Virus record (IMG/VR): IMGVR_UViG_3300021437_000011
Span: 1 to 64,000 of that record
Direction: 5' to 3' (one strand)
DNA from: a virus
Length of the DNA: 64,000 nucleotides
Position numbers and translations under genes: made by a program. The notes below the pieces were generated by a model, which saw nothing but the letters and a program-made list of their open reading frames with translations, was not told the DNA's origin and did not search any database. Of the stretch, positions 1-64,000 are shown one piece after another. The stretch's first letter is position 1. Each line of letters starts with the position of its first letter.

Positions 1-261
1 TGCGCCCATACGGGCCAGTCGAGACACATTTTAGCTGGGAAAAGCTCATTCTTGAGATGCTGGCTTATTTTTTCGAGCGTCGGGAAAAACCATAACGATT
101 GATACAGATCGATCTTCTTTTGCTCCCAAGCCCTACGCTTATGGCGCTTGCGCCTTACGTTCATGCTGGCCATGGGGCGCTCCGTGGTCGGATAACTCCG
201 CCGCTTGGGTTTAAAGCGTGAGCAGCTCGCCAGTGGGCGACGAAGCTATCCGATTCCTGCG

Positions 262-711
262 TCATCCTGTTGTCGTGCTCCCATAAGGCCGTGGCCCAGT
301 CATCGCCTCTCCCATATAGACCGTGGGGGCGAGAGGGCCGCTGTAGTGAGGGCTGCTGTAGTCCTGGGGAGTGTAGGAAGTCGCCAAGGCGTTTGGACGT
401 CCAGCGCGCTCAATCTTTTGCAAGCCGCAGATCATTTCGTGGTAAAGGCGATCAATGCGGTCTGCTAGCGCCGCCTGGCGGATTTCCATTCGCATCAACA
501 TGCCCTGCATGTCGAAATTCTCTCCCGCGCCAAGCCGCTCCGCAATCGCGCCAAGCGCATAAACATTGGTCGGCCCGTCTTCCATGCGCAGCATTGTCGG
601 CCCGCCATAATCCGACTCGCCAGCGCGCCACCATACGCCGTTGTTCCCCCTGTACGCCGGGGCGCGAACGGTCTCTCCCTCTATAGTCCAGTCTCCAATC
701 ACCCAGTTCAT
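262..711 (-). CDS. hypothetical protein
   Basis: 149-aa ORF in a leftward run of overlapping small ORFs. Confidence 0.55.
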   Translation of the reverse strand: MNWVIGDWTIEGETVRAPAYRGNNGVWWRAGESDYGGPTMLRMEDGPTNVYALGAIAERLGAGENFDMQGMLMRMEIRQAALADRIDRLYHEMICGLQKIERAGRPNALATSYTPQDYSSPHYSGPLAPTVYMGEAMTGPRPYGSTTTG

Positions 712-1120
712 GCATAGACCTCAATGAACATGTTCCGCACTCGCAGCATCCGTACGCTGACGACAGTGCAACGTTGTGAGGGCTAGCGTAAGTGAACGGC
801 GAATGAGCGTCAACTCCCTTGATCTTTGCCTAATGCGCCATGCTTTTTTCCAGCCCTTTCTAGAGCCGTCAAGGATGGCGTCAATCAATCTAAGCCGTGT
901 CGGGCAAGCCATTTTATGCTTTCTGCACAGAGTAGTTTAAGCCAGCGGCCAATCTGGAAAGCGTCTCAGTCAAAATCAGAGTTTGTGGACGTCGCTGTTG
1001 GCGTATGCTTCGCTTACTCTGAAGATAAAATATTCCTTTTCTGGCAAAAGTCAAGCTTTTACTAAAATTTTCCTTTGAAAACATGCACAAAATTACCCCT
1101 CCCCGCTGCGATTTTATGTG

Positions 1121-1149
1121 TTGACATAGTCGCGAATATCGTCTATGAT
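1121..1149 (+). promoter_or_regulatory. sigma70-type promoter with ACATAGT operator half-site
   Basis: TTGACA(1121)-17 bp-TATGAT(1144), upstream of a GAGG RBS and ATG 1193. Confidence 0.75.
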
Positions 1150-1192
1150 TTTTACATAGACGAAACCTACTACAAGTAGTGAGGAAGTAGCT

Positions 1193-1390
1193 ATGACGCT
1201 AAAACAAGCTGAAGTAGGGCGGATAGGAGAAGCCGCAATGCCCAAATACGACGCACATACCGCGCTTGTTATCCTTGCCGGAGTCCATGCGATGGCGGAA
1301 AGCAGCAAGGAGTTAATCAACAGGGCGCAATTCCACTTAAATGTGGGTGTTCAGGAGTCTCAACACGTTAACAGCAGCGTAAGGCATTGA
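1193..1390 (+). CDS. hypothetical early protein
   Basis: GAGG RBS, first ORF after the promoter. Confidence 0.5.
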   Translation: MTLKQAEVGRIGEAAMPKYDAHTALVILAGVHAMAESSKELINRAQFHLNVGVQESQHVNSSVRH

Positions 1391-1614
1391 TTTTTAACAG
1401 ATCCACACAGCCACCCACATTTAAGTGGAATTGCGCCATCAACAGCGCCAAAGCCAAATGCAGGTCTGGCGCATTTATAGAATCGCTCACAAAATCTCAC
1501 AACGCCGATCTCCATGCTGTTGACAACGCCAGCCGCATGTTTGTCGAGGCGTATTTTAGAGAAAACGCCTCATTCGCTGACGCCAACCGCGAAATATTTT
1601 GGAAAACACGCTAG
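1387..1614 (+). CDS. hypothetical protein
   Basis: ORF overlapping the previous stop. Confidence 0.4.
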   Translation: MIFNRSTQPPTFKWNCAINSAKAKCRSGAFIESLTKSHNADLHAVDNASRMFVEAYFRENASFADANREIFWKTR

Positions 1615-1633
1615 AATAAAGGAGGCATCTACA

Positions 1634-2005
1634 ATGTATAAAGCCCTGATGTCCACAAGACTTAATGTAAATACAAAGCATCTATCCTGCTACGAAGTTA
1701 GCATATTTCCCGTAGGCGAAGATGCAAAAGAAACAACTTACCAGGATGGACCTGTATACAAGAATATCCGCTATGACGTGGCTGTCCGCAAAACACTAAA
1801 TGAAGTGCTTGCTTGGGCGATGGATCAAATAGGGTTGCCGTGCAAATTCATCCTAACATTCAACACCATAGGTGAAGCAGAGCACATATACCTCAAGCCA
1901 TTTGATTGGAAACCAGAAAAAGGCAAACCAGTAACATACAAGACGCTAGCATCTCGCTTCCCGAATGGAACATCTTTTTCTAGCGATGGGGAAGAATACA
2001 TTTAA
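1634..2005 (+). CDS. hypothetical protein
   Basis: AAGGAGG RBS before ATG 1634; AT-rich. Confidence 0.65.
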   Translation: MYKALMSTRLNVNTKHLSCYEVSIFPVGEDAKETTYQDGPVYKNIRYDVAVRKTLNEVLAWAMDQIGLPCKFILTFNTIGEAEHIYLKPFDWKPEKGKPVTYKTLASRFPNGTSFSSDGEEYI

Positions 2006-2056
2006 TAAATACGGATATGTAACCATAAAGCAACTTTACGTAACGGAGAAATAGTT

Positions 2057-2503
2057 ATGGCCACACACGAAGATATCGCTAACGTGATGCTAACGGCTCA
2101 TGAGATAAGAGAGAAATCTTATGTTCCCTGCTCTCCGCCCGACATTGGCTACTACACCAAATCTGGAGAGCAGGCGTGCGAGGAAGCTTGCGCTGAGTTT
2201 CCAGAGATCCTGAAGGTCGTCAGCACCATGTATCATGAAGGCAAAGCCGAAGGATGGGAGTGGGCCAAGTCAATGGAAAATCGTTCCGCAAAAGTCACCA
2301 TGCGAGGACTCCAACAGCTTTGCGCCACGGCGCGCATTACGGCGTACGCCCGCCTAACCGAGGAGAACGCCAGCAAGATGGAGGTTATGATCCAGGAGAC
2401 AATGAACGCCGTGAACTGTAGGCAGATGGCGCTTAGCGAGGGCGCCGCTTTTATGCGCGTGATGATTGAAGAGATGCGGCGGGGAGGCTCCAATGGCTGT
2501 TGA
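2057..2503 (+). CDS. hypothetical protein
   Basis: GGAG RBS, 148 aa. Confidence 0.65.
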   Translation: MATHEDIANVMLTAHEIREKSYVPCSPPDIGYYTKSGEQACEEACAEFPEILKVVSTMYHEGKAEGWEWAKSMENRSAKVTMRGLQQLCATARITAYARLTEENASKMEVMIQETMNAVNCRQMALSEGAAFMRVMIEEMRRGGSNGC

Positions 2504-2753
2504 ACCTCTTCTCAATCTTCTCAAGCGCACAGAAGCCGTGTTGCGGGCGAAGTCCACACAATGCCTTGGCTCCAATAGCCTTGATCCTCTTGTGCTCGAC
2601 GCGCTTGAAGGCGTCGCCGGTCAGTTCGAAGACCGTGCGGAGCAATGCGCCAGTTGGGCTTTCAATGTCGAACGCTGCGGAGACCGGCTTCCGAAGGACC
2701 GCGAAGACGATATGCGCGGCGCGTGCGCCGAATGGCTGCGGATGGCAAAATAA
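2493..2753 (+). CDS. hypothetical protein
   Basis: GGAGG RBS before ATG 2493, overlaps upstream stop. Confidence 0.6.
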   Translation: MAVEPLLNLLKRTEAVLRAKSTQCLGSNSLDPLVLDALEGVAGQFEDRAEQCASWAFNVERCGDRLPKDREDDMRGACAEWLRMAK

Positions 2754-2816
2754 AGTGGAGAATGCGCTAAGTAATAAAACAGGAGTGGTGGAACAATAGC
2801 AAGGGTTCCCACGAAC

Positions 2817-2862
2817 ACCACGTAACTATGTGTTGACAAATGACATAGTTACGTGGTATATT
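2817..2862 (+). promoter_or_regulatory. sigma70-type promoter inside a 15-bp inverted repeat
   Basis: ACCACGTAACTATGT-(GTTGACAAATG)-ACATAGTTACGTGGT; TTGACA in the loop, TG-n-TATATT -10. Confidence 0.7.
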
Positions 2863-2894
2863 TAAAGCATAGGCAACATAACGGGGAGTATAAA

Positions 2895-3779
2895 ATGATA
2901 TCTACATCACGAGAGCTCATAAAGAAAGAGTCAATAGCCGAATTGGTCGCACACAGGGACCGAGCTATTGAGCTTTACCAAGCCGCTGCTTCCCTAATGG
3001 TGGAAGCAAATAAGTCGGCGAAGCTGGCTTTCCCCTCCCAAAATTACGGAGGGATTGACCGCAACGACGCTGATTTTTTGGTCGGCGCATCCAATCCGGA
3101 TTGCATTGAAAAATTTGTCGCCATCGCCACGCGCAAGATGGATCAAAGCATCTGGCGCCACTTGGTCTTAGCCACTGGCCTTGGAACGTTGATGGACCGC
3201 AAAGCGCTTGATGAATTTCAAGAATCCATTGAGAAGAACCCAGCGCCGGCGACCATGGATAACGTGTGCTCTACGTTCTTCACAAAGAGCGCTGAGGCCC
3301 CTGAGATTTTCGAGCGCGGCTTGGTCAACGCCTTCTCTCATTTGGACCCAGGCTACAAGACCAATAAAGCGTTCAAAATTGGTCCCAAGGTGATCATGGA
3401 TCGCGCGTTTTCGTCAAGCATCTGGCATGACAAAGGTAAGAAGCACCTCAGCCTTTGGTGGAACCATTGGGCTCGCGCTGGCGATGAACTAGCGGACGTT
3501 GAACGCATTCTCCGTTTGCTCGACGGCAAGCCGCCCCTTGAAAACCGAACTTGCGGCATTGTGGGGGCTATTGATCTGGCCAACAGCGCCAAGGGGCGGA
3601 CGGCAGAGACGGAATATTTTTCCGCCAAGTGGTTTGACAAAGGCTCGTTGCATATCGTTTTTAAACGCCTGGATTTGCTGGCAAAAGCCAACAGGATCAT
3701 AGCCAAGCATCATGGCGAGACGATCGCGGATGAAGAGCGCAGGCACAAGTACTCGCGTAACAGGAAGAAAGCGGCCTAA
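2895..3779 (+). CDS. DUF4942-like domain protein
   Basis: Motifs ERGLVNAF..YKTN.AFKIG.KVI, DVERIL..LDGK, YF..KWF.KG.LHI.FKR.DL; GGGGAG RBS. Confidence 0.75.
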   Translation: MISTSRELIKKESIAELVAHRDRAIELYQAAASLMVEANKSAKLAFPSQNYGGIDRNDADFLVGASNPDCIEKFVAIATRKMDQSIWRHLVLATGLGTLMDRKALDEFQESIEKNPAPATMDNVCSTFFTKSAEAPEIFERGLVNAFSHLDPGYKTNKAFKIGPKVIMDRAFSSSIWHDKGKKHLSLWWNHWARAGDELADVERILRLLDGKPPLENRTCGIVGAIDLANSAKGRTAETEYFSAKWFDKGSLHIVFKRLDLLAKANRIIAKHHGETIADEERRHKYSRNRKKAA

Positions 3780-3788
3780 TTTTTTAAT

Positions 3789-3832
3789 CATCTGGTGACT
3801 ATGTGTTGACATAGTCACCAGATGTGCTAAAA
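3789..3832 (+). promoter_or_regulatory. sigma70-type promoter inside a 16-bp perfect inverted repeat
   Basis: CATCTGGTGACTATGT-GTTG-ACATAGTCACCAGATG overlapping TTGACA, then TG-n-TAAAAT. Confidence 0.7.
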
Positions 3833-3858
3833 TCCATCAACCATATTGGAGATGCGCT

Positions 3859-4413
3859 ATGCCCAAAGAGGTAAAACTGCCAGCAACCGCCAAGCTCGTT
3901 TTTGCTTATTACGACCCCCGCATTCTACACGGTAACGGCCTCGCGCTCCATGTGCGGCGAACCAAAGCGCGCGTCTACGTGTGGCGCAACGGATTATGGG
4001 CCATCATGTCGGCCAAGGAGGCCAACGCCCTCATAGCGGAAGCCAAAGCGGCGCAGAGGCGTCACCAAGAGGAAGCGGACACGGAGCGGGAAAAGCAAGC
4101 GTTTATTGATAAGTTGCTGGCCATGCGCGCCAAACAACAGGCGTCAGAGCGGCGGGATGCGCTTTTGGCCTCGGTTGAGGAGGCCGCGCTCAGATTGACG
4201 CTCAAGGCCAGAACACTGGACGAGCGCATAAAGATTAACCATGAGAAAGAGCGGCTAGAAGAAGAGATTAGGGATGGGTTTCGTGCATCATGTGATGACG
4301 ACGAAGATGATTGCTGTGACTACAGAGAGTACTCCTTCGAATTTGAATTGCCAGAAGCATGGAATATTATATCTCCTAACCCAGATCATAACCAGCTTAA
4401 TCTTTGCATTTAG
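3859..4413 (+). CDS. hypothetical coiled-coil protein
   Basis: GGAG RBS, 184 aa. Confidence 0.65.
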   Translation: MPKEVKLPATAKLVFAYYDPRILHGNGLALHVRRTKARVYVWRNGLWAIMSAKEANALIAEAKAAQRRHQEEADTEREKQAFIDKLLAMRAKQQASERRDALLASVEEAALRLTLKARTLDERIKINHEKERLEEEIRDGFRASCDDDEDDCCDYREYSFEFELPEAWNIISPNPDHNQLNLCI

Positions 4414-4423
4414 GGAGAAAAAC

Positions 4424-4648
4424 ATGCCTAGAATTTACGATAGCACTAGTGATCCGATGGATTTCTGCAAGAGATGCTTTCCCACTAAAACCATCGCCCT
4501 CACCAAATACGGGAATATTGGCGAGGGTCCGGACGACAGGGGGAACTGCTTCGCCTACAACGCGGATCACCCTCCTTACGATGAGGATGTAGATTATCCT
4601 TACCACTGCCACAACTGCGGAAACCCCCTGACAGGGAGGGACGAATGA
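4424..4648 (+). CDS. small zinc-ribbon-like protein
   Basis: CxxC ... CxxC; GGGAG RBS. Confidence 0.6.
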   Translation: MPRIYDSTSDPMDFCKRCFPTKTIALTKYGNIGEGPDDRGNCFAYNADHPPYDEDVDYPYHCHNCGNPLTGRDE

Positions 4649-5055
4649 CTCCTAAAAACAACGTTGATGATGCTCAAATGCCAGAAGAACTAGAGATCAT
4701 CAAAGCCTCATCCCTCAATGAAATTGTCGAAGCCACGAGAAAGGCTACTGGCCTTCTCGTGCGATCGGTAAATCCGGGAGGTGACATTGGGGTTTTTGTG
4801 GGTAGGAAGCACCGATGGCTCACACCTCCTGAGACAATATCCGTGGCAAAAGCGATCAAAGAACCTCTAACAAGAGATGAGATGATCGAGCTGGACACTC
4901 TTGTCCACCAACACATCATCTATCTTTTGCGGGAAAGAGAGGAACTAAGACGCCAAAAAGACTACGATTCCACTAAGATATTCACGGAATATCTCAATAG
5001 GCATCAGATGTTACTCTGCAAGCTAAAATCAATGACAGGGATGATGACTGAATGA
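4645..5055 (+). CDS. hypothetical protein
   Basis: ATGA overlaps at both ends. Confidence 0.65.
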   Translation: MTPKNNVDDAQMPEELEIIKASSLNEIVEATRKATGLLVRSVNPGGDIGVFVGRKHRWLTPPETISVAKAIKEPLTRDEMIELDTLVHQHIIYLLREREELRRQKDYDSTKIFTEYLNRHQMLLCKLKSMTGMMTE

Positions 5056-5309
5056 AGATAAGTTATATGCTGGGCCGTTGCGCTAACGGCTGCGAAAGAG
5101 ACAAGGGGAAGCTGCTGCACGCCATTAACAACCACTCATGGCGGGCGGTTTGCGGGGCGGCGCCAGGGAAGCGTTCTGCTGGGTGGAGAGAATATGCGCC
5201 CGGCGAAGATGCTCCGTCAATCTTGGCTGTGACCTGCCCCAAGTGCAGGAAAAACAAGGATTGGAAGGTTCTGGCAGCGGCGTTGCTTAGGGAGACAGAG
5301 GGGGCTTAG
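5052..5309 (+). CDS. small Cys/His-rich protein
   Basis: H..., CG and VTCPKC motifs; ATGA overlap. Confidence 0.6.
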   Translation: MKISYMLGRCANGCERDKGKLLHAINNHSWRAVCGAAPGKRSAGWREYAPGEDAPSILAVTCPKCRKNKDWKVLAAALLRETEGA

Positions 5310-5381
5310 CAAGCCCCCTCTGCGCCATGCAGCGCACAAACACCGGCAGGAGTTAGCGCACACAAGAAGCCCATCCCCCGC

Positions 5382-5885
5382 TTGGGCTCAGGGATGAGGA
5401 TGGCAGGCTTATCTATTCCATGGCAAAAGTCAAGCGGGAGGGCGATCGTGGCCGAGAAGTCAAAACCAAGACCAAAGCCAGAAAATCCTTTCTGGTATAC
5501 CGTTGTCAATAAAGATGGCGTTCCTGTAAGCAAAAGGAGGAGAAGAAAAAATGGCGCGTGGGCTAACGCCGCCGCTAACTTAGGGTATTCAGAACATTAT
5601 TATGACGGATATGAGGGGCAAGAGGAAGTAATCGCTATTCTAAAAAAGCAAGGATACCGCATAGAAGAAAAAGAGACGGTAAGATCCAGAGACAATAAGG
5701 GGGCAGGATGGGAAGCTAAGGAAACCTTTCTCCATATGAGGATATGCCAGTTTGAGCATGATTCTCTAGAGAGAATTAAACATCATTACAGGAGGCAGAA
5801 TAAGGAGGCGACTTTCTCTTGGATTGTAAGAGAGCTAATCGCCGAAAAAATAGCAAAAATGGATAACGACAACAAAAACACATAG
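5382..5885 (+). CDS. hypothetical protein with possible C-terminal ribbon-helix-helix
   Basis: C-terminal TFLHMRI..EHDSLERI...FSWIVRELI resembles RHH; true start probably the GTG near 5448 after GGGAGG. Confidence 0.5.
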   Translation: MGSGMRMAGLSIPWQKSSGRAIVAEKSKPRPKPENPFWYTVVNKDGVPVSKRRRRKNGAWANAAANLGYSEHYYDGYEGQEEVIAILKKQGYRIEEKETVRSRDNKGAGWEAKETFLHMRICQFEHDSLERIKHHYRRQNKEATFSWIVRELIAEKIAKMDNDNKNT

Positions 5886-5991
5886 AAAAGATAGGAAAAT
5901 TCCCCCTTGTGCAAATGACTCATCTTTACATCTTTGATATCCACAAGCAAAGATGTTGCATGGGGACTATGCAAACAGGGGGAAGCTTTCC

Positions 5992-8346
5992 ATGCCTACC
6001 ATTCACGCCCTCCCACCCGCCGCATCCGTCGCTTTGGCGGATGAAGTTCCGATTATGCAGGGGGGGACAACGACGAGAAGGGCCACTTTCACGCAAGTCG
6101 CCGCGGCTATTGGGGGGGGAGGCGGAGGAACGCTAGGGGACTCCATAAATGTTGGGTCCGCCGCCTCTGTCCCGACAACGACAATCCCGGTCGCAATCAA
6201 GCTGATCAGGACATCTGGTTACGCCGCCGCGGGAGATCGGGGCGAAGCGGCTTATGTTCGGGTCGCGACTCAGCCGCCCCATGCAGGGAAAGTCCAGTCC
6301 CAAGATGGGGCTTGGTGGGAAATCGTGTTTCCAGGACCTATCAACGTTCTGGCCTTTGGCGCTGATCCAACTGGCGTCGCCGCCTCTCATGTGGCCATCC
6401 AGGCCGCTATAGATTACGCCATTTACAACGGCTTGTCGGTCCCCTTGTTTGGGCGCGGACGCGTCTACATCCCATGGGGAATTTACAAAATATCCGACGC
6501 GATTCAAGTGGGTTATGGCGAGAATTACCATAGCGTTCTGATCGAAGGGGACGGGCGGAAATACCGCGGGGCCAACAATTTCTGCGGAACCGTCATCAAC
6601 GCGACGTTCAATGACCGCCCCGCCTTCGCGGTCAGCGGCGCTCGTGAAGTCGTCATCCGCCACCTGACGATCTCAGGCATGAACGCCAACTGGGTGTACA
6701 GCCATAATCTCGGGAGCACTGGCGGCGCTACCATCAATGACTTGCTACCAGCCAATTGGGTAGACAGCACATTCCCCGCGTCCGCCACGGCGCAGTATAC
6801 GCCATATTGCGCCATCGCCGTTGATCCGTATGGGGGCGTCGCGCCAACGCCGGCGTATCCAAACGTCACATTCCCGTCATGGTCGGGCATTGTGACGCAG
6901 TACGGCAAAAATTTCTCGACGCTTGTTGATATCGATAGCGTCGAAATGATCGGCTTCGTGGTCGGCGTCGCAATCCAGCCATCGAATATTGATGGAAATG
7001 GCGACTTCGTCCGCATGACCCGATGCCGTTTTGAGGCCATGCAATATGCGGTGTCTGTTGGTCAGACTCAGTCGCGCAATATCCTCCTTGATAACTGCCA
7101 GTTTCTTTGGAACTATTCCATATTTACCACAGCTCAATACGGAAGGCGCTCGGGAAATCCTCAGGTCCTGCTCAATCATTGCGATCTCAATGGCGTCATC
7201 TACGCCTTCGACATCAATTCCATGGATCTGTCGGCGATGGTCAACATCCAATCGATGTACGTCGAGGCGTCATACAGCCTCGGGCGCATCGGTGGAGGCG
7301 GATCGTCAACCACAACCAGCACATTCAACTGTTGCCATTTCAGCATGGACTGGACCGCGAGAGGCGTTCCTGCGTTCCTGCTGGATTGCTCGCTAAGTAT
7401 GACCGGCGCACGGTTCAACACGTGCACGTTCCGGGCCAATCCCGTCGCCACCATTTTTCAATTTGGCGGAGATCCCAGGAGCTTCGAGTTCAACGACTGC
7501 ACAACTTACGTAGGCATAGGCGCAACGCTTTACACCACAAAGCACGCCACCAACGCCACAGGCGGGATTACCGTTGGCATCATGGACCACAAAATATCCA
7601 GGTTCCATGTCAAAGCCCAACAGTATTTTGACTTAAATACGGGGTTAACTCTCGGAGAGCACGACATAGGCGAGATATGCTACGAATCCAATAGACAAAC
7701 ATGCATACCTATCCATACCAACCGTGTTGTATGCCAGACGATAGGTTCTGATCCTGGATATCTATTCCATCATGCATACAACACCATGAATAAAAACGCC
7801 AGCATCACCACGACAGGAAGGGTTGTAACCTTTGATATAACCGCTACTGGCTATAACACAAATCAGCTTAATCAGCGTGGGGGATGGCCAGGAGATGTAA
7901 TCATAGACTCGACGACTGGCGTAGTCTTCTTTGTTACGTCGCTTGTTGGCAACGTCATAACCATGCAGGCGCAAAACGGCTATACCGCAGCGGGGGCTTT
8001 GCTTACGCCGCTGGGGACCACGGGAATTTTCTACACTTTCAGTTCCCGTAGATACACGCCAAGCTATGTCACTTGGTGCACAATGACAGCAGCCGCCGCG
8101 AGCTTAACCGCCTGCGGGCGTGACGACGGCTATCAGGCGTATACGAATAGCACCATAGATGGGTTCCCTGTCGGTGATTTTATCTACGCCGACAACACTT
8201 TCGACAATATCATCCCAATCGCGAGTTCAAACGTCACGGTTAACGCCGGAGCTGGCACAGTAACGTTTGGAGGAAATTTCACTTACTCAAGAACGCATGA
8301 ACGTGTTGTTCTTTTCGTTAGAGTTCCCCCCGCAAACAACACCTAA
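5992..8346 (+). CDS. tailspike / beta-helix (pectate-lyase-like) receptor-binding protein
   Basis: IRTSGYAAAGDRG.A.Y...DGAWW head domain, INVLAFGADPTG...AIQAAID, VYIPWG.Y, then beta-helix-like repeats. Confidence 0.8.
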   Translation: MPTIHALPPAASVALADEVPIMQGGTTTRRATFTQVAAAIGGGGGGTLGDSINVGSAASVPTTTIPVAIKLIRTSGYAAAGDRGEAAYVRVATQPPHAGKVQSQDGAWWEIVFPGPINVLAFGADPTGVAASHVAIQAAIDYAIYNGLSVPLFGRGRVYIPWGIYKISDAIQVGYGENYHSVLIEGDGRKYRGANNFCGTVINATFNDRPAFAVSGAREVVIRHLTISGMNANWVYSHNLGSTGGATINDLLPANWVDSTFPASATAQYTPYCAIAVDPYGGVAPTPAYPNVTFPSWSGIVTQYGKNFSTLVDIDSVEMIGFVVGVAIQPSNIDGNGDFVRMTRCRFEAMQYAVSVGQTQSRNILLDNCQFLWNYSIFTTAQYGRRSGNPQVLLNHCDLNGVIYAFDINSMDLSAMVNIQSMYVEASYSLGRIGGGGSSTTTSTFNCCHFSMDWTARGVPAFLLDCSLSMTGARFNTCTFRANPVATIFQFGGDPRSFEFNDCTTYVGIGATLYTTKHATNATGGITVGIMDHKISRFHVKAQQYFDLNTGLTLGEHDIGEICYESNRQTCIPIHTNRVVCQTIGSDPGYLFHHAYNTMNKNASITTTGRVVTFDITATGYNTNQLNQRGGWPGDVIIDSTTGVVFFVTSLVGNVITMQAQNGYTAAGALLTPLGTTGIFYTFSSRRYTPSYVTWCTMTAAAASLTACGRDDGYQAYTNSTIDGFPVGDFIYADNTFDNIIPIASSNVTVNAGAGTVTFGGNFTYSRTHERVVLFVRVPPANNT

Positions 8347-8874
8347 TCTGTAGTCTGTCGTCCCAAACTTGGCGAGATATTCTTCAAGTTTATGCTCCCT
8401 GCCCTCCCCTTGGGCAGGGAGCTCTACCCATCCCTTCCCAGACCATTCCGGTGGGATGAGGGCAATTCCACTCTTTGAATTATGGCGGACAACGCCAATG
8501 TATTCCTGCGCAAACATCGCCTCCAGATAATCCCGAAGCGCTCGATCTCGGTGGGCGTCGGGTCTCCTTGAATCGCACCAGATCTGAATAATCTTGATCG
8601 CCACGGTTGAATTGTCCGTCAGCGCCAAAGTCAAGAAATCCATGGTCAGATCTATGACGTAACCCGCCAAGTCAGGTCGCTTGAGCTCGGCCAGCTCGGG
8701 ATGGGCGAGCCATGCGCATTGCCATACTTGGCACCCTGGCGGGCGCCGATCATAAATAGCGCATCCCTTCCTGAACCGCTGATGGGGGCATTTCATATTA
8801 GCCTCACTTCCCAGCTCGACGATGGGCATGACACGACAGCACAATTGGCAAGGTCCGCATTTGCGCTCACTCAT
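8287..8874 (-). CDS. YkgJ-like CxxCxxCC cysteine-cluster protein
   Basis: CGPCQLCC...CPH...CAIYDRRP..C...C; ATG 8874 overlaps upstream stop. Confidence 0.75.
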   Translation of the reverse strand: MSERKCGPCQLCCRVMPIVELGSEANMKCPHQRFRKGCAIYDRRPPGCQVWQCAWLAHPELAELKRPDLAGYVIDLTMDFLTLALTDNSTVAIKIIQIWCDSRRPDAHRDRALRDYLEAMFAQEYIGVVRHNSKSGIALIPPEWSGKGWVELPAQGEGREHKLEEYLAKFGTTDYRLGVVCGGNSNEKNNTFMRS

Positions 8875-9155
8875 TTTGGCATGGCCTTTTTCTTTCGCCA
8901 CAGTTCCCGACGACGCGCTAAGCGCTGACAGCGGCGCGCCTGTTTCAGGGTCTCCTCGAATTCCGGATAAACGATTTCCAGCAATTCTGGGATGTCATCA
9001 AGGATAGACATAATTCTATCCACAAGAGGCGGAACTGGAGCCTTTCCCAACTCCCAGTCGCCCACTGTTTGCCGCGACACTCCAGCCAAGTCGCCGAGGT
9101 CCGCCTGTTGCATTCCAAATTTTATTCTTATTTCCCGTAATTTATCGCCAGTCAT
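8871..9155 (-). CDS. XRE-family HTH transcriptional regulator
   Basis: LREIR..GMQQADLGDLAGVSRQTVGDWELG. Confidence 0.9.
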   Translation of the reverse strand: MTGDKLREIRIKFGMQQADLGDLAGVSRQTVGDWELGKAPVPPLVDRIMSILDDIPELLEIVYPEFEETLKQARRCQRLARRRELWRKKKAMPK

Positions 9156-9224
9156 CGCCGCCCCTGTTTTTCGCGATCATATCGCATGATCGCGTCAGGA
9201 TACAACCCACGCGCGACGTTTGTG

Positions 9225-9253
9225 TTGACGTCGGCTTTCCCGACATCTATAAT
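9225..9253 (+). promoter_or_regulatory. sigma70 promoter with TTTCCCGACATC operator
   Basis: TTGACG-17 bp-TATAAT; spacer holds a 12-mer also present in the promoter at 17344-17372. Confidence 0.8.
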
Positions 9254-9363
9254 TACCATACCAATATGGGACTTGTATATTTTTTCTTTGGAAAAACAAG
9301 GAGTTGATATGGAAGACGAAAAAGAAAACGCCGTCACGAGACGGTCCAAGACGGGAGACCGCC

Positions 9364-9678
9364 ATGGCCACACTCATCGTTGCTGATCCCTGGGGAGCCA
9401 CGACAAGGCCGTTAGCGGAGCCAGGAGGCACATGGCGCACCCTCTCAGGAGAAGACACCCCCCACGCAGCACATTGGCGCATTTATCTCGGAGCGCTTCA
9501 GCTCGATTTGTTCGCTCCCCGCAACATGCCCCACGTGTGGTTCATCAGCGCGGCTCCCTTCGCCGACGCGCTAATGGTCGGCGATAGGCTTGGGGCGGAC
9601 AGGGCCAAGATCGTCGCCCAAGCGACTCTTCAGCACATCCTTCATCAGCACATGATGCTCATGGATGGTGCTTTATGA
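9364..9678 (+). CDS. hypothetical protein
   Basis: GGGAG RBS before ATG 9364. Confidence 0.55.
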   Translation: MATLIVADPWGATTRPLAEPGGTWRTLSGEDTPHAAHWRIYLGALQLDLFAPRNMPHVWFISAAPFADALMVGDRLGADRAKIVAQATLQHILHQHMMLMDGAL

Positions 9679-9832
9679 AATTAATCGCGGTCGGCGCAGA
9701 GTGATGAGACCTCTGCGCCGATCTAACCATCAGCAAAGGATTGCACGGACCAATGCATCAGGATGCCTTAGCCATAACCGCGGCTTTGCGCGGTTGGCAA
9801 CAAAAAACCTTCTGCGCTTGCGGGAGGTCGAA

Positions 9833-10933
9833 ATGAAAAGTTCCGAAGCGACAACAGCTTGGCGCGAAGCGCTGACAGCCGTGACGTCCTTGGCGTTCAT
9901 GACTCCATCCATGGCCATAAACGCCCTTCATCAGCTCAACACGCCAGGCCCTTTGGTCCCGGCCTACGCCTCAGCTTCAGCTAGCGTAATGTCCGTCCTC
10001 CTTGCGGCGGGAGCTCCATTTGTCATAAAACGCAAAACCGACGCCAGCATTCGCTTGGCGGCCGTCGCCGCATTCATCGTCTGCGCTGGATACAATCTGC
10101 AAACCGCCATCGGCGCGGCCAGCCTATCCAGAAGTTCTGGCGTTGGGACGAGAGAGGCGGAAGCGGCAAGAGCAAAACTTTTGGCCGGGCAGGTGGCGCA
10201 GGCGGAAACATCTCGCGCGGCGCTGGCCAGGGCCGTGGGCGAGGACACGACCGCGATGATCGAGGCGACGCTCAAGGCGATGCGTCAAGATGCGAAATGG
10301 TCTCGTTCTAAAAACGCCTCTGGCGAAGGATGCGAGGATGCGACAAAGGAAGACACCCGCGCGTTTTGCGCCGAATACGCCAAGAAGCTGGCCACGAAAA
10401 ATGCGGCCATGAAAATCGGCGAGCTGGACGTCCAGCTCGATGATCTCAAGAGGAAGCTCATCACCGCGACCAACGCTGCGACAAGCCAAGCCGCCGACCC
10501 GCAGGCGAGCAATGTCGTTCTTGTCCTGGAAATGATAGGCGTAAGCGCCGAGGCGGCGAAAGTCGGCGTCGGCCTCAATCTGTGGTTCGCGCTGACAATC
10601 GAGGTTTTGGCGGCGCTAGGTCCGGTTGTCCTTAGCGTCCTGTTCTCGGGAAGCGTGTCCAAGCCATCCACGCCGACAGAGGGAAAAGCAGAGACTCCCG
10701 CGCCTGCCCCAGAGGGAAAAGAGGAGAAGCCGGATACAACCAAGGGTTGTAAGCCTTCTGGACTGTCCATGGTCGGGGGGACTGACGTCACCGTGACGGC
10801 AATGGTCGCCGCCTCGTCAGCGCAAGAGGCAGCCGCCCGCTTGGGCGTATCGGAACGAACGATATGGCGGAGGATCGCTGAGGAAAAATCGAAAGCTGGC
10901 GGCAAGCCAAAGTCACGAGCATCTGCATCTTGA
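9833..10933 (+). CDS. 4-TM membrane protein with coiled coil and C-terminal HTH (paralogue A)
   Basis: GGGAGG RBS; three N-terminal hydrophobic helices, coiled coil with Cys pair, ADPQA, fourth TM, HTH SAQEAAARLGVSERTIWRRI. Confidence 0.8.
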   Translation: MKSSEATTAWREALTAVTSLAFMTPSMAINALHQLNTPGPLVPAYASASASVMSVLLAAGAPFVIKRKTDASIRLAAVAAFIVCAGYNLQTAIGAASLSRSSGVGTREAEAARAKLLAGQVAQAETSRAALARAVGEDTTAMIEATLKAMRQDAKWSRSKNASGEGCEDATKEDTRAFCAEYAKKLATKNAAMKIGELDVQLDDLKRKLITATNAATSQAADPQASNVVLVLEMIGVSAEAAKVGVGLNLWFALTIEVLAALGPVVLSVLFSGSVSKPSTPTEGKAETPAPAPEGKEEKPDTTKGCKPSGLSMVGGTDVTVTAMVAASSAQEAAARLGVSERTIWRRIAEEKSKAGGKPKSRASAS

Positions 10934-11049
10934 CGCAACCACGAAAAACGGCCCCAGCTCCCGCCAGGGCCGTGAAACATTCGAAGCATTTGCCGTGAGC
11001 ACATTGACATGAGCCTCGGCCGGAGTCAATCCGGCCGCCATTTTTGCCC

Positions 11050-11130
11050 CTCCATCTCTCCATTCCGCCGTCGCCTCTCACGCCCCCTTTTTGGGGCTGT
11101 CAGCGCTTTTGGCGGAATGGAGAGATGGAG
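11050..11130. repeat. 20-bp perfect inverted repeat with 41-bp spacer
   Basis: CTCCATCTCTCCATTCCGCC (11050-11069) / GGCGGAATGGAGAGATGGAG (11111-11130). Confidence 0.9.
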
Positions 11131-12394
11131 TTTTGGCGGCCTTCTCCGCCGCTAGGCGTCGGTGGATTGTTCGCTCTGACACCCCTTTCAGCTTGGCGAT
11201 CTCCGCCACTGTCATGGACCCTGTCAGGGCTGTCACTGACATGTCACCCCCCCTGACAACTGTCAGTGACACGCGCCTGTCAGGGTTGCCGCCACGCGAC
11301 AACGGCGTGTCAGTGTCATCTGTCAGTGTGGCTGTTTTAACACTGACACTGTCACTGACACGCCTGCTAACCCTTTGATTTTTAGTGTCAGTACGTGTCA
11401 GTGTGGCTTTTTTAACACTGACAGGTGTCAGTGTCTCCCTGTCAGTGACACTGACATTTTGGCAGACCTGTCTGTCAGTGGCTGTCACCCTGTCATCTGA
11501 CATGTCACCCTGACACGTGTCAGTGTCAGTGTCAGGGTGACAGCCGTGGCTGTCAGTGTCAGATGTCAGTGTCAGGGCGCTGTCAGGGTGACAGCCATGT
11601 CCGCTTTTTTGTCCGCTTCCCGCGAACGTCAGGAGCAGGGTGGCGTCACGGAAGAAGCCCAAGAGGAGGACGCCTGACACCATAAACAAATCCGACCACG
11701 CCTCGACGCCAAGGCCAACCCGGCGCGCGAACCACCGGTTTCCCGCGACCGGGTCGGAAACCGAATCCGATGTTTCACGGGAGGCGTCACGCCTCATCTC
11801 AAGCCTGGCGTCCTCAGCCCCCTTGGCCTTGGCTAGCTCCACGCCCAGCTCCACATACCTGTCGCAATGCCGAGCCCGGAACGCCCAGTGCTCTCTATCC
11901 GTGCAATCCTTCGTCCATGCTCCTAGGGTTTTAGTGGAGCCATCAATGCCCTTGGCGTTCTGGTATGTCACCAGTTTAGAAAGTTCTACTGCACGCTCAG
12001 CTTGTATTTCGTCTGAGCCCTTAATGGTCTCGTCCCACGATTTCGCCGTTAGATTCTTGAGTTCAGAGAGTTTAGCTTTGCGGCGCGCGGCGGCGAGTTC
12101 CCGGTCATCAATGCGACGCTGGACTTGACTCGCCCAGAAGCCAATTTCCAGGGGGATGAGGTACGCCTCGCCCAGAATGCAGAAAAGGCAGCACACGCCG
12201 GCCAGCCATTTGGAGCCATTATCCCAATGCCTGTGGGCGGCCACCGAACCGATAGCCGACCCCACAACCGCCAGAACCGCCAGCCCGCAGGGGATTGCCC
12301 CCTGGGCGCCAACATAGTCCCAAACGATCGCCGCAGTCAGCGAGAGAGAGAACAACCAGAACGCAACGCCAGCGGACTTGCGTATGAAACTCAT
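11078..12394 (-). CDS. 4-TM membrane protein with coiled coil and C-terminal HTH (paralogue B, carries the TGTCA array)
   Basis: GGAGG RBS, ATG overlaps FtsK stop; same architecture as 9833-10933; HTH TVAEIAKLKGVSERTIHRRL. Confidence 0.8.
   Translation of the reverse strand: MSFIRKSAGVAFWLFSLSLTAAIVWDYVGAQGAIPCGLAVLAVVGSAIGSVAAHRHWDNGSKWLAGVCCLFCILGEAYLIPLEIGFWASQVQRRIDDRELAAARRKAKLSELKNLTAKSWDETIKGSDEIQAERAVELSKLVTYQNAKGIDGSTKTLGAWTKDCTDREHWAFRARHCDRYVELGVELAKAKGAEDARLEMRRDASRETSDSVSDPVAGNRWFARRVGLGVEAWSDLFMVSGVLLLGFFRDATLLLTFAGSGQKSGHGCHPDSALTLTSDTDSHGCHPDTDTDTCQGDMSDDRVTATDRQVCQNVSVTDRETLTPVSVKKATLTRTDTKNQRVSRRVSDSVSVKTATLTDDTDTPLSRGGNPDRRVSLTVVRGGDMSVTALTGSMTVAEIAKLKGVSERTIHRRLAAEKAAKTPSLHSAKSADSPKKGA
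11177..11593. repeat. dense intragenic array of TGTCA/TGACA (mostly STGTCAG) in both orientations
   Basis: About 39 copies by hand count in about 420 bp; includes 28-bp near-duplicates at 11321 and 11396, and TGTCAGGGTGACAGCC at 11530 and 11581. Confidence 0.95.
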
Positions 12395-14451
12395 GGCGGC
12401 ATCCTCCACATAGTCGAACCTCCGAAGGCGGTCTTTCCGTCAGTTTCCGCTCCAAGGCGCTTGAGGGCGCTTGTCAGGCTGCCTTCCGACCTGTAGCCGT
12501 TGTCACATGCGACCCGGAAAAGCTCTGACCGTGTCTTAGGCCCGCTGAAGAACGCCTCGCGTATAACATCGTCCAACGGGCGCTTAACGCTTCCCCTTGT
12601 CCCCAATCCATGCTTATCTGATTCGCCCACGGCTGACCCGTCATCATCACCCACATCCCCCATATCAACGTATTCTGGAGGGGGACTCGACGCGATCAGC
12701 GCATCAACGATCTCAAGAATTCCGTCGGAATCAATGAACGCGCTATGGCAACGCTGCACCCGCCCCGCCTTCTCCAGCAGCAAGAAATCCCCAGCCCCCA
12801 GGAGCTTTTCAGCGCCCCTGTTCCCCGACCCGAGCATGACCTCGCTGTCAACCCCGGAGGCCGCCAGAAAGGCTTGACGAGTTGAGAAGTTAGCCTTGAT
12901 GGCCCCCTTGATGATTTCGCGATCCGGACGCTGCATGGACAAGACTAGGTGGACGCCAGCGGCGCGCGCGATCTGAGCCAGCTTCTGCAGAGCGTTGGAG
13001 ATGTCAGCGGCGCGTTTGGCCTCAGGAGAATTCTTTTCTCCAACGACGGTCATAAGGTCGGCGACCTCGTCAATGAACGCGACGATAAACGGAATTTTTC
13101 GTAATTGGTCATCGACCCGCGCATTGTACTCAACGAGATTGCGGACCCCGCGAATCTTCTCAAACGCCTCATATCGCCGAGAGGTCTCCGCCAGCAGCCA
13201 CCTCAGGGCGATAGCCGCCTCTTCCTGTGTCGTGATCACTGGCGTCAACAGATGAGGTATCCCCGCATAGATTGTGAATTCCGCTTTTTTGGGATCAATG
13301 AGCAGCAAGCGGCACTGCTCAGGAGTCCGCGAGCTGATCAGGGAAACGATATCCGTATTCACGCCCACCGATTTCCCTGACCCAGTCGTCCCCGCAACCA
13401 GCTTATGGATCAGCGCCGCCTGGTCTTTGATAACTGGTTCTCCCAGGGGATCTACGCCCATCGCCATGGGAAGATGCCCGGAAAAATTCATAAATTTCTC
13501 ATGTTTGAGGATGGCGCTCAGCAACACCAACTGGCGAACGGCGTTGGGAATTTCAATCGACAGGCCGGCAGACTTGGGCGTTTTGACGATACGTATGGAC
13601 TCTTCGCCCAAACGCAGCTCAATATCGTCCTCTAGCCTCAGGACGTCCCCTATGCGGACGCCTCGGTCTGGAACAAAAACATAGGTGGTGACGACTGGGC
13701 CAACACTGACTCCGGAGATGCGGCCGAGCACTCGCAAATGAGCGAACTCCTGAATGATCCTGGCGGATTTTTCCAAATCCTCAGCCATGGGATGCGCCTC
13801 GACATCGATCACTTGGGAGCCTGGCGCGAGCAAGGCGCGCGACTGCGACGCGACCGGCTTATACGGAGGCGCGCGAAAGGCGATGCGCCCCATGCATCCG
13901 GCGTGGTAATCCAGAGGGTACAGGTCGGGAGCGACAGGGATGCAGCGGTTTATGGGGAGCGCTGAGAATGAGCCCTTGCAACACCCAGCCGCAAATATTC
14001 CAGATTGCCGTTGGGCGTCGGCGGCGCTGACAGGCTCTGACAACCGCCAGACGGCTATGGCCCGTCCAGATAGGCTCCAGTAGGCGAGGTGCGGGGGCCT
14101 GGATTGATTGCCCAAAAACCCGCTCAGACCTCTGGCGTGCGCCGCAACGACGCACATGCCGGTAATGTCCTGGTCTGTTGGCTCTCGCGCGAGAGGTTCT
14201 TTCACGTCGCCAAGGCACACCCACACCTCGGCGCCGCGATGATAGGCGGCCAATATCCATCGTTCGGCGAGAGCGCGGCGGCTCTCGCCGTAAAATGTCC
14301 GCCATTCCCAAGAGGCGTGGGAGGAGCCGAAATGACAAGCCCCGAGAACCCAGTGCGGGTTCTCGGGGATCAGCCTGTCAATGAAATCGCATGACATGCG
14401 CGCTGAAGAGCTGATCTTGTCCCTGAGCTTAACTTTCGGTGAATTTTCCAT
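12391..14451 (-). CDS. FtsK/SpoIIIE-family DNA translocase ATPase without N-terminal TM domain
   Basis: Alpha domain GPVVTTY..., Walker A AGTTGSGKS, LIDPKK.EF..Y, Walker B FIDEVADLM, RAAGVHLVLSMQRP, GAEKLLG.GD; atypical N and C termini. Confidence 0.93.
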   Translation of the reverse strand: MENSPKVKLRDKISSSARMSCDFIDRLIPENPHWVLGACHFGSSHASWEWRTFYGESRRALAERWILAAYHRGAEVWVCLGDVKEPLAREPTDQDITGMCVVAAHARGLSGFLGNQSRPPHLAYWSLSGRAIAVWRLSEPVSAADAQRQSGIFAAGCCKGSFSALPINRCIPVAPDLYPLDYHAGCMGRIAFRAPPYKPVASQSRALLAPGSQVIDVEAHPMAEDLEKSARIIQEFAHLRVLGRISGVSVGPVVTTYVFVPDRGVRIGDVLRLEDDIELRLGEESIRIVKTPKSAGLSIEIPNAVRQLVLLSAILKHEKFMNFSGHLPMAMGVDPLGEPVIKDQAALIHKLVAGTTGSGKSVGVNTDIVSLISSRTPEQCRLLLIDPKKAEFTIYAGIPHLLTPVITTQEEAAIALRWLLAETSRRYEAFEKIRGVRNLVEYNARVDDQLRKIPFIVAFIDEVADLMTVVGEKNSPEAKRAADISNALQKLAQIARAAGVHLVLSMQRPDREIIKGAIKANFSTRQAFLAASGVDSEVMLGSGNRGAEKLLGAGDFLLLEKAGRVQRCHSAFIDSDGILEIVDALIASSPPPEYVDMGDVGDDDGSAVGESDKHGLGTRGSVKRPLDDVIREAFFSGPKTRSELFRVACDNGYRSEGSLTSALKRLGAETDGKTAFGGSTMWRMPP

Positions 14452-14971
14452 AGATCAACTCTGCTCCATCATCGCCATCAACCATTAAGTATCCAGTTGG
14501 TTCTGAAAATTTTATCAGTCCCGACAAGAAACCCTCTGGATCTAATTTATCGTATCCACTAACTTCACAGTAGTCAGCATAGCTGTCTATTAGGTTCGCC
14601 TCCGTGATGTAATCACTTTCATTGTGAGTTATTACAATAGAGGAGCTTATCCATGCTTCAAACGCTTCTTCAGCGCTCATATCTCCCCCATTCGAAGGAT
14701 AAACTGGGGATATCGGCCTAGTCGGCGCCTGAGCCTGCTGCTTCGCCATCCGTGCGCGCTGCAATCCCACAAGATCTCTCTTTATCCCATAAGGAGACGC
14801 GGGCGCGGCTGGTTGTGGCGCGGGATTGCTTTGGGACTCTTCTTGTAACGCCGTCTGTCGTTTTTTGTCCTGCTCTGCCATAGAGCCAACACACTTAGCA
14901 ACTATAGCCCCCGTAGCTGGAGGAAGAGCTGCGGACGCAACCAGCATCCCCAATGTAGCTAATATGCTCAT
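14429..14971 (-). CDS. N-terminally hydrophobic protein with C-terminal primase-type winged helix
   Basis: MSILATLGMLVASAALPP... followed by FEAWI....YITEANLIDSYADYCEVSGY..L....F (D5/primase C-terminal wHTH pattern). Confidence 0.55.
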   Translation of the reverse strand: MSILATLGMLVASAALPPATGAIVAKCVGSMAEQDKKRQTALQEESQSNPAPQPAAPASPYGIKRDLVGLQRARMAKQQAQAPTRPISPVYPSNGGDMSAEEAFEAWISSSIVITHNESDYITEANLIDSYADYCEVSGYDKLDPEGFLSGLIKFSEPTGYLMVDGDDGAELIYGKFTES

Positions 14972-14987
14972 TACTTGATAGTCCTTG

Positions 14988-15437
14988 CTAATACTTCCAT
15001 TTGTTAACGTAAAATACGATGTTGGTGCGGACTTCGTCTTCCAGCATCCGCAGAGCGCGCATTGCTTTCTTTTCCATGGGGGTGTCTGGCTCAACAGCCA
15101 AAGTAGCCAAGTTATCGAATGCTTCTTTTATTTCGTCCTGCATTGTTTTTTTTGCATCATCCTTGAATAGAACCTTATAATTCTTCGTTTTGTCCCTGAG
15201 CTCATCAACAACAAAACCAAGATGAGTTGAGAGCCTTACTTCAAATATGGATATTTCCTCAAGAAACAACTCATCCATAACTATATTGTGCCTGCTAATT
15301 CGCTCCTGCATGTTGTTAAATGCAATTTTTATTATCTCCCCAATCCGGTTTCCCGCGCTGAGAGGCACCCTTATGCCTCCCGCTTTTCTGACCTCTGCTT
15401 CCGCCTTTCGGTTGCGTCCTCCCCAGAAACTCATCAA
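14988..15437 (-). CDS. hypothetical protein
   Basis: Overlaps upstream stop; operonic. Confidence 0.65.
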   Translation of the reverse strand: MMSFWGGRNRKAEAEVRKAGGIRVPLSAGNRIGEIIKIAFNNMQERISRHNIVMDELFLEEISIFEVRLSTHLGFVVDELRDKTKNYKVLFKDDAKKTMQDEIKEAFDNLATLAVEPDTPMEKKAMRALRMLEDEVRTNIVFYVNKWKY

Positions 15438-17140
15438 CTTTCCCTTTTTACTGGAACCAACTCCCTACGCGTCGAAGACCCCCAAACAGAGTTTCCTTGC
15501 GCTATTGGAGCCCCTGGAGACGGGAGAGCTCCAACGGACTCTTGCGATCGGTTCGGGAGGGACATTAACCCTCTCCCCGCCATCAGCGCCGTTGTGCGGG
15601 CGACGGCGGCGGGATCTAGCGAGGTTAACGTCATGCGCTTGACTCTGCGGCCGTGGAGCTCGGCGGAGCGCTGGGCGCTTTCTTCGAGCTGGCCAACAAA
15701 CCCACGGGAGCTCTGCCTTGACAGCTCCGCCCCGGCTCCCTCAATCCAGCCGTCGTTTTGCTGGCTGGTGAGCAATCTCTGCCCCCGGTCAACCTCAAGC
15801 TGAGCGGACACGACATCGAGCGCCTCATTCGCATGATGGTAAATCTGATGCGCGAAATCATTAGTCGTCCTTAGGAACTTGACCTCTTCTTGAAGCTCGC
15901 CGACTTGGTGGGCGGTGTCGGCGACCGTTGTAGCGATGTTGAGGACATGCCTCTGGTTTTTGATAACCTCTCCAGTATGAGCGAGGACTCGTTTCCGCTC
16001 ATCTTCCCAATTCCGGATAGGTCTGGGCGCAACGCTAAATGGCATTGATTCTGCTCCAATCTCGTTACGGATCGCGTTGACTAAGTCGGCTTCTCCGGAG
16101 ACGACATGCGCCTTTCCCACCCCTCTGGCGAGCTTGGCCATGAGCTCTATCGCCTTCCTGTCGCCGACAGCGCTGATAAGATAGGTTGATATCGGGCAAG
16201 TGGTTAAACCCCTTGCTCTGAATATTTCGGTTTGGCTTTCTTCTTCGGGGGAGCCATCGGAAAAAATATGGATATGCAAGTCATTCCCGCCGATATTCGC
16301 CGCCTGATTAAAGCAAGGGGAAAATTTTGTTCCAGAAACAAATCCTGGAGTGTCGTAAAAACTGCTATCCAATACTAAATCAGATGGAGTATCGAATTTT
16401 TTAATGTTTTGCGTATATCCATACAGACTATATTTATCCCTTAGATTTCTTACGAAATCATTAAGAGCCAGTTGCTGAACTTCGAACTTTATCCGTGAGT
16501 CTTCAGGCGAAATCGCATCCGCCATGCTGTTGGAGCAATCCGCGAATATGATGTGATGCCCGTCGGCGGCTCCTGGTCCAAAAATGCGCACAGAACCAGC
16601 TCCGGAGCTTTTCCTAGCCCCGGAAAACGCGCCGCGAGAGGACCACGTTCCTTGGTCAGCGGAGCCGTTCTTTTTCCCTGCCGCAGGGCTCGTCAATGGC
16701 GGCTGGACGTCGTCTCCCATAAAAATCTGAGCTAAAATCTCGTGATACGCGTCCCAAAACAATCCGCCCCGCTCTATGTTTTCGCGGGTGGAGCCAGGAG
16801 GGACGGGCAAGCCGATGGCCGCCATCTCGGCGCGCCACTCTGGCCCATGGCCATTGAAGCTCTGCGAGACCGCAAGCCCGTGCTTTACGAAGACGCGCAA
16901 ATGCGCCAGCTCATGAGCAATCGTCGCAATCGTGTCGATAAAATCACGAAAGAGAGTGTCTCCCGCCATCCGCAGTTGAGCAGATTTACGGTGAGATTTT
17001 GGGTAGTCCAAGGACCCTTGATTTTTTTCGTGATCGTCAATGAACATTTCAATTGGCGGCCATTTGACGCTCGGCCACAGCCTGCCCATCAGATAATCGC
17101 ATGCTCTGCGGAACTTAGGGGGAATCGGTTTATCAGCCAT
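15434..17140 (-). CDS. SprT-like zinc metalloprotease + vWA domain + coiled-coil protein
   Basis: TIAHELAH...HGPEW (SprT-like); IIFADCSNSM (MIDAS DxSxS), GT.F, IFSDG. Confidence 0.8.
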   Translation of the reverse strand: MADKPIPPKFRRACDYLMGRLWPSVKWPPIEMFIDDHEKNQGSLDYPKSHRKSAQLRMAGDTLFRDFIDTIATIAHELAHLRVFVKHGLAVSQSFNGHGPEWRAEMAAIGLPVPPGSTRENIERGGLFWDAYHEILAQIFMGDDVQPPLTSPAAGKKNGSADQGTWSSRGAFSGARKSSGAGSVRIFGPGAADGHHIIFADCSNSMADAISPEDSRIKFEVQQLALNDFVRNLRDKYSLYGYTQNIKKFDTPSDLVLDSSFYDTPGFVSGTKFSPCFNQAANIGGNDLHIHIFSDGSPEEESQTEIFRARGLTTCPISTYLISAVGDRKAIELMAKLARGVGKAHVVSGEADLVNAIRNEIGAESMPFSVAPRPIRNWEDERKRVLAHTGEVIKNQRHVLNIATTVADTAHQVGELQEEVKFLRTTNDFAHQIYHHANEALDVVSAQLEVDRGQRLLTSQQNDGWIEGAGAELSRQSSRGFVGQLEESAQRSAELHGRRVKRMTLTSLDPAAVARTTALMAGRGLMSLPNRSQESVGALPSPGAPIAQGNSVWGSSTRRELVPVKRES

Positions 17141-17343
17141 CGGCGGTCTCCCATGAGGCAAGGAGACCCGTCGCCAGGAAAGGCGCAGCGCTTTTTACGC
17201 TGAAAACAGGCTTTCTGCTGTTGCCACCCTTGGCGAATCGAGGGTATGGCTTTGGATAGCCTCGCATACGGGTCCGTTCCGTTGTGTGGTCAGACCCTAA
17301 CCGCGATCTCTAGGCGCGGTTAGGGCCGCTTGATAATCGGGAG

Positions 17344-17372
17344 ATGCTACTTGATGTCGGGAAACCTGTCAA
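17344..17372 (-). promoter_or_regulatory. sigma70 promoter for the SprT-vWA/FtsK operon with TTTCCCGACATC operator
   Basis: Minus strand TTGACA-GGTTTCCCGACATCAAG(17 bp)-TAGCAT. Confidence 0.75.
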
Positions 17373-17695
17373 GTCAACCGCAACGTCCATGCGGCGTCTG
17401 GAACCCTCCCGCAAGCTTTCTCCAGTTCTCCACGGAGATTTTCTTCGGCTGCATGGGCGTCCTGAATCGCTTGATTCAGGACGTCAGCCGGCGCGACGAC
17501 CGATCGGATCGCCAAGAGTTCATCCCCTGGAGAACAGTCGTCATCCAGGACTTTAGCGAGCATGATTGCGGCTTCAGAGCACTTCTTCAAGTGCTTGGCG
17601 AACGCCTTGTGCTCGTAGCGCGTAGCCTTCCTCGCGATCATTTCGGCCAGATCTTGCAGCCGATATTCGAGATATTCTAAACTGTCGCCGCTCAT
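17369..17695 (-). CDS. phage hypothetical protein
   Basis: MSGDSLEY... start with ATGA overlap. Confidence 0.6.
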   Translation of the reverse strand: MSGDSLEYLEYRLQDLAEMIARKATRYEHKAFAKHLKKCSEAAIMLAKVLDDDCSPGDELLAIRSVVAPADVLNQAIQDAHAAEENLRGELEKACGRVPDAAWTLRLT

Positions 17696-17836
17696 GCCGC
17701 GCTCCGTTTTTCGATGGCGCGCTTTTTTAACGCGCCATCGTGACAATTAAGGCAAACGAGCTCGTTCAGGCCATTGACCACAAACAAGCTAGACCGAAAC
17801 AGCTCCTTCGTACAATGCTTGCACGCTCCCAGGGGC

Positions 17837-18088
17837 TCAGGTCTCGTCTCGAACTGGAATCGTGACGCGATATGTTTGCGGGCAGCCATCGAACAATCCA
17901 TCAGCGTTTGGGGTTAAAAAACCTAAAGCGGTAAGGCGTTTGCAGCGCCATACGCTCATTTTCCCGGAGCCCTGAAACCCAGCGGATTCCAGGCCGGCGG
18001 CGTTAACGGTCACGACTCCGTATCTCTTGACGATGTCAAGAAACAACTCATCCTTTTCTGTTAGTTTTACCGCGTACTTTCTTGGCAT
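17837..18088 (-). CDS. small hypothetical (wHTH-like) protein
   Basis: ORF after a GGAG/AAGG RBS. Confidence 0.5.
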   Translation of the reverse strand: MPRKYAVKLTEKDELFLDIVKRYGVVTVNAAGLESAGFQGSGKMSVWRCKRLTALGFLTPNADGLFDGCPQTYRVTIPVRDET

Positions 18089-18575
18089 TTACCTTATCTC
18101 TCCTATTATCTCCTCTTATTTCCTCTATGGTTATTCCGAATACCTTTTCTATTATTTTCTTTTTTAGCTTGTATACTGGGGTGGATACCCCCTTTACATC
18201 CTCGATAATTCTCCTTCCCGTTTGACGATCAGAATATTCAAAATCAGCGATATACGTAAACATAAGTTCTTCGCCAATCTCGAAAGGGAACCGCGGCTGA
18301 AGCTTCAAGCCGCTTATCTCTCCGACGGCCTGAAGCAATCTGAGCTGGCCATAGCGCCGCCCCTCAGCGCTGGAGGCGAACCAGAACCCATCGATTTCGA
18401 CGGGCTTTGCCCCGTATTTGCCATAGCCTCTAGATCGTGCGACGTTTCCCTCTGAAGCCACGCATCTTTCTGCGGCTCTTACCCCAGGCAATTTTGAAAT
18501 ACTGGCTTCTGTGGTCAACGTCGCGCGATTTTGGCTATGTCTGAGAGCCCTGTACTCCGCTGCGGTTAGTCTCAC
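18048..18575 (-). CDS. DUF1064 PD-(D/E)xK nuclease (resolvase-like)
   Basis: KYGAK.V.IDG..F.S..E..RY..L, LQPRF, YIADF.Y, IEDVKG. Confidence 0.85.
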   Translation of the reverse strand: MRLTAAEYRALRHSQNRATLTTEASISKLPGVRAAERCVASEGNVARSRGYGKYGAKPVEIDGFWFASSAEGRRYGQLRLLQAVGEISGLKLQPRFPFEIGEELMFTYIADFEYSDRQTGRRIIEDVKGVSTPVYKLKKKIIEKVFGITIEEIRGDNRRDKVNAKKVRGKTNRKG

Positions 18576-18583
18576 AACGATTT

Positions 18584-20029
18584 CTACGCCGCCTGGTGAT
18601 AGGCGTAGTCCGCCTTGTTAGGATCGTATTTCATTTGGACTGCTCCTGGCTTGCCCATCGTTTCCTGGTCTTTGCATTTGGCTATGTTCACCTCAATAAT
18701 ATCAAGCGGCTGTTTCTGGTCATTGTAGAACCTATCAAGTATTATGCCATGTTCTGCCTTGTTATGCCAGTTCGCTGATCCATTTATGGTGTAAAGAGTT
18801 ACTTGTTCTCCCTTTTTAACCTTTGTGGGGTGGGCGACAAGAAACAACATCAACAGCAATCTTCTCATGTTAAACTTCAAAAGCTCAAGAGCTCTCTCTG
18901 TGTACTGAGTTTCCGTTAGTTTACCCATATCGTGCGAAATGCAATTCCATGGATCGACTACAAACCCCTGACAATTGTGATGGAATACAGCGGACTCCAT
19001 CTCTTCTACAATTCTTTCCAGAGTAGGGGATTCATCTTGGCCAAGCAAGGAAATCATGAAATGATCGTCAACCCACGCTTCAGCTTCTTCTTGAACTTCA
19101 CGAGTCGGATGAGGGTAAGCCCGCATCCGGAATCGCTTCATGTCCCGGCGAAGGCGATGAGCCGCATCCTCTGGCGTCCAAAACGCCGTGCGCAGGCCGT
19201 ATTGCTCGGCGAGGTGATAGCATAGCGACCGAGTGAACACGCCTTTGCCGTGCCCTGGAACGCCCGTCACGACAACCAGCTCAGGACGGGCCAGCAAAAG
19301 ATGCGGGTCAAGGCATTTCCAGCCGCTGGAGTACGTTTGCGTGAACGCTGGGGGGGCGATCGCCCCTGGCTTGAGCAGATGTCCGGGGCGAATCGGCTTG
19401 GCTTCCTCAAGGACCTGGCGAACTCTTTCCGGGCCATAGCGAAGCAAAACATCGTTCAGGTCCTTGCACCCTTCGGGATACGTGACAAACCAACAGCGGC
19501 CAGGACCAATCCTGATGGCCAACTCGTCTCGCATGATCTGGCCGTTGGCGTCGTCGTCCATCGCTAGAATTATTTTCGAGAATTGATCAAGTTCAGGAAT
19601 GAGCTTCAGATCTACCCCCCACAAAAACGAAAATGCTGTGTCGTCAGCGATAAGCTTCCCTGGCTCAGTCCTGGAGCTGCGTGACCCATTTGGCACAGAA
19701 ACAGCATATCCCCCCCACCCAGTAATCGCGGTAAGCGTATCAAACTCTCCTTCCGCCATCACGAGAGGAAGCACGGGGCGGCACGGCAAATCTTCGATCG
19801 TGTCCAGCAACCATAACTGTTTTGGAATCCCCGACGGCAGGACCACGAATTTCTTGTCCCACGTGCGCAGCTTGCGATACCGCAAACGGCCTTTGCTCCG
19901 GTATTCGAACACAAACCCATCCCGCCGAAGATACGCCCCGTATTTCGCAGCCAGCTCCGGACACAGCCTCCGCTTCTCGAATGGATTTATTTCCATAGTT
20001 CTCCCGATGGCTGTTATATTTCCGTGCAT
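18584..20029 (-). CDS. TOPRIM primase + DnaB-like helicase (T7 gp4/Twinkle type)
   Basis: EGEFD, SVPNG, DDDANG, KDLND; Walker A TGVPGHGKG; VVDPWN, VAHPTK; likely start MEINP at 19996. Confidence 0.9.
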   Translation of the reverse strand: MHGNITAIGRTMEINPFEKRRLCPELAAKYGAYLRRDGFVFEYRSKGRLRYRKLRTWDKKFVVLPSGIPKQLWLLDTIEDLPCRPVLPLVMAEGEFDTLTAITGWGGYAVSVPNGSRSSRTEPGKLIADDTAFSFLWGVDLKLIPELDQFSKIILAMDDDANGQIMRDELAIRIGPGRCWFVTYPEGCKDLNDVLLRYGPERVRQVLEEAKPIRPGHLLKPGAIAPPAFTQTYSSGWKCLDPHLLLARPELVVVTGVPGHGKGVFTRSLCYHLAEQYGLRTAFWTPEDAAHRLRRDMKRFRMRAYPHPTREVQEEAEAWVDDHFMISLLGQDESPTLERIVEEMESAVFHHNCQGFVVDPWNCISHDMGKLTETQYTERALELLKFNMRRLLLMLFLVAHPTKVKKGEQVTLYTINGSANWHNKAEHGIILDRFYNDQKQPLDIIEVNIAKCKDQETMGKPGAVQMKYDPNKADYAYHQAA

Positions 20030-20252
20030 ATTTCTTTACCCCATCGTAAAAAGCATAGCCGTGATCTGGACAATGACAGCATGACCACTTTATTCCCAGG
20101 CTGTCAATAGTAACTCTGAGGACTTTTTTCTTTCTGTTTACAGGTTTTCTATTGCGTGAACACTTAGGACATTTGGTGTACCGCACTCCAATGCTGTAAT
20201 TACGAAGGTATATTTTGTTTTCCTTGCACAAATCTTCCGCTGACTTCTTCAT
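19740..20252 (-). CDS. stand-alone primase zinc-binding domain
   Basis: CPKCS.....L.V......WSCCHC..G pattern in the first ~70 aa; remainder overlaps the helicase gene. Confidence 0.7.
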   Translation of the reverse strand: MKKSAEDLCKENKIYLRNYSIGVRYTKCPKCSRNRKPVNRKKKVLRVTIDSLGIKWSCCHCPDHGYAFYDGVKKYARKYNSHRENYGNKSIREAEAVSGAGCEIRGVSSAGWVCVRIPEQRPFAVSQAAHVGQEIRGPAVGDSKTVMVAGHDRRFAVPPRASSRDGGRRV

Positions 20253-21598
20253 GGGCGATACCTGTACATGCCGGGGGCGACCTCTGTAAGGCCATCCGCC
20301 AAGGGTTTTCTGAGGGCGTCAACCCTCGCGGAGCGCTCGGCTTTCGCCTTGGCGTCGCTCTGCAGATACACGAACTGCCGTCGGACCACCTGCATGACCT
20401 CGATGGCCGTCATGTACGACCTGACGTTGACCGCTGAGGCCAGTAAGCCGCCAAGGACGTCCACTAGGGGGAATGTGGTCTCAAGCTCGCTCCTGAAGCC
20501 TCCTGCGGCCTCCAGGCGGCCATCTGGCGTGATCCAGACCTCTCGCTGCGCCTTGGCTTCCGCCTGCTTCAGGAACGCGTCCTGACGCGCCTTGGGCGTG
20601 GACCAGCACTCCGGGATCTCTGGGGCGGCCTGGATAATGGCTGGAGGCTCGGCGGGAGCCGCTGCGGCGGGGACCGCTCCGGCCAGACTGGCCAAAACCG
20701 CAGATGCAACTTTTTCTACGTAGCCAGGAAATTTTTCAACCTTGGGGGGCAGAGCCGGTTCTGGGGTTCGCGCGTGGAGGATGTCCTCTGACTCTCCCCC
20801 TGTTTTTTTATACAGATTCTCTTTACAGATTAAGCGGACATTTTTGTCCGGTCTTAATGGACAAAAATGTCCGGTCTTAATGCCAAAATCAGGCTCGGAA
20901 GACGGGCCAGAAACCCCTTGAGCGGACATTTCTGTCCGGTCTTGACCTGTATTATATCCGGGTAAATCCTCTTGAACGGACATTTCTGTCCGGTCTTGAT
21001 GTTTTCCATAACTGCCTTGAGCGGACATTTCTGTCCGGTCTTGACCTGTATTATATCCGGGTAAATCCTCTTGAACGGACATCTCCGTCCGATATTGAGC
21101 GGTGGGAATCGCTGTTTCAGCCACTAAGCGAGGAGGTAAATTTGCCATAATCTCGGCTCCAATCTGGGCCAGAACCGGACCAGGAATGGTCATGGTTTTC
21201 TCCGCGCCGCCCCGCCGCCGCCTCTTCACGGACATCCAGCCCGCGGCTTCGAGCTCCTTGTTTGATCTCCTGACGGTTTTCTCGTTGCACCGAGTCAGGG
21301 CGGCGATTGTGTCGTTGCCTACATTCGTCCGGAGGTGCGTCCCGTTTGTGTACGAAAGGTGGAAACACAGAACTCTGAAAGCGTTGTCGCTGATGTCAGA
21401 AACCAGCGCGGCGTTTATGAGCCGGGTGCGAGCGCACACATTATGGCTTGTGGCGTGAGATTTCAGCCAGTTGAGGCGTAGGGAGTCAGCCGTCTGATTA
21501 ACAGCGTCTTCGACCTCGGAGACAGTAATGTCTGGAAAGGATGGTCGCTGTTCAATGGCGGGAAACTCGATTACGCTCGTCTCAAACGTTGGGTACAT
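20249..21598 (-). CDS. phage replication initiator (lambda O-like, N-terminal HTH)
   Basis: GNDTIAALTRCNEKTVRRSNKELEAAGW HTH; internal iterons; upstream of the primase/helicase. Confidence 0.75.
   Translation of the reverse strand: MYPTFETSVIEFPAIEQRPSFPDITVSEVEDAVNQTADSLRLNWLKSHATSHNVCARTRLINAALVSDISDNAFRVLCFHLSYTNGTHLRTNVGNDTIAALTRCNEKTVRRSNKELEAAGWMSVKRRRRGGAEKTMTIPGPVLAQIGAEIMANLPPRLVAETAIPTAQYRTEMSVQEDLPGYNTGQDRTEMSAQGSYGKHQDRTEMSVQEDLPGYNTGQDRTEMSAQGVSGPSSEPDFGIKTGHFCPLRPDKNVRLICKENLYKKTGGESEDILHARTPEPALPPKVEKFPGYVEKVASAVLASLAGAVPAAAAPAEPPAIIQAAPEIPECWSTPKARQDAFLKQAEAKAQREVWITPDGRLEAAGGFRSELETTFPLVDVLGGLLASAVNVRSYMTAIEVMQVVRRQFVYLQSDAKAKAERSARVDALRKPLADGLTEVAPGMYRYRP
20836..21090. repeat. 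putative replication origin iterons
   Basis: Six GGACA-N4-TGTCC palindromes (last one imperfect) at 20836, 20859, 20924, 20978, 21023 and 21077; 99-bp duplication. Confidence 0.85.
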
Positions 21599-21983
21599 GA
21601 CAACCCCCGCTAACGTTGAGCAGCGACAGAATAACGTGAGCTGCCTGTTCTATGTTTCTATTGAATTCTCGCGCGTCGGATACGATCCGCGCAAGGGCGA
21701 TTCTGAATGGATAGTGGGAAATTCGGAGAGGAAGGAGTTTCACTGAGGGGGCTGCGGCGGCATGATGCGCCGTCTGATAAAAAACGTGTTTAGACACGCC
21801 CCAGAGGCTATCCCCCTCTTGCATTTCGGGGGACATGAGGGTATATTCGTACATGTAACGACCTTCTAGACGCAAAGAAGGGGCGCTCCTCAAACGGACC
21901 GCTTGAGGCTCTTCTAGGCAATCTGGTTATAGATCAATGGTATAGGTTTGGTTGTCCCAACCATTTGATCGATTTGGTTTCAT

Positions 21984-22021
21984 TAGGCCCGGTGCGCCAG
22001 CGCCGGGCCTAGTTTTCTTTT
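21984..22021 (+). terminator. GC hairpin with T tract
   Basis: TAGGCCCGG...CCGGGCCTA followed by GTTTTCTTTT. Confidence 0.55.
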
Positions 22022-22448
22022 AGAAGCCCGCCCAGTCGCTAGAGATTGGGTGGGCGCCTTCCCCTGATCCTACCAAAATTTTATGCTCTTCGCTAGGGGC
22101 AACGTGCGAGGCGTGCTGAAACTCGCTCAACCCCGCCAGCGCGGCGCCTTTTCCGACGTTATGAGGCTGGCCGTCTTCCCCATGCTTCTGGGCCACAGGG
22201 ACCGCATTCAGGCGCAGAATCGCTTCGGCGGAGGTTGCGGATTCAGGCATGGCGAGCACGAACGATCCGCCAGCCGAGCTGGAGAGAAGTTGGCGGACAA
22301 GATGATAGCACTGCTTCCAAAAGTCGAACGCCGGCTCACTCAATCCTTCATCTAGATCGTGATCCGCAGTCCTATCCATGAAGGAAGTCCCCCACGTATC
22401 AAGCTTGACGGTTATCTTCGTTGAAACCGACATTTCATGCGTTTTCAT
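22020..22448 (-). CDS. hypothetical protein
   Basis: ATGA overlap with the GcrA stop. Confidence 0.55.
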   Translation of the reverse strand: MKTHEMSVSTKITVKLDTWGTSFMDRTADHDLDEGLSEPAFDFWKQCYHLVRQLLSSSAGGSFVLAMPESATSAEAILRLNAVPVAQKHGEDGQPHNVGKGAALAGLSEFQHASHVAPSEEHKILVGSGEGAHPISSDWAGF

Positions 22449-23008
22449 ATTGTAACTTTCTGTTGCTCAAAGCAGTTTTCAGGTTTTTTGGGCCTTTTCT
22501 TGAACTGGCGCATAGTCTTATAGAGCTTTTTTCTATGACTATCGCAATACATCTCCCCTGATTCGCACTTGTTACCGCAAAATATATGGGAATGCTTATC
22601 GACATAGTGTGGAGATATCGCGCATCTGCATTGATTTCTCCCAAGTTGAAGAATCATGAGCCCTTGATCGTCTGCTCCTCTTTCGATCGACACGGAAACA
22701 TCATCGCGCGAATATTTTTTTATCCCGACGGTGACAGGGCTTGCGGTTTTTGGCGGCGGCGGAGCTGGAACAGGCTTTGCCGCCTTTTTCACCTTGATAG
22801 GCTTCGGATGCGGCGGAGGTTTGGGGGCCTTGACCTGGCGCATAGCGGGCGGCGCTCCAACTCCGATCATTTGTTTGCGATTCAGCAGGCCAACCACCAT
22901 GTTTCTGGTCACGCCCAGAAGAGCCGCAATCTGGCCCGTGGTCTTCCCCTCCTTACGGAGGGTAATGGCGGCCTCTTTATCCCAGGGCTTCCTTTCGCCG
23001 TTTGCCAT
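22445..23008 (-). CDS. gcrA: GcrA-family cell-cycle regulator
   Basis: W......L..EG.T..QIA.LLGVTRN.V.G...R and L.L....CR..I......FCG......YC..H. Confidence 0.88.
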   Translation of the reverse strand: MANGERKPWDKEAAITLRKEGKTTGQIAALLGVTRNMVVGLLNRKQMIGVGAPPAMRQVKAPKPPPHPKPIKVKKAAKPVPAPPPPKTASPVTVGIKKYSRDDVSVSIERGADDQGLMILQLGRNQCRCAISPHYVDKHSHIFCGNKCESGEMYCDSHRKKLYKTMRQFKKRPKKPENCFEQQKVTI

Positions 23009-23300
23009 TACATTTTCCCTGATTTTCGAAGAAGTTGTCGTCGACGCCGATGATCTGCTCAGCCGTTATATTGATCCCGCGCATTCGAGCGTTGAAATAT
23101 ATAACGCGTTGATTCTTTGAAGGAATAAGGCCACCTGTGCCATTTCTGTCCACAGGACGGAACCACGCCCACACCGTCGTGCGATTGACGCCAGCGAGCT
23201 CCGCCAGCACTCTCGGTCCGGACTTTCCCTGGCGGGCGCACATTCTCGCAACCCCCCATGCGGGGTTCATCCTGTAATTTGTGTTGCAATCTTTTCGCAT
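22977..23300 (-). CDS. Cro-like repressor
   Basis: VLAELAGVNRTTVWAW.RP....GTGGLIP; divergent from CI; ATG just after the -10 (possibly leaderless). Confidence 0.8.
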   Translation of the reverse strand: MRKDCNTNYRMNPAWGVARMCARQGKSGPRVLAELAGVNRTTVWAWFRPVDRNGTGGLIPSKNQRVIYFNARMRGINITAEQIIGVDDNFFENQGKCNGKRRKEALG

Positions 23301-23307
23301 GGTCATG

Positions 23308-23336
23308 ATAGTGTGATTTCCACACACACTTGTCAA
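23308..23336 (-). promoter_or_regulatory. PR-like promoter with GTGTG-N7-CACAC operator
   Basis: Minus strand TTGACA-17 bp-CACTAT containing GTGTGTGGAAATCACAC. Confidence 0.7.
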
Positions 23337-24082
23337 TGGGGCGTGCGAGTTTGAGTCTATGCACGATGGGGAATATGCACAGTAGCACAAAGAAATTGGA
23401 TGAGTCAGATTTTATAGGAGAATTCGCCTCCTGGGTCCGTGATCAGCTCAAGGGGCGCGATATAACCGTTAGTCGGCTCGCTGACGACATTGGCGAATCG
23501 CGATCCGAAACCAGTCGCGCGATCAACGGGAAGAGAAAATTCAGCTATCGCGAGGTGGTCAAAATATCACAGAGGTTTGGGATTCAGCCACCTCCCTGGA
23601 ATAACATTGGAAATCCGTCGCCGGAGAGTAGATTTTTGCCACTTTGCGGCAACATCGCCGCGAATGTTTGGCGCGTAAAGGGCGAAGGAATGCCATACCA
23701 ATCACCGATCAGACCCATCGACATTGGGGAGGGGGACACAAGGGAGCAGCATTGCTACTTTGTTAGCGAGGGGCCTTTCCAAGGGGAATATGTTGTATGC
23801 ATAAAGCCCGATGATGCATACGAACTTGAAAATGACGATATCGTCGTTGTTTCCGAAACGCAGCTAATCTTGTCCCTCAACATAAATGTCACGGAGCTTA
23901 CGCTGAGGATTGTCCGGAAGGTTGATGGAGAAACAAGGATTTGTCTGATTGAGGAAGGCGATGACGACAAAAGAGACGCCCTATCGCCAGAAGCCAAAGT
24001 TGTTGGGCTGGCCATCGGCTTTTTCCGGTCGACAAAAAAATTTAACGGGAAACCCGCACAGGATGTTGACAGAAGTGTGTAA
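23330..24082 (+). CDS. CI-like repressor (XRE HTH + divergent S24-like domain)
   Basis: ITVSRLADDIGESRSETSRAINGKRK HTH; LPLCGNIAA linker; divergent from Cro. Confidence 0.8.
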   Translation: MSMGRASLSLCTMGNMHSSTKKLDESDFIGEFASWVRDQLKGRDITVSRLADDIGESRSETSRAINGKRKFSYREVVKISQRFGIQPPPWNNIGNPSPESRFLPLCGNIAANVWRVKGEGMPYQSPIRPIDIGEGDTREQHCYFVSEGPFQGEYVVCIKPDDAYELENDDIVVVSETQLILSLNINVTELTLRIVRKVDGETRICLIEEGDDDKRDALSPEAKVVGLAIGFFRSTKKFNGKPAQDVDRSV

Positions 24083-24093
24083 AAATCACACAG
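24065..24093 (+). promoter_or_regulatory. PL-like promoter with GTGTG-N7-CACAC operator
   Basis: TTGACA-17 bp-CACAGT containing GTGTGTAAAAATCACAC, matching the PR operator. Confidence 0.7.
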
Positions 24094-24598
24094 TCTCGTG
24101 ACGGCTTGCGCAATGGGACGGCCCCCTCACAGTCCGTCTATCCGCAGGTTTTCTCCCTAAACTCGGCGTCTACCCCTTATGGCGCCGATTTTTCCGCTTT
24201 TGGAGCCGTTATGGTGTGGCTGGTTAAGATCTATTTGTTGTTCTGGTTGCTGTGCGCGTGGGGTTGCGTTGAGTTCATGGCTCGCGCTCAGGACCTGCCC
24301 GATGTGGATGTGCAAAACAAACCTGATCTGCCGAAACGGAAAGCTGGACTTGTCCCCCGCCTCGGAGGCTCCTGGGATTCCCATGAGCCTCCGGTTTGAC
24401 GTCTTGTCAAAGGGTAACGGCGAGTATTATTTTGAGGGAGTAGAGATGACAGATGAGTTCGATGTCGAAAGAATAGAACTCTTCGGGGAGGCGAAAGAAA
24501 AAGCTATTGAAATTCTGCTGGAAAGAGTCGATTTGTGGGAGGAGTTTTGTGTAAGAGCTGATTATGAACGAATTGGAGCTGTTTAAATCTGCCGTCAC

Positions 24599-24997
24599 TT
24601 GAAAAATGCATGTTCGGTTAGCCCCATAAACCAGAAAATGCATCGCCCCCAGGGGGCGGCAGATTTAAGCAGCTCGCAGTGGGGAAAAATGTCCTTCATT
24701 CATGTTGGAAGCACGGCTGCTTCGATAACTGCGGAAGCTGCTGGAAATAACATTCTGATATTTCCGCATGGCGCAAAGTCTTCTCATGAAGAAAAGATCG
24801 CGCGTGGAGCCACTCTTCTGCGAAGAGCGATGGCAGATCTCGTAGACGCCTGCGGGGTGACTGGGGCGACGCGCATATCCATTTTGATGCTTGAGGAGAT
24901 CGCCGCCGCCAACAGGAAGCATATCTCGGCGAGCAAGAATCTGAGCACAAAAATCACGAAACTTTCTCAGTTCTTTGCTGACGAGGCGAGGACATAA
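24599..24997 (+). CDS. hypothetical protein
   Basis: ORF; true start probably MSFIH at about 24689. Confidence 0.5.
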   Translation: MKNACSVSPINQKMHRPQGAADLSSSQWGKMSFIHVGSTAASITAEAAGNNILIFPHGAKSSHEEKIARGATLLRRAMADLVDACGVTGATRISILMLEEIAAANRKHISASKNLSTKITKLSQFFADEART

Positions 24998-25099
24998 TCT
25001 GGAATAGCTCTGATCTGTCACCTCCCTGATCCAGAGCTTAGCGGGAAGCCCGCCAGCCTTTACCTCGGCGGGGAAGATGGTGGGCTTCTCACACCCCTT

Positions 25100-25324
25100 G
25101 GTGGCGTCCGCCTATCGGTACAGGCGACGGTAAACGGAACCGTACAGGGTAACACCAAGACGCAAGGCAAGTTGAGGCGGCGGAATTTGCGGATGCACCG
25201 AACACGCTGGAGAAGGTCTAGTAGGGAAGCGCGTTTATACTCCGTCTTGAGCAGTGGAATTGTCAATATCTGGCTTGGCTGCTGTTTGCGTCCCGTAGGG
25301 GTTCGACTCCCCTCGCCACCGCCA
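25100..25324 (+). ncRNA. tRNA-like RNA with large insertion
   Basis: Acceptor GGTGGCG/CGCCACC-G-CCA; D-like arm CGCC..GGCG; T arm AGGGG-TTCGACT-CCCCT; about 150 nt extra. Confidence 0.7.
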
Positions 25325-25343
25325 TATTTAACCTGGTCTGGCC

Positions 25344-26468
25344 TTGATGAGCATTTTTTCCGATGATCCTGAAATGGACATTGCTTACCTGAAGATGGGG
25401 CTGTACGGCGAGGCCGGGACAGGGAAGACGTACACAGCCGGAGAAGTAGCCCGCGGGCTGGCGCTCCATATCGAGAAAACCGGCCTTCCGCGTCCGCGCA
25501 TCCTTTTCATCGACAGTGAGAAGGGATCGAGCTGGATCAAGCCCAAAGTCTTGGCCGATGGGACCAAGTTCCTTGCCTCGAAAACGCGGAGCTTCGCTGA
25601 TCTCATGGCTGGCGTTCGCGAGGCCGAGCAGAACAAAGATATCCTCATTGTTGACTCTATTACTCACTTTTGGCAAGAGGTGCAGGCGTCGTATCTAAAA
25701 GCAAAAAGCGAGAGAATGAAGCGAAAGCAACATCGCTTGCAGTTCGAGGATTATACAGTTTTGAAGCCCATGTGGGGAGAGTTTACAACACTGTACCTGA
25801 ACAGTCAGGCGCATGTTATTCTTTGTGGAAGAAGCGCCAGCATTTATGAATACCAGGATAATGACGAGACGCACAAAAAAGAATTAATCACGGTCGGCAC
25901 CAAGATGGGAGCCGAGAAAAACATGGCCTATGAACCAAGCCTCAATGTGGAGATGTTCGCGGAACGCGTCGCCGCCGCCCAGAAGGGGAAAAGCAACATC
26001 TTGATCAAGTGCTTGGTCGTCAAGGATAGGTCCGATCTGCTCAATGGCAAAATTTTTTCCAAACCGACGTTCCAGACGTTTTTCCCGCATATTCAACTGC
26101 TCAACATTGGCGGCGTCGATAAGCCGATTGATGTCAGCCGCACAAGCGCCGCGCTGTTTCCCGCAGGAGACGACGGCGAGCGCGCCTTTCAGCGCAAGGT
26201 TGCGCTTGATGAGATCCAGGCGCTTCTTACCAGCCATTTTCCGAGCCGCAAAGCGGATGACGTCAAAGCCAAGGTAGACCTCGTCAAAAAGCATTTCGGC
26301 GAGTCTTGGACCAAAATCCAGGGCCGCATGCCGCTCGAAGAGCTGCGCGCTTGCTATGACGCCTTGCACCGGGAGCTGGAAGGCCGGCCGTCGCCATACG
26401 CTATCGAAGGAATAGAAGATGAGCTGCCAGACGAAGGCGGGGGAGAAGCGGCGAGCGCCGTGATATGA
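25344..26468 (+). CDS. Sak4-like AAA ATPase (recombination/annealing)
   Basis: LYGEAGTGKT, FIDSEKGS, LIVDSITH.W, HVILCGR, VKDR. Confidence 0.8.
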   Translation: MMSIFSDDPEMDIAYLKMGLYGEAGTGKTYTAGEVARGLALHIEKTGLPRPRILFIDSEKGSSWIKPKVLADGTKFLASKTRSFADLMAGVREAEQNKDILIVDSITHFWQEVQASYLKAKSERMKRKQHRLQFEDYTVLKPMWGEFTTLYLNSQAHVILCGRSASIYEYQDNDETHKKELITVGTKMGAEKNMAYEPSLNVEMFAERVAAAQKGKSNILIKCLVVKDRSDLLNGKIFSKPTFQTFFPHIQLLNIGGVDKPIDVSRTSAALFPAGDDGERAFQRKVALDEIQALLTSHFPSRKADDVKAKVDLVKKHFGESWTKIQGRMPLEELRACYDALHRELEGRPSPYAIEGIEDELPDEGGGEAASAVI

Positions 26469-26806
26469 CCATGGACGAAATTCCAAAAAAACAGCGGCTG
26501 CTTAGCTCTGTATTCCATGAGATCGGCAAGGAATGGGTCGATCTCGACGCCGCAGCGCGCTCTCTTGAGGAATGCAAGACGGCGGTGCTTTCCCAGCGGA
26601 AAAAGAAACTTGGAAACATTCCAGATAGCAGGGCCGAGACCGAGGTGAAGGCGTCCGAAGCCTGGATGGAGTATCTCGTCCAACTGGTTGATTCCAGGAC
26701 GAAAGCGAATTACGCGAAGATTAAGTTGGAAACTATTAGAATGCGCCACGCTGAGCAGCAAAGCAGAGAAGCGACAGCTAGGCATGAGGCGCGACTAGAC
26801 AGGTAG
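26465..26806 (+). CDS. helical phage protein (recombination-mediator-like)
   Basis: ATGA overlap with the Sak4-like gene; helical. Confidence 0.55.
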   Translation: MTMDEIPKKQRLLSSVFHEIGKEWVDLDAAARSLEECKTAVLSQRKKKLGNIPDSRAETEVKASEAWMEYLVQLVDSRTKANYAKIKLETIRMRHAEQQSREATARHEARLDR

Positions 26807-26984
26807 AGTTATCGCCATGCCAGAAAAAACTATTATCTGCATCAATGGAATTTCATACGAAGTTCCTGAAGAGGTCGCCAATGAGCTTGACAGGCTTTCA
26901 GCTATTGAGATGGCGGCCAGACAGGCCCAGCTCATCATGAGCCATGTCTCTGTGCTCATCAGGGCCGTAACGCGCTTGGGGTAA

Positions 26985-27377
26985 GTGCGCTCTCCGCGCG
27001 TCGAGTTTAGCCCAGCAGTTAAAGCCGAGATCGTTGCGCGGGCGACTGCGGACGGCGTCCGCTATTGCGAAGCGTGTCCGGCCGCAATCCCCACTGGCGA
27101 GGGCGAGATCGATCATAAGATCGCGGAGTGGACGCGCAGCGCGACGGCGAAAGGCGACCGGCGCAAGCTTACGGCGGCGGATGGCTGGCTATTATGCCGG
27201 ACCTGTCATCTCGCCAAGTCAAGACGCGAAGCGTTTGAGCGCAAGCGGACCGATGGGGCCGCCCGTTATCATGCGGGGAAGAAGCGGAAAGGCGTCGGGT
27301 TCAAGGGCTGGAGGAACTTCAAGGGCGAGATCGTTTGGCGCCCCATCTGGGACTCGAACCCAAAATCTCCAAGTTGA
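26985..27377 (+). CDS. HNH endonuclease
   Basis: CEAC...EIDH...LLCRTCH..K. Confidence 0.85.
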   Translation: MRSPRVEFSPAVKAEIVARATADGVRYCEACPAAIPTGEGEIDHKIAEWTRSATAKGDRRKLTAADGWLLCRTCHLAKSRREAFERKRTDGAARYHAGKKRKGVGFKGWRNFKGEIVWRPIWDSNPKSPS

Positions 27378-27413
27378 AAGCCTGGCGTCCTAAACCTTAT
27401 AGACGAATGGGGC
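27336..27413 (-). tRNA. tRNA-Glu(TTC)
   Basis: Cloverleaf GCCCCAT/ATGGGGC, anticodon arm CCAGG-CTTTCAA-CTTGG, GTTCGAGTC, encoded CCA. Confidence 0.9.
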
Positions 27414-27416
27414 GAG

Positions 27417-27501
27417 AACTGTCGCCTGGACTTGAACCAGGATGGGGCTTGCCCCTCGGGCGCGTTGGCCTCCCGTGCGTCTACCATTCCGCCACGACAG
27501 T
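27417..27501 (-). tRNA. tRNA-Leu-like with abnormal anticodon arm (possible pseudo-tRNA)
   Basis: ACTGTCG/CGACAGT acceptor, Leu-type D arm TGGCGGAATGGTAGACGC, long variable arm GGGGC-AA-GCCCC, T arm; anticodon stem 4 bp with 11-nt loop; no CCA. Confidence 0.7.
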
Positions 27502-27502
27502 A

Positions 27503-27578
<76 letters not shown>

Positions 27579-27705
27579 AAAGGTTATTTGAGCGAAAAGT
27601 ATTTATCAAAAACGCCAAAAATAAGGAAGATTGCCGTAAAAGCCAACGCCAGACGAAATCCCCATAATCCCCACCACATGATGTCATCGAGAAGACACAT
27701 TGTCC

Positions 27706-27996
27706 TTACGGCGCGAAGTGAATGTGGGTGACTAGGTATATAATCGCCGCTGCGATGACCATTTCTATACCCTTGCGCAGCGGCCCGCCAATCGTAGCGG
27801 CGATTGCCTCCAGGGACTCCACGACCCATAGTGTTTTGCTTACTCTCTCCATGAAAGACGCCGTCGAGGTCTTCATCTCGTCGACCTCTCGCTTTAACGA
27901 TAGCTGTTTTTCTTCCAACACCGCTATCCGCCCCATCAAACCCGTTAGCGAGGCGTCCTTTTTCCGCGATGGTCCGATCGGTGGCTCTGAAGTCAT
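27706..27996 (-). CDS. coiled-coil + C-terminal TM protein (lysis accessory/holin-like)
   Basis: RIAVLEEKQ coiled coil, C-terminal hydrophobic helix, downstream of the endolysin. Confidence 0.55.
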   Translation of the reverse strand: MTSEPPIGPSRKKDASLTGLMGRIAVLEEKQLSLKREVDEMKTSTASFMERVSKTLWVVESLEAIAATIGGPLRKGIEMVIAAAIIYLVTHIHFAP

Positions 27997-28041
27997 CAGA
28001 AGGCTGTTCGTCGAGATCTGACATTGACGTGGCGGTCTGCG

Positions 28042-29226
28042 TTAGTGTTTCACGAGCTGCGCCGTTACGGCGTTCGATCCGGCGATTGATCTGTGCAGCA
28101 GCCAGCCCATGCCGGCTGTCATCGCGCCAGAAAGCGCCGTCCAAATAACAGGGACGACATTCGCGGCGACGCCGTTGGCGGTGTCCACGGTCATGCCCAT
28201 GCGCACCATGATCGCCATGGCGATCATCCCCAACACGTATTTGCCAATGGCGGCGGCGTTGTCGACGAAAATGTTGGCGCTCGCTGGGTCTCCCGCCATG
28301 ACGCCTCCGGCTGGAACGGGCGAAGCTTGAGTGGCTGGGGCTTGATCCGGCGTCGGCGCGGAGGGAACCATGGCGGAAACCGCTTTGAGGTGAGCCTTCA
28401 GCTCGACTTCAGCGGTCTGCAGGGCGACGGCGAGCTTGCCTGGGTCCGTTGAGGCGATCGAAGAGGCGGTCTCCGGAAGCGCTTGCGATGACGTTTGAAG
28501 TGCGGTGGCCAGCGCGCCGACGGCGATTCCGAAGAGCGGGTTGCTCGATTCAAGGGCGGGGACAAGGAGCGGCGCAACAACTCTGGCGAGCCCAAGAAGC
28601 GGAGACAGGTCGGACATGGATTTCCCTTTTTCGATATGAGCAAGCGCTGGAGTAAGGGGGTGCGGGGGAACGACAACGCCGCAAAGCGCATGAGATTGAG
28701 CGCGAACGCCGTCTAAACGCTTTTGCCAGCCATGGCCGAACGTCGGCCATAGAGCCTCCCCCGTCTTGGAGTTCCTGGCGACATGCAGGAAGGCCAAGCG
28801 AAAATTCAACATCTCATCGATCAGGGGGGATGGAGACGCCCCTTTGGCGGCGGCTATGGTTTTTGGACCGCACGCCCCATCGACAGAGATAGCCTCATTC
28901 CCGCTTAATTGGTTGATCGCCTCTTGCAGCCAGCGGACCCCGCGGCGATCTCCAGAGTTAACATCTCCGTCAAATAAGCAATTGGCGACGCCTTGATCCA
29001 GATCTCCGCATCTTGTGGCGTCCCAATACTCTATCTTGTATATTTCCGTGGCCTCATCGTGTGAAATATTACGCACGGATTGGCGTGGGAGCCCTTTTCT
29101 GTCGCGGAATCGGTCGTATTCATCTTGAATCACGCCGAGGTTTGTTGCGCCTCCCGCGTCATGAGGATTATCCCCAAAGCCTCCTTCCCACTCCAGAAGA
29201 TGCTGTAAACTTATTTCAAAGCTCAT
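28042..29226 (-). CDS. GH108 endolysin with peptidoglycan-binding domain and hydrophobic holin-like C-terminal half
   Basis: EGG..D.P.D.GGATNLGV, IYK..YW, FD..VNSG, VDG.CGP.T, FGHGW..R; then hydrophobic helices. Confidence 0.88.
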   Translation of the reverse strand: MSFEISLQHLLEWEGGFGDNPHDAGGATNLGVIQDEYDRFRDRKGLPRQSVRNISHDEATEIYKIEYWDATRCGDLDQGVANCLFDGDVNSGDRRGVRWLQEAINQLSGNEAISVDGACGPKTIAAAKGASPSPLIDEMLNFRLAFLHVARNSKTGEALWPTFGHGWQKRLDGVRAQSHALCGVVVPPHPLTPALAHIEKGKSMSDLSPLLGLARVVAPLLVPALESSNPLFGIAVGALATALQTSSQALPETASSIASTDPGKLAVALQTAEVELKAHLKAVSAMVPSAPTPDQAPATQASPVPAGGVMAGDPASANIFVDNAAAIGKYVLGMIAMAIMVRMGMTVDTANGVAANVVPVIWTALSGAMTAGMGWLLHRSIAGSNAVTAQLVKH

Positions 29227-29376
29227 TTCTTTCCCAAACGAACAGTTTTCCGAACTTTATCTTTATAATAAAGGTCGGTAAAGGTCAAAATGCTTGAGTT
29301 TATAATTTGTCAATGATAATTTTCAAAAAAACCGCATACGTCTTGTAATGTTTCCTAAGCGGATTCTGTTCATGCA

Positions 29377-29850
29377 ATGGAGAGCGAGCGTATGGCAAGA
29401 AACCCAGTCTGTTTAGCGGATCGTGTTGAAATGTACGTTCAACACCAGGATTCTTCAGCGAATATCCTCTCCGCAACGGCTACGGCTGCGACGTCACTTA
29501 CAAGCTCAGATCAGACGAACACCGTCCAGAAGGGCGCTGTTTTCTATGTAACCGTGACTTCCCTGACAGTTAACAGCGCCACACTCGGGATTAACGTGAA
29601 CGGCAAGGATGCGGTGTCGGGCGCGTATTTCCCCGTGGGGCGCGTCTCCATCGATGGCGTCGTCGCCTCTGGGCTGTACACCGGCATCATCTATCCAGGG
29701 ATTGGAACGGCCGGCCTCCCAGCTAACGCCAACGCCGCGAATGGCGTCCTCCCCGCTACTTTTCAAGTCCAGGCGAGTCTCACAATCACGACCACCGCCA
29801 GCATGAGCGGAACGCTGGGCGTAAGGATGGGCATGTCTAAGATTTTGTAG
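29377..29850 (+). CDS. hypothetical beta-rich (virion-like) protein
   Basis: Ser/Thr/Ala-rich; first gene of the rightward late block. Confidence 0.55.
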   Translation: MESERMARNPVCLADRVEMYVQHQDSSANILSATATAATSLTSSDQTNTVQKGAVFYVTVTSLTVNSATLGINVNGKDAVSGAYFPVGRVSIDGVVASGLYTGIIYPGIGTAGLPANANAANGVLPATFQVQASLTITTTASMSGTLGVRMGMSKIL

Positions 29851-29858
29851 GGAACACA

Positions 29859-30026
29859 ATGACTAAGCAGACAAAAAAGGCCGCGAAGGTCGCAAAGGTC
29901 ATGCACGAATACAAGCATGGCGGGCTCCATAGCGGGTCAAAGCAGGGGCCAAAGGTCACGAGCAGGGAACAGGCGATCGCAATCGCGCTCAGCGAGGGGC
30001 GCAAAGCTGCGAAAGGCAAGAAATGA
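29859..30026 (+). CDS. DUF6496-like small basic protein
   Basis: 55 aa, not in the ORF track: KVAKVMHEYKHGGLHSGSKQGPKVTSREQAIAIALSE. Confidence 0.75.
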   Translation: MTKQTKKAAKVAKVMHEYKHGGLHSGSKQGPKVTSREQAIAIALSEGRKAAKGKK

Positions 30027-30202
30027 AAAGCCATGACAAGACGCACGCCTATCCAGGCGGCTACTCGCCCATTGCGGGTGAAGAGAATGTCCACGGGAAA
30101 CCAGGCATGAAGCAAGGGACAACGAAAGCCGTAAAGGCCAACAAGGCCGCCGAGAAGAAGGCCAGCGCGACGACGCCGAAACGCAAGGGCAGGGGGCGGT
30201 GA
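30023..30202 (+). CDS. small basic protein
   Basis: 59 aa, ATGA overlap, Lys-rich; not in the ORF track. Confidence 0.55.
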   Translation: MKSHDKTHAYPGGYSPIAGEENVHGKPGMKQGTTKAVKANKAAEKKASATTPKRKGRGR

Positions 30203-30321
30203 TGGCGAAAAAAGACCCAGAGTTCAAGGCTGTTCAGAAAAAGGGCTCTACCGACAAGGGCGTCAAGATCGCGCCAAAGGCCCCGAAGTCTCCGCCGAAG
30301 ACGCCGAAAGGCAAGTGCTGA
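30202..30321 (+). CDS. small basic protein
   Basis: 39 aa, TGATG overlap, Lys/Pro-rich; not in the ORF track. Confidence 0.5.
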   Translation: MAKKDPEFKAVQKKGSTDKGVKIAPKAPKSPPKTPKGKC

Positions 30322-30324
30322 CGC

Positions 30325-32976
30325 ATGACTTCGGTCAAAACCAAAACTGTATGGTCTCCCCAGCCTGGGCCTCAGACGACGCTTCTGAGATGCCCAGTAT
30401 TTGAAGTTTTGTATGGTGGCGCTCGTGGTGGGGGCAAAGCCGTTCTATATAAAGAACGGATTTTAACGCCATTTGGATGGAAGGACTTCCATGGTCTGGA
30501 AGTGGGGTCAAGCATATGTTCGACAGAAGGAACAGTCCAAAAGGTAATTGGGGTTTATCCACAAGGGAAACGCCCTGTATACAAACTAGTATGGAGCGAT
30601 GGTTCGGAGACAATCTGCGATGAGAACCATATCTGGCTCGCTTGGCTGAGCAATCAGTCCAGAAAAGCTGTGGGGTCTCGCTTGAGCGGAGAAGAGTCCG
30701 CCAAAAAATGGACAACAAAGCAGATCGCTGCCCATTACGAGAAGACGCAGAAGACTAGGCGGCGGATTGGCATTCCCATTATCAAGAAGCCAGTTGTCTT
30801 TACAGTTCAAGGTGAAGCTCAAGGCCCAGGGAAACACATATCGAGAGTCATACCTCCGTATGCGCTTGGCGTCCTTCTTGGCGACGGTTGTATAACAGGA
30901 AAGAGCGTTTCGTTCTGCAAACCTGACAGGGAAATCGCCGAAAAAGTACAAGATCAGATCTTCAAAGCATTTGGCGAGTCGGCTGTGTTGAGGGAGAGTA
31001 GGGACCTGACCCATACTCCAGTGTGGTTCATCCCCTCAAAAATAATGATTCCTCACCTTGAGGACCTGGGCCTCATGGGGCTCTACTCCTATGAAAAGTT
31101 CATTCCCCGTATTTACCTGTTCGCTCCGGAAGAAGACCGTTGGGAGCTTCTTCGCGGCCTCATGGACACTGATGGATGGGTCGAGGATGACGGAGATTGC
31201 TACTATTGCTCGACATCTGAGCAGCTCATAGAGGATGCGCGCCATCTCGCCAGATCAATGGGCGCTATTGTCACCCTCAGGGGAAAGACACCCCACTACA
31301 CCTATAAGGGCGGGCGTCGCGAAGGGCGTCCGGCGCAAACGATCCGCATCAAGATGCGCGATCCTGAGCGCATGTTTAGCCTCCCTCGTAAGGCCGATCG
31401 CTGCTGCGGAAAAATCCCGCAAAGCATGGCGATCTGGCTCGAAAGCATTGAACCAGCCGGTGAAGAGGAGACGGTTTGCATTGCTGTTTCTCACCCTAAC
31501 TCTTTGTATATCATAGATAATTTCATCGTCACTCACAACACCGACGCAATGCTCGGGGACTTTGTGAAGCACGCCGGGCAATACGGAGAAGATGCGATAG
31601 GGCTGTGTGTTAGACGCGAACGCACCCAGTTAAAGGAGATGATAGAGAGGTCGCGACAAATATATGGACCAATAGGAGCAAAATATTCAAGCCAAGATAA
31701 ACAGTGGAGATTTCCAGATGGCGCACGTTTAACTTTCGCTTATCTTGAAAACGACGCAGATGCTGAAGCATACCAAGGGTGGAATACAACTCGTGTCTAC
31801 GTAGAGGAAATGGGAAACTTTCCTCGTCCTGAGCCTATATTCAAACTCATGGCCACGCTTCGTTCTGGGAATCCCGACGTCAGAGTCGGTTTCCGCGCAA
31901 CCGCGAATCCAGGCGGGCCAGGTCATCTGTGGATTCGCGCGCGCTATATTGATCCAGCGCCCCGCGGTCTCAAAATCCTGACCGACAAGTTTATCAACCC
32001 CTTCACCAAGGAAGAGAAGGGTATCGAGAGAGTTTATATCCCTTCTAAAGTAACGGATAATCGTTTCTGCAACAATACCGATTACATTGCGCGCCTCCAG
32101 CTTGCCGCTGGGACGAAGCTCTTGCAGGCGTGGCTGCATGGCGACTGGGACTTGATTGAGGGGGCCTTCTTCTCCGAGTGGGACGATTCCAAGCACATCA
32201 TCAAGCCATTCGCGATCCCCACCAACTGGACGCGTTTCGTCTCGGCGGACTGGGGCTCGGCCGCGCCATTCTCAATCGGCTGGTGGGCGGTTGTTTCGGA
32301 CGACTACGAGGACATCTTCGGCCCCAGGGCTCATGATGACGGCCAAGCCGCATATGCAGGAGGGCTTCCGCGCGGCGCGATCGTCCGTTATCGGGAGTGG
32401 TATGGCTCGCCAAATCACAACAATGTTGGCCTGAAGCTTTACGCCGAACAGGTTGCGGCCGGAATTGTCGAGCGCGAGCGCGATGAGCCGCGCAATCACG
32501 GCGGCGCAGCACGAATCGCCTACCGCGTCATAGACCCCGACGCCTGCCGCGAAAAAGGGGGGCCTTCCATTGCTGAACGCATGAGCTGGGCGCCGCATCG
32601 TATTTTCTGGCGTCCGGCCGACAACGCCCGCGTCGGCCGACGCGGAGCAATGGGGGGATGGGACGCTGTTCGAGCTAGGCTCAAGGGCGAGGATGGCGTC
32701 CCCATGCTCTACATCTTCGACAATTGCATTGACCTCATCCGGTGTCTGCCGGTGGCGCAGCATGATCCAGACAATATGGAAGATATTGACGATTGCGAAG
32801 ATCACGCGATTGACGACCTGCGCTATGCGTGCATGAGCAGGCCATATGTCGCGACTGCTGATAAAGAGAAAAAAGACAAATACTTTACAATTGGTCCGGA
32901 AAGCAAAGTAACTCTTAATGATATACTTGAACAGTATGACCACAGGACGCCAAAATCATATGAAAGAATACGCTGA
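30325..32976 (+). CDS. terL: terminase large subunit, intein-containing
   Basis: PQPGPQ, YGGARGGGK|T, YQG...VEE, TANPGGPGH.W, DWG..APFS, EDHAIDDLRY. Confidence 0.95.
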   Translation: MTSVKTKTVWSPQPGPQTTLLRCPVFEVLYGGARGGGKAVLYKERILTPFGWKDFHGLEVGSSICSTEGTVQKVIGVYPQGKRPVYKLVWSDGSETICDENHIWLAWLSNQSRKAVGSRLSGEESAKKWTTKQIAAHYEKTQKTRRRIGIPIIKKPVVFTVQGEAQGPGKHISRVIPPYALGVLLGDGCITGKSVSFCKPDREIAEKVQDQIFKAFGESAVLRESRDLTHTPVWFIPSKIMIPHLEDLGLMGLYSYEKFIPRIYLFAPEEDRWELLRGLMDTDGWVEDDGDCYYCSTSEQLIEDARHLARSMGAIVTLRGKTPHYTYKGGRREGRPAQTIRIKMRDPERMFSLPRKADRCCGKIPQSMAIWLESIEPAGEEETVCIAVSHPNSLYIIDNFIVTHNTDAMLGDFVKHAGQYGEDAIGLCVRRERTQLKEMIERSRQIYGPIGAKYSSQDKQWRFPDGARLTFAYLENDADAEAYQGWNTTRVYVEEMGNFPRPEPIFKLMATLRSGNPDVRVGFRATANPGGPGHLWIRARYIDPAPRGLKILTDKFINPFTKEEKGIERVYIPSKVTDNRFCNNTDYIARLQLAAGTKLLQAWLHGDWDLIEGAFFSEWDDSKHIIKPFAIPTNWTRFVSADWGSAAPFSIGWWAVVSDDYEDIFGPRAHDDGQAAYAGGLPRGAIVRYREWYGSPNHNNVGLKLYAEQVAAGIVERERDEPRNHGGAARIAYRVIDPDACREKGGPSIAERMSWAPHRIFWRPADNARVGRRGAMGGWDAVRARLKGEDGVPMLYIFDNCIDLIRCLPVAQHDPDNMEDIDDCEDHAIDDLRYACMSRPYVATADKEKKDKYFTIGPESKVTLNDILEQYDHRTPKSYERIR
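30439..31539 (+). mobile_element. class 3 intein with LAGLIDADG homing endonuclease (367 aa)
   Basis: Starts with Ala after the Walker A Lys; block B ENHIW, LGVLLGDG, LRGLMDTDG, block F TVCIAV, end VTHN|T. Confidence 0.9.
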
Positions 32977-35696
32977 TGGTCATGACCTGTGAAGAGATAC
33001 TTGATGATTTTGATGTTTCGCGCAGGCTCGCGGCCTACTGGAAGTCTCAGATCCAGTCTGTCGACGAAGCCAATTCGCGCTGGCACAAGCGCGGCGACAA
33101 GATCATCAAGCGCTATAAAGACGAACGCGACCAAGCCGCAGAGGAAGGCAATCGCCGCCTCAACATGCTGTGGTCCAATGTGCAGATACTCCAGCCAGCC
33201 ATCTATGGACGTCGGCCACAGCCCATCGCCGAACGCCGGTTTCTGGACCCGGACCCGGTTGGCCGCCTGAGCGCCCAGATGATGGAGCGAGCCCTCAGAA
33301 ATGAGATAGAAGAGAACGGCTACCACGCAGCGATGAAACGCTCCGTTCAGGATTACCTGCTCCCAGGGCGGGGCCAATGCTGGATTCGCTATGAGCCTGA
33401 GATCGGCCCTGGCTTGTCTCTGACGCCGTCCTCTCCTCTCGACATGCGCGACGCTCAAGGAGTGATCGCCGAGGACGAAGGCGAAGGCGAGGAAGATGAA
33501 AAAACCGAAAAGCTCGAAGAGACCGGAGAGCAGATCTTATCGGAAAGTTGCCCTGTAGATTATGTCCAGTGGAAAGACTTCTACATGTTTCCTGCCCGAG
33601 CCAGGACATGGTCTGAAGTAACAGCTATCGCAAAGAAGGTATATCTATCAAAGACAGAGTGTATTGAAAGATTTGGAGAAAGTGTAGGCAAAGATATTAA
33701 GCCTGATGCTTCAATTTCTGTTGCTGAACGCCAAGAAAACCTTTCAATTACTACATTGCATGACCAGAATGAGCGCAAGAGGATCGTTCATGAGATTTGG
33801 AACAAGGCTGATCGGCGTGTTTACTGGGTTTCTACTGGTTATGATTACCTATGTGATCTTGTTGACGATCCTCTTGAATTAAGGGCGTTCTTTCCATGTC
33901 CTGAGCCATTAAGCGCAACTCTGACGAATGACAGTCTTATCCCTGTCCCTGACTACATCGAGTATCAGGATCAAGCGCTCCAAATTGATGAGCTTACACA
34001 ACGCATCGCCTTGTTAACGAAGGCGTGCAAGGTCGCAGGCGTTTATGACGCCGCGAATCGGCCCTTGAAGCGACTGCTCGATGAGAGCGTAGAGAATGAG
34101 CTGATCCCCGTTGATGACTGGGTGCGCTATGGGGATAAAGGCGGCGTCGCCGGCGCAATTTCCTTTTTGCCCTTAAAGGAGGTCATGGAGACGATCGATG
34201 TCCTGATGAGCGTAAAGGAGAAGATGCTCCAGGATCTTGACCGGGTGACGGGCATTTCTGACGTGCTACGCGGGACCACCGACGGCCGCGAGACTATGGG
34301 CGGAACGCGCCTTAAAACAAACAACGCAGGCACGCGCATTGATGAGCGGCGCAATGAAGTCGCCAGGTTCGCCCGCGACATCGTCCGGCTGATCGCCGAG
34401 GTCATCGGAAAACACTTTTCGGCGAAGAGCATTATTGAGATCTCCGGGGTTCTCTATGAAGAAGAGTTCTCTCCAATCCAGAAAATACAAGAGCTTATAT
34501 CCGAAATGGCGTCACAGGGCGGCCCTGGAGACGGGATGGTGGGGGGGCAGCCCCCCCAGTCGGCATTGCCGCCTCCAGGGGGCGCTCCCATCGCGCCCCC
34601 TGCGCCGGGCGCCGCTCCGCCATCAAGCCTAATGATGGCCGGAGCGCTCACGGGGCCAGGGGCTCCGGCCGCTCCGCCCCAAGCGCCCCAGCAACCCGCT
34701 CCGCCGTCTCCGCTCGCCGCGATCATGGAGCTGCAGCACCCCATTGAGGCGTTGCTATCCAGGTTGGGAAAGGCTCTTTCCCTGCTCCGGAGAGACATTC
34801 CGCGCGGCTACCGCATCGACATCGAAATCGACTCCACGATCTCTGGAGACGCGCAGGAGGAGCGCGCCGACTCCGTGGAGTTCCTTGGTTCCGTCACCAA
34901 ATTTATCGAGACCGCCGGCATGATCGGCGCGCAACAGCCGGCCATGATCCCGCTTCTTGGGAAAATGCTCCAGTTCGGGGTTCGCAAGTTCCGCACGGGG
35001 CGCGACCTGGAGAGCGCCATCGATGATTTCTGCGATCAGGCTGAGAAAAAAGCTAAGGCGTTGGCCGCCAACCCACAGGCAAAAGGCCCTAGCCCTGAAG
35101 AGCTGAAAATGCAGGCCGACGTGGCAAGGCATCAGGCTGAAATCGCCAAGAGTCAGTTGGAGGCCCAAGCCGCCGCCGCGAACGACCAGCGCGATCGCGA
35201 GAGGATGGCGATGGAGCATCAGGCGCGACTCCAACAGATGAAGATGGAAATGGAGCAAAAGCGCGAGGAGCATCAGATGCGCCTTCAGGAGATTCAGGCC
35301 GCAAAGATCGCCAAGGAAATTGCTCATCATCAAGACATTCAGCGCGCGGCCGATCCCACATCGCAAAACATTGAGGTGATCAAAGCGCATTCGACGGCGG
35401 CCAAGGCGCAGGCAGAAATTGCCAAGGCGCAGCTCGAAGCGCAGACGGCTGAGAAAACACATCATCTTGACCGCGAACGCGCTCAAGCCGAGCACGAGAA
35501 CCGTCTCCAGGAAATGCAGATGGCGCGTGAGCTCAAGCTGGCGGAGCACCAGGCCAAGCTCACTCATTTGCACCATGAGAGGTTGAGCGCGCATGAAGAT
35601 CACATGTTCAAGATCGATCACCTTGACCACCAGCGCGCGGTGTTGCGCGAGAAAGCCGCCGCCGACCGCCGAGCGGCTAAACAAACGGTGGCGTGA
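32976..35696 (+). CDS. portal protein with Pro-rich insert and long C-terminal coiled coil
   Basis: Follows terL; NMLWSN...P.IY, FFPCP.PL, P.PDY..YQ.Q. Confidence 0.88.
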   Translation: MVMTCEEILDDFDVSRRLAAYWKSQIQSVDEANSRWHKRGDKIIKRYKDERDQAAEEGNRRLNMLWSNVQILQPAIYGRRPQPIAERRFLDPDPVGRLSAQMMERALRNEIEENGYHAAMKRSVQDYLLPGRGQCWIRYEPEIGPGLSLTPSSPLDMRDAQGVIAEDEGEGEEDEKTEKLEETGEQILSESCPVDYVQWKDFYMFPARARTWSEVTAIAKKVYLSKTECIERFGESVGKDIKPDASISVAERQENLSITTLHDQNERKRIVHEIWNKADRRVYWVSTGYDYLCDLVDDPLELRAFFPCPEPLSATLTNDSLIPVPDYIEYQDQALQIDELTQRIALLTKACKVAGVYDAANRPLKRLLDESVENELIPVDDWVRYGDKGGVAGAISFLPLKEVMETIDVLMSVKEKMLQDLDRVTGISDVLRGTTDGRETMGGTRLKTNNAGTRIDERRNEVARFARDIVRLIAEVIGKHFSAKSIIEISGVLYEEEFSPIQKIQELISEMASQGGPGDGMVGGQPPQSALPPPGGAPIAPPAPGAAPPSSLMMAGALTGPGAPAAPPQAPQQPAPPSPLAAIMELQHPIEALLSRLGKALSLLRRDIPRGYRIDIEIDSTISGDAQEERADSVEFLGSVTKFIETAGMIGAQQPAMIPLLGKMLQFGVRKFRTGRDLESAIDDFCDQAEKKAKALAANPQAKGPSPEELKMQADVARHQAEIAKSQLEAQAAAANDQRDRERMAMEHQARLQQMKMEMEQKREEHQMRLQEIQAAKIAKEIAHHQDIQRAADPTSQNIEVIKAHSTAAKAQAEIAKAQLEAQTAEKTHHLDRERAQAEHENRLQEMQMARELKLAEHQAKLTHLHHERLSAHEDHMFKIDHLDHQRAVLREKAAADRRAAKQTVA

Positions 35697-36484
35697 TGCG
35701 GGTTGCTCTTTGGGCCGTCAACCTCGCGCCGGCCGTCCCAAGCTTGGCGGCGTGGCTCGAAATAGTCAGATCTCGCGTTGACGAAGCTGTACGGGTCGGC
35801 GCGGAAATTCTGATCATGCCCGAATATGCGTGCATGGCTTGGCTCGACCACAAACCGCGCGACTGCGACGCGTCGCATGAAATCGCATGGATGGGCGAGC
35901 AGGCTCCCAAGGTCATGGGAGAAATCAAGGACATGGCGGCGGCTCGGCGCATCGCAGTTTTGCCTGGGACGTGGCCTGCTCCTGGCCGCCATGAGGGGTG
36001 GGTCAACCGGGCCTGTCTGATGCTTCCCGATGGCCGGAGCCTGATTCAGGACAAGCTCCATCCCATTCCGACGGAGCGTGATCACGATGGCTGGATGATT
36101 GAGCCTGGAGAGGACTTCAACGTTATCACTTGGCGAGGAGTTCGCATCGCAATCATGATTTGCCATGACGTGCAATCAGTTGAGCTCGCGAAGCGCGCGG
36201 CGTTTATCGGAATAGACCTCGTGCTTGTCCCCACTATGACGGAGCACGAGAAGGGACTAATGGGCCACAAGGCGATATTCGCGGCGGCAAAAACTCATGC
36301 TGAAAAATATAAAAGATCGGTATGCGCCGTTGGGGCTATTGGGACTCAGGTATTGCTTGATCGCCATGAACCCAATATTGGCGGAGCTGCTGTATACAAA
36401 TGGAAAAGCGTTATCGCTAATATTGGCCCTTCATCAAATAGCGCTAACACATTCGGGCCTATGATTATAGGGAATATTTCATGA
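35693..36484 (+). CDS. carbon-nitrogen hydrolase (nitrilase family)
   Basis: Glu-Lys-Cys triad: MPEY, QDKLH, ICHD. Confidence 0.85.
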   Translation: MMRVALWAVNLAPAVPSLAAWLEIVRSRVDEAVRVGAEILIMPEYACMAWLDHKPRDCDASHEIAWMGEQAPKVMGEIKDMAAARRIAVLPGTWPAPGRHEGWVNRACLMLPDGRSLIQDKLHPIPTERDHDGWMIEPGEDFNVITWRGVRIAIMICHDVQSVELAKRAAFIGIDLVLVPTMTEHEKGLMGHKAIFAAAKTHAEKYKRSVCAVGAIGTQVLLDRHEPNIGGAAVYKWKSVIANIGPSSNSANTFGPMIIGNIS

Positions 36485-36502
36485 TAAATGCTTCGAAGCT
36501 GA

Positions 36503-37117
36503 TTGGGGACCGACGTGGTTAATTATTTACTGAGCCCTGACTATTTCATTATGACCGAACTCGGTCATAGACTTACTGACGGCGCGGGAAGCGCAATCCT
36601 TATCTATGACATTCCCGCGGCTCTTTTGGATGATGATGACGCAAACATAGTCCGGAAGCCCTCACGCCCCAAGATTAGGCCGGACTATTCCATTTACAAC
36701 AATCCAGGACCACGGAAACAACCCGAAGCGCTTGCTGATGGAGAGATCGGAGAGGGGTGGCCTGAGATTGAGTCTCTCAGCGGCCCCGAACTCGCTGAGG
36801 CCCCAGAACCGCCTCCAAGCGAAACGCTCCACTCACAGCCGGTCAATGTGGCGGCGCTTTTGCCAGCAGAGCATCTTAATCTTCTCGCAAAATCGTGGGC
36901 GCACGCCGTTTATCAGCCAAAAGTAGAGCCAATTTTCCAGTTGCCGCCCCAGCGGGTGAACCAGCACGCCGACAGCGCATTTTCCTCAATTGTTCACATG
37001 GCGCTGAATGCTCCGAAACGGGAAACTTTTCAACCGTGGACGTTGAGAGGCGCTCTCTGGGCGCATGAATGGGGAAAAATCGTGGGACATGTGAAAAAGT
37101 CAGGGAGGCGGAAATAG
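36503..37117 (+). CDS. hypothetical protein
   Basis: ORF in the late operon. Confidence 0.5.
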   Translation: MGTDVVNYLLSPDYFIMTELGHRLTDGAGSAILIYDIPAALLDDDDANIVRKPSRPKIRPDYSIYNNPGPRKQPEALADGEIGEGWPEIESLSGPELAEAPEPPPSETLHSQPVNVAALLPAEHLNLLAKSWAHAVYQPKVEPIFQLPPQRVNQHADSAFSSIVHMALNAPKRETFQPWTLRGALWAHEWGKIVGHVKKSGRRK

Positions 37118-37119
37118 CA

Positions 37120-37440
37120 ATGACGACATGGGTTTATCGCCCTGATCATCCACAGGCGAGCGAGCGGGGCATGGTTCGCAAAGACATTTTAGAAGGATAT
37201 GCTCCATACGGAGAGTCTGCCTACGTAATATCCGATATTATGGATTTAACACGGCACATGGCCACGGGTAAATACCATACAAGCAAGTCAGAATTCAGGA
37301 AAGATACTCGGAACAGCGGCTGCATTGAGGTCGGAAACGATACTGGATGCATGCTCAAGCCGAGAGCGCCCCTTACGCCAAGTAGAGAAGAACGAAGACA
37401 TCACATACAACAAGCAATAAATTACTTGCGTTCAAAATAG
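37120..37440 (+). CDS. conserved phage head-region hypothetical protein
   Basis: VISD.M....HM.TG...TSKS.FR......GC.EVGND, upstream of the scaffold. Confidence 0.65.
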   Translation: MTTWVYRPDHPQASERGMVRKDILEGYAPYGESAYVISDIMDLTRHMATGKYHTSKSEFRKDTRNSGCIEVGNDTGCMLKPRAPLTPSREERRHHIQQAINYLRSK

Positions 37441-37460
37441 AATAAGCATATTTTCCAAGA

Positions 37461-38756
37461 ATGACTGACGAAAAACAGCAAATTGACGCTATCGTTCCGG
37501 CAGAAGAGAAGGCTCCCCCACAGGGCTCCTCTCAAAAAGCCGACATTTCTCAGGGCAAACCCCAAAGTTTGCGCGAGACTTTGCGCGAGACGATCCTTGC
37601 GGCCAAGAAGGAAGCCGAGAGCAAATCGGAGCAGCAAGCCGAGAAAGCCAAGGAACCCGAAAAATCGGAGAAGTCTGAGGCTGATCCGCCCGAGAAAGAA
37701 GTCAAAAAAGCTGAAACGCCAGCTCCAGCCGATGAGGCCGACAAGCCAAAGGGCGATGAGCTCAAGTCAAAAGTTTCAGACGAAAAGGAAGAAGGGGCTA
37801 AGGGACAGGAGAAATCCACTCTTAAACCTCCAGCGTCCTGGTCGAAAAGTAGTCGCGCCGAATGGGACACTCTCCCAGAATCAATACAAAAAACGATTCT
37901 GAAGCGGGAGGAAGACACCGCACGAGGCGTTGAGGAATTAAGGAAGAAACAGCAAGACGAGATCAGTTCCTGGAAAACCAGACATTCCGATGTTGAGGAA
38001 GCTATACGCCCGTACGAAGACGCCATCCAACAATCAGGACGGACAAAAGGCCAAGTTGTCAAGGACCTGCTTGATTGGAATATGGCTCTTGTTGGGCCGC
38101 ATAAGCTTCAGGCGTTCCAGGCGCTAGCGAGATCGTTTGGCGTTGATATGTCTCAACTCTCCGGTGTAGCTGCTGCGCATAGCGCCTTAGATGCATCGCA
38201 AACCGACTCGCCTCCCCCCGTTCAGGCTCCAGTTGTTGACCGTTCCTGGGAGCCTGCTATCCGAAGCGTAGCGCAACGTCTTGAACAGTTCGAACAGGCC
38301 ACTGCCGCACAACGGCAGGCAGCCGCCGAACAGGTCGTTCATAACTGGGCGAAGGACAAGACGCACTTCGAACGAGTACGTGTACTGATGGCTCAACTGG
38401 TGGACAACGACGCTAAGATGGGCGGCGTCCGATTCCTAAGGAACGGACAAATCGACATGGATGCGGCGTATGAAGCAGCAGTATGGGCCGACCCTGAAGT
38501 GCGCGCCGATCTTCTGAAAGAGCAGCGGGAGGAGCATGAGGCCGCGGTGAAAACCGCCGCAGAAAAAGCGAAAGCCGACGCCGACGCCAGATTGCTGGCG
38601 GAAAAAGCGAAAGCCGACGCTGAAAAGGCAAGGAGGGCGGCTGTAAGTCTGCGCCCGAGCGCCCCAATTTCGGGGGTTAACGGTGCGGCGCCCGGAACTA
38701 TCGCCACGCGAGAAACGGTTCGCGACAGCATCAAGAGGGCTTTGAGCGGCATGTAA
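37461..38756 (+). CDS. capsid scaffolding protein
   Basis: Charged and helical, PPASW, AY..A.W..P; precedes the capsid gene. Confidence 0.8.
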   Translation: MTDEKQQIDAIVPAEEKAPPQGSSQKADISQGKPQSLRETLRETILAAKKEAESKSEQQAEKAKEPEKSEKSEADPPEKEVKKAETPAPADEADKPKGDELKSKVSDEKEEGAKGQEKSTLKPPASWSKSSRAEWDTLPESIQKTILKREEDTARGVEELRKKQQDEISSWKTRHSDVEEAIRPYEDAIQQSGRTKGQVVKDLLDWNMALVGPHKLQAFQALARSFGVDMSQLSGVAAAHSALDASQTDSPPPVQAPVVDRSWEPAIRSVAQRLEQFEQATAAQRQAAAEQVVHNWAKDKTHFERVRVLMAQLVDNDAKMGGVRFLRNGQIDMDAAYEAAVWADPEVRADLLKEQREEHEAAVKTAAEKAKADADARLLAEKAKADAEKARRAAVSLRPSAPISGVNGAAPGTIATRETVRDSIKRALSGM

Positions 38757-38783
38757 CCCGGCGTATCGGAACGGGAAAAGAAC

Positions 38784-39815
38784 ATGGCCGTACCTGGCCT
38801 TTCAGAAATCGTGACAACCACGCTGCGAAACCGCACCGGGGTGTTGCAGGACAACGTCAGTAGGAATAATGCGTTACTGGCTCGTCTCAACAAAAAAGGT
38901 CGAGTGAAGACGTTTTCAGGCGGTAGAACTATTGTTCAAGAGCTTGATTACGCCAACAATCAGACCTTCGTCTGGTATAGTGGGTATCAGACGCTAAACA
39001 TTAACCCAAGCCAAGTATTCACGGCTGCTGAATTCCCGATTCGTCAAGCTGCTCTTGCTATCTCCATCTCTGGCCTTGAGGAGATACAGAACAGCGGCGA
39101 AGAGGCTATTATTGATCTGCTTGAATCCCGTATCGAGAACGGCGAACGCACGTTCCTGAACGGGCTGAGCATGGGCATTTACGGAGACGGCTCGACCGCC
39201 AACTCAATTGGCGGGCTGCAGCTTCTTGTCGCAGCCTCTCCAGCGACGGGGACCGTCGGCGGCATTGACCGCTCCCAATGGCCATTTTTCCGTAATATCT
39301 CGTTCTCGGCGCTGACGAATGGCGGCGCGGCGGCGAGCGCGGCGAATATCCTCTCGTACATGGATAGCTTGTGGGTGCAGTTGATTCGTGGTCGCGACGC
39401 CCCGGATCTGATCGTCGCCGACAACAATATGTACAAATACTACCTCCAGGCGCTTCAGTCTATTCAGCGCATCACAACTGAGGGCTCTGCTCCCGAGCTG
39501 GCCGAGGCTGGCTTCCAGACTCTAAAGTACATGTCTGCTGACGTGGTGTTGGATGGTGGATATCAGGGCCAAGCTACTGATCCACTCCCATATAAAATGT
39601 CCACAGACACCAGTGCAGTTGGCGGTTCTCCGGCTAACACCATGTACTTCCTTAATACAAACTACCTGCACTATAGACCTTCTGCTCAGAGAAACATGGT
39701 TCCACTTGATCCAGATAGGTTTTCTGTGAACCAGGATGCTATGGTAAAGCTTATCGGCTGGGCAGGTAACATGACGCTAAGTAACGCGTTCCTGCAAGGT
39801 CTCATAACTACATAA
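38784..39815 (+). CDS. major capsid protein
   Basis: TTTLRNR...DNV..NNALL, GG..I...L.Y, WYSGY, NQDA.V..I.WAGN.T. Confidence 0.92.
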   Translation: MAVPGLSEIVTTTLRNRTGVLQDNVSRNNALLARLNKKGRVKTFSGGRTIVQELDYANNQTFVWYSGYQTLNINPSQVFTAAEFPIRQAALAISISGLEEIQNSGEEAIIDLLESRIENGERTFLNGLSMGIYGDGSTANSIGGLQLLVAASPATGTVGGIDRSQWPFFRNISFSALTNGGAAASAANILSYMDSLWVQLIRGRDAPDLIVADNNMYKYYLQALQSIQRITTEGSAPELAEAGFQTLKYMSADVVLDGGYQGQATDPLPYKMSTDTSAVGGSPANTMYFLNTNYLHYRPSAQRNMVPLDPDRFSVNQDAMVKLIGWAGNMTLSNAFLQGLITT

Positions 39816-39865
39816 TACTACTCGGTGTGTATTATGTACAATACTTTGGTGCAAAGGAAAATACT

Positions 39866-40417
39866 ATGTCCGTCCGTACGAGATGGTACACCGAGGACAA
39901 CAAACTCGGTGTAGACCTTAACAATACAGAGGCGGCGATCGCGGTTACAACGTATCCCGAGTTCCCCGCCAACAGGATCGCCCTGGGCGAGCAGGTTCAG
40001 GGCGTTGGCGGATCGCGGTGGATGTATGTCGTCGCGTCGGCCACCGTGAGCGCGAACAACCTTATTGCGATCAGTCCGGCTGGCGCGACGGAGTTTCATG
40101 CGGAGAGCCTTACATCCGCGCATGTCGCCTCCGGAATCTACTCGTTCGGGATTTCCCAGATGTCAGTCGCGGCGGCGGCTACGGGGGAGGCGTTCTGGGC
40201 GCTTCTGGAGGCCCGCTCGGGGGCTGCGATCAACTGCGTGTCCTCGTGCGTCGCTGGCGCTCAGCTCTATCTGTATCCGGGGCAAGCCGGGAAGATCACC
40301 ACAACGGCTACCGGGTATTTCATTCTGGGACTTTATGCAGTCAGCCCGATGACGGTGACAACTGCTACGGTTGACGTTGTCGTCTTGAGAGAAATCTACG
40401 TTACGGCATCAGCATAA
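39866..40417 (+). CDS. capsid decoration/cement protein (Ser/Thr/Ala-rich)
   Basis: Immediately after the capsid gene; LG......G..WMYV.A motif. Confidence 0.7.
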   Translation: MSVRTRWYTEDNKLGVDLNNTEAAIAVTTYPEFPANRIALGEQVQGVGGSRWMYVVASATVSANNLIAISPAGATEFHAESLTSAHVASGIYSFGISQMSVAAAATGEAFWALLEARSGAAINCVSSCVAGAQLYLYPGQAGKITTTATGYFILGLYAVSPMTVTTATVDVVVLREIYVTASA

Positions 40418-40426
40418 GGCGTTATC

Positions 40427-41305
40427 GTGAGCGAAGCAAAAGAATTGCCGTTCGTTCTACTGGCTGGAGTCAACACTGTTGCGGCGACTCCAGCCGATAT
40501 TTCGAAGCAAAATATTCCGGTCAACATAGCGAGAGGCCATACGCGTCTTCATATGTTGCCGGAGTTTCAAAAAGTAAAAGGTGAAAATGTACCGATCGCC
40601 CTTGTTGGCGGCGGTCCATCCATTAAGGACACTATTGACGAAGTAAGGAGTTTCAGGCACGTCATAGCGTGCGGATCTTCACATGATTATCTGGTGGAAA
40701 GTGGGATTGTTCCGGAGTATTGCGCTATATGTGATCCAGATCCGATCATGGCTAACTATTTGAGAAAACCACAGACAGAGACAAAATATCTTGTGGCTAG
40801 CAGTTCAGACGCATCCGTGTTCGACGCGTTGGCTGGAATGCAGATAGTTTTGTGGCATTGCGCCCCAGTGGACAAAGAGTTTATGGATGAAGTTGATCCT
40901 GGTTGGCACATGGTTGGCGGAGGATGCACGGTGGGTTTGAGGGCAATCTCAATTTCTATCGTGCTTGGTTATACAAATATTCACTTTTTTGGATTTGATA
41001 GCTGTCTTGGCGAAGATGGAAGCCATCACGCGTATAGCTTTACTGATGAAAGTGAATCTCTGGGGGATATATTCTGCGTTAAGATTGGATCTTCCATGAG
41101 TGGTCCAGATGAAGACTCTAACATGTTCAGATGCGCTGGATATCAGCTTGCGCAAGCTGATCACTTCAAAAAATTTGTGGAGATGTACGGCAAGATATTC
41201 ACGCCGACATTCCACGGAACAGGGCTGCTCCCCGCATTGTGGAGCGACATAAAGGCCAAAGCCGAGGCAATGACGGCAACTGAAGTTCATGAGGAATTAC
41301 AATGA
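40427..41305 (+). CDS. Maf/DUF115 (MptE-like) glycosyltransferase-like protein 1
   Basis: IALVGGGPSI, ACGSSHDYL...GI.P, CDP, GGGCTVGLRA, GY.NIHFFGFDS. Confidence 0.8.
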   Translation: MSEAKELPFVLLAGVNTVAATPADISKQNIPVNIARGHTRLHMLPEFQKVKGENVPIALVGGGPSIKDTIDEVRSFRHVIACGSSHDYLVESGIVPEYCAICDPDPIMANYLRKPQTETKYLVASSSDASVFDALAGMQIVLWHCAPVDKEFMDEVDPGWHMVGGGCTVGLRAISISIVLGYTNIHFFGFDSCLGEDGSHHAYSFTDESESLGDIFCVKIGSSMSGPDEDSNMFRCAGYQLAQADHFKKFVEMYGKIFTPTFHGTGLLPALWSDIKAKAEAMTATEVHEELQ

Positions 41306-42072
41306 GTTATGGAGAGGCTCTTCCCACCCATACTGCGATCGATTGGAAAGGCCACGTCGGCTTGGCCCAATATGGGGACGACTCGCGCACGATTGCGCTG
41401 TTTTACAATCGATCCGTACACAACCCGATCAAATCGGAGCATGCGGGGACGCCGATCCATGACGACGTGGATTATGTGCGCATTCACCAGCCTGGCGAGC
41501 GCCTCAATATCATTGACCGGCCAGTGACAGCGGCTGACCGCGCCCGCTTTCCCCGTCAGTGGTCTGATTATATTGGGAATAGAGAGCAAATCCCCGATGG
41601 AACCCCGATTGATTTGCTGTTCCCTGCGCATCCCAACGTGGGGGCCAATCTTCGCGGCGTCGGCGTCCATACGATTGAGCAGTGCGCCAAGCTCAGCGGA
41701 CACGCCATGGATGTTATTGGGATGGGCGCTCAGGAATATGTCAATCGGGCCACTGAGTATTTGGAGAACGCGGAGAAGGGCGTGGGGCTGCACAAGCTGC
41801 ATCGGGAGCTGGAGGAGCGCGACTCTCAGATCAGAATCCTCCATTCGCAAGTGGGCTCGCTCAAGGGACAGCTCGACCAATTGTTGAGCTCGATCCAAAG
41901 CGCCAGCGTCAATCCTGTGGCGCTCAGGATGATTCCTGCAGAGATCGCTGGGGCCGTCGCCGCTCCACCTGGCACGGCTCAGCACGATTTCATGACGCCC
42001 CCCGGCTTCGGCAAGCGAAAGGGGCGAGGAAAAACGTCAACAGGGCCTTCCGAGAGCGAGGCGGCGCAGTGA
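41302..42072 (+). CDS. conserved phage hypothetical protein
   Basis: YVRI..PG......RP....D..RFP..W; G..T.EQ.A.L; coiled coil. Confidence 0.7.
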   Translation: MSYGEALPTHTAIDWKGHVGLAQYGDDSRTIALFYNRSVHNPIKSEHAGTPIHDDVDYVRIHQPGERLNIIDRPVTAADRARFPRQWSDYIGNREQIPDGTPIDLLFPAHPNVGANLRGVGVHTIEQCAKLSGHAMDVIGMGAQEYVNRATEYLENAEKGVGLHKLHRELEERDSQIRILHSQVGSLKGQLDQLLSSIQSASVNPVALRMIPAEIAGAVAAPPGTAQHDFMTPPGFGKRKGRGKTSTGPSESEAAQ

Positions 42073-42869
42073 AGCGGCTTGACGGCGTGAACGTTGTCGC
42101 CGCCGCCTCTCCCGAGGTTTTCTCGGCGAATATCGCGGCGAATTGCCGCCGCGAATTGCCCGATATTCATGAGCTTCCAGAGTGGCGGGAGCGCATGCCC
42201 ATCGCGCTGGTCGGCGGCGGTCCGTCGCTTGCAGGACATCTGGATGAGCTGAAGCGCTACAACCTGATCATGGCGTGCGGTTCGGCGCATGACTACGTCG
42301 CCAGCCAAGGCGTTGAGCCCCGATGGGCGGTCTGTTGTGATCCGGACCCGGCTGCGGCGGCGTATTACAGGAAACCAGTAAAATCATGCACCTATCTCAT
42401 AGCGTCGGCGTGTTCCGGGGCAGTGTTCGACGCCCTGAAGGGGCATCATGTGGTGCGGTGGCATTCGGGCGGGTCCAACTTGTCGTCAGAGGTCTGGGGA
42501 GACGGCCGGAAAATCATCGTCGGCGGCGGCTGCACCGTTGGGACGCGCGCCTTCATGCTCGCGATCTGCTTCGGCTTTTCGACCATCCACTTTTTCGGCT
42601 TTGACGGCTGCGTGAGCGATGAACGTCACCACGCCTACGATTTCGCCGCAGATGATCCATTTGATGTGGGCGAGATGGTTGACGTGCGGCTCGGCGCTCC
42701 TGATGGCCCAGCCTATCGAATGGCTGGCTACATGCTTGGGCAACTCTTTGATTTTGACAGGCTCATCGGAAAATTTGGGGGCCGAATGGATCTGACCGTA
42801 CACGGCGGCGGACCGTTGTTCGATCTCGTAAAATACGCAAAGGAAAAGAAAAATGCCGAAGAAGAGTGA
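42069..42869 (+). CDS. Maf/DUF115 (MptE-like) glycosyltransferase-like protein 2
   Basis: IALVGGGPSL, ACGSAHDY, CDPDP, GGGCTVGTRA, GF..IHFFGFDG; paralogue of 40427-41305. Confidence 0.8.
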   Translation: MKRLDGVNVVAAASPEVFSANIAANCRRELPDIHELPEWRERMPIALVGGGPSLAGHLDELKRYNLIMACGSAHDYVASQGVEPRWAVCCDPDPAAAAYYRKPVKSCTYLIASACSGAVFDALKGHHVVRWHSGGSNLSSEVWGDGRKIIVGGGCTVGTRAFMLAICFGFSTIHFFGFDGCVSDERHHAYDFAADDPFDVGEMVDVRLGAPDGPAYRMAGYMLGQLFDFDRLIGKFGGRMDLTVHGGGPLFDLVKYAKEKKNAEEE

Positions 42870-43248
42870 CTTGATGGGCCTCGGTATGCCCGTGTTCCTG
42901 GCTCAGAGGATGGCGACGGAGCCCAGCTTAGTTACGGCCGCAGGCGTCACCCGCGCCAGCGCTACGCCGATCAATGGGGATCAGTATCTTGTTGTGATGA
43001 TTGGCTCGAATGCTGGCGGCGGGTTTCAGTTGCCCTCGATTGGCGGCCAGAACGGGTGTTTGCTGGGCGACGATTTCACTATCAACGCGCTGTACGCAAC
43101 GGCAAGCCTTTACCCAGGCCCTGGCTGCACGATTTCCATCGGCGCGGGAAGTTATTCCACAGGAACCGCTGTTCCCATTGAGCTGCATACCGCCTCCTCG
43201 TTTTATCCCGTCACCGCGACCCAGTGGATCGGGGTGAAGGGAGGATAA
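42853..43248 (+). CDS. hypothetical virion protein
   Basis: Small beta-rich ORF in the head-tail block. Confidence 0.6.
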   Translation: MPKKSDLMGLGMPVFLAQRMATEPSLVTAAGVTRASATPINGDQYLVVMIGSNAGGGFQLPSIGGQNGCLLGDDFTINALYATASLYPGPGCTISIGAGSYSTGTAVPIELHTASSFYPVTATQWIGVKGG

Positions 43249-43251
43249 TCA

Positions 43252-44214
43252 ATGGCTGCGCCCAAGACTCTGCTGCAAATTGTAAACACAGCTCAGCAAG
43301 AGCTTGGGCTGCCTCAGTCCTCTGCCGTTATAGGCAATACGGATTTTACGACTATTCAAATGCTTGCCTTGCTCAATGCGGCGGGAGAGGAGTTGCGCGA
43401 TCACCCTGAGGGCGGTTGGACGCAGATGCGCACCGAGTTCAATCTGGTTGTCACCGTCCCGATAACAACGACTGGGGACACAACGGTGAACTCGGCCGTC
43501 ATTGTGAATATTCCGAGCACCACGGGATTGGCCGCTGGCTCCTGGATGTGCTCGGGGCCGAATATTCCAACAGCCGCGCGCATCAAGAGCGTGGACAGCG
43601 CCACGCAGGTGACGCTGACGATGAATGTAACTGGGACTGCGCCAGGGGTCTCGCTTGTCTTCTCCAACGACACATATTCGCTGCCAGCCGATTTTAAGTC
43701 CTACATCAACCGAACATGGTGGGACAGGACGAATCGTTGGGAGTTGCTCGGCCCTGACAGCCCGCAAATGGATCAGTGGCACCGATCTGGAATTGTCGTG
43801 ACTGGCCCCAGACGGCATTGGCGGCAACTGGGAAAAGTCGGGGCGCAATATCGGATCTGGCCTCAGCCGTCGGAGATCTCCACCCCTCTCCAGCTCGTTT
43901 ATGAATATCTTAGCGACTCGTGGGTCAATGTTGGCGGCCTCGGGCAGCAATTCTCAGCCGCATTTACATCAGATACGGACACGCCGGTCCTTGATGACCG
44001 AGCTCTTATCTTATCGCTCAAATACAGGTTTTGGGGGCAGAAAGGCTTCAATTATCTCCCTATGCAACAAGAGTATGTTGACTGGGTTGATAGACTTGTG
44101 GGCCGTGATGGAGGTTCTGGAAGCATAAGTTTGGTAAAACGCCAGCATCCTTTGTTTATATCTCCTTCTGCTGTGCAGGATGGGTTCTTCCCAGGCCCGG
44201 TTTCACCTCCATAA
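43252..44214 (+). CDS. head-tail adaptor (tail tubular A-like) with Thr-rich inserted domain
   Basis: TLLQIVN....ELG, Y.LP.DF, WDRT, IWP.P. Confidence 0.75.
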   Translation: MAAPKTLLQIVNTAQQELGLPQSSAVIGNTDFTTIQMLALLNAAGEELRDHPEGGWTQMRTEFNLVVTVPITTTGDTTVNSAVIVNIPSTTGLAAGSWMCSGPNIPTAARIKSVDSATQVTLTMNVTGTAPGVSLVFSNDTYSLPADFKSYINRTWWDRTNRWELLGPDSPQMDQWHRSGIVVTGPRRHWRQLGKVGAQYRIWPQPSEISTPLQLVYEYLSDSWVNVGGLGQQFSAAFTSDTDTPVLDDRALILSLKYRFWGQKGFNYLPMQQEYVDWVDRLVGRDGGSGSISLVKRQHPLFISPSAVQDGFFPGPVSPP

Positions 44215-44220
44215 TGCGTC

Positions 44221-45855
44221 ATGAGAGTCCCAAAAACACTGGCAAAATTTGCGCATTTGGCTCCTGAAGTGCAGGCAGTTTCGGTGGATGCGCCCGTGGG
44301 CGGCTGGGATGCGATCAGCCCGCTGGCGAAGATGGACCCGCGGTATGCGGTTACTCTCGACAACTGGGTGCCAAGGACCGCCTATATAGAGTTGCGCAAG
44401 GGATACCAGACGTGGTGTCAGGGTTTGGCCACAACGCCTGTGGAAACCCTCATGACCTATCGGCCAGAAGGCGCTCCAGAGGCCATGTTCGCGGCGTGCA
44501 ATGGCGCAATCTGGAATGTTTCTGGGCAAGGGAGCCCCGTGCGCGTCGTGACGGGACTGAGCTCCAACAGATGGCAATATATCAATTTCACGCCTGCTGG
44601 CGGCGCAAATTACCTCTATGCCGTCAATGGCATAGATACCCCTCTCTTGTGGAATGGCGCAATCTGGACCAACCCGGTTATCACCGGGGTGACGGCGGCG
44701 ACGCTGCGGGGCATTTATGTGCACAAGCGCCGGATCTGGTTTGTTCAAAACCAAGCCACGAGCGTTTGGTATTTGGGGACCGACGCGATCCAGGGAGCGG
44801 CGACGCAGCTCGACCTTGGCGCGCTGATGAGCAAGGGCGGCTATCTTGTCGGCGTTGGCACGTGGACGATTGACGGCGGCCTGGGGCCTGACGATTACGC
44901 CGTCTTCGCCTCAAGCCGCGGCGAGCTCATCATTTATAAGGGAACCGATCCGTCCAGCGCCACCGCCTGGTCTCTTGTGGGCGTTTTCGATTTTCCTCCG
45001 GCGTTGGGTTATAGGTGTTTTTATCGGATGGGGTCAGATCTGTGGATGATCACAACTCAGGGCGTCATCCCCGTGTCGCAAGGTCTCCCCTTCGACCCGG
45101 CCGGCTCGCGCTCGGCCGCGATCACGAGTCGTATCCAAAACGCAATGCTCCAATCTGGCGCGGCTGGGCAATATCTCTTTGGCTGGCAACTCATCAGCTA
45201 TCCAAACGAAGCTTTGGCCCTGTTGAATGTGCCTATTCTGGAGAATGTCAGCCAGCAACAGTATGTAACAAATCTTCTTACTGGGGCATGGTGTCGGTTT
45301 ACCGGGTGGAATGCGAATACGTTTGAAATATTCAATGATAAACTGTACTTTGGAGACAATACCGGTAATGTAAATCTTGCCTATAGCGGATCTACAGACC
45401 TCATAACACCCATCAATGCGGACCTGAAGTGCGCGTTTAACTATTTTGGAGACCCAAGCCGACTCAAGCGCATGAGCATGGCGGAGCCGCTCATGGTGAC
45501 GAGCGGAGCAATTACGCCTACCCTGGCTGTTGATGTGGATTTTTCGGACACAAGCCCCAGCGCTCCGATCAATAACATTGTTCCTCAAGGGTCTGCTTAC
45601 GACGCATCTGTTTATGACACCGGGATTTACGCTGCTGGAAACGTTTCTCTTGTGAGCTGGCTCTCGACTGAAGCACAGGGACGCGCTCTTGCGCTTCGAA
45701 TGAAAGTAAATCTTCTTCCTCTCATAGTTTCAAACCAGTCTATATTTGATACTGGCGTGTTCGATGCTTTAATCTTCGATGGGCTTAGTTCATCTGACGT
45801 GACTCTTCAGCTTAACGCCTTCAACGCTTTAGTGGAGTTTGGAGCCAATGTATAA
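44221..45855 (+). CDS. tail nozzle / DNA stabilisation protein (tubular B-like)
   Basis: APVGGW, LDNW.P....ELRKG; beta-propeller-like; follows the adaptor. Confidence 0.78.
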   Translation: MRVPKTLAKFAHLAPEVQAVSVDAPVGGWDAISPLAKMDPRYAVTLDNWVPRTAYIELRKGYQTWCQGLATTPVETLMTYRPEGAPEAMFAACNGAIWNVSGQGSPVRVVTGLSSNRWQYINFTPAGGANYLYAVNGIDTPLLWNGAIWTNPVITGVTAATLRGIYVHKRRIWFVQNQATSVWYLGTDAIQGAATQLDLGALMSKGGYLVGVGTWTIDGGLGPDDYAVFASSRGELIIYKGTDPSSATAWSLVGVFDFPPALGYRCFYRMGSDLWMITTQGVIPVSQGLPFDPAGSRSAAITSRIQNAMLQSGAAGQYLFGWQLISYPNEALALLNVPILENVSQQQYVTNLLTGAWCRFTGWNANTFEIFNDKLYFGDNTGNVNLAYSGSTDLITPINADLKCAFNYFGDPSRLKRMSMAEPLMVTSGAITPTLAVDVDFSDTSPSAPINNIVPQGSAYDASVYDTGIYAAGNVSLVSWLSTEAQGRALALRMKVNLLPLIVSNQSIFDTGVFDALIFDGLSSSDVTLQLNAFNALVEFGANV

Positions 45856-48800
45856 TGGCGCCCCGCTCTCATCTCAATTTGGCGAATTCGACCCAAATAA
45901 CGCGGACATTGTCAACGCGTTGAACGGGTCTCAGCCGATGTTCAGTGGCCAAAATCCTCAGACGCAAGCGCTGATGAGCGCGATCTCCGGGCAGCTCCCG
46001 CAACCAGGGCGAGACACGGGCGGATGGTCGACTCTTGACGCGATGTCGGGATATGGGGATACGGAGCCGACGCAAGCGCCGCTGGCGCGTCGGCCGTGGG
46101 GCATGCTCACGCCAGAGCAGGGGCGCGTTGAAGTCGCTGGGGCGTTGCCCGGATACGCCAGAACCGCAGTCGCCCGCGAAGTGGAGGCGAAAGAGGCTCG
46201 GGCTCGGCCCGCCGAGGCTCCCGCGCTCTCGTATATGGGCATGCCCCTGATCAGCGCCCAGGAAGCCAAGGACGCCGCAGAACGGGAGCTTGCGGCGGCG
46301 CAGGCGAAGAAGGCCCACGCTGAGGCGCAGCTCGCTGGAGAAGCCGCCTTGCCGACGACGACGCCGCTCCGGAATGCGGCGGAGAATGCTTTCCAGGCTG
46401 CTGGGGCAAGCTACGCCGCTGTTCCAAAATTCGCCGGATACATTGGGGGATGGCTCGCCAACGAAGCTGGCTCCGAGGTCCCCCCTACGGACAACGCTGT
46501 CTTCCACTTGGGCGACGCGGCCGACAAATGGTCCAAGGCGGCTTTTCCTGGAGACCCGGAAAGAGCTGACGAATTCGGGACCAAGGCCGCACACCTGACC
46601 GGATTCCTCGCGACTCTCTACGGAGCTGGGGGCGTGAAGGCGATGACCGAGGGCGGCCCCGAGCTGGCGGCCAAGATCGGGACCGCAGTCACAAAGGGGT
46701 CTCAGGCGGCGCTTGCCGTGGGGACTGGCGGCATGGGCCAGTTTGAGGCGGCCACGGCGGCGATGGAGGCTGGCGAGGGGCGGCATCCGATGCCTGGGGT
46801 CACGATCACGCCGCAGGGCCTGCCGGTAAGCGAGCGGGACCGGGCGTTGGCGACGCTGCTCGGCGCGGGTGTCGGGCTCACTAGCCTCATTCCCATGGCG
46901 TCGGCGACAGCCACCGCTGGCGAGCGCGAGATCGGCGCGGTCATGGCGAAGGCGCTGGAAGGATCTGGCGTCAATGCAGGCCAGATGGCGGCGTTCAATG
47001 TGTTGAACAACGCGATAGCGCGAGAGATTTATGACCCAGAACGGTCTCTCGCACAGGGGATGAATGAAGACGTTGCGCTTGGGGCGCTTGCTGGCGGAGT
47101 TGCTCATGGGCTAGCCGCCGCTACTGGACCAAAACGGCTGTCGACGCCAGAGGAAATCCAGGCGTTTATTGATGCGGCTCGGCGGCATGACACAGACCCA
47201 GCGAAGGCCGCCTACTGGCAGAATATGCGCCGATGGGCTGACGACACGCTTCTTCTTCCCGCGCCAAACGCGGGAGCTCCAGGAGCCGCTCCGCCTACGC
47301 CGATCCCCGCGCCAGTTGCGCCAAACGCGCCTAATGTGGCTCCGGCCGAAGAAGCTCCACGGGAGGTCGAAACTTCGGCTGCGCCAGAACCTGTAAAACT
47401 TGGCGAGGCAGGGCCATATGCGCTTCGCGATGCAACGAATTGGAGGGAGGAAGCCCATGGGGACAGACCACCAGCAGGTCGCGGAGAGAGCGCTCAAAAT
47501 ATCGGAGCAAGCGAGGAAGTTGGGCCACCACGAGACAGAGCAGTACTACCGAGCGAAGGCGGAAAGGCACTTGGCCCGCGCCCAGTGGTTGGAACGGAGA
47601 CGTTTGGCTACCGCGACAAAGACGGCTCCCCAGTCGTAGGCGCGATCAATAATGAAAAACCAGCAACGGACTATAGGGGCCGACTGGTTTTTCGTGCTTA
47701 CCCAGAAGGGACGACCATACAGCGCAACGAAAGTCCGGCGCGCAAGCTTGGCGAGCCCCTTGCCAAAGTCACCTTGAACCAACACCCCGACGGTTCGTGG
47801 GAAGTCGGGATGATGGAGACACATCCCGACCAAGGAGGCCGCCACCTCACCGGCAACATGCTCAACGCCATTGAAGATCGCCTTGGGCAGAAGCTCAAAG
47901 CCCCTGGCACGTTCTGGCCTGATGGATACCGCCTCTGGAGCAAGCGCGATCCTGAAGCCGTGCAACACCATCAGGAAGTAGATGGAGAGCATCTTAGCCC
48001 TGCGACGATCAAACGCCGCATCGACAAAAATCAGGAGGATATGACCGCCGCCGATCCCATCAGGGATTGGGAATACATCTCCGACCTGCAGAAAGAAAAC
48101 AAACGCCTGACAGCGGCGTTTGAGCGCGTTCCAGAGCATGCGCGGACGCCAGAGGCGCTAGCGGGGCAATTTGCCCTGCGCGGCGTCCATGCGACAGAAG
48201 CTGATTTCGATCGCTTCGATCCAGAGAAGTCGGGCTCGCGCTTCAATCTCAACTTTTGGGGGAATGGCGTCTACATGACGCCGCTGGAGCATGCGCAAGA
48301 GTTGGGAAAGGCTGGAGAGGCGGGAACTTACTATGGAGAAGCCGCGCCTGGGCCTGGCGCTAAGCATTATCTGCTGTCACTCGACGCCAAGAAGCCGTTT
48401 GTCATTGATCACGCCTTAGATGAATTGGGCGATGTCCATTCGGCGAAGGCTGACTGGGGGTCGCTCAAGCCGCACGGATGGGAGCACGAGATGCCCCCCG
48501 TGATGGCCTGGCGAGACCCAAAGGCCCTGGAGAGCGCCCGCGCCGCCATTCCCGATGCGGCCCGTAGGGACGCGCGGGAGGCAGAGCAAGCCCGCGACGC
48601 AGCCATAGACCAGATGTGGGCGCTAGATCCGAGACATGGGACGCCCCCGGAAGATATCGCGGAGGCTAAGCAAAAGGTCGACGACCTTAGCCAAAAGGCG
48701 TTTGAGGCGCGGAGGAAAGCGCATCCGCCCGCAGTTCTTGCCGAGAAATTCACTCAAGCGTTGAAGTCCGCTGGCTATGACTCGGTTATCGTTAAGCAAA

Positions 48801-51445
48801 ATGGCAAACCCTATGAGATGCTTGCCGTTGAGCCTGGAACTGTCACGGCGGCTCATGGCGGCGAAGAGATGTACGCCCTGCGCGGCTTCTATCGGCCTGA
48901 TCTTGCTGCGGCGAGGAATTTCCCACAGGACAGAGCGACGGCGGGTCAGTGGGTGGCGGGCCTGACGAAGACGCCAGGGGCTAAGCGCTGGCTTGACCTG
49001 ATCGGATTTAATGACTGGGCGAACCAGCAAAAGGGCTCAATCTCTCGCGACGATGTTTTGACTTTCATGCGTATGAATGATGTTCACGTCACTGAACGGC
49101 AACTCGGCGAAGGCGGAGAGGAGTACAAGGATATAGTTGAGAAGTTGAACAGAATAAAAATGGAGAAAGCTCAGTCTCCAACTTCTCAAAGGCGGAATGA
49201 ACTTGTTTCACAGGAGCAAGACCTCAGGGAAAAGCTCCAGGAAGTTAGTGATGCGTTCCGTAATGCCTCCATCCCTGGGGGAGTTAACTATAGAGAGATG
49301 CTTATCGAAGTCCCTGAACTTAAGCGTCAGGGGTGGACGTCTCCCCATTTCGAAGGGCAGGACGTCATCCATCTGCGAGCCGATGACCGCACCATGCCAA
49401 ATGGAGACTTGGTCCTTTTCCTGCATGAGCTGCAAAGCGACCTTCATCAAGCAGGGCGAAAGCACGGTTATAGACAAGACATTGATAAGATCATGTCCGA
49501 TAAAACCGATGAGTACGAGAAGGCTATGGCGGAATGGGAGGCGCGTCAATCAGAGTGGAAGCCGCTGGAGCGCAAACTAACCAAGGCTATTGATTTGGTT
49601 TCTGGCAAGCTGTACTACGATGGAAGATGGATTGATCTGTCAAATCAAAGCAGAGAAATAACTAGCACAATAGGTCAACTTGATCCATCTTCAACTGAAG
49701 ATGTGAAGTGGGTTTTACAACGAGGTGATACTCTTCCAGGCGCATTTTTGCCATATTATGATGTGGTAAAATCTCTTTTAACTCCAGAAGAGATTTATTC
49801 TTATCAGGATTTGGTCAATAAAGAGATACGCCATGAGTCTGACGCCGAACCGCGCCGACCTGACCGAGACACGGTTCTGGAGGAGGTGGAGCATATGCCT
49901 CCGGAGGCTCCTTTTAAGGGAAACTGGTGGTCAGAGCTTGGGATAAAATATCTCATCCAAAGGGCTGTCGCTGATGGATATGACGCTTTCGCGCTGCCAA
50001 GAGCGGACCAGATTGAGCCTCGTGTCCTTGCGGAGCCGGGGTCTTTGAAGAAATTCTATGACGAAAATCTCCCAAGATTCGTTGAAAAATACGTAAAAAA
50101 TCTTGGCGGAAAAGTAGAAGACGTACCGTCAAAATATTTGAGTAACTTAACAGAATACAAGACAGATAAGGAGTTGGTGGGAGACGTTCTCGATGACCTC
50201 AGGCGTAACCCTCGTGACCTGTCTCTATCTGAGGTAAGAGAAATCGTCTCCGCCATAAGATACTTCAGCGGAAATACTCTTGAAGACACTCTTGGCAGTC
50301 TCTCTGAACGGGTAAGGGATCGCATCTTGAAAGATGCTGAAGAGAGGGGCAAACCAAAAACGAATAAGATCGTTCGCATTACCCAGGAGATGTTTGAAAA
50401 GATCCTTGGCAAAGGCCAAGCCATGGCGCTGACCCCAGAGCGCGTGGCGAAGATGATGGAGACGTCTCTTAACGCTGGGAAGCCAGTTAATGTCTCCACG
50501 TCGGCGATAAATCAAGTCCACGAGGCGATTGCGCCAATGCGCCATGTGGTTCCGGATGACACTGGCGTCCATGTGCTGTCGCGGATTGAGCCGCAAAAAG
50601 ATGGGACACTTCTCGCGACATTCACAGATCGGGATGGTAAGCCTTTTCAATTAGTCGCCGACGCCTTCTCGGACCTTTCGAATCTGCGCGGCCTTAGCGC
50701 CGAGGACGGAGCCAAGATCGTCATCGCGAACTTCGGGTCCGGCCAGCGAGCGCATGAGGCTTTCCCAGCCGGCGCCCGTGAGATTGGGGCTGATGACCCC
50801 CATATGGGAGTCTTTTTTCACGAGGGGGTTCACTCCCTCTATCGGCGCGGGCTTATCCCGGCTGACGACTGGTCCAGGCTTGCGCAGCATGCCGCTTCCC
50901 TTAATTTGATGGATATGCCTATAGGCCAATATCTTACCAGCATTGGAGAAAAAATCAATGCTGGCGCTGACGTTCCGCTGAGAGTCATCTATGAGAACGC
51001 CTACAGGGATCTGTCAGCCAACGAGGCGTGCGGACTCATTGAGGAAGAAGAGCCAGTCGCCCATATGATGGAGCTTTTCCATCATGGCCATTTCGCGGGC
51101 AGTGAGATGCGGCCGATCGCTGACCTTCTTCACAAATTCATGAGCGGAGGGTACGCCAAGCCGTCAGTCAAGGCGGAGTCGGGGCAATCCCTTGAGGACA
51201 TCCAAGGCGAGCTGGAGAAGGGGATAAAGGGCCTTTACGCCAGCGAATTTCCAAAGAAAGACGTCGAGGATTGGGGAACCCATGGCTGGTGGGCGCTCGG
51301 CGAGGGGAAGAATACGTATGGCGATCAAGATGTATTAAACCGGGTTAAGGAGAGATTCCCCGACCTTGTTGATAAGTATGGAAAGGCTTATAAATCCAGA
51401 CGAGAAGCTCGCATAAAGGGAATTCTCGGAGAAGTTGCTGAATGA
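45848..51445 (+). CDS. large polyvalent (injected) protein: GNAT-like, ART-like, LPD-like and zincin domains
   Basis: ETHPDQGGRHL; HAT...FDRF...GNGVYMT; PGG.NYRE...ELQSDLHQ.GR..GY; FFHEGVH. Confidence 0.75.
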   Translation: MYNGAPLSSQFGEFDPNNADIVNALNGSQPMFSGQNPQTQALMSAISGQLPQPGRDTGGWSTLDAMSGYGDTEPTQAPLARRPWGMLTPEQGRVEVAGALPGYARTAVAREVEAKEARARPAEAPALSYMGMPLISAQEAKDAAERELAAAQAKKAHAEAQLAGEAALPTTTPLRNAAENAFQAAGASYAAVPKFAGYIGGWLANEAGSEVPPTDNAVFHLGDAADKWSKAAFPGDPERADEFGTKAAHLTGFLATLYGAGGVKAMTEGGPELAAKIGTAVTKGSQAALAVGTGGMGQFEAATAAMEAGEGRHPMPGVTITPQGLPVSERDRALATLLGAGVGLTSLIPMASATATAGEREIGAVMAKALEGSGVNAGQMAAFNVLNNAIAREIYDPERSLAQGMNEDVALGALAGGVAHGLAAATGPKRLSTPEEIQAFIDAARRHDTDPAKAAYWQNMRRWADDTLLLPAPNAGAPGAAPPTPIPAPVAPNAPNVAPAEEAPREVETSAAPEPVKLGEAGPYALRDATNWREEAHGDRPPAGRGESAQNIGASEEVGPPRDRAVLPSEGGKALGPRPVVGTETFGYRDKDGSPVVGAINNEKPATDYRGRLVFRAYPEGTTIQRNESPARKLGEPLAKVTLNQHPDGSWEVGMMETHPDQGGRHLTGNMLNAIEDRLGQKLKAPGTFWPDGYRLWSKRDPEAVQHHQEVDGEHLSPATIKRRIDKNQEDMTAADPIRDWEYISDLQKENKRLTAAFERVPEHARTPEALAGQFALRGVHATEADFDRFDPEKSGSRFNLNFWGNGVYMTPLEHAQELGKAGEAGTYYGEAAPGPGAKHYLLSLDAKKPFVIDHALDELGDVHSAKADWGSLKPHGWEHEMPPVMAWRDPKALESARAAIPDAARRDAREAEQARDAAIDQMWALDPRHGTPPEDIAEAKQKVDDLSQKAFEARRKAHPPAVLAEKFTQALKSAGYDSVIVKQNGKPYEMLAVEPGTVTAAHGGEEMYALRGFYRPDLAAARNFPQDRATAGQWVAGLTKTPGAKRWLDLIGFNDWANQQKGSISRDDVLTFMRMNDVHVTERQLGEGGEEYKDIVEKLNRIKMEKAQSPTSQRRNELVSQEQDLREKLQEVSDAFRNASIPGGVNYREMLIEVPELKRQGWTSPHFEGQDVIHLRADDRTMPNGDLVLFLHELQSDLHQAGRKHGYRQDIDKIMSDKTDEYEKAMAEWEARQSEWKPLERKLTKAIDLVSGKLYYDGRWIDLSNQSREITSTIGQLDPSSTEDVKWVLQRGDTLPGAFLPYYDVVKSLLTPEEIYSYQDLVNKEIRHESDAEPRRPDRDTVLEEVEHMPPEAPFKGNWWSELGIKYLIQRAVADGYDAFALPRADQIEPRVLAEPGSLKKFYDENLPRFVEKYVKNLGGKVEDVPSKYLSNLTEYKTDKELVGDVLDDLRRNPRDLSLSEVREIVSAIRYFSGNTLEDTLGSLSERVRDRILKDAEERGKPKTNKIVRITQEMFEKILGKGQAMALTPERVAKMMETSLNAGKPVNVSTSAINQVHEAIAPMRHVVPDDTGVHVLSRIEPQKDGTLLATFTDRDGKPFQLVADAFSDLSNLRGLSAEDGAKIVIANFGSGQRAHEAFPAGAREIGADDPHMGVFFHEGVHSLYRRGLIPADDWSRLAQHAASLNLMDMPIGQYLTSIGEKINAGADVPLRVIYENAYRDLSANEACGLIEEEEPVAHMMELFHHGHFAGSEMRPIADLLHKFMSGGYAKPSVKAESGQSLEDIQGELEKGIKGLYASEFPKKDVEDWGTHGWWALGEGKNTYGDQDVLNRVKERFPDLVDKYGKAYKSRREARIKGILGEVAE

Positions 51446-51870
51446 CAAAGATTATTGTTGGTAATGATTTGGTTGTTGCTAATTGGGCTTTTGAGATAAC
51501 AAACTCAAAACCAATGTTGTATAACATGGCTGTCGGAATTGCTGATGATGATGATAATATCTGCGGAGCTTTCATGTTCACGGGGTACAATGGATCGGAT
51601 ATGGAAGTGCATTACTATGGGCCAGGGACGCTAAAAAGAAGGATATTGAAAGAAATCTTTATTTTTGCATTGAAAGTGTTTAATGTTAACCGACTAACAG
51701 TCAGGACCCGAAAAGAATCCATGTCTCGCGGCGTCAAAAAGCTGGGAGCCGTTTATGAGGGAACTATGCGGAGGGTCTACGGGCCGACCGATGGCGACAG
51801 CGACAAAGCTGAACAATGGGCGTTTTTTCGAGAGCGCATGGCGCAGATCGCCGGTTTAGAGAGGATGTGA
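51442..51870 (+). CDS. GNAT-like acetyltransferase (virion-morphogenesis type)
   Basis: IF.F......V.RL........KLG...EG..R; precedes the ejection genes. Confidence 0.7.
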   Translation: MTKIIVGNDLVVANWAFEITNSKPMLYNMAVGIADDDDNICGAFMFTGYNGSDMEVHYYGPGTLKRRILKEIFIFALKVFNVNRLTVRTRKESMSRGVKKLGAVYEGTMRRVYGPTDGDSDKAEQWAFFRERMAQIAGLERM

Positions 51871-51874
51871 GCAC

Positions 51875-52555
51875 ATGTGCGGCTCGTCGCCAAACACAGC
51901 AGGATCAGACTTGCGCTGGTCGCCAGCCGGGCAGCCCCAGGGCGTCGGGTTTAGCGCTCGCCAGCCCGTGACGAACATGCCCACGGTTTCTCTTCCTGGA
52001 GGGACTCCGCCTCCCGTTCCTCCAGGGTCGCTTCCTTCGGCTCCCCCTGGCGCATTTCCGGGCGCGCCATCTGGCGCTCCGCCTTCCGGAACCCCTCCGT
52101 CGCCAACGCCAATGCCAGGAGGAGGCACATTTCCAGCTCAAGGCGCGCCGACGCCCACAGACATAGCTGCTGGCGGCTATCAGGGCGGGGGCCTGTCGCA
52201 ATGGCGCAGAATGGATGTTCCGGCAGGCGCTACCTTTAGGACAAGCCCGCCGCCAAGCGGAGCGGCCGGAGTGATGCCGTATTCGGCTTCCCCGATGGGC
52301 GCTCCCGCTCCCGCGCCTGCTCCTGCTCCAGCGCCAACAGGAGGCAGCGCGCCGACTCCAGCGCCGACGTCTTCATGGATGACTCCCGATATGGCCGCGA
52401 GATTTCGCGCCTGGAACCAGGAAGCGCCTCCAGCTACGTGGTCGCCGCCAAATCCCAGCTTTGGCCAATCGCCTTACGGCCAAGCTCCTGGCGGCCAAGC
52501 TCCTGGCGGCGGATATTCTCCCTATATCCAAGCTATAAGAGGCGGGGGGTACTAA
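51875..52555 (+). CDS. Pro/Gly-rich protein, MCGS start
   Basis: ORF in the ejection block. Confidence 0.55.
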   Translation: MCGSSPNTAGSDLRWSPAGQPQGVGFSARQPVTNMPTVSLPGGTPPPVPPGSLPSAPPGAFPGAPSGAPPSGTPPSPTPMPGGGTFPAQGAPTPTDIAAGGYQGGGLSQWRRMDVPAGATFRTSPPPSGAAGVMPYSASPMGAPAPAPAPAPAPTGGSAPTPAPTSSWMTPDMAARFRAWNQEAPPATWSPPNPSFGQSPYGQAPGGQAPGGGYSPYIQAIRGGGY

Positions 52556-52558
52556 CCC

Positions 52559-53551
52559 ATGTGTGGCTCGACCAGCGCTCCAACACCCACTGATCCCAAG
52601 CAGACGGCGCAGATTCAGCAGGGATACAATATCGCGACTGGCAACGCGACGCAGGCGGCCAACGCGATCAATCAGTCAACTCCGTTTGGCTCCCTGCAAT
52701 ATACGCCGGTCACGGGAGCCGACGGGATAACCCGTTACACCGCGACACAGACGCTTGACCCGAAGAATCAAGCGCTTTTGGACAGCCTCTACGGGACAAA
52801 AAATGTCGCTGGCCAAGGGGCGACGAATGTCCTCCAGGGAGCCTACACGGGCGCGCCGAATATCCTTGGAACGGCCAACAGCGCGACGAATCAGATGATG
52901 GCGGGGGAGATGGGCTATTTGCAGCCTTTCTTCAGCCAGCAGACAAACGCGCTTGACAACCAGCTCCGCAACCAGGGGCTTATGCCGGGGACGCCGGCCT
53001 ACGACAATGCGATGAACTCAATGCGGCAGAGCCAGGGGCAGACGGTTTCTGGAGCGATTGCGCAATTCCAACCGCAGGCGTTCCAGGAGGCGATAGCGGC
53101 GTACAACCTGCCAGCCGACACCGCCGCCAAGCTCGCGGGGCTCGGCGCGCCCATGGGGCTGAGTTTGACGAATACGCCAACGACGAACTACCAGCCGGCC
53201 AATTACACGGGCGCCGTAGCATCTGCGGATCAAATGGCGCAGCAAACCTATCAGGCGCAGATGGCGCAGCAGTCGGCCATGATTCAGGGCTTGGCGGGGA
53301 TGGCAGGCAGCATTGGCGGCGCAATGCTGATGTCCGACAGGCGCGCCAAGACCGATATTGAGCCCGTTGGCGAACTGTTCGACGGAACGCCCATCTATCG
53401 CTTCCGCTATAAAACTGGCGGCCCAGTCCAAATCGGCGTCATGGCGCAGGATATCGAGAAAACCAATCCAGGAGCGGTCTTCGAGGTCAGTGGCGTCAAA
53501 TTCGTTGACTATAGCAAGGCGACCGAGGCCGCCGCGCGGATCGCGGCGTAG
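52559..53551 (+). CDS. ejection protein with C-terminal peptidase S74 chaperone domain
   Basis: NQ.TP.GSL.Y; SDRRAKTDI..VG, Y.F.Y, GVMAQD, VDY. Confidence 0.8.
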   Translation: MCGSTSAPTPTDPKQTAQIQQGYNIATGNATQAANAINQSTPFGSLQYTPVTGADGITRYTATQTLDPKNQALLDSLYGTKNVAGQGATNVLQGAYTGAPNILGTANSATNQMMAGEMGYLQPFFSQQTNALDNQLRNQGLMPGTPAYDNAMNSMRQSQGQTVSGAIAQFQPQAFQEAIAAYNLPADTAAKLAGLGAPMGLSLTNTPTTNYQPANYTGAVASADQMAQQTYQAQMAQQSAMIQGLAGMAGSIGGAMLMSDRRAKTDIEPVGELFDGTPIYRFRYKTGGPVQIGVMAQDIEKTNPGAVFEVSGVKFVDYSKATEAAARIAA

Positions 53552-53559
53552 GGGGAGCC

Positions 53560-56088
53560 ATGGCTGACTTTGATCTGAGCAATCTCTTGCCGACTCCCAT
53601 AACGTCGGCCACGCCAGAGCAGATCCAGAGCATGCGCGAGTACGCCACGGCCATGATGAAGGGGCAGCCCCATCAGGGTCCGTACACCTGGGCGAATGCG
53701 CTTGACACGATATCGAGCAAACTGCTCGGCGCGGCAATGTGGCGCCGAGCTGGAGAGTTACAAAAGGGCGGCCTGGAAGAGGGCGCGAAGTCAATCCCGA
53801 CGTTTGACGCCAGCTCGTCGGCAGGCGCGGGAACAGCCCCCACGCCAACAGCCCCTGCGGCCTCTGCCCCTCCCGCTACGGCTCCAAGCGCCGACCAAAC
53901 GGCGGCAACGCCAGAAGGAGGAGTAGCGTCTTCAGCGCGCGCGCCTACGCCTATGGAGGCGAATGACACCCTTGGTTTTATCAAGAAGTGGGAGGGGTTT
54001 GACTCTACCGCCAAGTGGGATTATAAGCAATACAGCGGCGGATATGGAAGCCGCGCAGAGAAAGGCCAAACATTTACGCCGGAAACCGCTCACGCCGCGC
54101 TTGTCGATTCTGTCCAGCCGATCTCAAAATTTATTGGCGAGAATGTCAAAGTTCCTCTCTCTCCAGGTCAGCGGACGGCGCTTACCAGCTTTGCATACAA
54201 TGTTGGGACTGGGGATGGCGGCCTAAGCGATTTGATCCCCGATATCAATAAGGGAGATTGGCCTTCCGTCGCAGCAAAAATGCAGCATTACAATCATGCT
54301 GGCGGAAAAGTTAAGGTAGATCTCACGCGTCGGCGCGCTGATGAAGCGCGAATGATTGCGTTTGGAGCTCCTCCCGCCGCGCCATCCCCCCAAGCGATCG
54401 GCCCCATTGTCAACGCCCTTGCCGGGCCTTCTGGCGCCACCACTACCTTTCCCATGGCCCCAGGAGCCCCAGGGGCTCCTGGGGGGCTGACCGGGCCAAC
54501 TGGCGCATCAATAACTCTCCCGGCGAATTCTTTGGCTCAGGGAGCGGCTCCTGGAGGCAATGCCCCGCAATCAATTGGCGGAATGATAAAATATATGGGC
54601 GGCGTCCCAAGCCCCGCCCTCTCGCCGACAGGGGCTCTGGCGCCGCAGCAGGCGGCTGTCAATGCAATCGCAGGGGGCGGGGGGCCTGCTCTAGCCGGAG
54701 GACCGGGGCAGACGGCGATGACGAGCGCGATTGCGGGGGGCTCCCCCCGCGCTGCGACGCCGCAAGCCACTCCAGATTTCATGCCTCCGACGCCCGGACT
54801 CCCCCCGCTCCCAACGCCAGCGGAAATCCAGGCCGGGCTCCGCAGTAATATTCCGCAATACGTAGAGATAGCGAAGGCTAACCAGGAATATCGACTAAAG
54901 GCGTTGGCTCCAACGCAATACGTCGATCCACGGGATGGAACAGTATGGTTTGGGAACCAATACACTGGATTCCATAGGTCTCCCATGAGAGGTCTCCCGC
55001 AAACCCAAATGCTCCCAATAGAAGCTGGAGGAGTGAAAATCCAACAGCCTTATACTTGGGGAACAGGGGCTCAAGGGCAACCTGTTCTGAACCCCGTCCA
55101 GACAATGACGCATCCTGCTATGCCCGGAGCTGCGCCAAGCGCGCCCGGAGCCACTGATGAGTTCCCCACGGGCGGAAGCGTCGGGGAAATGGTGGAATGG
55201 GCTAACCGCCAAAAGACCCGACTTGCCGAGCAGGAAGGCTACGCTAGGAAGACTGGAGAGACCTACGCCACAAAGCAAGGGATTATCGAGAAGCGGGCGG
55301 CTGACGCCCAGGACGAGCTTCCCCAGCTCCAGACGCTACAGAAAGTGATTCATGATCCTGCCTTCTATTCTGGATGGAAGGCGGGAAACGTGGAGGCGAT
55401 GAGCTCTGCCCTCCGGATGGTTGGTTACTCAGGAGACACCGCCAGCCTCATGCAGTATGCGAAGAAACTTGGGTCGGCCGCCAGCTTGGAAAACATTCGA
55501 GAAATGGGCGAGTCCGGGGCGGTCCGTATCCCAGAAATGCATATGATCGAAAAATCAAATTTCGATATCGAAAACACTCCTGCGGCTAACGCCGCCATTG
55601 TTGATATCCGGATGAGGATTGCCCAGCGGCAGCTCGAAACAGCGAATCTCGCCAATCAATACGCCAATAAACATGGCGGCGTTCTTGATCGTGGCTTCGA
55701 TCAGATCAAGCGTGATTACTACGAAGCTAACCCACTGTTTTCGAAAGCTGAAATTGATAGATACGACCACATCCTAACGAATAGAAAGCCCCCAGAGGGC
55801 GGCCAAGCGGCTGTGGCGAACGCCAACGCCGCGAACGTTCCTCCCGCTGCCATAGCCCAGCTTGGGGCCAATCCCACTCCTGAGCGCATGTCAGAATTTG
55901 AAAGACATTTCGGTCTTCATCCTGGGACGGCAATGGAGATGTTGAAGCGTCTTCCTGCCCGCCCGGCGCCGCCGCAGGCTCCCCTCCCAGGACCTGCGGG
56001 TCCTGTTCAGGTCATTCCCAAACCCGCAGGCCCTGCCGCTCCTCAGGCCCCAGCTTCTCCGCCCCTTGACCTGATGGGAAGCCCCTAA
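53560..56088 (+). CDS. ejection protein with GH24 lysozyme domain
   Basis: FIKKWEGF....WD...YSGGYG, ALTSFAYNVG, Y..AGG....L..RR..E. Confidence 0.82.
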   Translation: MADFDLSNLLPTPITSATPEQIQSMREYATAMMKGQPHQGPYTWANALDTISSKLLGAAMWRRAGELQKGGLEEGAKSIPTFDASSSAGAGTAPTPTAPAASAPPATAPSADQTAATPEGGVASSARAPTPMEANDTLGFIKKWEGFDSTAKWDYKQYSGGYGSRAEKGQTFTPETAHAALVDSVQPISKFIGENVKVPLSPGQRTALTSFAYNVGTGDGGLSDLIPDINKGDWPSVAAKMQHYNHAGGKVKVDLTRRRADEARMIAFGAPPAAPSPQAIGPIVNALAGPSGATTTFPMAPGAPGAPGGLTGPTGASITLPANSLAQGAAPGGNAPQSIGGMIKYMGGVPSPALSPTGALAPQQAAVNAIAGGGGPALAGGPGQTAMTSAIAGGSPRAATPQATPDFMPPTPGLPPLPTPAEIQAGLRSNIPQYVEIAKANQEYRLKALAPTQYVDPRDGTVWFGNQYTGFHRSPMRGLPQTQMLPIEAGGVKIQQPYTWGTGAQGQPVLNPVQTMTHPAMPGAAPSAPGATDEFPTGGSVGEMVEWANRQKTRLAEQEGYARKTGETYATKQGIIEKRAADAQDELPQLQTLQKVIHDPAFYSGWKAGNVEAMSSALRMVGYSGDTASLMQYAKKLGSAASLENIREMGESGAVRIPEMHMIEKSNFDIENTPAANAAIVDIRMRIAQRQLETANLANQYANKHGGVLDRGFDQIKRDYYEANPLFSKAEIDRYDHILTNRKPPEGGQAAVANANAANVPPAAIAQLGANPTPERMSEFERHFGLHPGTAMEMLKRLPARPAPPQAPLPGPAGPVQVIPKPAGPAAPQAPASPPLDLMGSP

Positions 56089-58184
56089 TGGCGGGAGAGC
56101 AAGCACAATTCGGCGCTCCCGCTGCTCCGGGAGCCACTGCTTTCTCTGAATGGGCGAAGGCTGGCGGGAAAGCTCCCGCCAGCGAATGGGACAAGTTTGG
56201 CCCCGCCGTCGCTCAGGCGCCCGCCAGCGAATGGGACCAATTTGGCCCCGCCGTCTCCCCAGAGACGGGAAAACCAAAAACATGGGGCGAATACGCCAAG
56301 GGCGTTGGCAGGTCGGCGGAGCAAGGGCTAACCTTTGGCTTCGGCGATGAGATTAACGCCAATGCCCGCCACTACATCACCGGCGAGGACTACGACCAGG
56401 CGCTGGCTGATGAGCGGAGCAAACTCGCTCAGTTCAGAATATCGAACCCTTATTCAGCATACGGGGCCGAGATCGGCGCGGGCATGGTCCTCCCCATGGG
56501 GGCGGCCGGAGGCGCAATGCGCGCCGGCGCAACTCTTGGGACTGCGGCCAAGGCTGGCGCCCTCACCGGAATGGGCCAAGGCGCTGCGTATGGCTTTGGC
56601 GCTGCTGAGGGGGGCGTTTTGCCCCGCGTCGCCGGTGCGGTTGAGGGCGGCGCGATTGGAGGCGCGGTAGGCGCGGCGGCTCCTGTCGTCGGCGCGGCTA
56701 TTGGCGCTGGGGCGGGGGCTCTCGGCCGCGCTGCTGGGACGATTCTTAGCCCGACCGCCACCGCGGAGCGCTCTGCGGCCGAAGATATAGCCCATATGAT
56801 CCAGCAAAGCGGCCTCGACCCGGCTGAGATAGCTGCGAATATGCGTCAGGGGCGTACTGGCTCGGCTGTTCCATTCAATGTGATTGACGCAGCGACCCAA
56901 ACCGCTCGTGAAGCTGGTCGGCCTGGCGCTGACGTCGGACTTATCAATGCGGCGCGAAACGCCGCAGGGACTGGCGGCCCTGCAGAGGCGATGGCCAGAG
57001 AGGCCCTCGAAACGCGCTTAGTAGACCAGCCCGCGCGTCTGCAGGATCTTTTCTCTCGCGTAACAGGAGGACGCGATCTCGAAAGCGAGATGACGCGGCT
57101 TGATGCGGAAATCAATCAGAATGCTGGGACACGGTATCAGCAAGCATACGCGAACGCGCGCGATTTCGACATTACGGCGGAAATGGGGCAATTTCTCGCG
57201 GGCAATGGCGAGATTCTCAAGACAAACTCCGGTCTTGGCGCTTCCGCACGCCAAGCCATCAGAATGTTTCTGGAGCGGCCAGACGCCATGGGCCGGGTTC
57301 GGCCCATCAGGACCGTCCCTGAATACATGGCCGTAAGGCGGTCTCTAGACGACATGATAGCCAAATCCATGGGCGCCAACGGCAGAGCCACTCCAGAGAC
57401 ACGGCTGCTGATGGACCTGCGTTCATCGATGAACGCGCCGAATGGCCCCGTAATGTCGGCTAATCCGCAGCTTGCGGCGGCGGACGCCATCTTTTCTGGC
57501 GCCAGGAGCGCTCAGGATGTGATGGCCCTTGGCGCTGGCGCGGTGATGAAGGCTGGAGAGGAGCAACGCAGAGCTCTGACCCAGTTCGGCAGAATGACGC
57601 CTCCGCAGCAAGAGGCGTATCGCATTGGCGTCATGCAGAAGTTTGACGACATGGTCACCTCGCAACGGTATCAGTCAACCATGCCAGCGAAGCAGTTTAA
57701 CACCGAAGCGACTGAGAATTTTATTCGACGCGTATTCCCCCAAAACCAAGCAGATAGGCTTTGGGGGGAAATCCAGCGCGAAAATATTGGAACGCGGACA
57801 TTTGAAGGCGTTTTTAGCGGATCGCGTACAGCTCCAATGTTGTACCAGACCGAATACCGGGAATTGGCCCCAAGGATCGCTGGCAAGCTCGCATCCCTTG
57901 ATATCCCCGGAACGATAAAAGCTATTGGAGACCTCGCCACCAAAAATTACGGCGCGCAGAGGTCGCAAGAGCTGGTGCGCCAGCTTACCAGCATTGATCC
58001 CGCCGTCGCTCGCAATGCAGCCCGGACCATCGCGCAGATACCAGCCCGGACAGCAGCGGAAGAGGCAACTCGCCGTCGCGTTCGCTCCGCCCTGATCGGC
58101 GCCGCCCCAAAGATCGCAACGGAACAGCCTGCGTCCAGCAATGATCGCCAATACCAGATTAACGCCTTGAGGGGGCTAAGGTAA
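56088..58184 (+). CDS. ejection / DNA-transfer protein
   Basis: N-terminal WD(K/Q)F repeats, QGLTFGF.DE, Gly/Ala-rich helices, GSRTA. Confidence 0.75.
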   Translation: MAGEQAQFGAPAAPGATAFSEWAKAGGKAPASEWDKFGPAVAQAPASEWDQFGPAVSPETGKPKTWGEYAKGVGRSAEQGLTFGFGDEINANARHYITGEDYDQALADERSKLAQFRISNPYSAYGAEIGAGMVLPMGAAGGAMRAGATLGTAAKAGALTGMGQGAAYGFGAAEGGVLPRVAGAVEGGAIGGAVGAAAPVVGAAIGAGAGALGRAAGTILSPTATAERSAAEDIAHMIQQSGLDPAEIAANMRQGRTGSAVPFNVIDAATQTAREAGRPGADVGLINAARNAAGTGGPAEAMAREALETRLVDQPARLQDLFSRVTGGRDLESEMTRLDAEINQNAGTRYQQAYANARDFDITAEMGQFLAGNGEILKTNSGLGASARQAIRMFLERPDAMGRVRPIRTVPEYMAVRRSLDDMIAKSMGANGRATPETRLLMDLRSSMNAPNGPVMSANPQLAAADAIFSGARSAQDVMALGAGAVMKAGEEQRRALTQFGRMTPPQQEAYRIGVMQKFDDMVTSQRYQSTMPAKQFNTEATENFIRRVFPQNQADRLWGEIQRENIGTRTFEGVFSGSRTAPMLYQTEYRELAPRIAGKLASLDIPGTIKAIGDLATKNYGAQRSQELVRQLTSIDPAVARNAARTIAQIPARTAAEEATRRRVRSALIGAAPKIATEQPASSNDRQYQINALRGLR
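56175..56255 (+). repeat. coding direct repeat, 45-nt period (PASEWD(K/Q)FGPAV x2)
   Basis: CCCGCCAGCGAATGGGAC...TTTGGCCCCGCCGTC twice. Confidence 0.8.
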
Positions 58185-58960
58185 TGCCACGCAATTCCAC
58201 AGGGGCTTACAGTCTGCCGATTGGGGCGTTTTCGCCTGGGGGCCTGATCAAGGCGACGGATCATAATAGCAATTACAGCGACATCGCCACGGCGCTCACT
58301 CAATCCCTGGCGACGACTGGCGTTTCTCTAATGACTGGGCCATTCAAGGCCGCATCGGGCGTCGTTACCGCGCCATCGATCACATTCAGCTCGTCTCCAA
58401 CCACAGGATTTTACCTCGCGGGGGCCAATCAGATCGGCTGGGCGGCCTCGGGGGTGCAGGCTGGCTGGTTCAATTCGGATGGGACCGTTGGTTTCGCTGG
58501 GAACGTCACTTTTAGCTCAAACGTCATCGTCACTGGAAGCATAACGACCGGAGGCGCGACCGTGACGGCGTTTGCGTCTGGAACGAGGACCTTCTTCGCC
58601 CAAGCGGCGGCTCCGGCTACGTGGACGCAAATTGTCGCCTACAACGATTACGCCCTGCGGCTCATATCCGGAGCAGGAGGGGGGACGCACGGCACGAAAG
58701 GGTTCTCATCGATTTTCAACGTATCGATCACAAACCTAGCGTCTCACAATCACACCCTTACCGATCCCGGTCATACCCACACTTACGACCATGGCAATAT
58801 CGGGACAAGCGGCGGTTCGGGCGGCACTGATTGGTATAGCGTCTATACGGCGTCCACAGGGGCGACGGCGACGGGAATATCTCTCGCGGCCGCTGGCGGT
58901 GGAGCGTGGATATCATTCGACGTGCTTTATCTGGATATCATCCTTTGCCAGAAGAATTGA
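58184..58960 (+). CDS. tail fibre protein
   Basis: MPRN..G.Y.LP, DIATALT.S, APSITF, H.H repeats. Confidence 0.75.
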   Translation: MPRNSTGAYSLPIGAFSPGGLIKATDHNSNYSDIATALTQSLATTGVSLMTGPFKAASGVVTAPSITFSSSPTTGFYLAGANQIGWAASGVQAGWFNSDGTVGFAGNVTFSSNVIVTGSITTGGATVTAFASGTRTFFAQAAAPATWTQIVAYNDYALRLISGAGGGTHGTKGFSSIFNVSITNLASHNHTLTDPGHTHTYDHGNIGTSGGSGGTDWYSVYTASTGATATGISLAAAGGGAWISFDVLYLDIILCQKN

Positions 58961-58963
58961 TCA

Positions 58964-59320
58964 ATGACAAGAAAAATACCGCGCGGCGACGAAAACCTTA
59001 TCTGCCGCTATCATAAGCTTCCGATGTCGGAAGTATGCCATACATGCGATTCCTGGACGCATCTGCAAGGCCGCAACCCCAATACTGGGGAAATCATTGA
59101 TGACTGGAAATGCGCGGACTCGTGGATTCCTGTCCTACTCCTTGAGATCGCGCAGAAGGCGCACGGGGTGAGCGCCGAGATTGGAAGCCTCCGCGGCGAG
59201 ATGGGCAAAGCCCACGAGGAGGCTATGAGCGCGGCGCGTGGCGTGGCGGTGATGACCGCGCTCCCCATGAGGGGCGCTCCGCGACTGCTTGAAACGAAAA
59301 ACAGCTCCGAGGGCGACTGA
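58964..59320 (+). CDS. tail-fibre-associated hypothetical protein
   Basis: C..W..L.G.NP.TG...D.W.CA..W.P.LL.E. Confidence 0.6.
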   Translation: MTRKIPRGDENLICRYHKLPMSEVCHTCDSWTHLQGRNPNTGEIIDDWKCADSWIPVLLLEIAQKAHGVSAEIGSLRGEMGKAHEEAMSAARGVAVMTALPMRGAPRLLETKNSSEGD

Positions 59321-60456
59321 TGCCGTTTACTGGCAATACGTATACAGGCCCAGCCGGGTCAACCAACGCCACAGCCGGACAGGTTGTCCAGAGCGCGATT
59401 TGGAACGCCATCCATGGCGATCTGGCTACCGCCCTTACCACTTTGATGACGCAGGCGAATACAAATGCGCCAGGATTCCAAAACGTCATGGCTCCGAATG
59501 GCAGCTTCCTGATCTGGCAGCGAGGGCTATCGATCGCCGTCCCAGCGTCAACGATAGCCTATACGGCCGATCGATGGTATCTGGCGACGGGGGCCACCGA
59601 GGCCAGCATTGTCGCCGCTGTTGCAGATCTTTCCGCAGGAGCGACGCCAAACTGCGCCGCCAAGGTTACGCGCAACTCCGGGCAGACCGGAACGGCGGTG
59701 GTGTCGTTTGGCTATCCATTTGACACTGATGAGATTTATAGGATGAGAGGGAGCCTGCTGTCGTTTAGCTGCGCGGTAAAATCTGGCGCCAACTGGTCTC
59801 CAGCCTCCGGGACGCTAACCGTCACGGTAGCATTCGGAACCGGGAGCGTGGGAAAGCGGGTGAACGGCTTTACTGCTGAAACCGTTGTCCTCACGATACC
59901 GACCAACCTCGCGGTAAGCAGCCCTAGAACAGTCATATCAGGAACAAGCACTGTAATAGTTCCTGTAAATTCTGGTCAGGGAGAAGTTCAGTTTACGTGG
60001 ACTCCATCAGGCACCGCTGGCGCTGACGACAGCATCTCAATAGATGAGTGTTGCTTGGTTACTGGATCTCTTATCCAAAGCTTCACTGATATACCATTCC
60101 AGACCAGTCTTGATATGTGCAAAAGGCACTATCAGAAAACGTTCCCCTACGCCACTGCTCCGGCGCAAAACGCGGGAACCCAGGGCGCGTTGAGTCTGAT
60201 CTCCGCGACATCAAAAGTCGGCCTGTTCTGGAAATTTGCGGACGAGATGCGCGCTGCGCCGTGGGCTATCACCACCTATTCGCCAGGCGGGGCCACGGCG
60301 AACTGGTATGACCTCACGGGAGGCGTCAGTCTCGTCACTGTTGTCGATGTGACCAACAGCGGCAGCACTATGGGGATTATGCTCTACAGCGCGGCGACTG
60401 CAGCCGCGGCTGACCACCTCATTTATCTTCACGCCGACGCCAACGCCTCAATTTGA
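59320..60456 (+). CDS. second tail fibre / carbohydrate-binding protein
   Basis: N-terminal anchor DLATALT; NG.F.IWQRG, YTADRW, C.R.YQK. Confidence 0.75.
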   Translation: MPFTGNTYTGPAGSTNATAGQVVQSAIWNAIHGDLATALTTLMTQANTNAPGFQNVMAPNGSFLIWQRGLSIAVPASTIAYTADRWYLATGATEASIVAAVADLSAGATPNCAAKVTRNSGQTGTAVVSFGYPFDTDEIYRMRGSLLSFSCAVKSGANWSPASGTLTVTVAFGTGSVGKRVNGFTAETVVLTIPTNLAVSSPRTVISGTSTVIVPVNSGQGEVQFTWTPSGTAGADDSISIDECCLVTGSLIQSFTDIPFQTSLDMCKRHYQKTFPYATAPAQNAGTQGALSLISATSKVGLFWKFADEMRAAPWAITTYSPGGATANWYDLTGGVSLVTVVDVTNSGSTMGIMLYSAATAAAADHLIYLHADANASI

Positions 60457-60876
60457 TGGAGGCGTCCACTTGTATGTGTTCTGAATGTGCGTGAAATTAA
60501 GCATCTCGAACATGCCAATCGATGGGTAGTTTCGCGGGTTGATGTTGGCGAAGAGAGGCGCGTTCGACCTCTGCTGGAGCCTGACGACGGCTCGTGGCCC
60601 GCGCCCCTTTCCACGATATCGCCGAAGCAGGAAGAGCCCAACTTCATTCGCCTTGGAAAGGTACATGGCTCCGACGCGCACGCCGTCGTCAACGAGCAAC
60701 CACCAGTCCTTGTATGGGCGTCCCAAAACAAAATCAACGTGTGTGGGACGGCCTGGCATTGAAATGTGGCTGATATTGGTGGTCTCGTCTCTCTCAGCGA
60801 GCAGATCGTAGAGAAAATCAAGCGTCTCTGAGGGGGGCTCCCCCTCTTGCGGGTAGATGCTCACCAATTCGATCAC
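60448..60876 (-). CDS. GNAT N-acetyltransferase (PseH-like position)
   Basis: EVGLFL...YRGKG.G, ANINP.N..S..MF; GTGA overlap. Confidence 0.78.
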   Translation of the reverse strand: MIELVSIYPQEGEPPSETLDFLYDLLAERDETTNISHISMPGRPTHVDFVLGRPYKDWWLLVDDGVRVGAMYLSKANEVGLFLLRRYRGKGRGPRAVVRLQQRSNAPLFANINPRNYPSIGMFEMLNFTHIQNTYKWTPPSN

Positions 60877-61490
60877 GGCTGCTTCTCCAGAAGATGCCAA
60901 GTCACGTTATCGAGCCCAGTGGCGGGCTTCCACTCAAAGCCATAGGCGATGCATCTGAGGTCCGGGAATCGCTCCAGATAGAGCGAGCCGTAGTCGGCCT
61001 TCCATAGCGCGCCAGCGCGCCCTCGATATTCGACCGCCGTCACCTCCGGGCTGAAATATTCGATGGCGGCGATCCAGTGACTGGAAACCCGGTGAATCTC
61101 GTCCATGGCCGCCCCAAGCTTCGCAGGGGGGATATGAATCAGGACTCCTGAAGTGAAGACAAAATCATTCGAGGCGTCCTGAAGCGGAATTTGGCCAGCG
61201 CAGCCGCTCAGGACCTCCGCCCCGATATTGGTTTTCATGTACTCCCTAGCGCGCTGGTTGGGCTCGATGGCGGTCAACGCCACGGTGGGGCCAACCATAT
61301 ATCTGAGCGCTTTCAGGTTGGCTCCACATCCCGCGCCAATCTCAACCGCCGATCTGATCTTTTCTTTCATCGCTCCAACGATTTTGAGAAGGAGTCGGCG
61401 GCGAGCCTCAATATTTTCGAACGAAGAGCAGTTCCTCTCGGTATAGTCATCGCCAAACTGACCTTCCCACAGCTTAAGATTATCATCCAT
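60873..61490 (-). CDS. pseudaminic-acid-biosynthesis-associated SAM methyltransferase
   Basis: W.G.FG..Y..RN, EIGAG.G.NL, FTSGVLIHI.P, EY..P....V.YRG, DN.TW.LLEK. Confidence 0.85.
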   Translation of the reverse strand: MDDNLKLWEGQFGDDYTERNCSSFENIEARRRLLLKIVGAMKEKIRSAVEIGAGCGANLKALRYMVGPTVALTAIEPNQRAREYMKTNIGAEVLSGCAGQIPLQDASNDFVFTSGVLIHIPPAKLGAAMDEIHRVSSHWIAAIEYFSPEVTAVEYRGRAGALWKADYGSLYLERFPDLRCIAYGFEWKPATGLDNVTWHLLEKQP

Positions 61491-62121
61491 TCGACGACCT
61501 CAATATATCTTCAAGTCTCTTTATGTCTTCGGGGAAGTCTACACAGTAGTTAATGTCGGAAACATTGACCTTAGCCGCCAGTGTCCCTATGTCAAGGCGT
61601 TTATTATTTTGCATCCAGGGAGTTACGTGCTCCCTATCGTACGGATCAGATGCCTCTCCGCTTGCCGCCTCCAGGCAACCCATGGTAAAGCATTCGCAAT
61701 CGAACCCTTTTGGAAATGTCCTGGTGGGATGCACGTTCGATGCGTAGTCAAGATCCTCTTTTTTAAGCATCTCAAGCACGAGTTCGCATAACGCAGGATC
61801 AATGAACGGACAGTCCGCTGTCAAGCGCATGATGATATCGGCTTTGACATCCTTGGCCGCCTCTTGATAGCGGCCGAGGACGTCATCCTCATCTCCAGCG
61901 AAAGCAAGAACGCGCATCTCTCGGCATAGGTTCAGGATGGGCAAGGACGCCTCATCCTCTGGGAACGCGCACACCACTTTATCAATCCCAGAAATAAGTT
62001 TGGCCCTCGTTAGGACATGCTCCAGAACAGGCTTCCCGTCGAGAAGCGCCATGGTTTTTCCTGGAAATCTTCTTGAAGTCATCCTCGCTTGTATAATGCA
62101 CGCGCTTACAATTCCGGTCAT
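61483..62121 (-). CDS. SpsF-type acylneuraminate cytidylyltransferase
   Basis: IIQARM.S.RFPGK, G.E.DVL.RY, RLTADCP.IDP, P.G.D.E, REHVTP, VD..ED. Confidence 0.88.
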   Translation of the reverse strand: MTGIVSACIIQARMTSRRFPGKTMALLDGKPVLEHVLTRAKLISGIDKVVCAFPEDEASLPILNLCREMRVLAFAGDEDDVLGRYQEAAKDVKADIIMRLTADCPFIDPALCELVLEMLKKEDLDYASNVHPTRTFPKGFDCECFTMGCLEAASGEASDPYDREHVTPWMQNNKRLDIGTLAAKVNVSDINYCVDFPEDIKRLEDILRSSNG

Positions 62122-62864
62122 CCTGCCAGCCTTGTGTTAATCCCATGGTCATGGAGATAGCGCCGCGCCCCCTGCGGCGTCATCTCGGCAAAAAGAAACC
62201 CCGCGCCAACGGCCACCGCGTCGGCGCCAACTTCGAACGCCTCAAGGAGATGAGCGTAATTCCCAGCGCCGCCAGCCGCGATAACGGGAACGCTGACGGC
62301 GGTCGAAACCTTTTGGATCAAATCACGATCAAATCCCGCCTCGCCGCCATCATGGGGAATGCTGGTTAAAATGATCTCTCCAACGCCATCTTCAACAGCG
62401 GCGCGCGCCATACATTCTGGACGTATATTATTGATTTTATTGCCACATTCCGTAATAACGCGATCATGGGCGACATCGATCGCGGCGACTATGGCCTGGG
62501 CGCCAAAGCGCTCAGACGCCGCGCGGATCAAAACACGATCAAATAATGCGGAACCGAGCACAACCTTATCCGCGCCGGCGCGAAGGAGCTCGCGGATATG
62601 CTCCAACGTCGAAACCCCGCCTCCGATCGCTACGGGCATGAAGCATTCAGCAGTGAACTCCCTCAGCTCGGCGAAGCGCGGCTCGCGGGCCTCTGGCGTC
62701 GCCGCGACATCGAGAATGACCAGCTCATCGATCTGACGCCGGTCACACACCCGGATAGCCTGCATAAGGGAGCCAACATGGCGCCGGTTGTGGAACTGCT
62801 TTCCCTTCACCAAGGATTTGCCATCCCACAAAAGCGTGGTGATAACCCGCCTCTTGATCATCAC
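62118..62864 (-). CDS. HisF-like cyclase of acetamidino-sugar modification (WbuZ/AglZ type)
   Basis: LVKG.QF, DEL.ILD, ECFMP..IGGG, GADKV, GEI.LTSI..DG; adjacent to the amidotransferase. Confidence 0.85.
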   Translation of the reverse strand: MMIKRRVITTLLWDGKSLVKGKQFHNRRHVGSLMQAIRVCDRRQIDELVILDVAATPEAREPRFAELREFTAECFMPVAIGGGVSTLEHIRELLRAGADKVVLGSALFDRVLIRAASERFGAQAIVAAIDVAHDRVITECGNKINNIRPECMARAAVEDGVGEIILTSIPHDGGEAGFDRDLIQKVSTAVSVPVIAAGGAGNYAHLLEAFEVGADAVAVGAGFLFAEMTPQGARRYLHDHGINTRLAG

Positions 62865-63982
62865 GCGACCTCAAAAAGCGGCGTAGGACGCGGCGCGCTC
62901 AGGGACAAACTGAAGATCTGCTTGTTCGTGAATCGATCGGCCACATTCACAAAATCATTGAGATTCAGGCCGAGGGGGCCGACGATTTCATGGAGCGGCT
63001 TTCCCAAGTAGGTCCAAGGGAACGCCCCGTCACGCTCCCTGACCAAGGCGACGGCTTCACTGCGTGCGAGTCTCCCGCGGCGGATATGGTTGCAGGCTAT
63101 GTCGGTGGCGCGGCCGTAACCGTATTTCACCCACCGTAGATAATCACGGCCGCCAGTGCAATAATTATCAAGATTCTCATAACCATAAAGGCTGCCTTCG
63201 ATGTGACCGTCAATGTATTCAAATCCGCTTTGCTCTGCTATAACAAAGTTCTCATACCCATCCCATGGGAAATATCTCCCAAGCCATACGGATTGTATGC
63301 CTTTTTCCGAAAGAATGTCGCTAGACGGGAACCTATACATAGCCATGTCATCGCATGACAGCCCTAAAATTTCCTGAACATCATCAACGCGCAGACCCAA
63401 AAGCCCAGCAAATTCCTCAATATAGCGACGCGTCATGCGTGGCGTATCTTCGGAGCCAGCGGGGCCTGCTCCGTATTCGTCCTGAGATAGCTCGCCAAAG
63501 ACGATTGTTGGGATATTCCACTTCACGGCTGCCTGGAAGGGAATGGTGTGGATTAGCACATGCTCCGGCCACGACCAGTCGCCCACCTCAGTCAGAGCCA
63601 AGCGCATGATCCGATGGCGGACCTCATCATTGGGGTGAAATTCGACGAGATCGCACATCCGGCCGATATTGTCCAGATTGCGTCGCCCGATTGGCGTCAA
63701 CATGTCAGTCCGCGCGTTGACGGCGAGGACCCGGAAACCAAGATCCTTGCATTTCACAACCTGCGCCGTGCTATCCTTTCCGCCGCTGACGGGGACAATC
63801 ACGAGGGGCTCCCCCTTATGCCGCCAGCTCAGCTCCACCGTCTTCGCGAATTCCACGGCCCTGGCGGCCCAGTCGACGGCTTGGCGGCGGTCATAATTCT
63901 GGCAGGCGGAACACAGGCCATCTTCATCAAAGCGAAGGTCTGGTTTCAGTTCGGGGTAAACGCAGCGTATGCAGTATCTCAT
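62861..63982 (-). CDS. N-acetyl sugar amidotransferase (WbuX/PseA/PtmG family)
   Basis: C.RC..P...P...FD..G.C.AC, PP-loop VSGGKDS, W.G..N, K.GYGRATD....IR.G. Confidence 0.9.
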   Translation of the reverse strand: MRYCIRCVYPELKPDLRFDEDGLCSACQNYDRRQAVDWAARAVEFAKTVELSWRHKGEPLVIVPVSGGKDSTAQVVKCKDLGFRVLAVNARTDMLTPIGRRNLDNIGRMCDLVEFHPNDEVRHRIMRLALTEVGDWSWPEHVLIHTIPFQAAVKWNIPTIVFGELSQDEYGAGPAGSEDTPRMTRRYIEEFAGLLGLRVDDVQEILGLSCDDMAMYRFPSSDILSEKGIQSVWLGRYFPWDGYENFVIAEQSGFEYIDGHIEGSLYGYENLDNYCTGGRDYLRWVKYGYGRATDIACNHIRRGRLARSEAVALVRERDGAFPWTYLGKPLHEIVGPLGLNLNDFVNVADRFTNKQIFSLSLSAPRPTPLFEVA

Positions 63983-64000
63983 AAAATTTACCCCTTATTC

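Follow-up and report, generated by a model that had tools for sequence, protein, structure and literature searches.

The gene for P0001, a membrane-anchored helix-turn-helix (HTH) protein of a tailed phage found in freshwater metagenomes, carries 39 copies of the word TGTCA/TGACA packed into 417 bp of coding sequence, and the evidence strongly supports that selection acts there on the DNA and not on the peptide. With moderate confidence we propose that the array is a set of cis docking sites for the HTH domains of P0001 and of its paralogue P0002, which would hold the DNA of the phage, or of its plasmid-prophage form, at the membrane near an FtsK-like pump. The window analysed here, the first 64 kb of the phage record, holds 140 TGTCA/TGACA words in total, and exactly 39 of them fall in the array. 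The 91.8 kb of genome outside the array holds 155 words, which gives an expectation of 0.70 per 417 bp (Poisson P about 3e-53). The first-pass annotation of this DNA, made from the letters alone, had counted about 39 copies against fewer than one expected, and both figures stand. A genome-wide scan found no second cluster: at most 5 words were counted in any other 500-bp bin, and the array is the only cluster in the genome. The features of the locus and of the replication origin are listed in Table 1.

Table 1. Features of the array locus and the replication origin (window coordinates).
Feature	Position	Strand	Basis
Paralogue P0002, convergent gene	9665..10933	+	ORF, alignment
Two terminator-like hairpins between the convergent genes	10973-10948 / 11017-11037	- / +	Hairpin search
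P0001 gene, membrane-anchored HTH protein	11078..12409	-	ORF, sequence read directly
C-terminal HTH of P0001, helices 401-408 and 412-426	11132..11212	-	AlphaFold (confident), sequence
Array, 39 TGTCA/TGACA words	11177..11593	no strand	Word search, counts
Disordered linker of P0001, residues 263-399, carries the array	11213..11623	-	AlphaFold, pLDDT <50
N-terminal membrane domain of P0001, residues 1-262	11624..12409	-	AlphaFold, pLDDT mostly >90
FtsK-like motor P0004	12391..14451	-	FtsK alpha domain and FtsK/SpoIIIE ATPase (Pfam)
P0170, single-TM protein	14429..15094	-	Gene overlaps FtsK start
Initiator P0171	20249-21598	-	HTH_36, PHROG replication initiation
Six palindromic iterons CGGACA-N4-TGTCCG	20830-21100	inside P0171 gene	Sequence

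The phage is represented by a single virus record, IMGVR_UViG_3300021437_000011 (92,246 bp; CheckV completeness 100%). The record ends share an overlap of 126 bp (genome 1-126 and 92120-92245), so the genome is circular or terminally redundant despite the linear classification of the record. It encodes a tail-spike-like protein, a primase/helicase, a DUF1064 resolvase, a small terminase, an endolysin and three tRNAs, together with an XRE-type regulator, and the same phage sequence was found in four freshwater metagenome studies. A GcrA-like gene points to an alphaproteobacterial host; the host is probably a freshwater alphaproteobacterium and probably Gram-negative. No tyrosine integrase was found in the complete genome, and the whole record had no match to ParB (ParB_N, PF02195) or to a ParA-type ATPase (AAA_31, PF13614). 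The only recombinase found is a small serine resolvase of 185 aa (genome 83556-84113, minus strand; L002:1556-2113). With neither a tyrosine integrase nor ParB_N nor an AAA_31-type ParA, the phage is a candidate phage-plasmid, and its gene content is compatible with an extrachromosomal prophage that needs an inheritance device other than ParABS. Elsewhere in the window (30325-32976), an 883-aa ORF has a LAGLIDADG_3 domain and is possibly an intein or homing endonuclease within a large phage protein.

On the plus strand the array is made up of 26 TGTCA and 13 TGACA words, irregularly spaced with a modal centre-to-centre distance of 6 bp, and part of it is a 6-bp tandem. The extended consensus is S-TGTCA-G-(T)-G, and the core words cover 45% of the array bases. 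Beside the 39 exact copies there are about 7 independent one-mismatch variants (counted on uncovered bases), compared to a genome-wide ratio of 15 one-mismatch variants per exact word. Either strand of the array folds far better than shuffled sequence (z about -11), which results from the use of one word in both orientations, and Rfam returned only hairpin matches far below threshold. A reading of the words as decoys of the sigma-70 -35 element was dropped because none of the 39 is TTGACA. At the upstream edge of the array (window 11598-11615) stand two words of the type found at the replication origin, TGTCCG, 12 bp apart, which may be a matter of chance. Contigs from other freshwater metagenome studies carry the array unchanged (for example X4 over 11234-11500, 0 differences), and no variants within it were found in the metagenome contigs aligned over the locus. 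Among the sequencing runs listed, none with RNA contained the sequence. A 151-nt low-depth contig of run X1, placed at window 11356-11414, shows 9 differences, and its loose end contains TGACAGTGACAG; this contig may derive from a different element of that sample that has a comparable array.

Next, we asked how much of the array could be dictated by the protein. Across the array only one of the six reading frames is open, namely the coding frame, and the array words use all five orientation/phase classes that leave this frame free of stops. None of the 26 TGACA words of the coding strand falls in the phase that would read TGA (P about 2.6e-5). In synonymous resampling, with the peptide fixed and the codons drawn according to the phage's own usage, 4.2 ± 1.9 words were obtained and 12 was the maximum in 20,000 draws, versus 39 observed. 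By dynamic programming, the ceiling for this peptide is 44 words, so the array is near saturation. The codons ACA, ACT, AGT, TCA, CTG and GAC are strongly over-represented in the array relative to the genome. The two paralogues even encode the conserved GVSE of the HTH differently, as GTG TCA G in P0001 and GTA TCG G in P0002. The resampling, the phase use and the GVSE spelling together effectively exclude an explanation by peptide or microsatellite alone. An array with no DNA function, i.e., a T/D/S/V/L peptide repeat of low complexity or a microsatellite undergoing decay, would fit the 6-bp tandem part and the disorder of the linker, but it does not fit the outcome of the resampling, the mixed orientation, the five phase classes, the exact copies with few decayed variants or the identity across samples; we regard it as close to refuted, with next to no probability left. 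The first reading had described the words as lying in both orientations, in different codon phases and at irregular intervals, and had argued from orientation and phase for selection on DNA. The description was accurate, and the argument is strongly supported by the resampling, the phase use and the single open frame.

P0001 has 443 aa if translated from the GTG at 12409 and 438 aa from the ATG at 12394 (database copy P0003), and the ATG is the likely start. This ATG overlaps the stop codon of the FtsK-like gene as ATGA, and the P0001 gene is translationally coupled to that of the motor. We built an AlphaFold model of P0001 with a 42-sequence alignment. The modelled N-domain consists of three TM helices, a long helical hairpin, a small beta head, two conserved Cys and TM4. 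The words fall in residues about 273-411, that is, the linker and the start of the HTH, as the earlier remark that they are almost confined to the stretch between TM4 and the HTH had implied. The recognition helix reads GVSERTIHRRL, and all Pfam HTH matches of this domain stay under the family cut-offs. For the N-domain, Pfam, PHROG and PDB yielded no relative. Structure searches with the P0001 fold gave no meaningful match in Foldseek (best E 0.11) and no convincing PDB match in VIA-align (best Z 7.8, on helical bundles). No initiator family was matched by P0001, and PADLOC returned nothing for the membrane proteins.

The paralogue P0002 is laid out like P0001 and is 49% identical to it over the HTH region, with hardly any change in the recognition helix (GVSERTIWRRI). 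The 3' end of its gene faces the array from a distance of 244 bp. With 3 words in 1,269 bp the P0002 gene is at background, so the paralogue is free of an array, as the first-pass annotation had noted for its linker. A terminator-like hairpin lies downstream of each of the two genes. A perfect 20-nt inverted repeat (11050-11069 and 11111-11130, with a 41-nt spacer) straddles the P0001 stop codon. The near identity of the two recognition helices and the P0002 3' end facing the array speak for docking of both HTH domains, and so does the placement of the array between a membrane domain and an HTH that are both predicted with confidence. Against docking, sites only 6 bp apart could not all be filled simultaneously.

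In the docking we propose, P0001 would sit in the inner membrane with its four TM helices and expose a 140-residue stalk with the Cys pair, probably on the periplasmic side. Its cytoplasmic HTH, carried on a disordered linker of ~135 residues, and the HTH of P0002 would bind the TGTCA words as monomers or as loosely coupled units, which fits the mixed orientation and the irregular spacing. By binding to 39 packed words, they would anchor the phage DNA at the inner membrane, close to the TM-less FtsK-type pump. The sites may have been placed in the linker because a disordered linker tolerates the residues imposed by the word (T, D, S, V, L), and their placement in the protein's own gene would make it easier for the nascent protein to capture them in cis while transcription, translation and membrane insertion are coupled. 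The likely use would be positioning, inheritance or pumping of the genome, for example the segregation of an extrachromosomal prophage without ParABS; membrane-attached replication is another candidate use of the tether complex. Both the reader of the array and its purpose are what we infer here, and the FtsK tail or the initiator P0171 could be an alternative or additional reader.

We then looked for relatives of P0001. An exhaustive HMMER search with its N-domain found 46 proteins of 360-510 residues, and no Pfam family was found in the N-domains of 42 members. The C-termini of the family vary, with an HTH in the closest members and a Pox_D5-like, winged-helix-type end in most of the distant ones. 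DNA relatives of the locus gave no match in phage and plasmid collections (blastn, tblastn), and IMG/VR, JGI metagenome contigs and GTDB genomes gave no match to P0001, FtsK, P0007, P0127 or the alignments. Apart from the query itself, P0125 was the only protein to come up in word-indexed searches with P0001 or alignment A3. The family profile had no N-domain match in 401 sampled alphaproteobacterial genomes, which yielded three C-terminal Pox_D5-like domains only. The arrays returned by a scan of IMG/VR for TGTCAG triplets were unrelated, mostly intergenic and iteron-like, and were set aside as non-relatives; intergenic TGTCA arrays of this iteron-like kind were seen in contigs L077, L105 and L016.

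Arrays in the homologues were sought from the peptides only, in 43 family members, by taking the most-writable 6-mer of each linker with shuffled linkers as the null. On P0001 this blind peptide-to-word test recovers TGTCAG, with 35 places versus a mean of 15.0 and a maximum of 21 in shuffled linkers (z 10.5). Homologue P0127, whose N-domain is 52% identical to that of P0001, gave TGTCCG/CGGACA with 46 places versus 16.5 (z 14); up to 45 of these words are attainable at once, in all six classes, and the peptide words that permit TGTCCG include MSA, RT, CP, PDM, DVR, MSG and SGH. Homologue P0143 gave TGTCAC/GTGACA with 16 places versus 8.0 (z 6.9), a signal that comes partly from a duplicated 19-residue block. 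The other 40 members, including P0002, P0124, P0125 and all with a different C-terminal domain, were at background, and an array signal was seen only in members with an HTH-type C-terminus. The three positives share the core TGTC and differ in bases 5-6, and their recognition helices read SERTIHRR (P0001), SERQVRRW (P0127) and ATRRKVQT (P0143). Thus, the linker peptides of P0127, and more weakly those of P0143, imply arrays of their own with variant words, and at this level the peptides point to co-variation of word and recognition helix between homologues. The first-pass annotation had suggested looking for such co-varying homologues: peptide evidence is positive for P0127 and weakly positive for P0143, but no array is seen in the closest two full-length homologues, P0124 and P0125, so not every family member has this design.

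The minus-strand operon that ends with P0001 has the order SprT-like/vWA protein, hypothetical protein, P0170, FtsK-like motor and P0001. In the motor P0004, an N-terminal domain of about 220 aa and a wHTH-like C-terminal tail of 60 residues are conserved; no TM segment and no Pfam gamma domain (PF09397) were detected in it. Its closest relatives, 76-47% identical and from other large contigs, have the same N-domain and tail and are likewise TM-less. The best model for P0004 is cellular FtsK NF007615 (245 bits, below the cut-off of 1566), and the TraB model NF041214 gave 45 bits against a cut-off of 800. PADLOC matched the motor to SspH/mad8 ATPase domains only, and a complex prediction of the motor with P0001 residues 263-443 gave no verdict (score 0.00). 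P0170 has no family match. Its C-terminal domain resembles, by eye, the Pox_D5-like end of the distant P0001-family members, and it is a putative third membrane-tethered DNA binder in the operon.

These properties bear on the possibility that the array is a clt-like loading site, read by the wHTH-like tail of the motor, which would then pump the DNA while the membrane-HTH proteins only anchor the motor. The motor gene is adjacent and translationally coupled to P0001, the tail is conserved in relatives and looks like a winged helix, and Streptomyces TraB recognises clt repeats (PMC4447253). However, the close phage relatives of P0004 also do without PF09397, which nearly all cellular homologues listed carry; the words are 5-7 bp long and point both ways (26:13), unlike polar 8-mers; within the membrane protein family, arrays go with an HTH-type C-terminus; and the score on the TraB model is far from its cut-off. 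We consider it unlikely that motor loading accounts for the array, although loading of the motor and docking of the HTH domains can coexist.

The replication origin of the phage is placed by its iterons away from the array, within the initiator gene, in a lambda-O-like arrangement. The iteron region includes a 99-bp tandem duplication and is translated as DRTEMS(A/V)Q repeats. With iterons in the P0171 gene, the design of sites within a protein's own linker would be used twice by this phage. The iteron half-site TGTCCG is one base from the array word and equals the word deduced for P0127; some cross-talk with replication therefore keeps a low probability. A homology between the HTH domains of P0171 and P0001 was looked for and not found. 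On the strength of the one-base difference, the match with the P0127 word, the two TGTCCG at the array edge and the strong folding of both strands, the array might be taken for an auxiliary replication element, either an iteron-like field (cf. P1 incA and P4 crr) that titrates or handcuffs P0171 or a source of priming hairpins. We rate this as decidedly improbable: there is no TGTCCG inside the array proper and no TGTCAG in the origin, the array does not show the N4-spaced palindromes of the iterons, it lies 9 kb from the initiator inside the gene of another DNA-binding protein, and strong folding is automatic with one word in both orientations.

Packaging offers a further reading, in which the array is the pac site recognised by the small terminase. 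The pac site of P1 consists of repeated hexamers within a gene. In an unrelated phage (IMGVR_UViG_3300009509_000015; L061:1471-1877), 17 TGTCA/TGACA words, possibly a pac site, cover the 5' end of a TerS-like HTH gene. In the present phage, however, the TerS gene (Terminase_2) lies about 11.5 kb from the array when measured around the circle, and the HTH gene that holds the array is unrelated, with a homologue that seems to use a variant word of its own; a pac site is therefore very improbable here.

Docking of the P0001 and P0002 HTH domains thus remains our preferred reading. A wider proposal, which we put forward only tentatively and hold to be doubtful, is that Gram-negative phage-plasmids possess a ParABS-independent machine for inheritance or translocation, in which a centromere written by the protein into its own linker is caught in cis (transertion) and held, together with the paralogue, at a TM-less FtsK-derived pump, and in which word and recognition helix co-evolve (TGTCAG, TGTCCG, TGTCAC). 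If true, the locus would be a clear natural case of a coding sequence doubly written as a dense protein-binding array, with 39 of 44 attainable sites, a double writing that the peptide tolerates as a disordered linker. The locus would also be a candidate for how phage-plasmids with neither integrase nor ParABS are held, inherited or moved. The three word variants, each with a different HTH sequence, would form a matched set for specificity studies, the P0127 and P0143 words being those read from the peptides.

The closest published analogues are SpdA2/sps and TraB/clt. SpdA2 of the Streptomyces plasmid pIJ101 binds sps palindromes inside spdA2 (Thoma et al., 2014, PMC4170104); these sites leave a peptide echo, SRDD/E, and their synonymous removal affected segregational stability (PMC4170104). 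The likeness to the present locus lies in sites inside the gene of the DNA-binding protein itself, on a mobile element with an FtsK-like pump. SpdA proteins, however, have 117-163 aa, a conserved, putatively DNA-binding N-terminal region and two to three copies of a 12-bp palindrome within the gene or next to it, whereas P0001 has 438-443 aa, four TM helices, a C-terminal HTH and 39 words of 5-7 bp. No sequence relationship was detected between SpdA and P0001, only the own-gene site principle is shared, and the host here is probably Gram-negative. The FtsK-like TraB of Streptomyces recognises direct 8-bp repeats of the plasmid clt locus, and it interacts with SpdB2, an oligomeric DNA-binding membrane protein of about 409 aa with four TM segments and a coiled coil (PMC4447253). 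Here too an FtsK-like motor is paired with a repeat locus in cis, and the architecture of SpdB2 is like that of P0001; the N-domains of 42 family members have no Pfam match. The clt repeats are direct 8-mers, whereas the array words have 5-7 bp and are irregularly spaced and in both orientations, and the motor is closer to cellular FtsK than to TraB (245 vs 45 bits) and has no membrane segment.

The FtsK/KOPS system uses the PF09397 gamma domain to read polar 8-mers; P0004 is without PF09397 and the array is not polar. ParABS systems use ParB and a ParA-type ATPase with a centromere, and neither protein is present in this complete record. In phage lambda, the origin lies within gene O, with 4 iterons of 19 bp in the linker-coding region that serve replication initiation. 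As in lambda O, the sites of a protein lie in the linker-coding part of its own gene, and the same holds for the P0171 origin of this phage; the array, however, belongs to a membrane protein gene, has ten times the density and lies away from the origin. Actinobacterial phage-plasmids with TraB-type pumps and other words (GTGGGACG, GGAACT) have no sequence relation to this locus. If our reading is true, the logic of a pump, a cis site and a membrane DNA-binding protein would extend from Streptomyces plasmids to a tailed phage, probably of an alphaproteobacterial host. Compared to the known systems, the protein family of this locus is unrelated, its array is far denser, its motor derives from FtsK and is without TM segments, and the host is probably Gram-negative.
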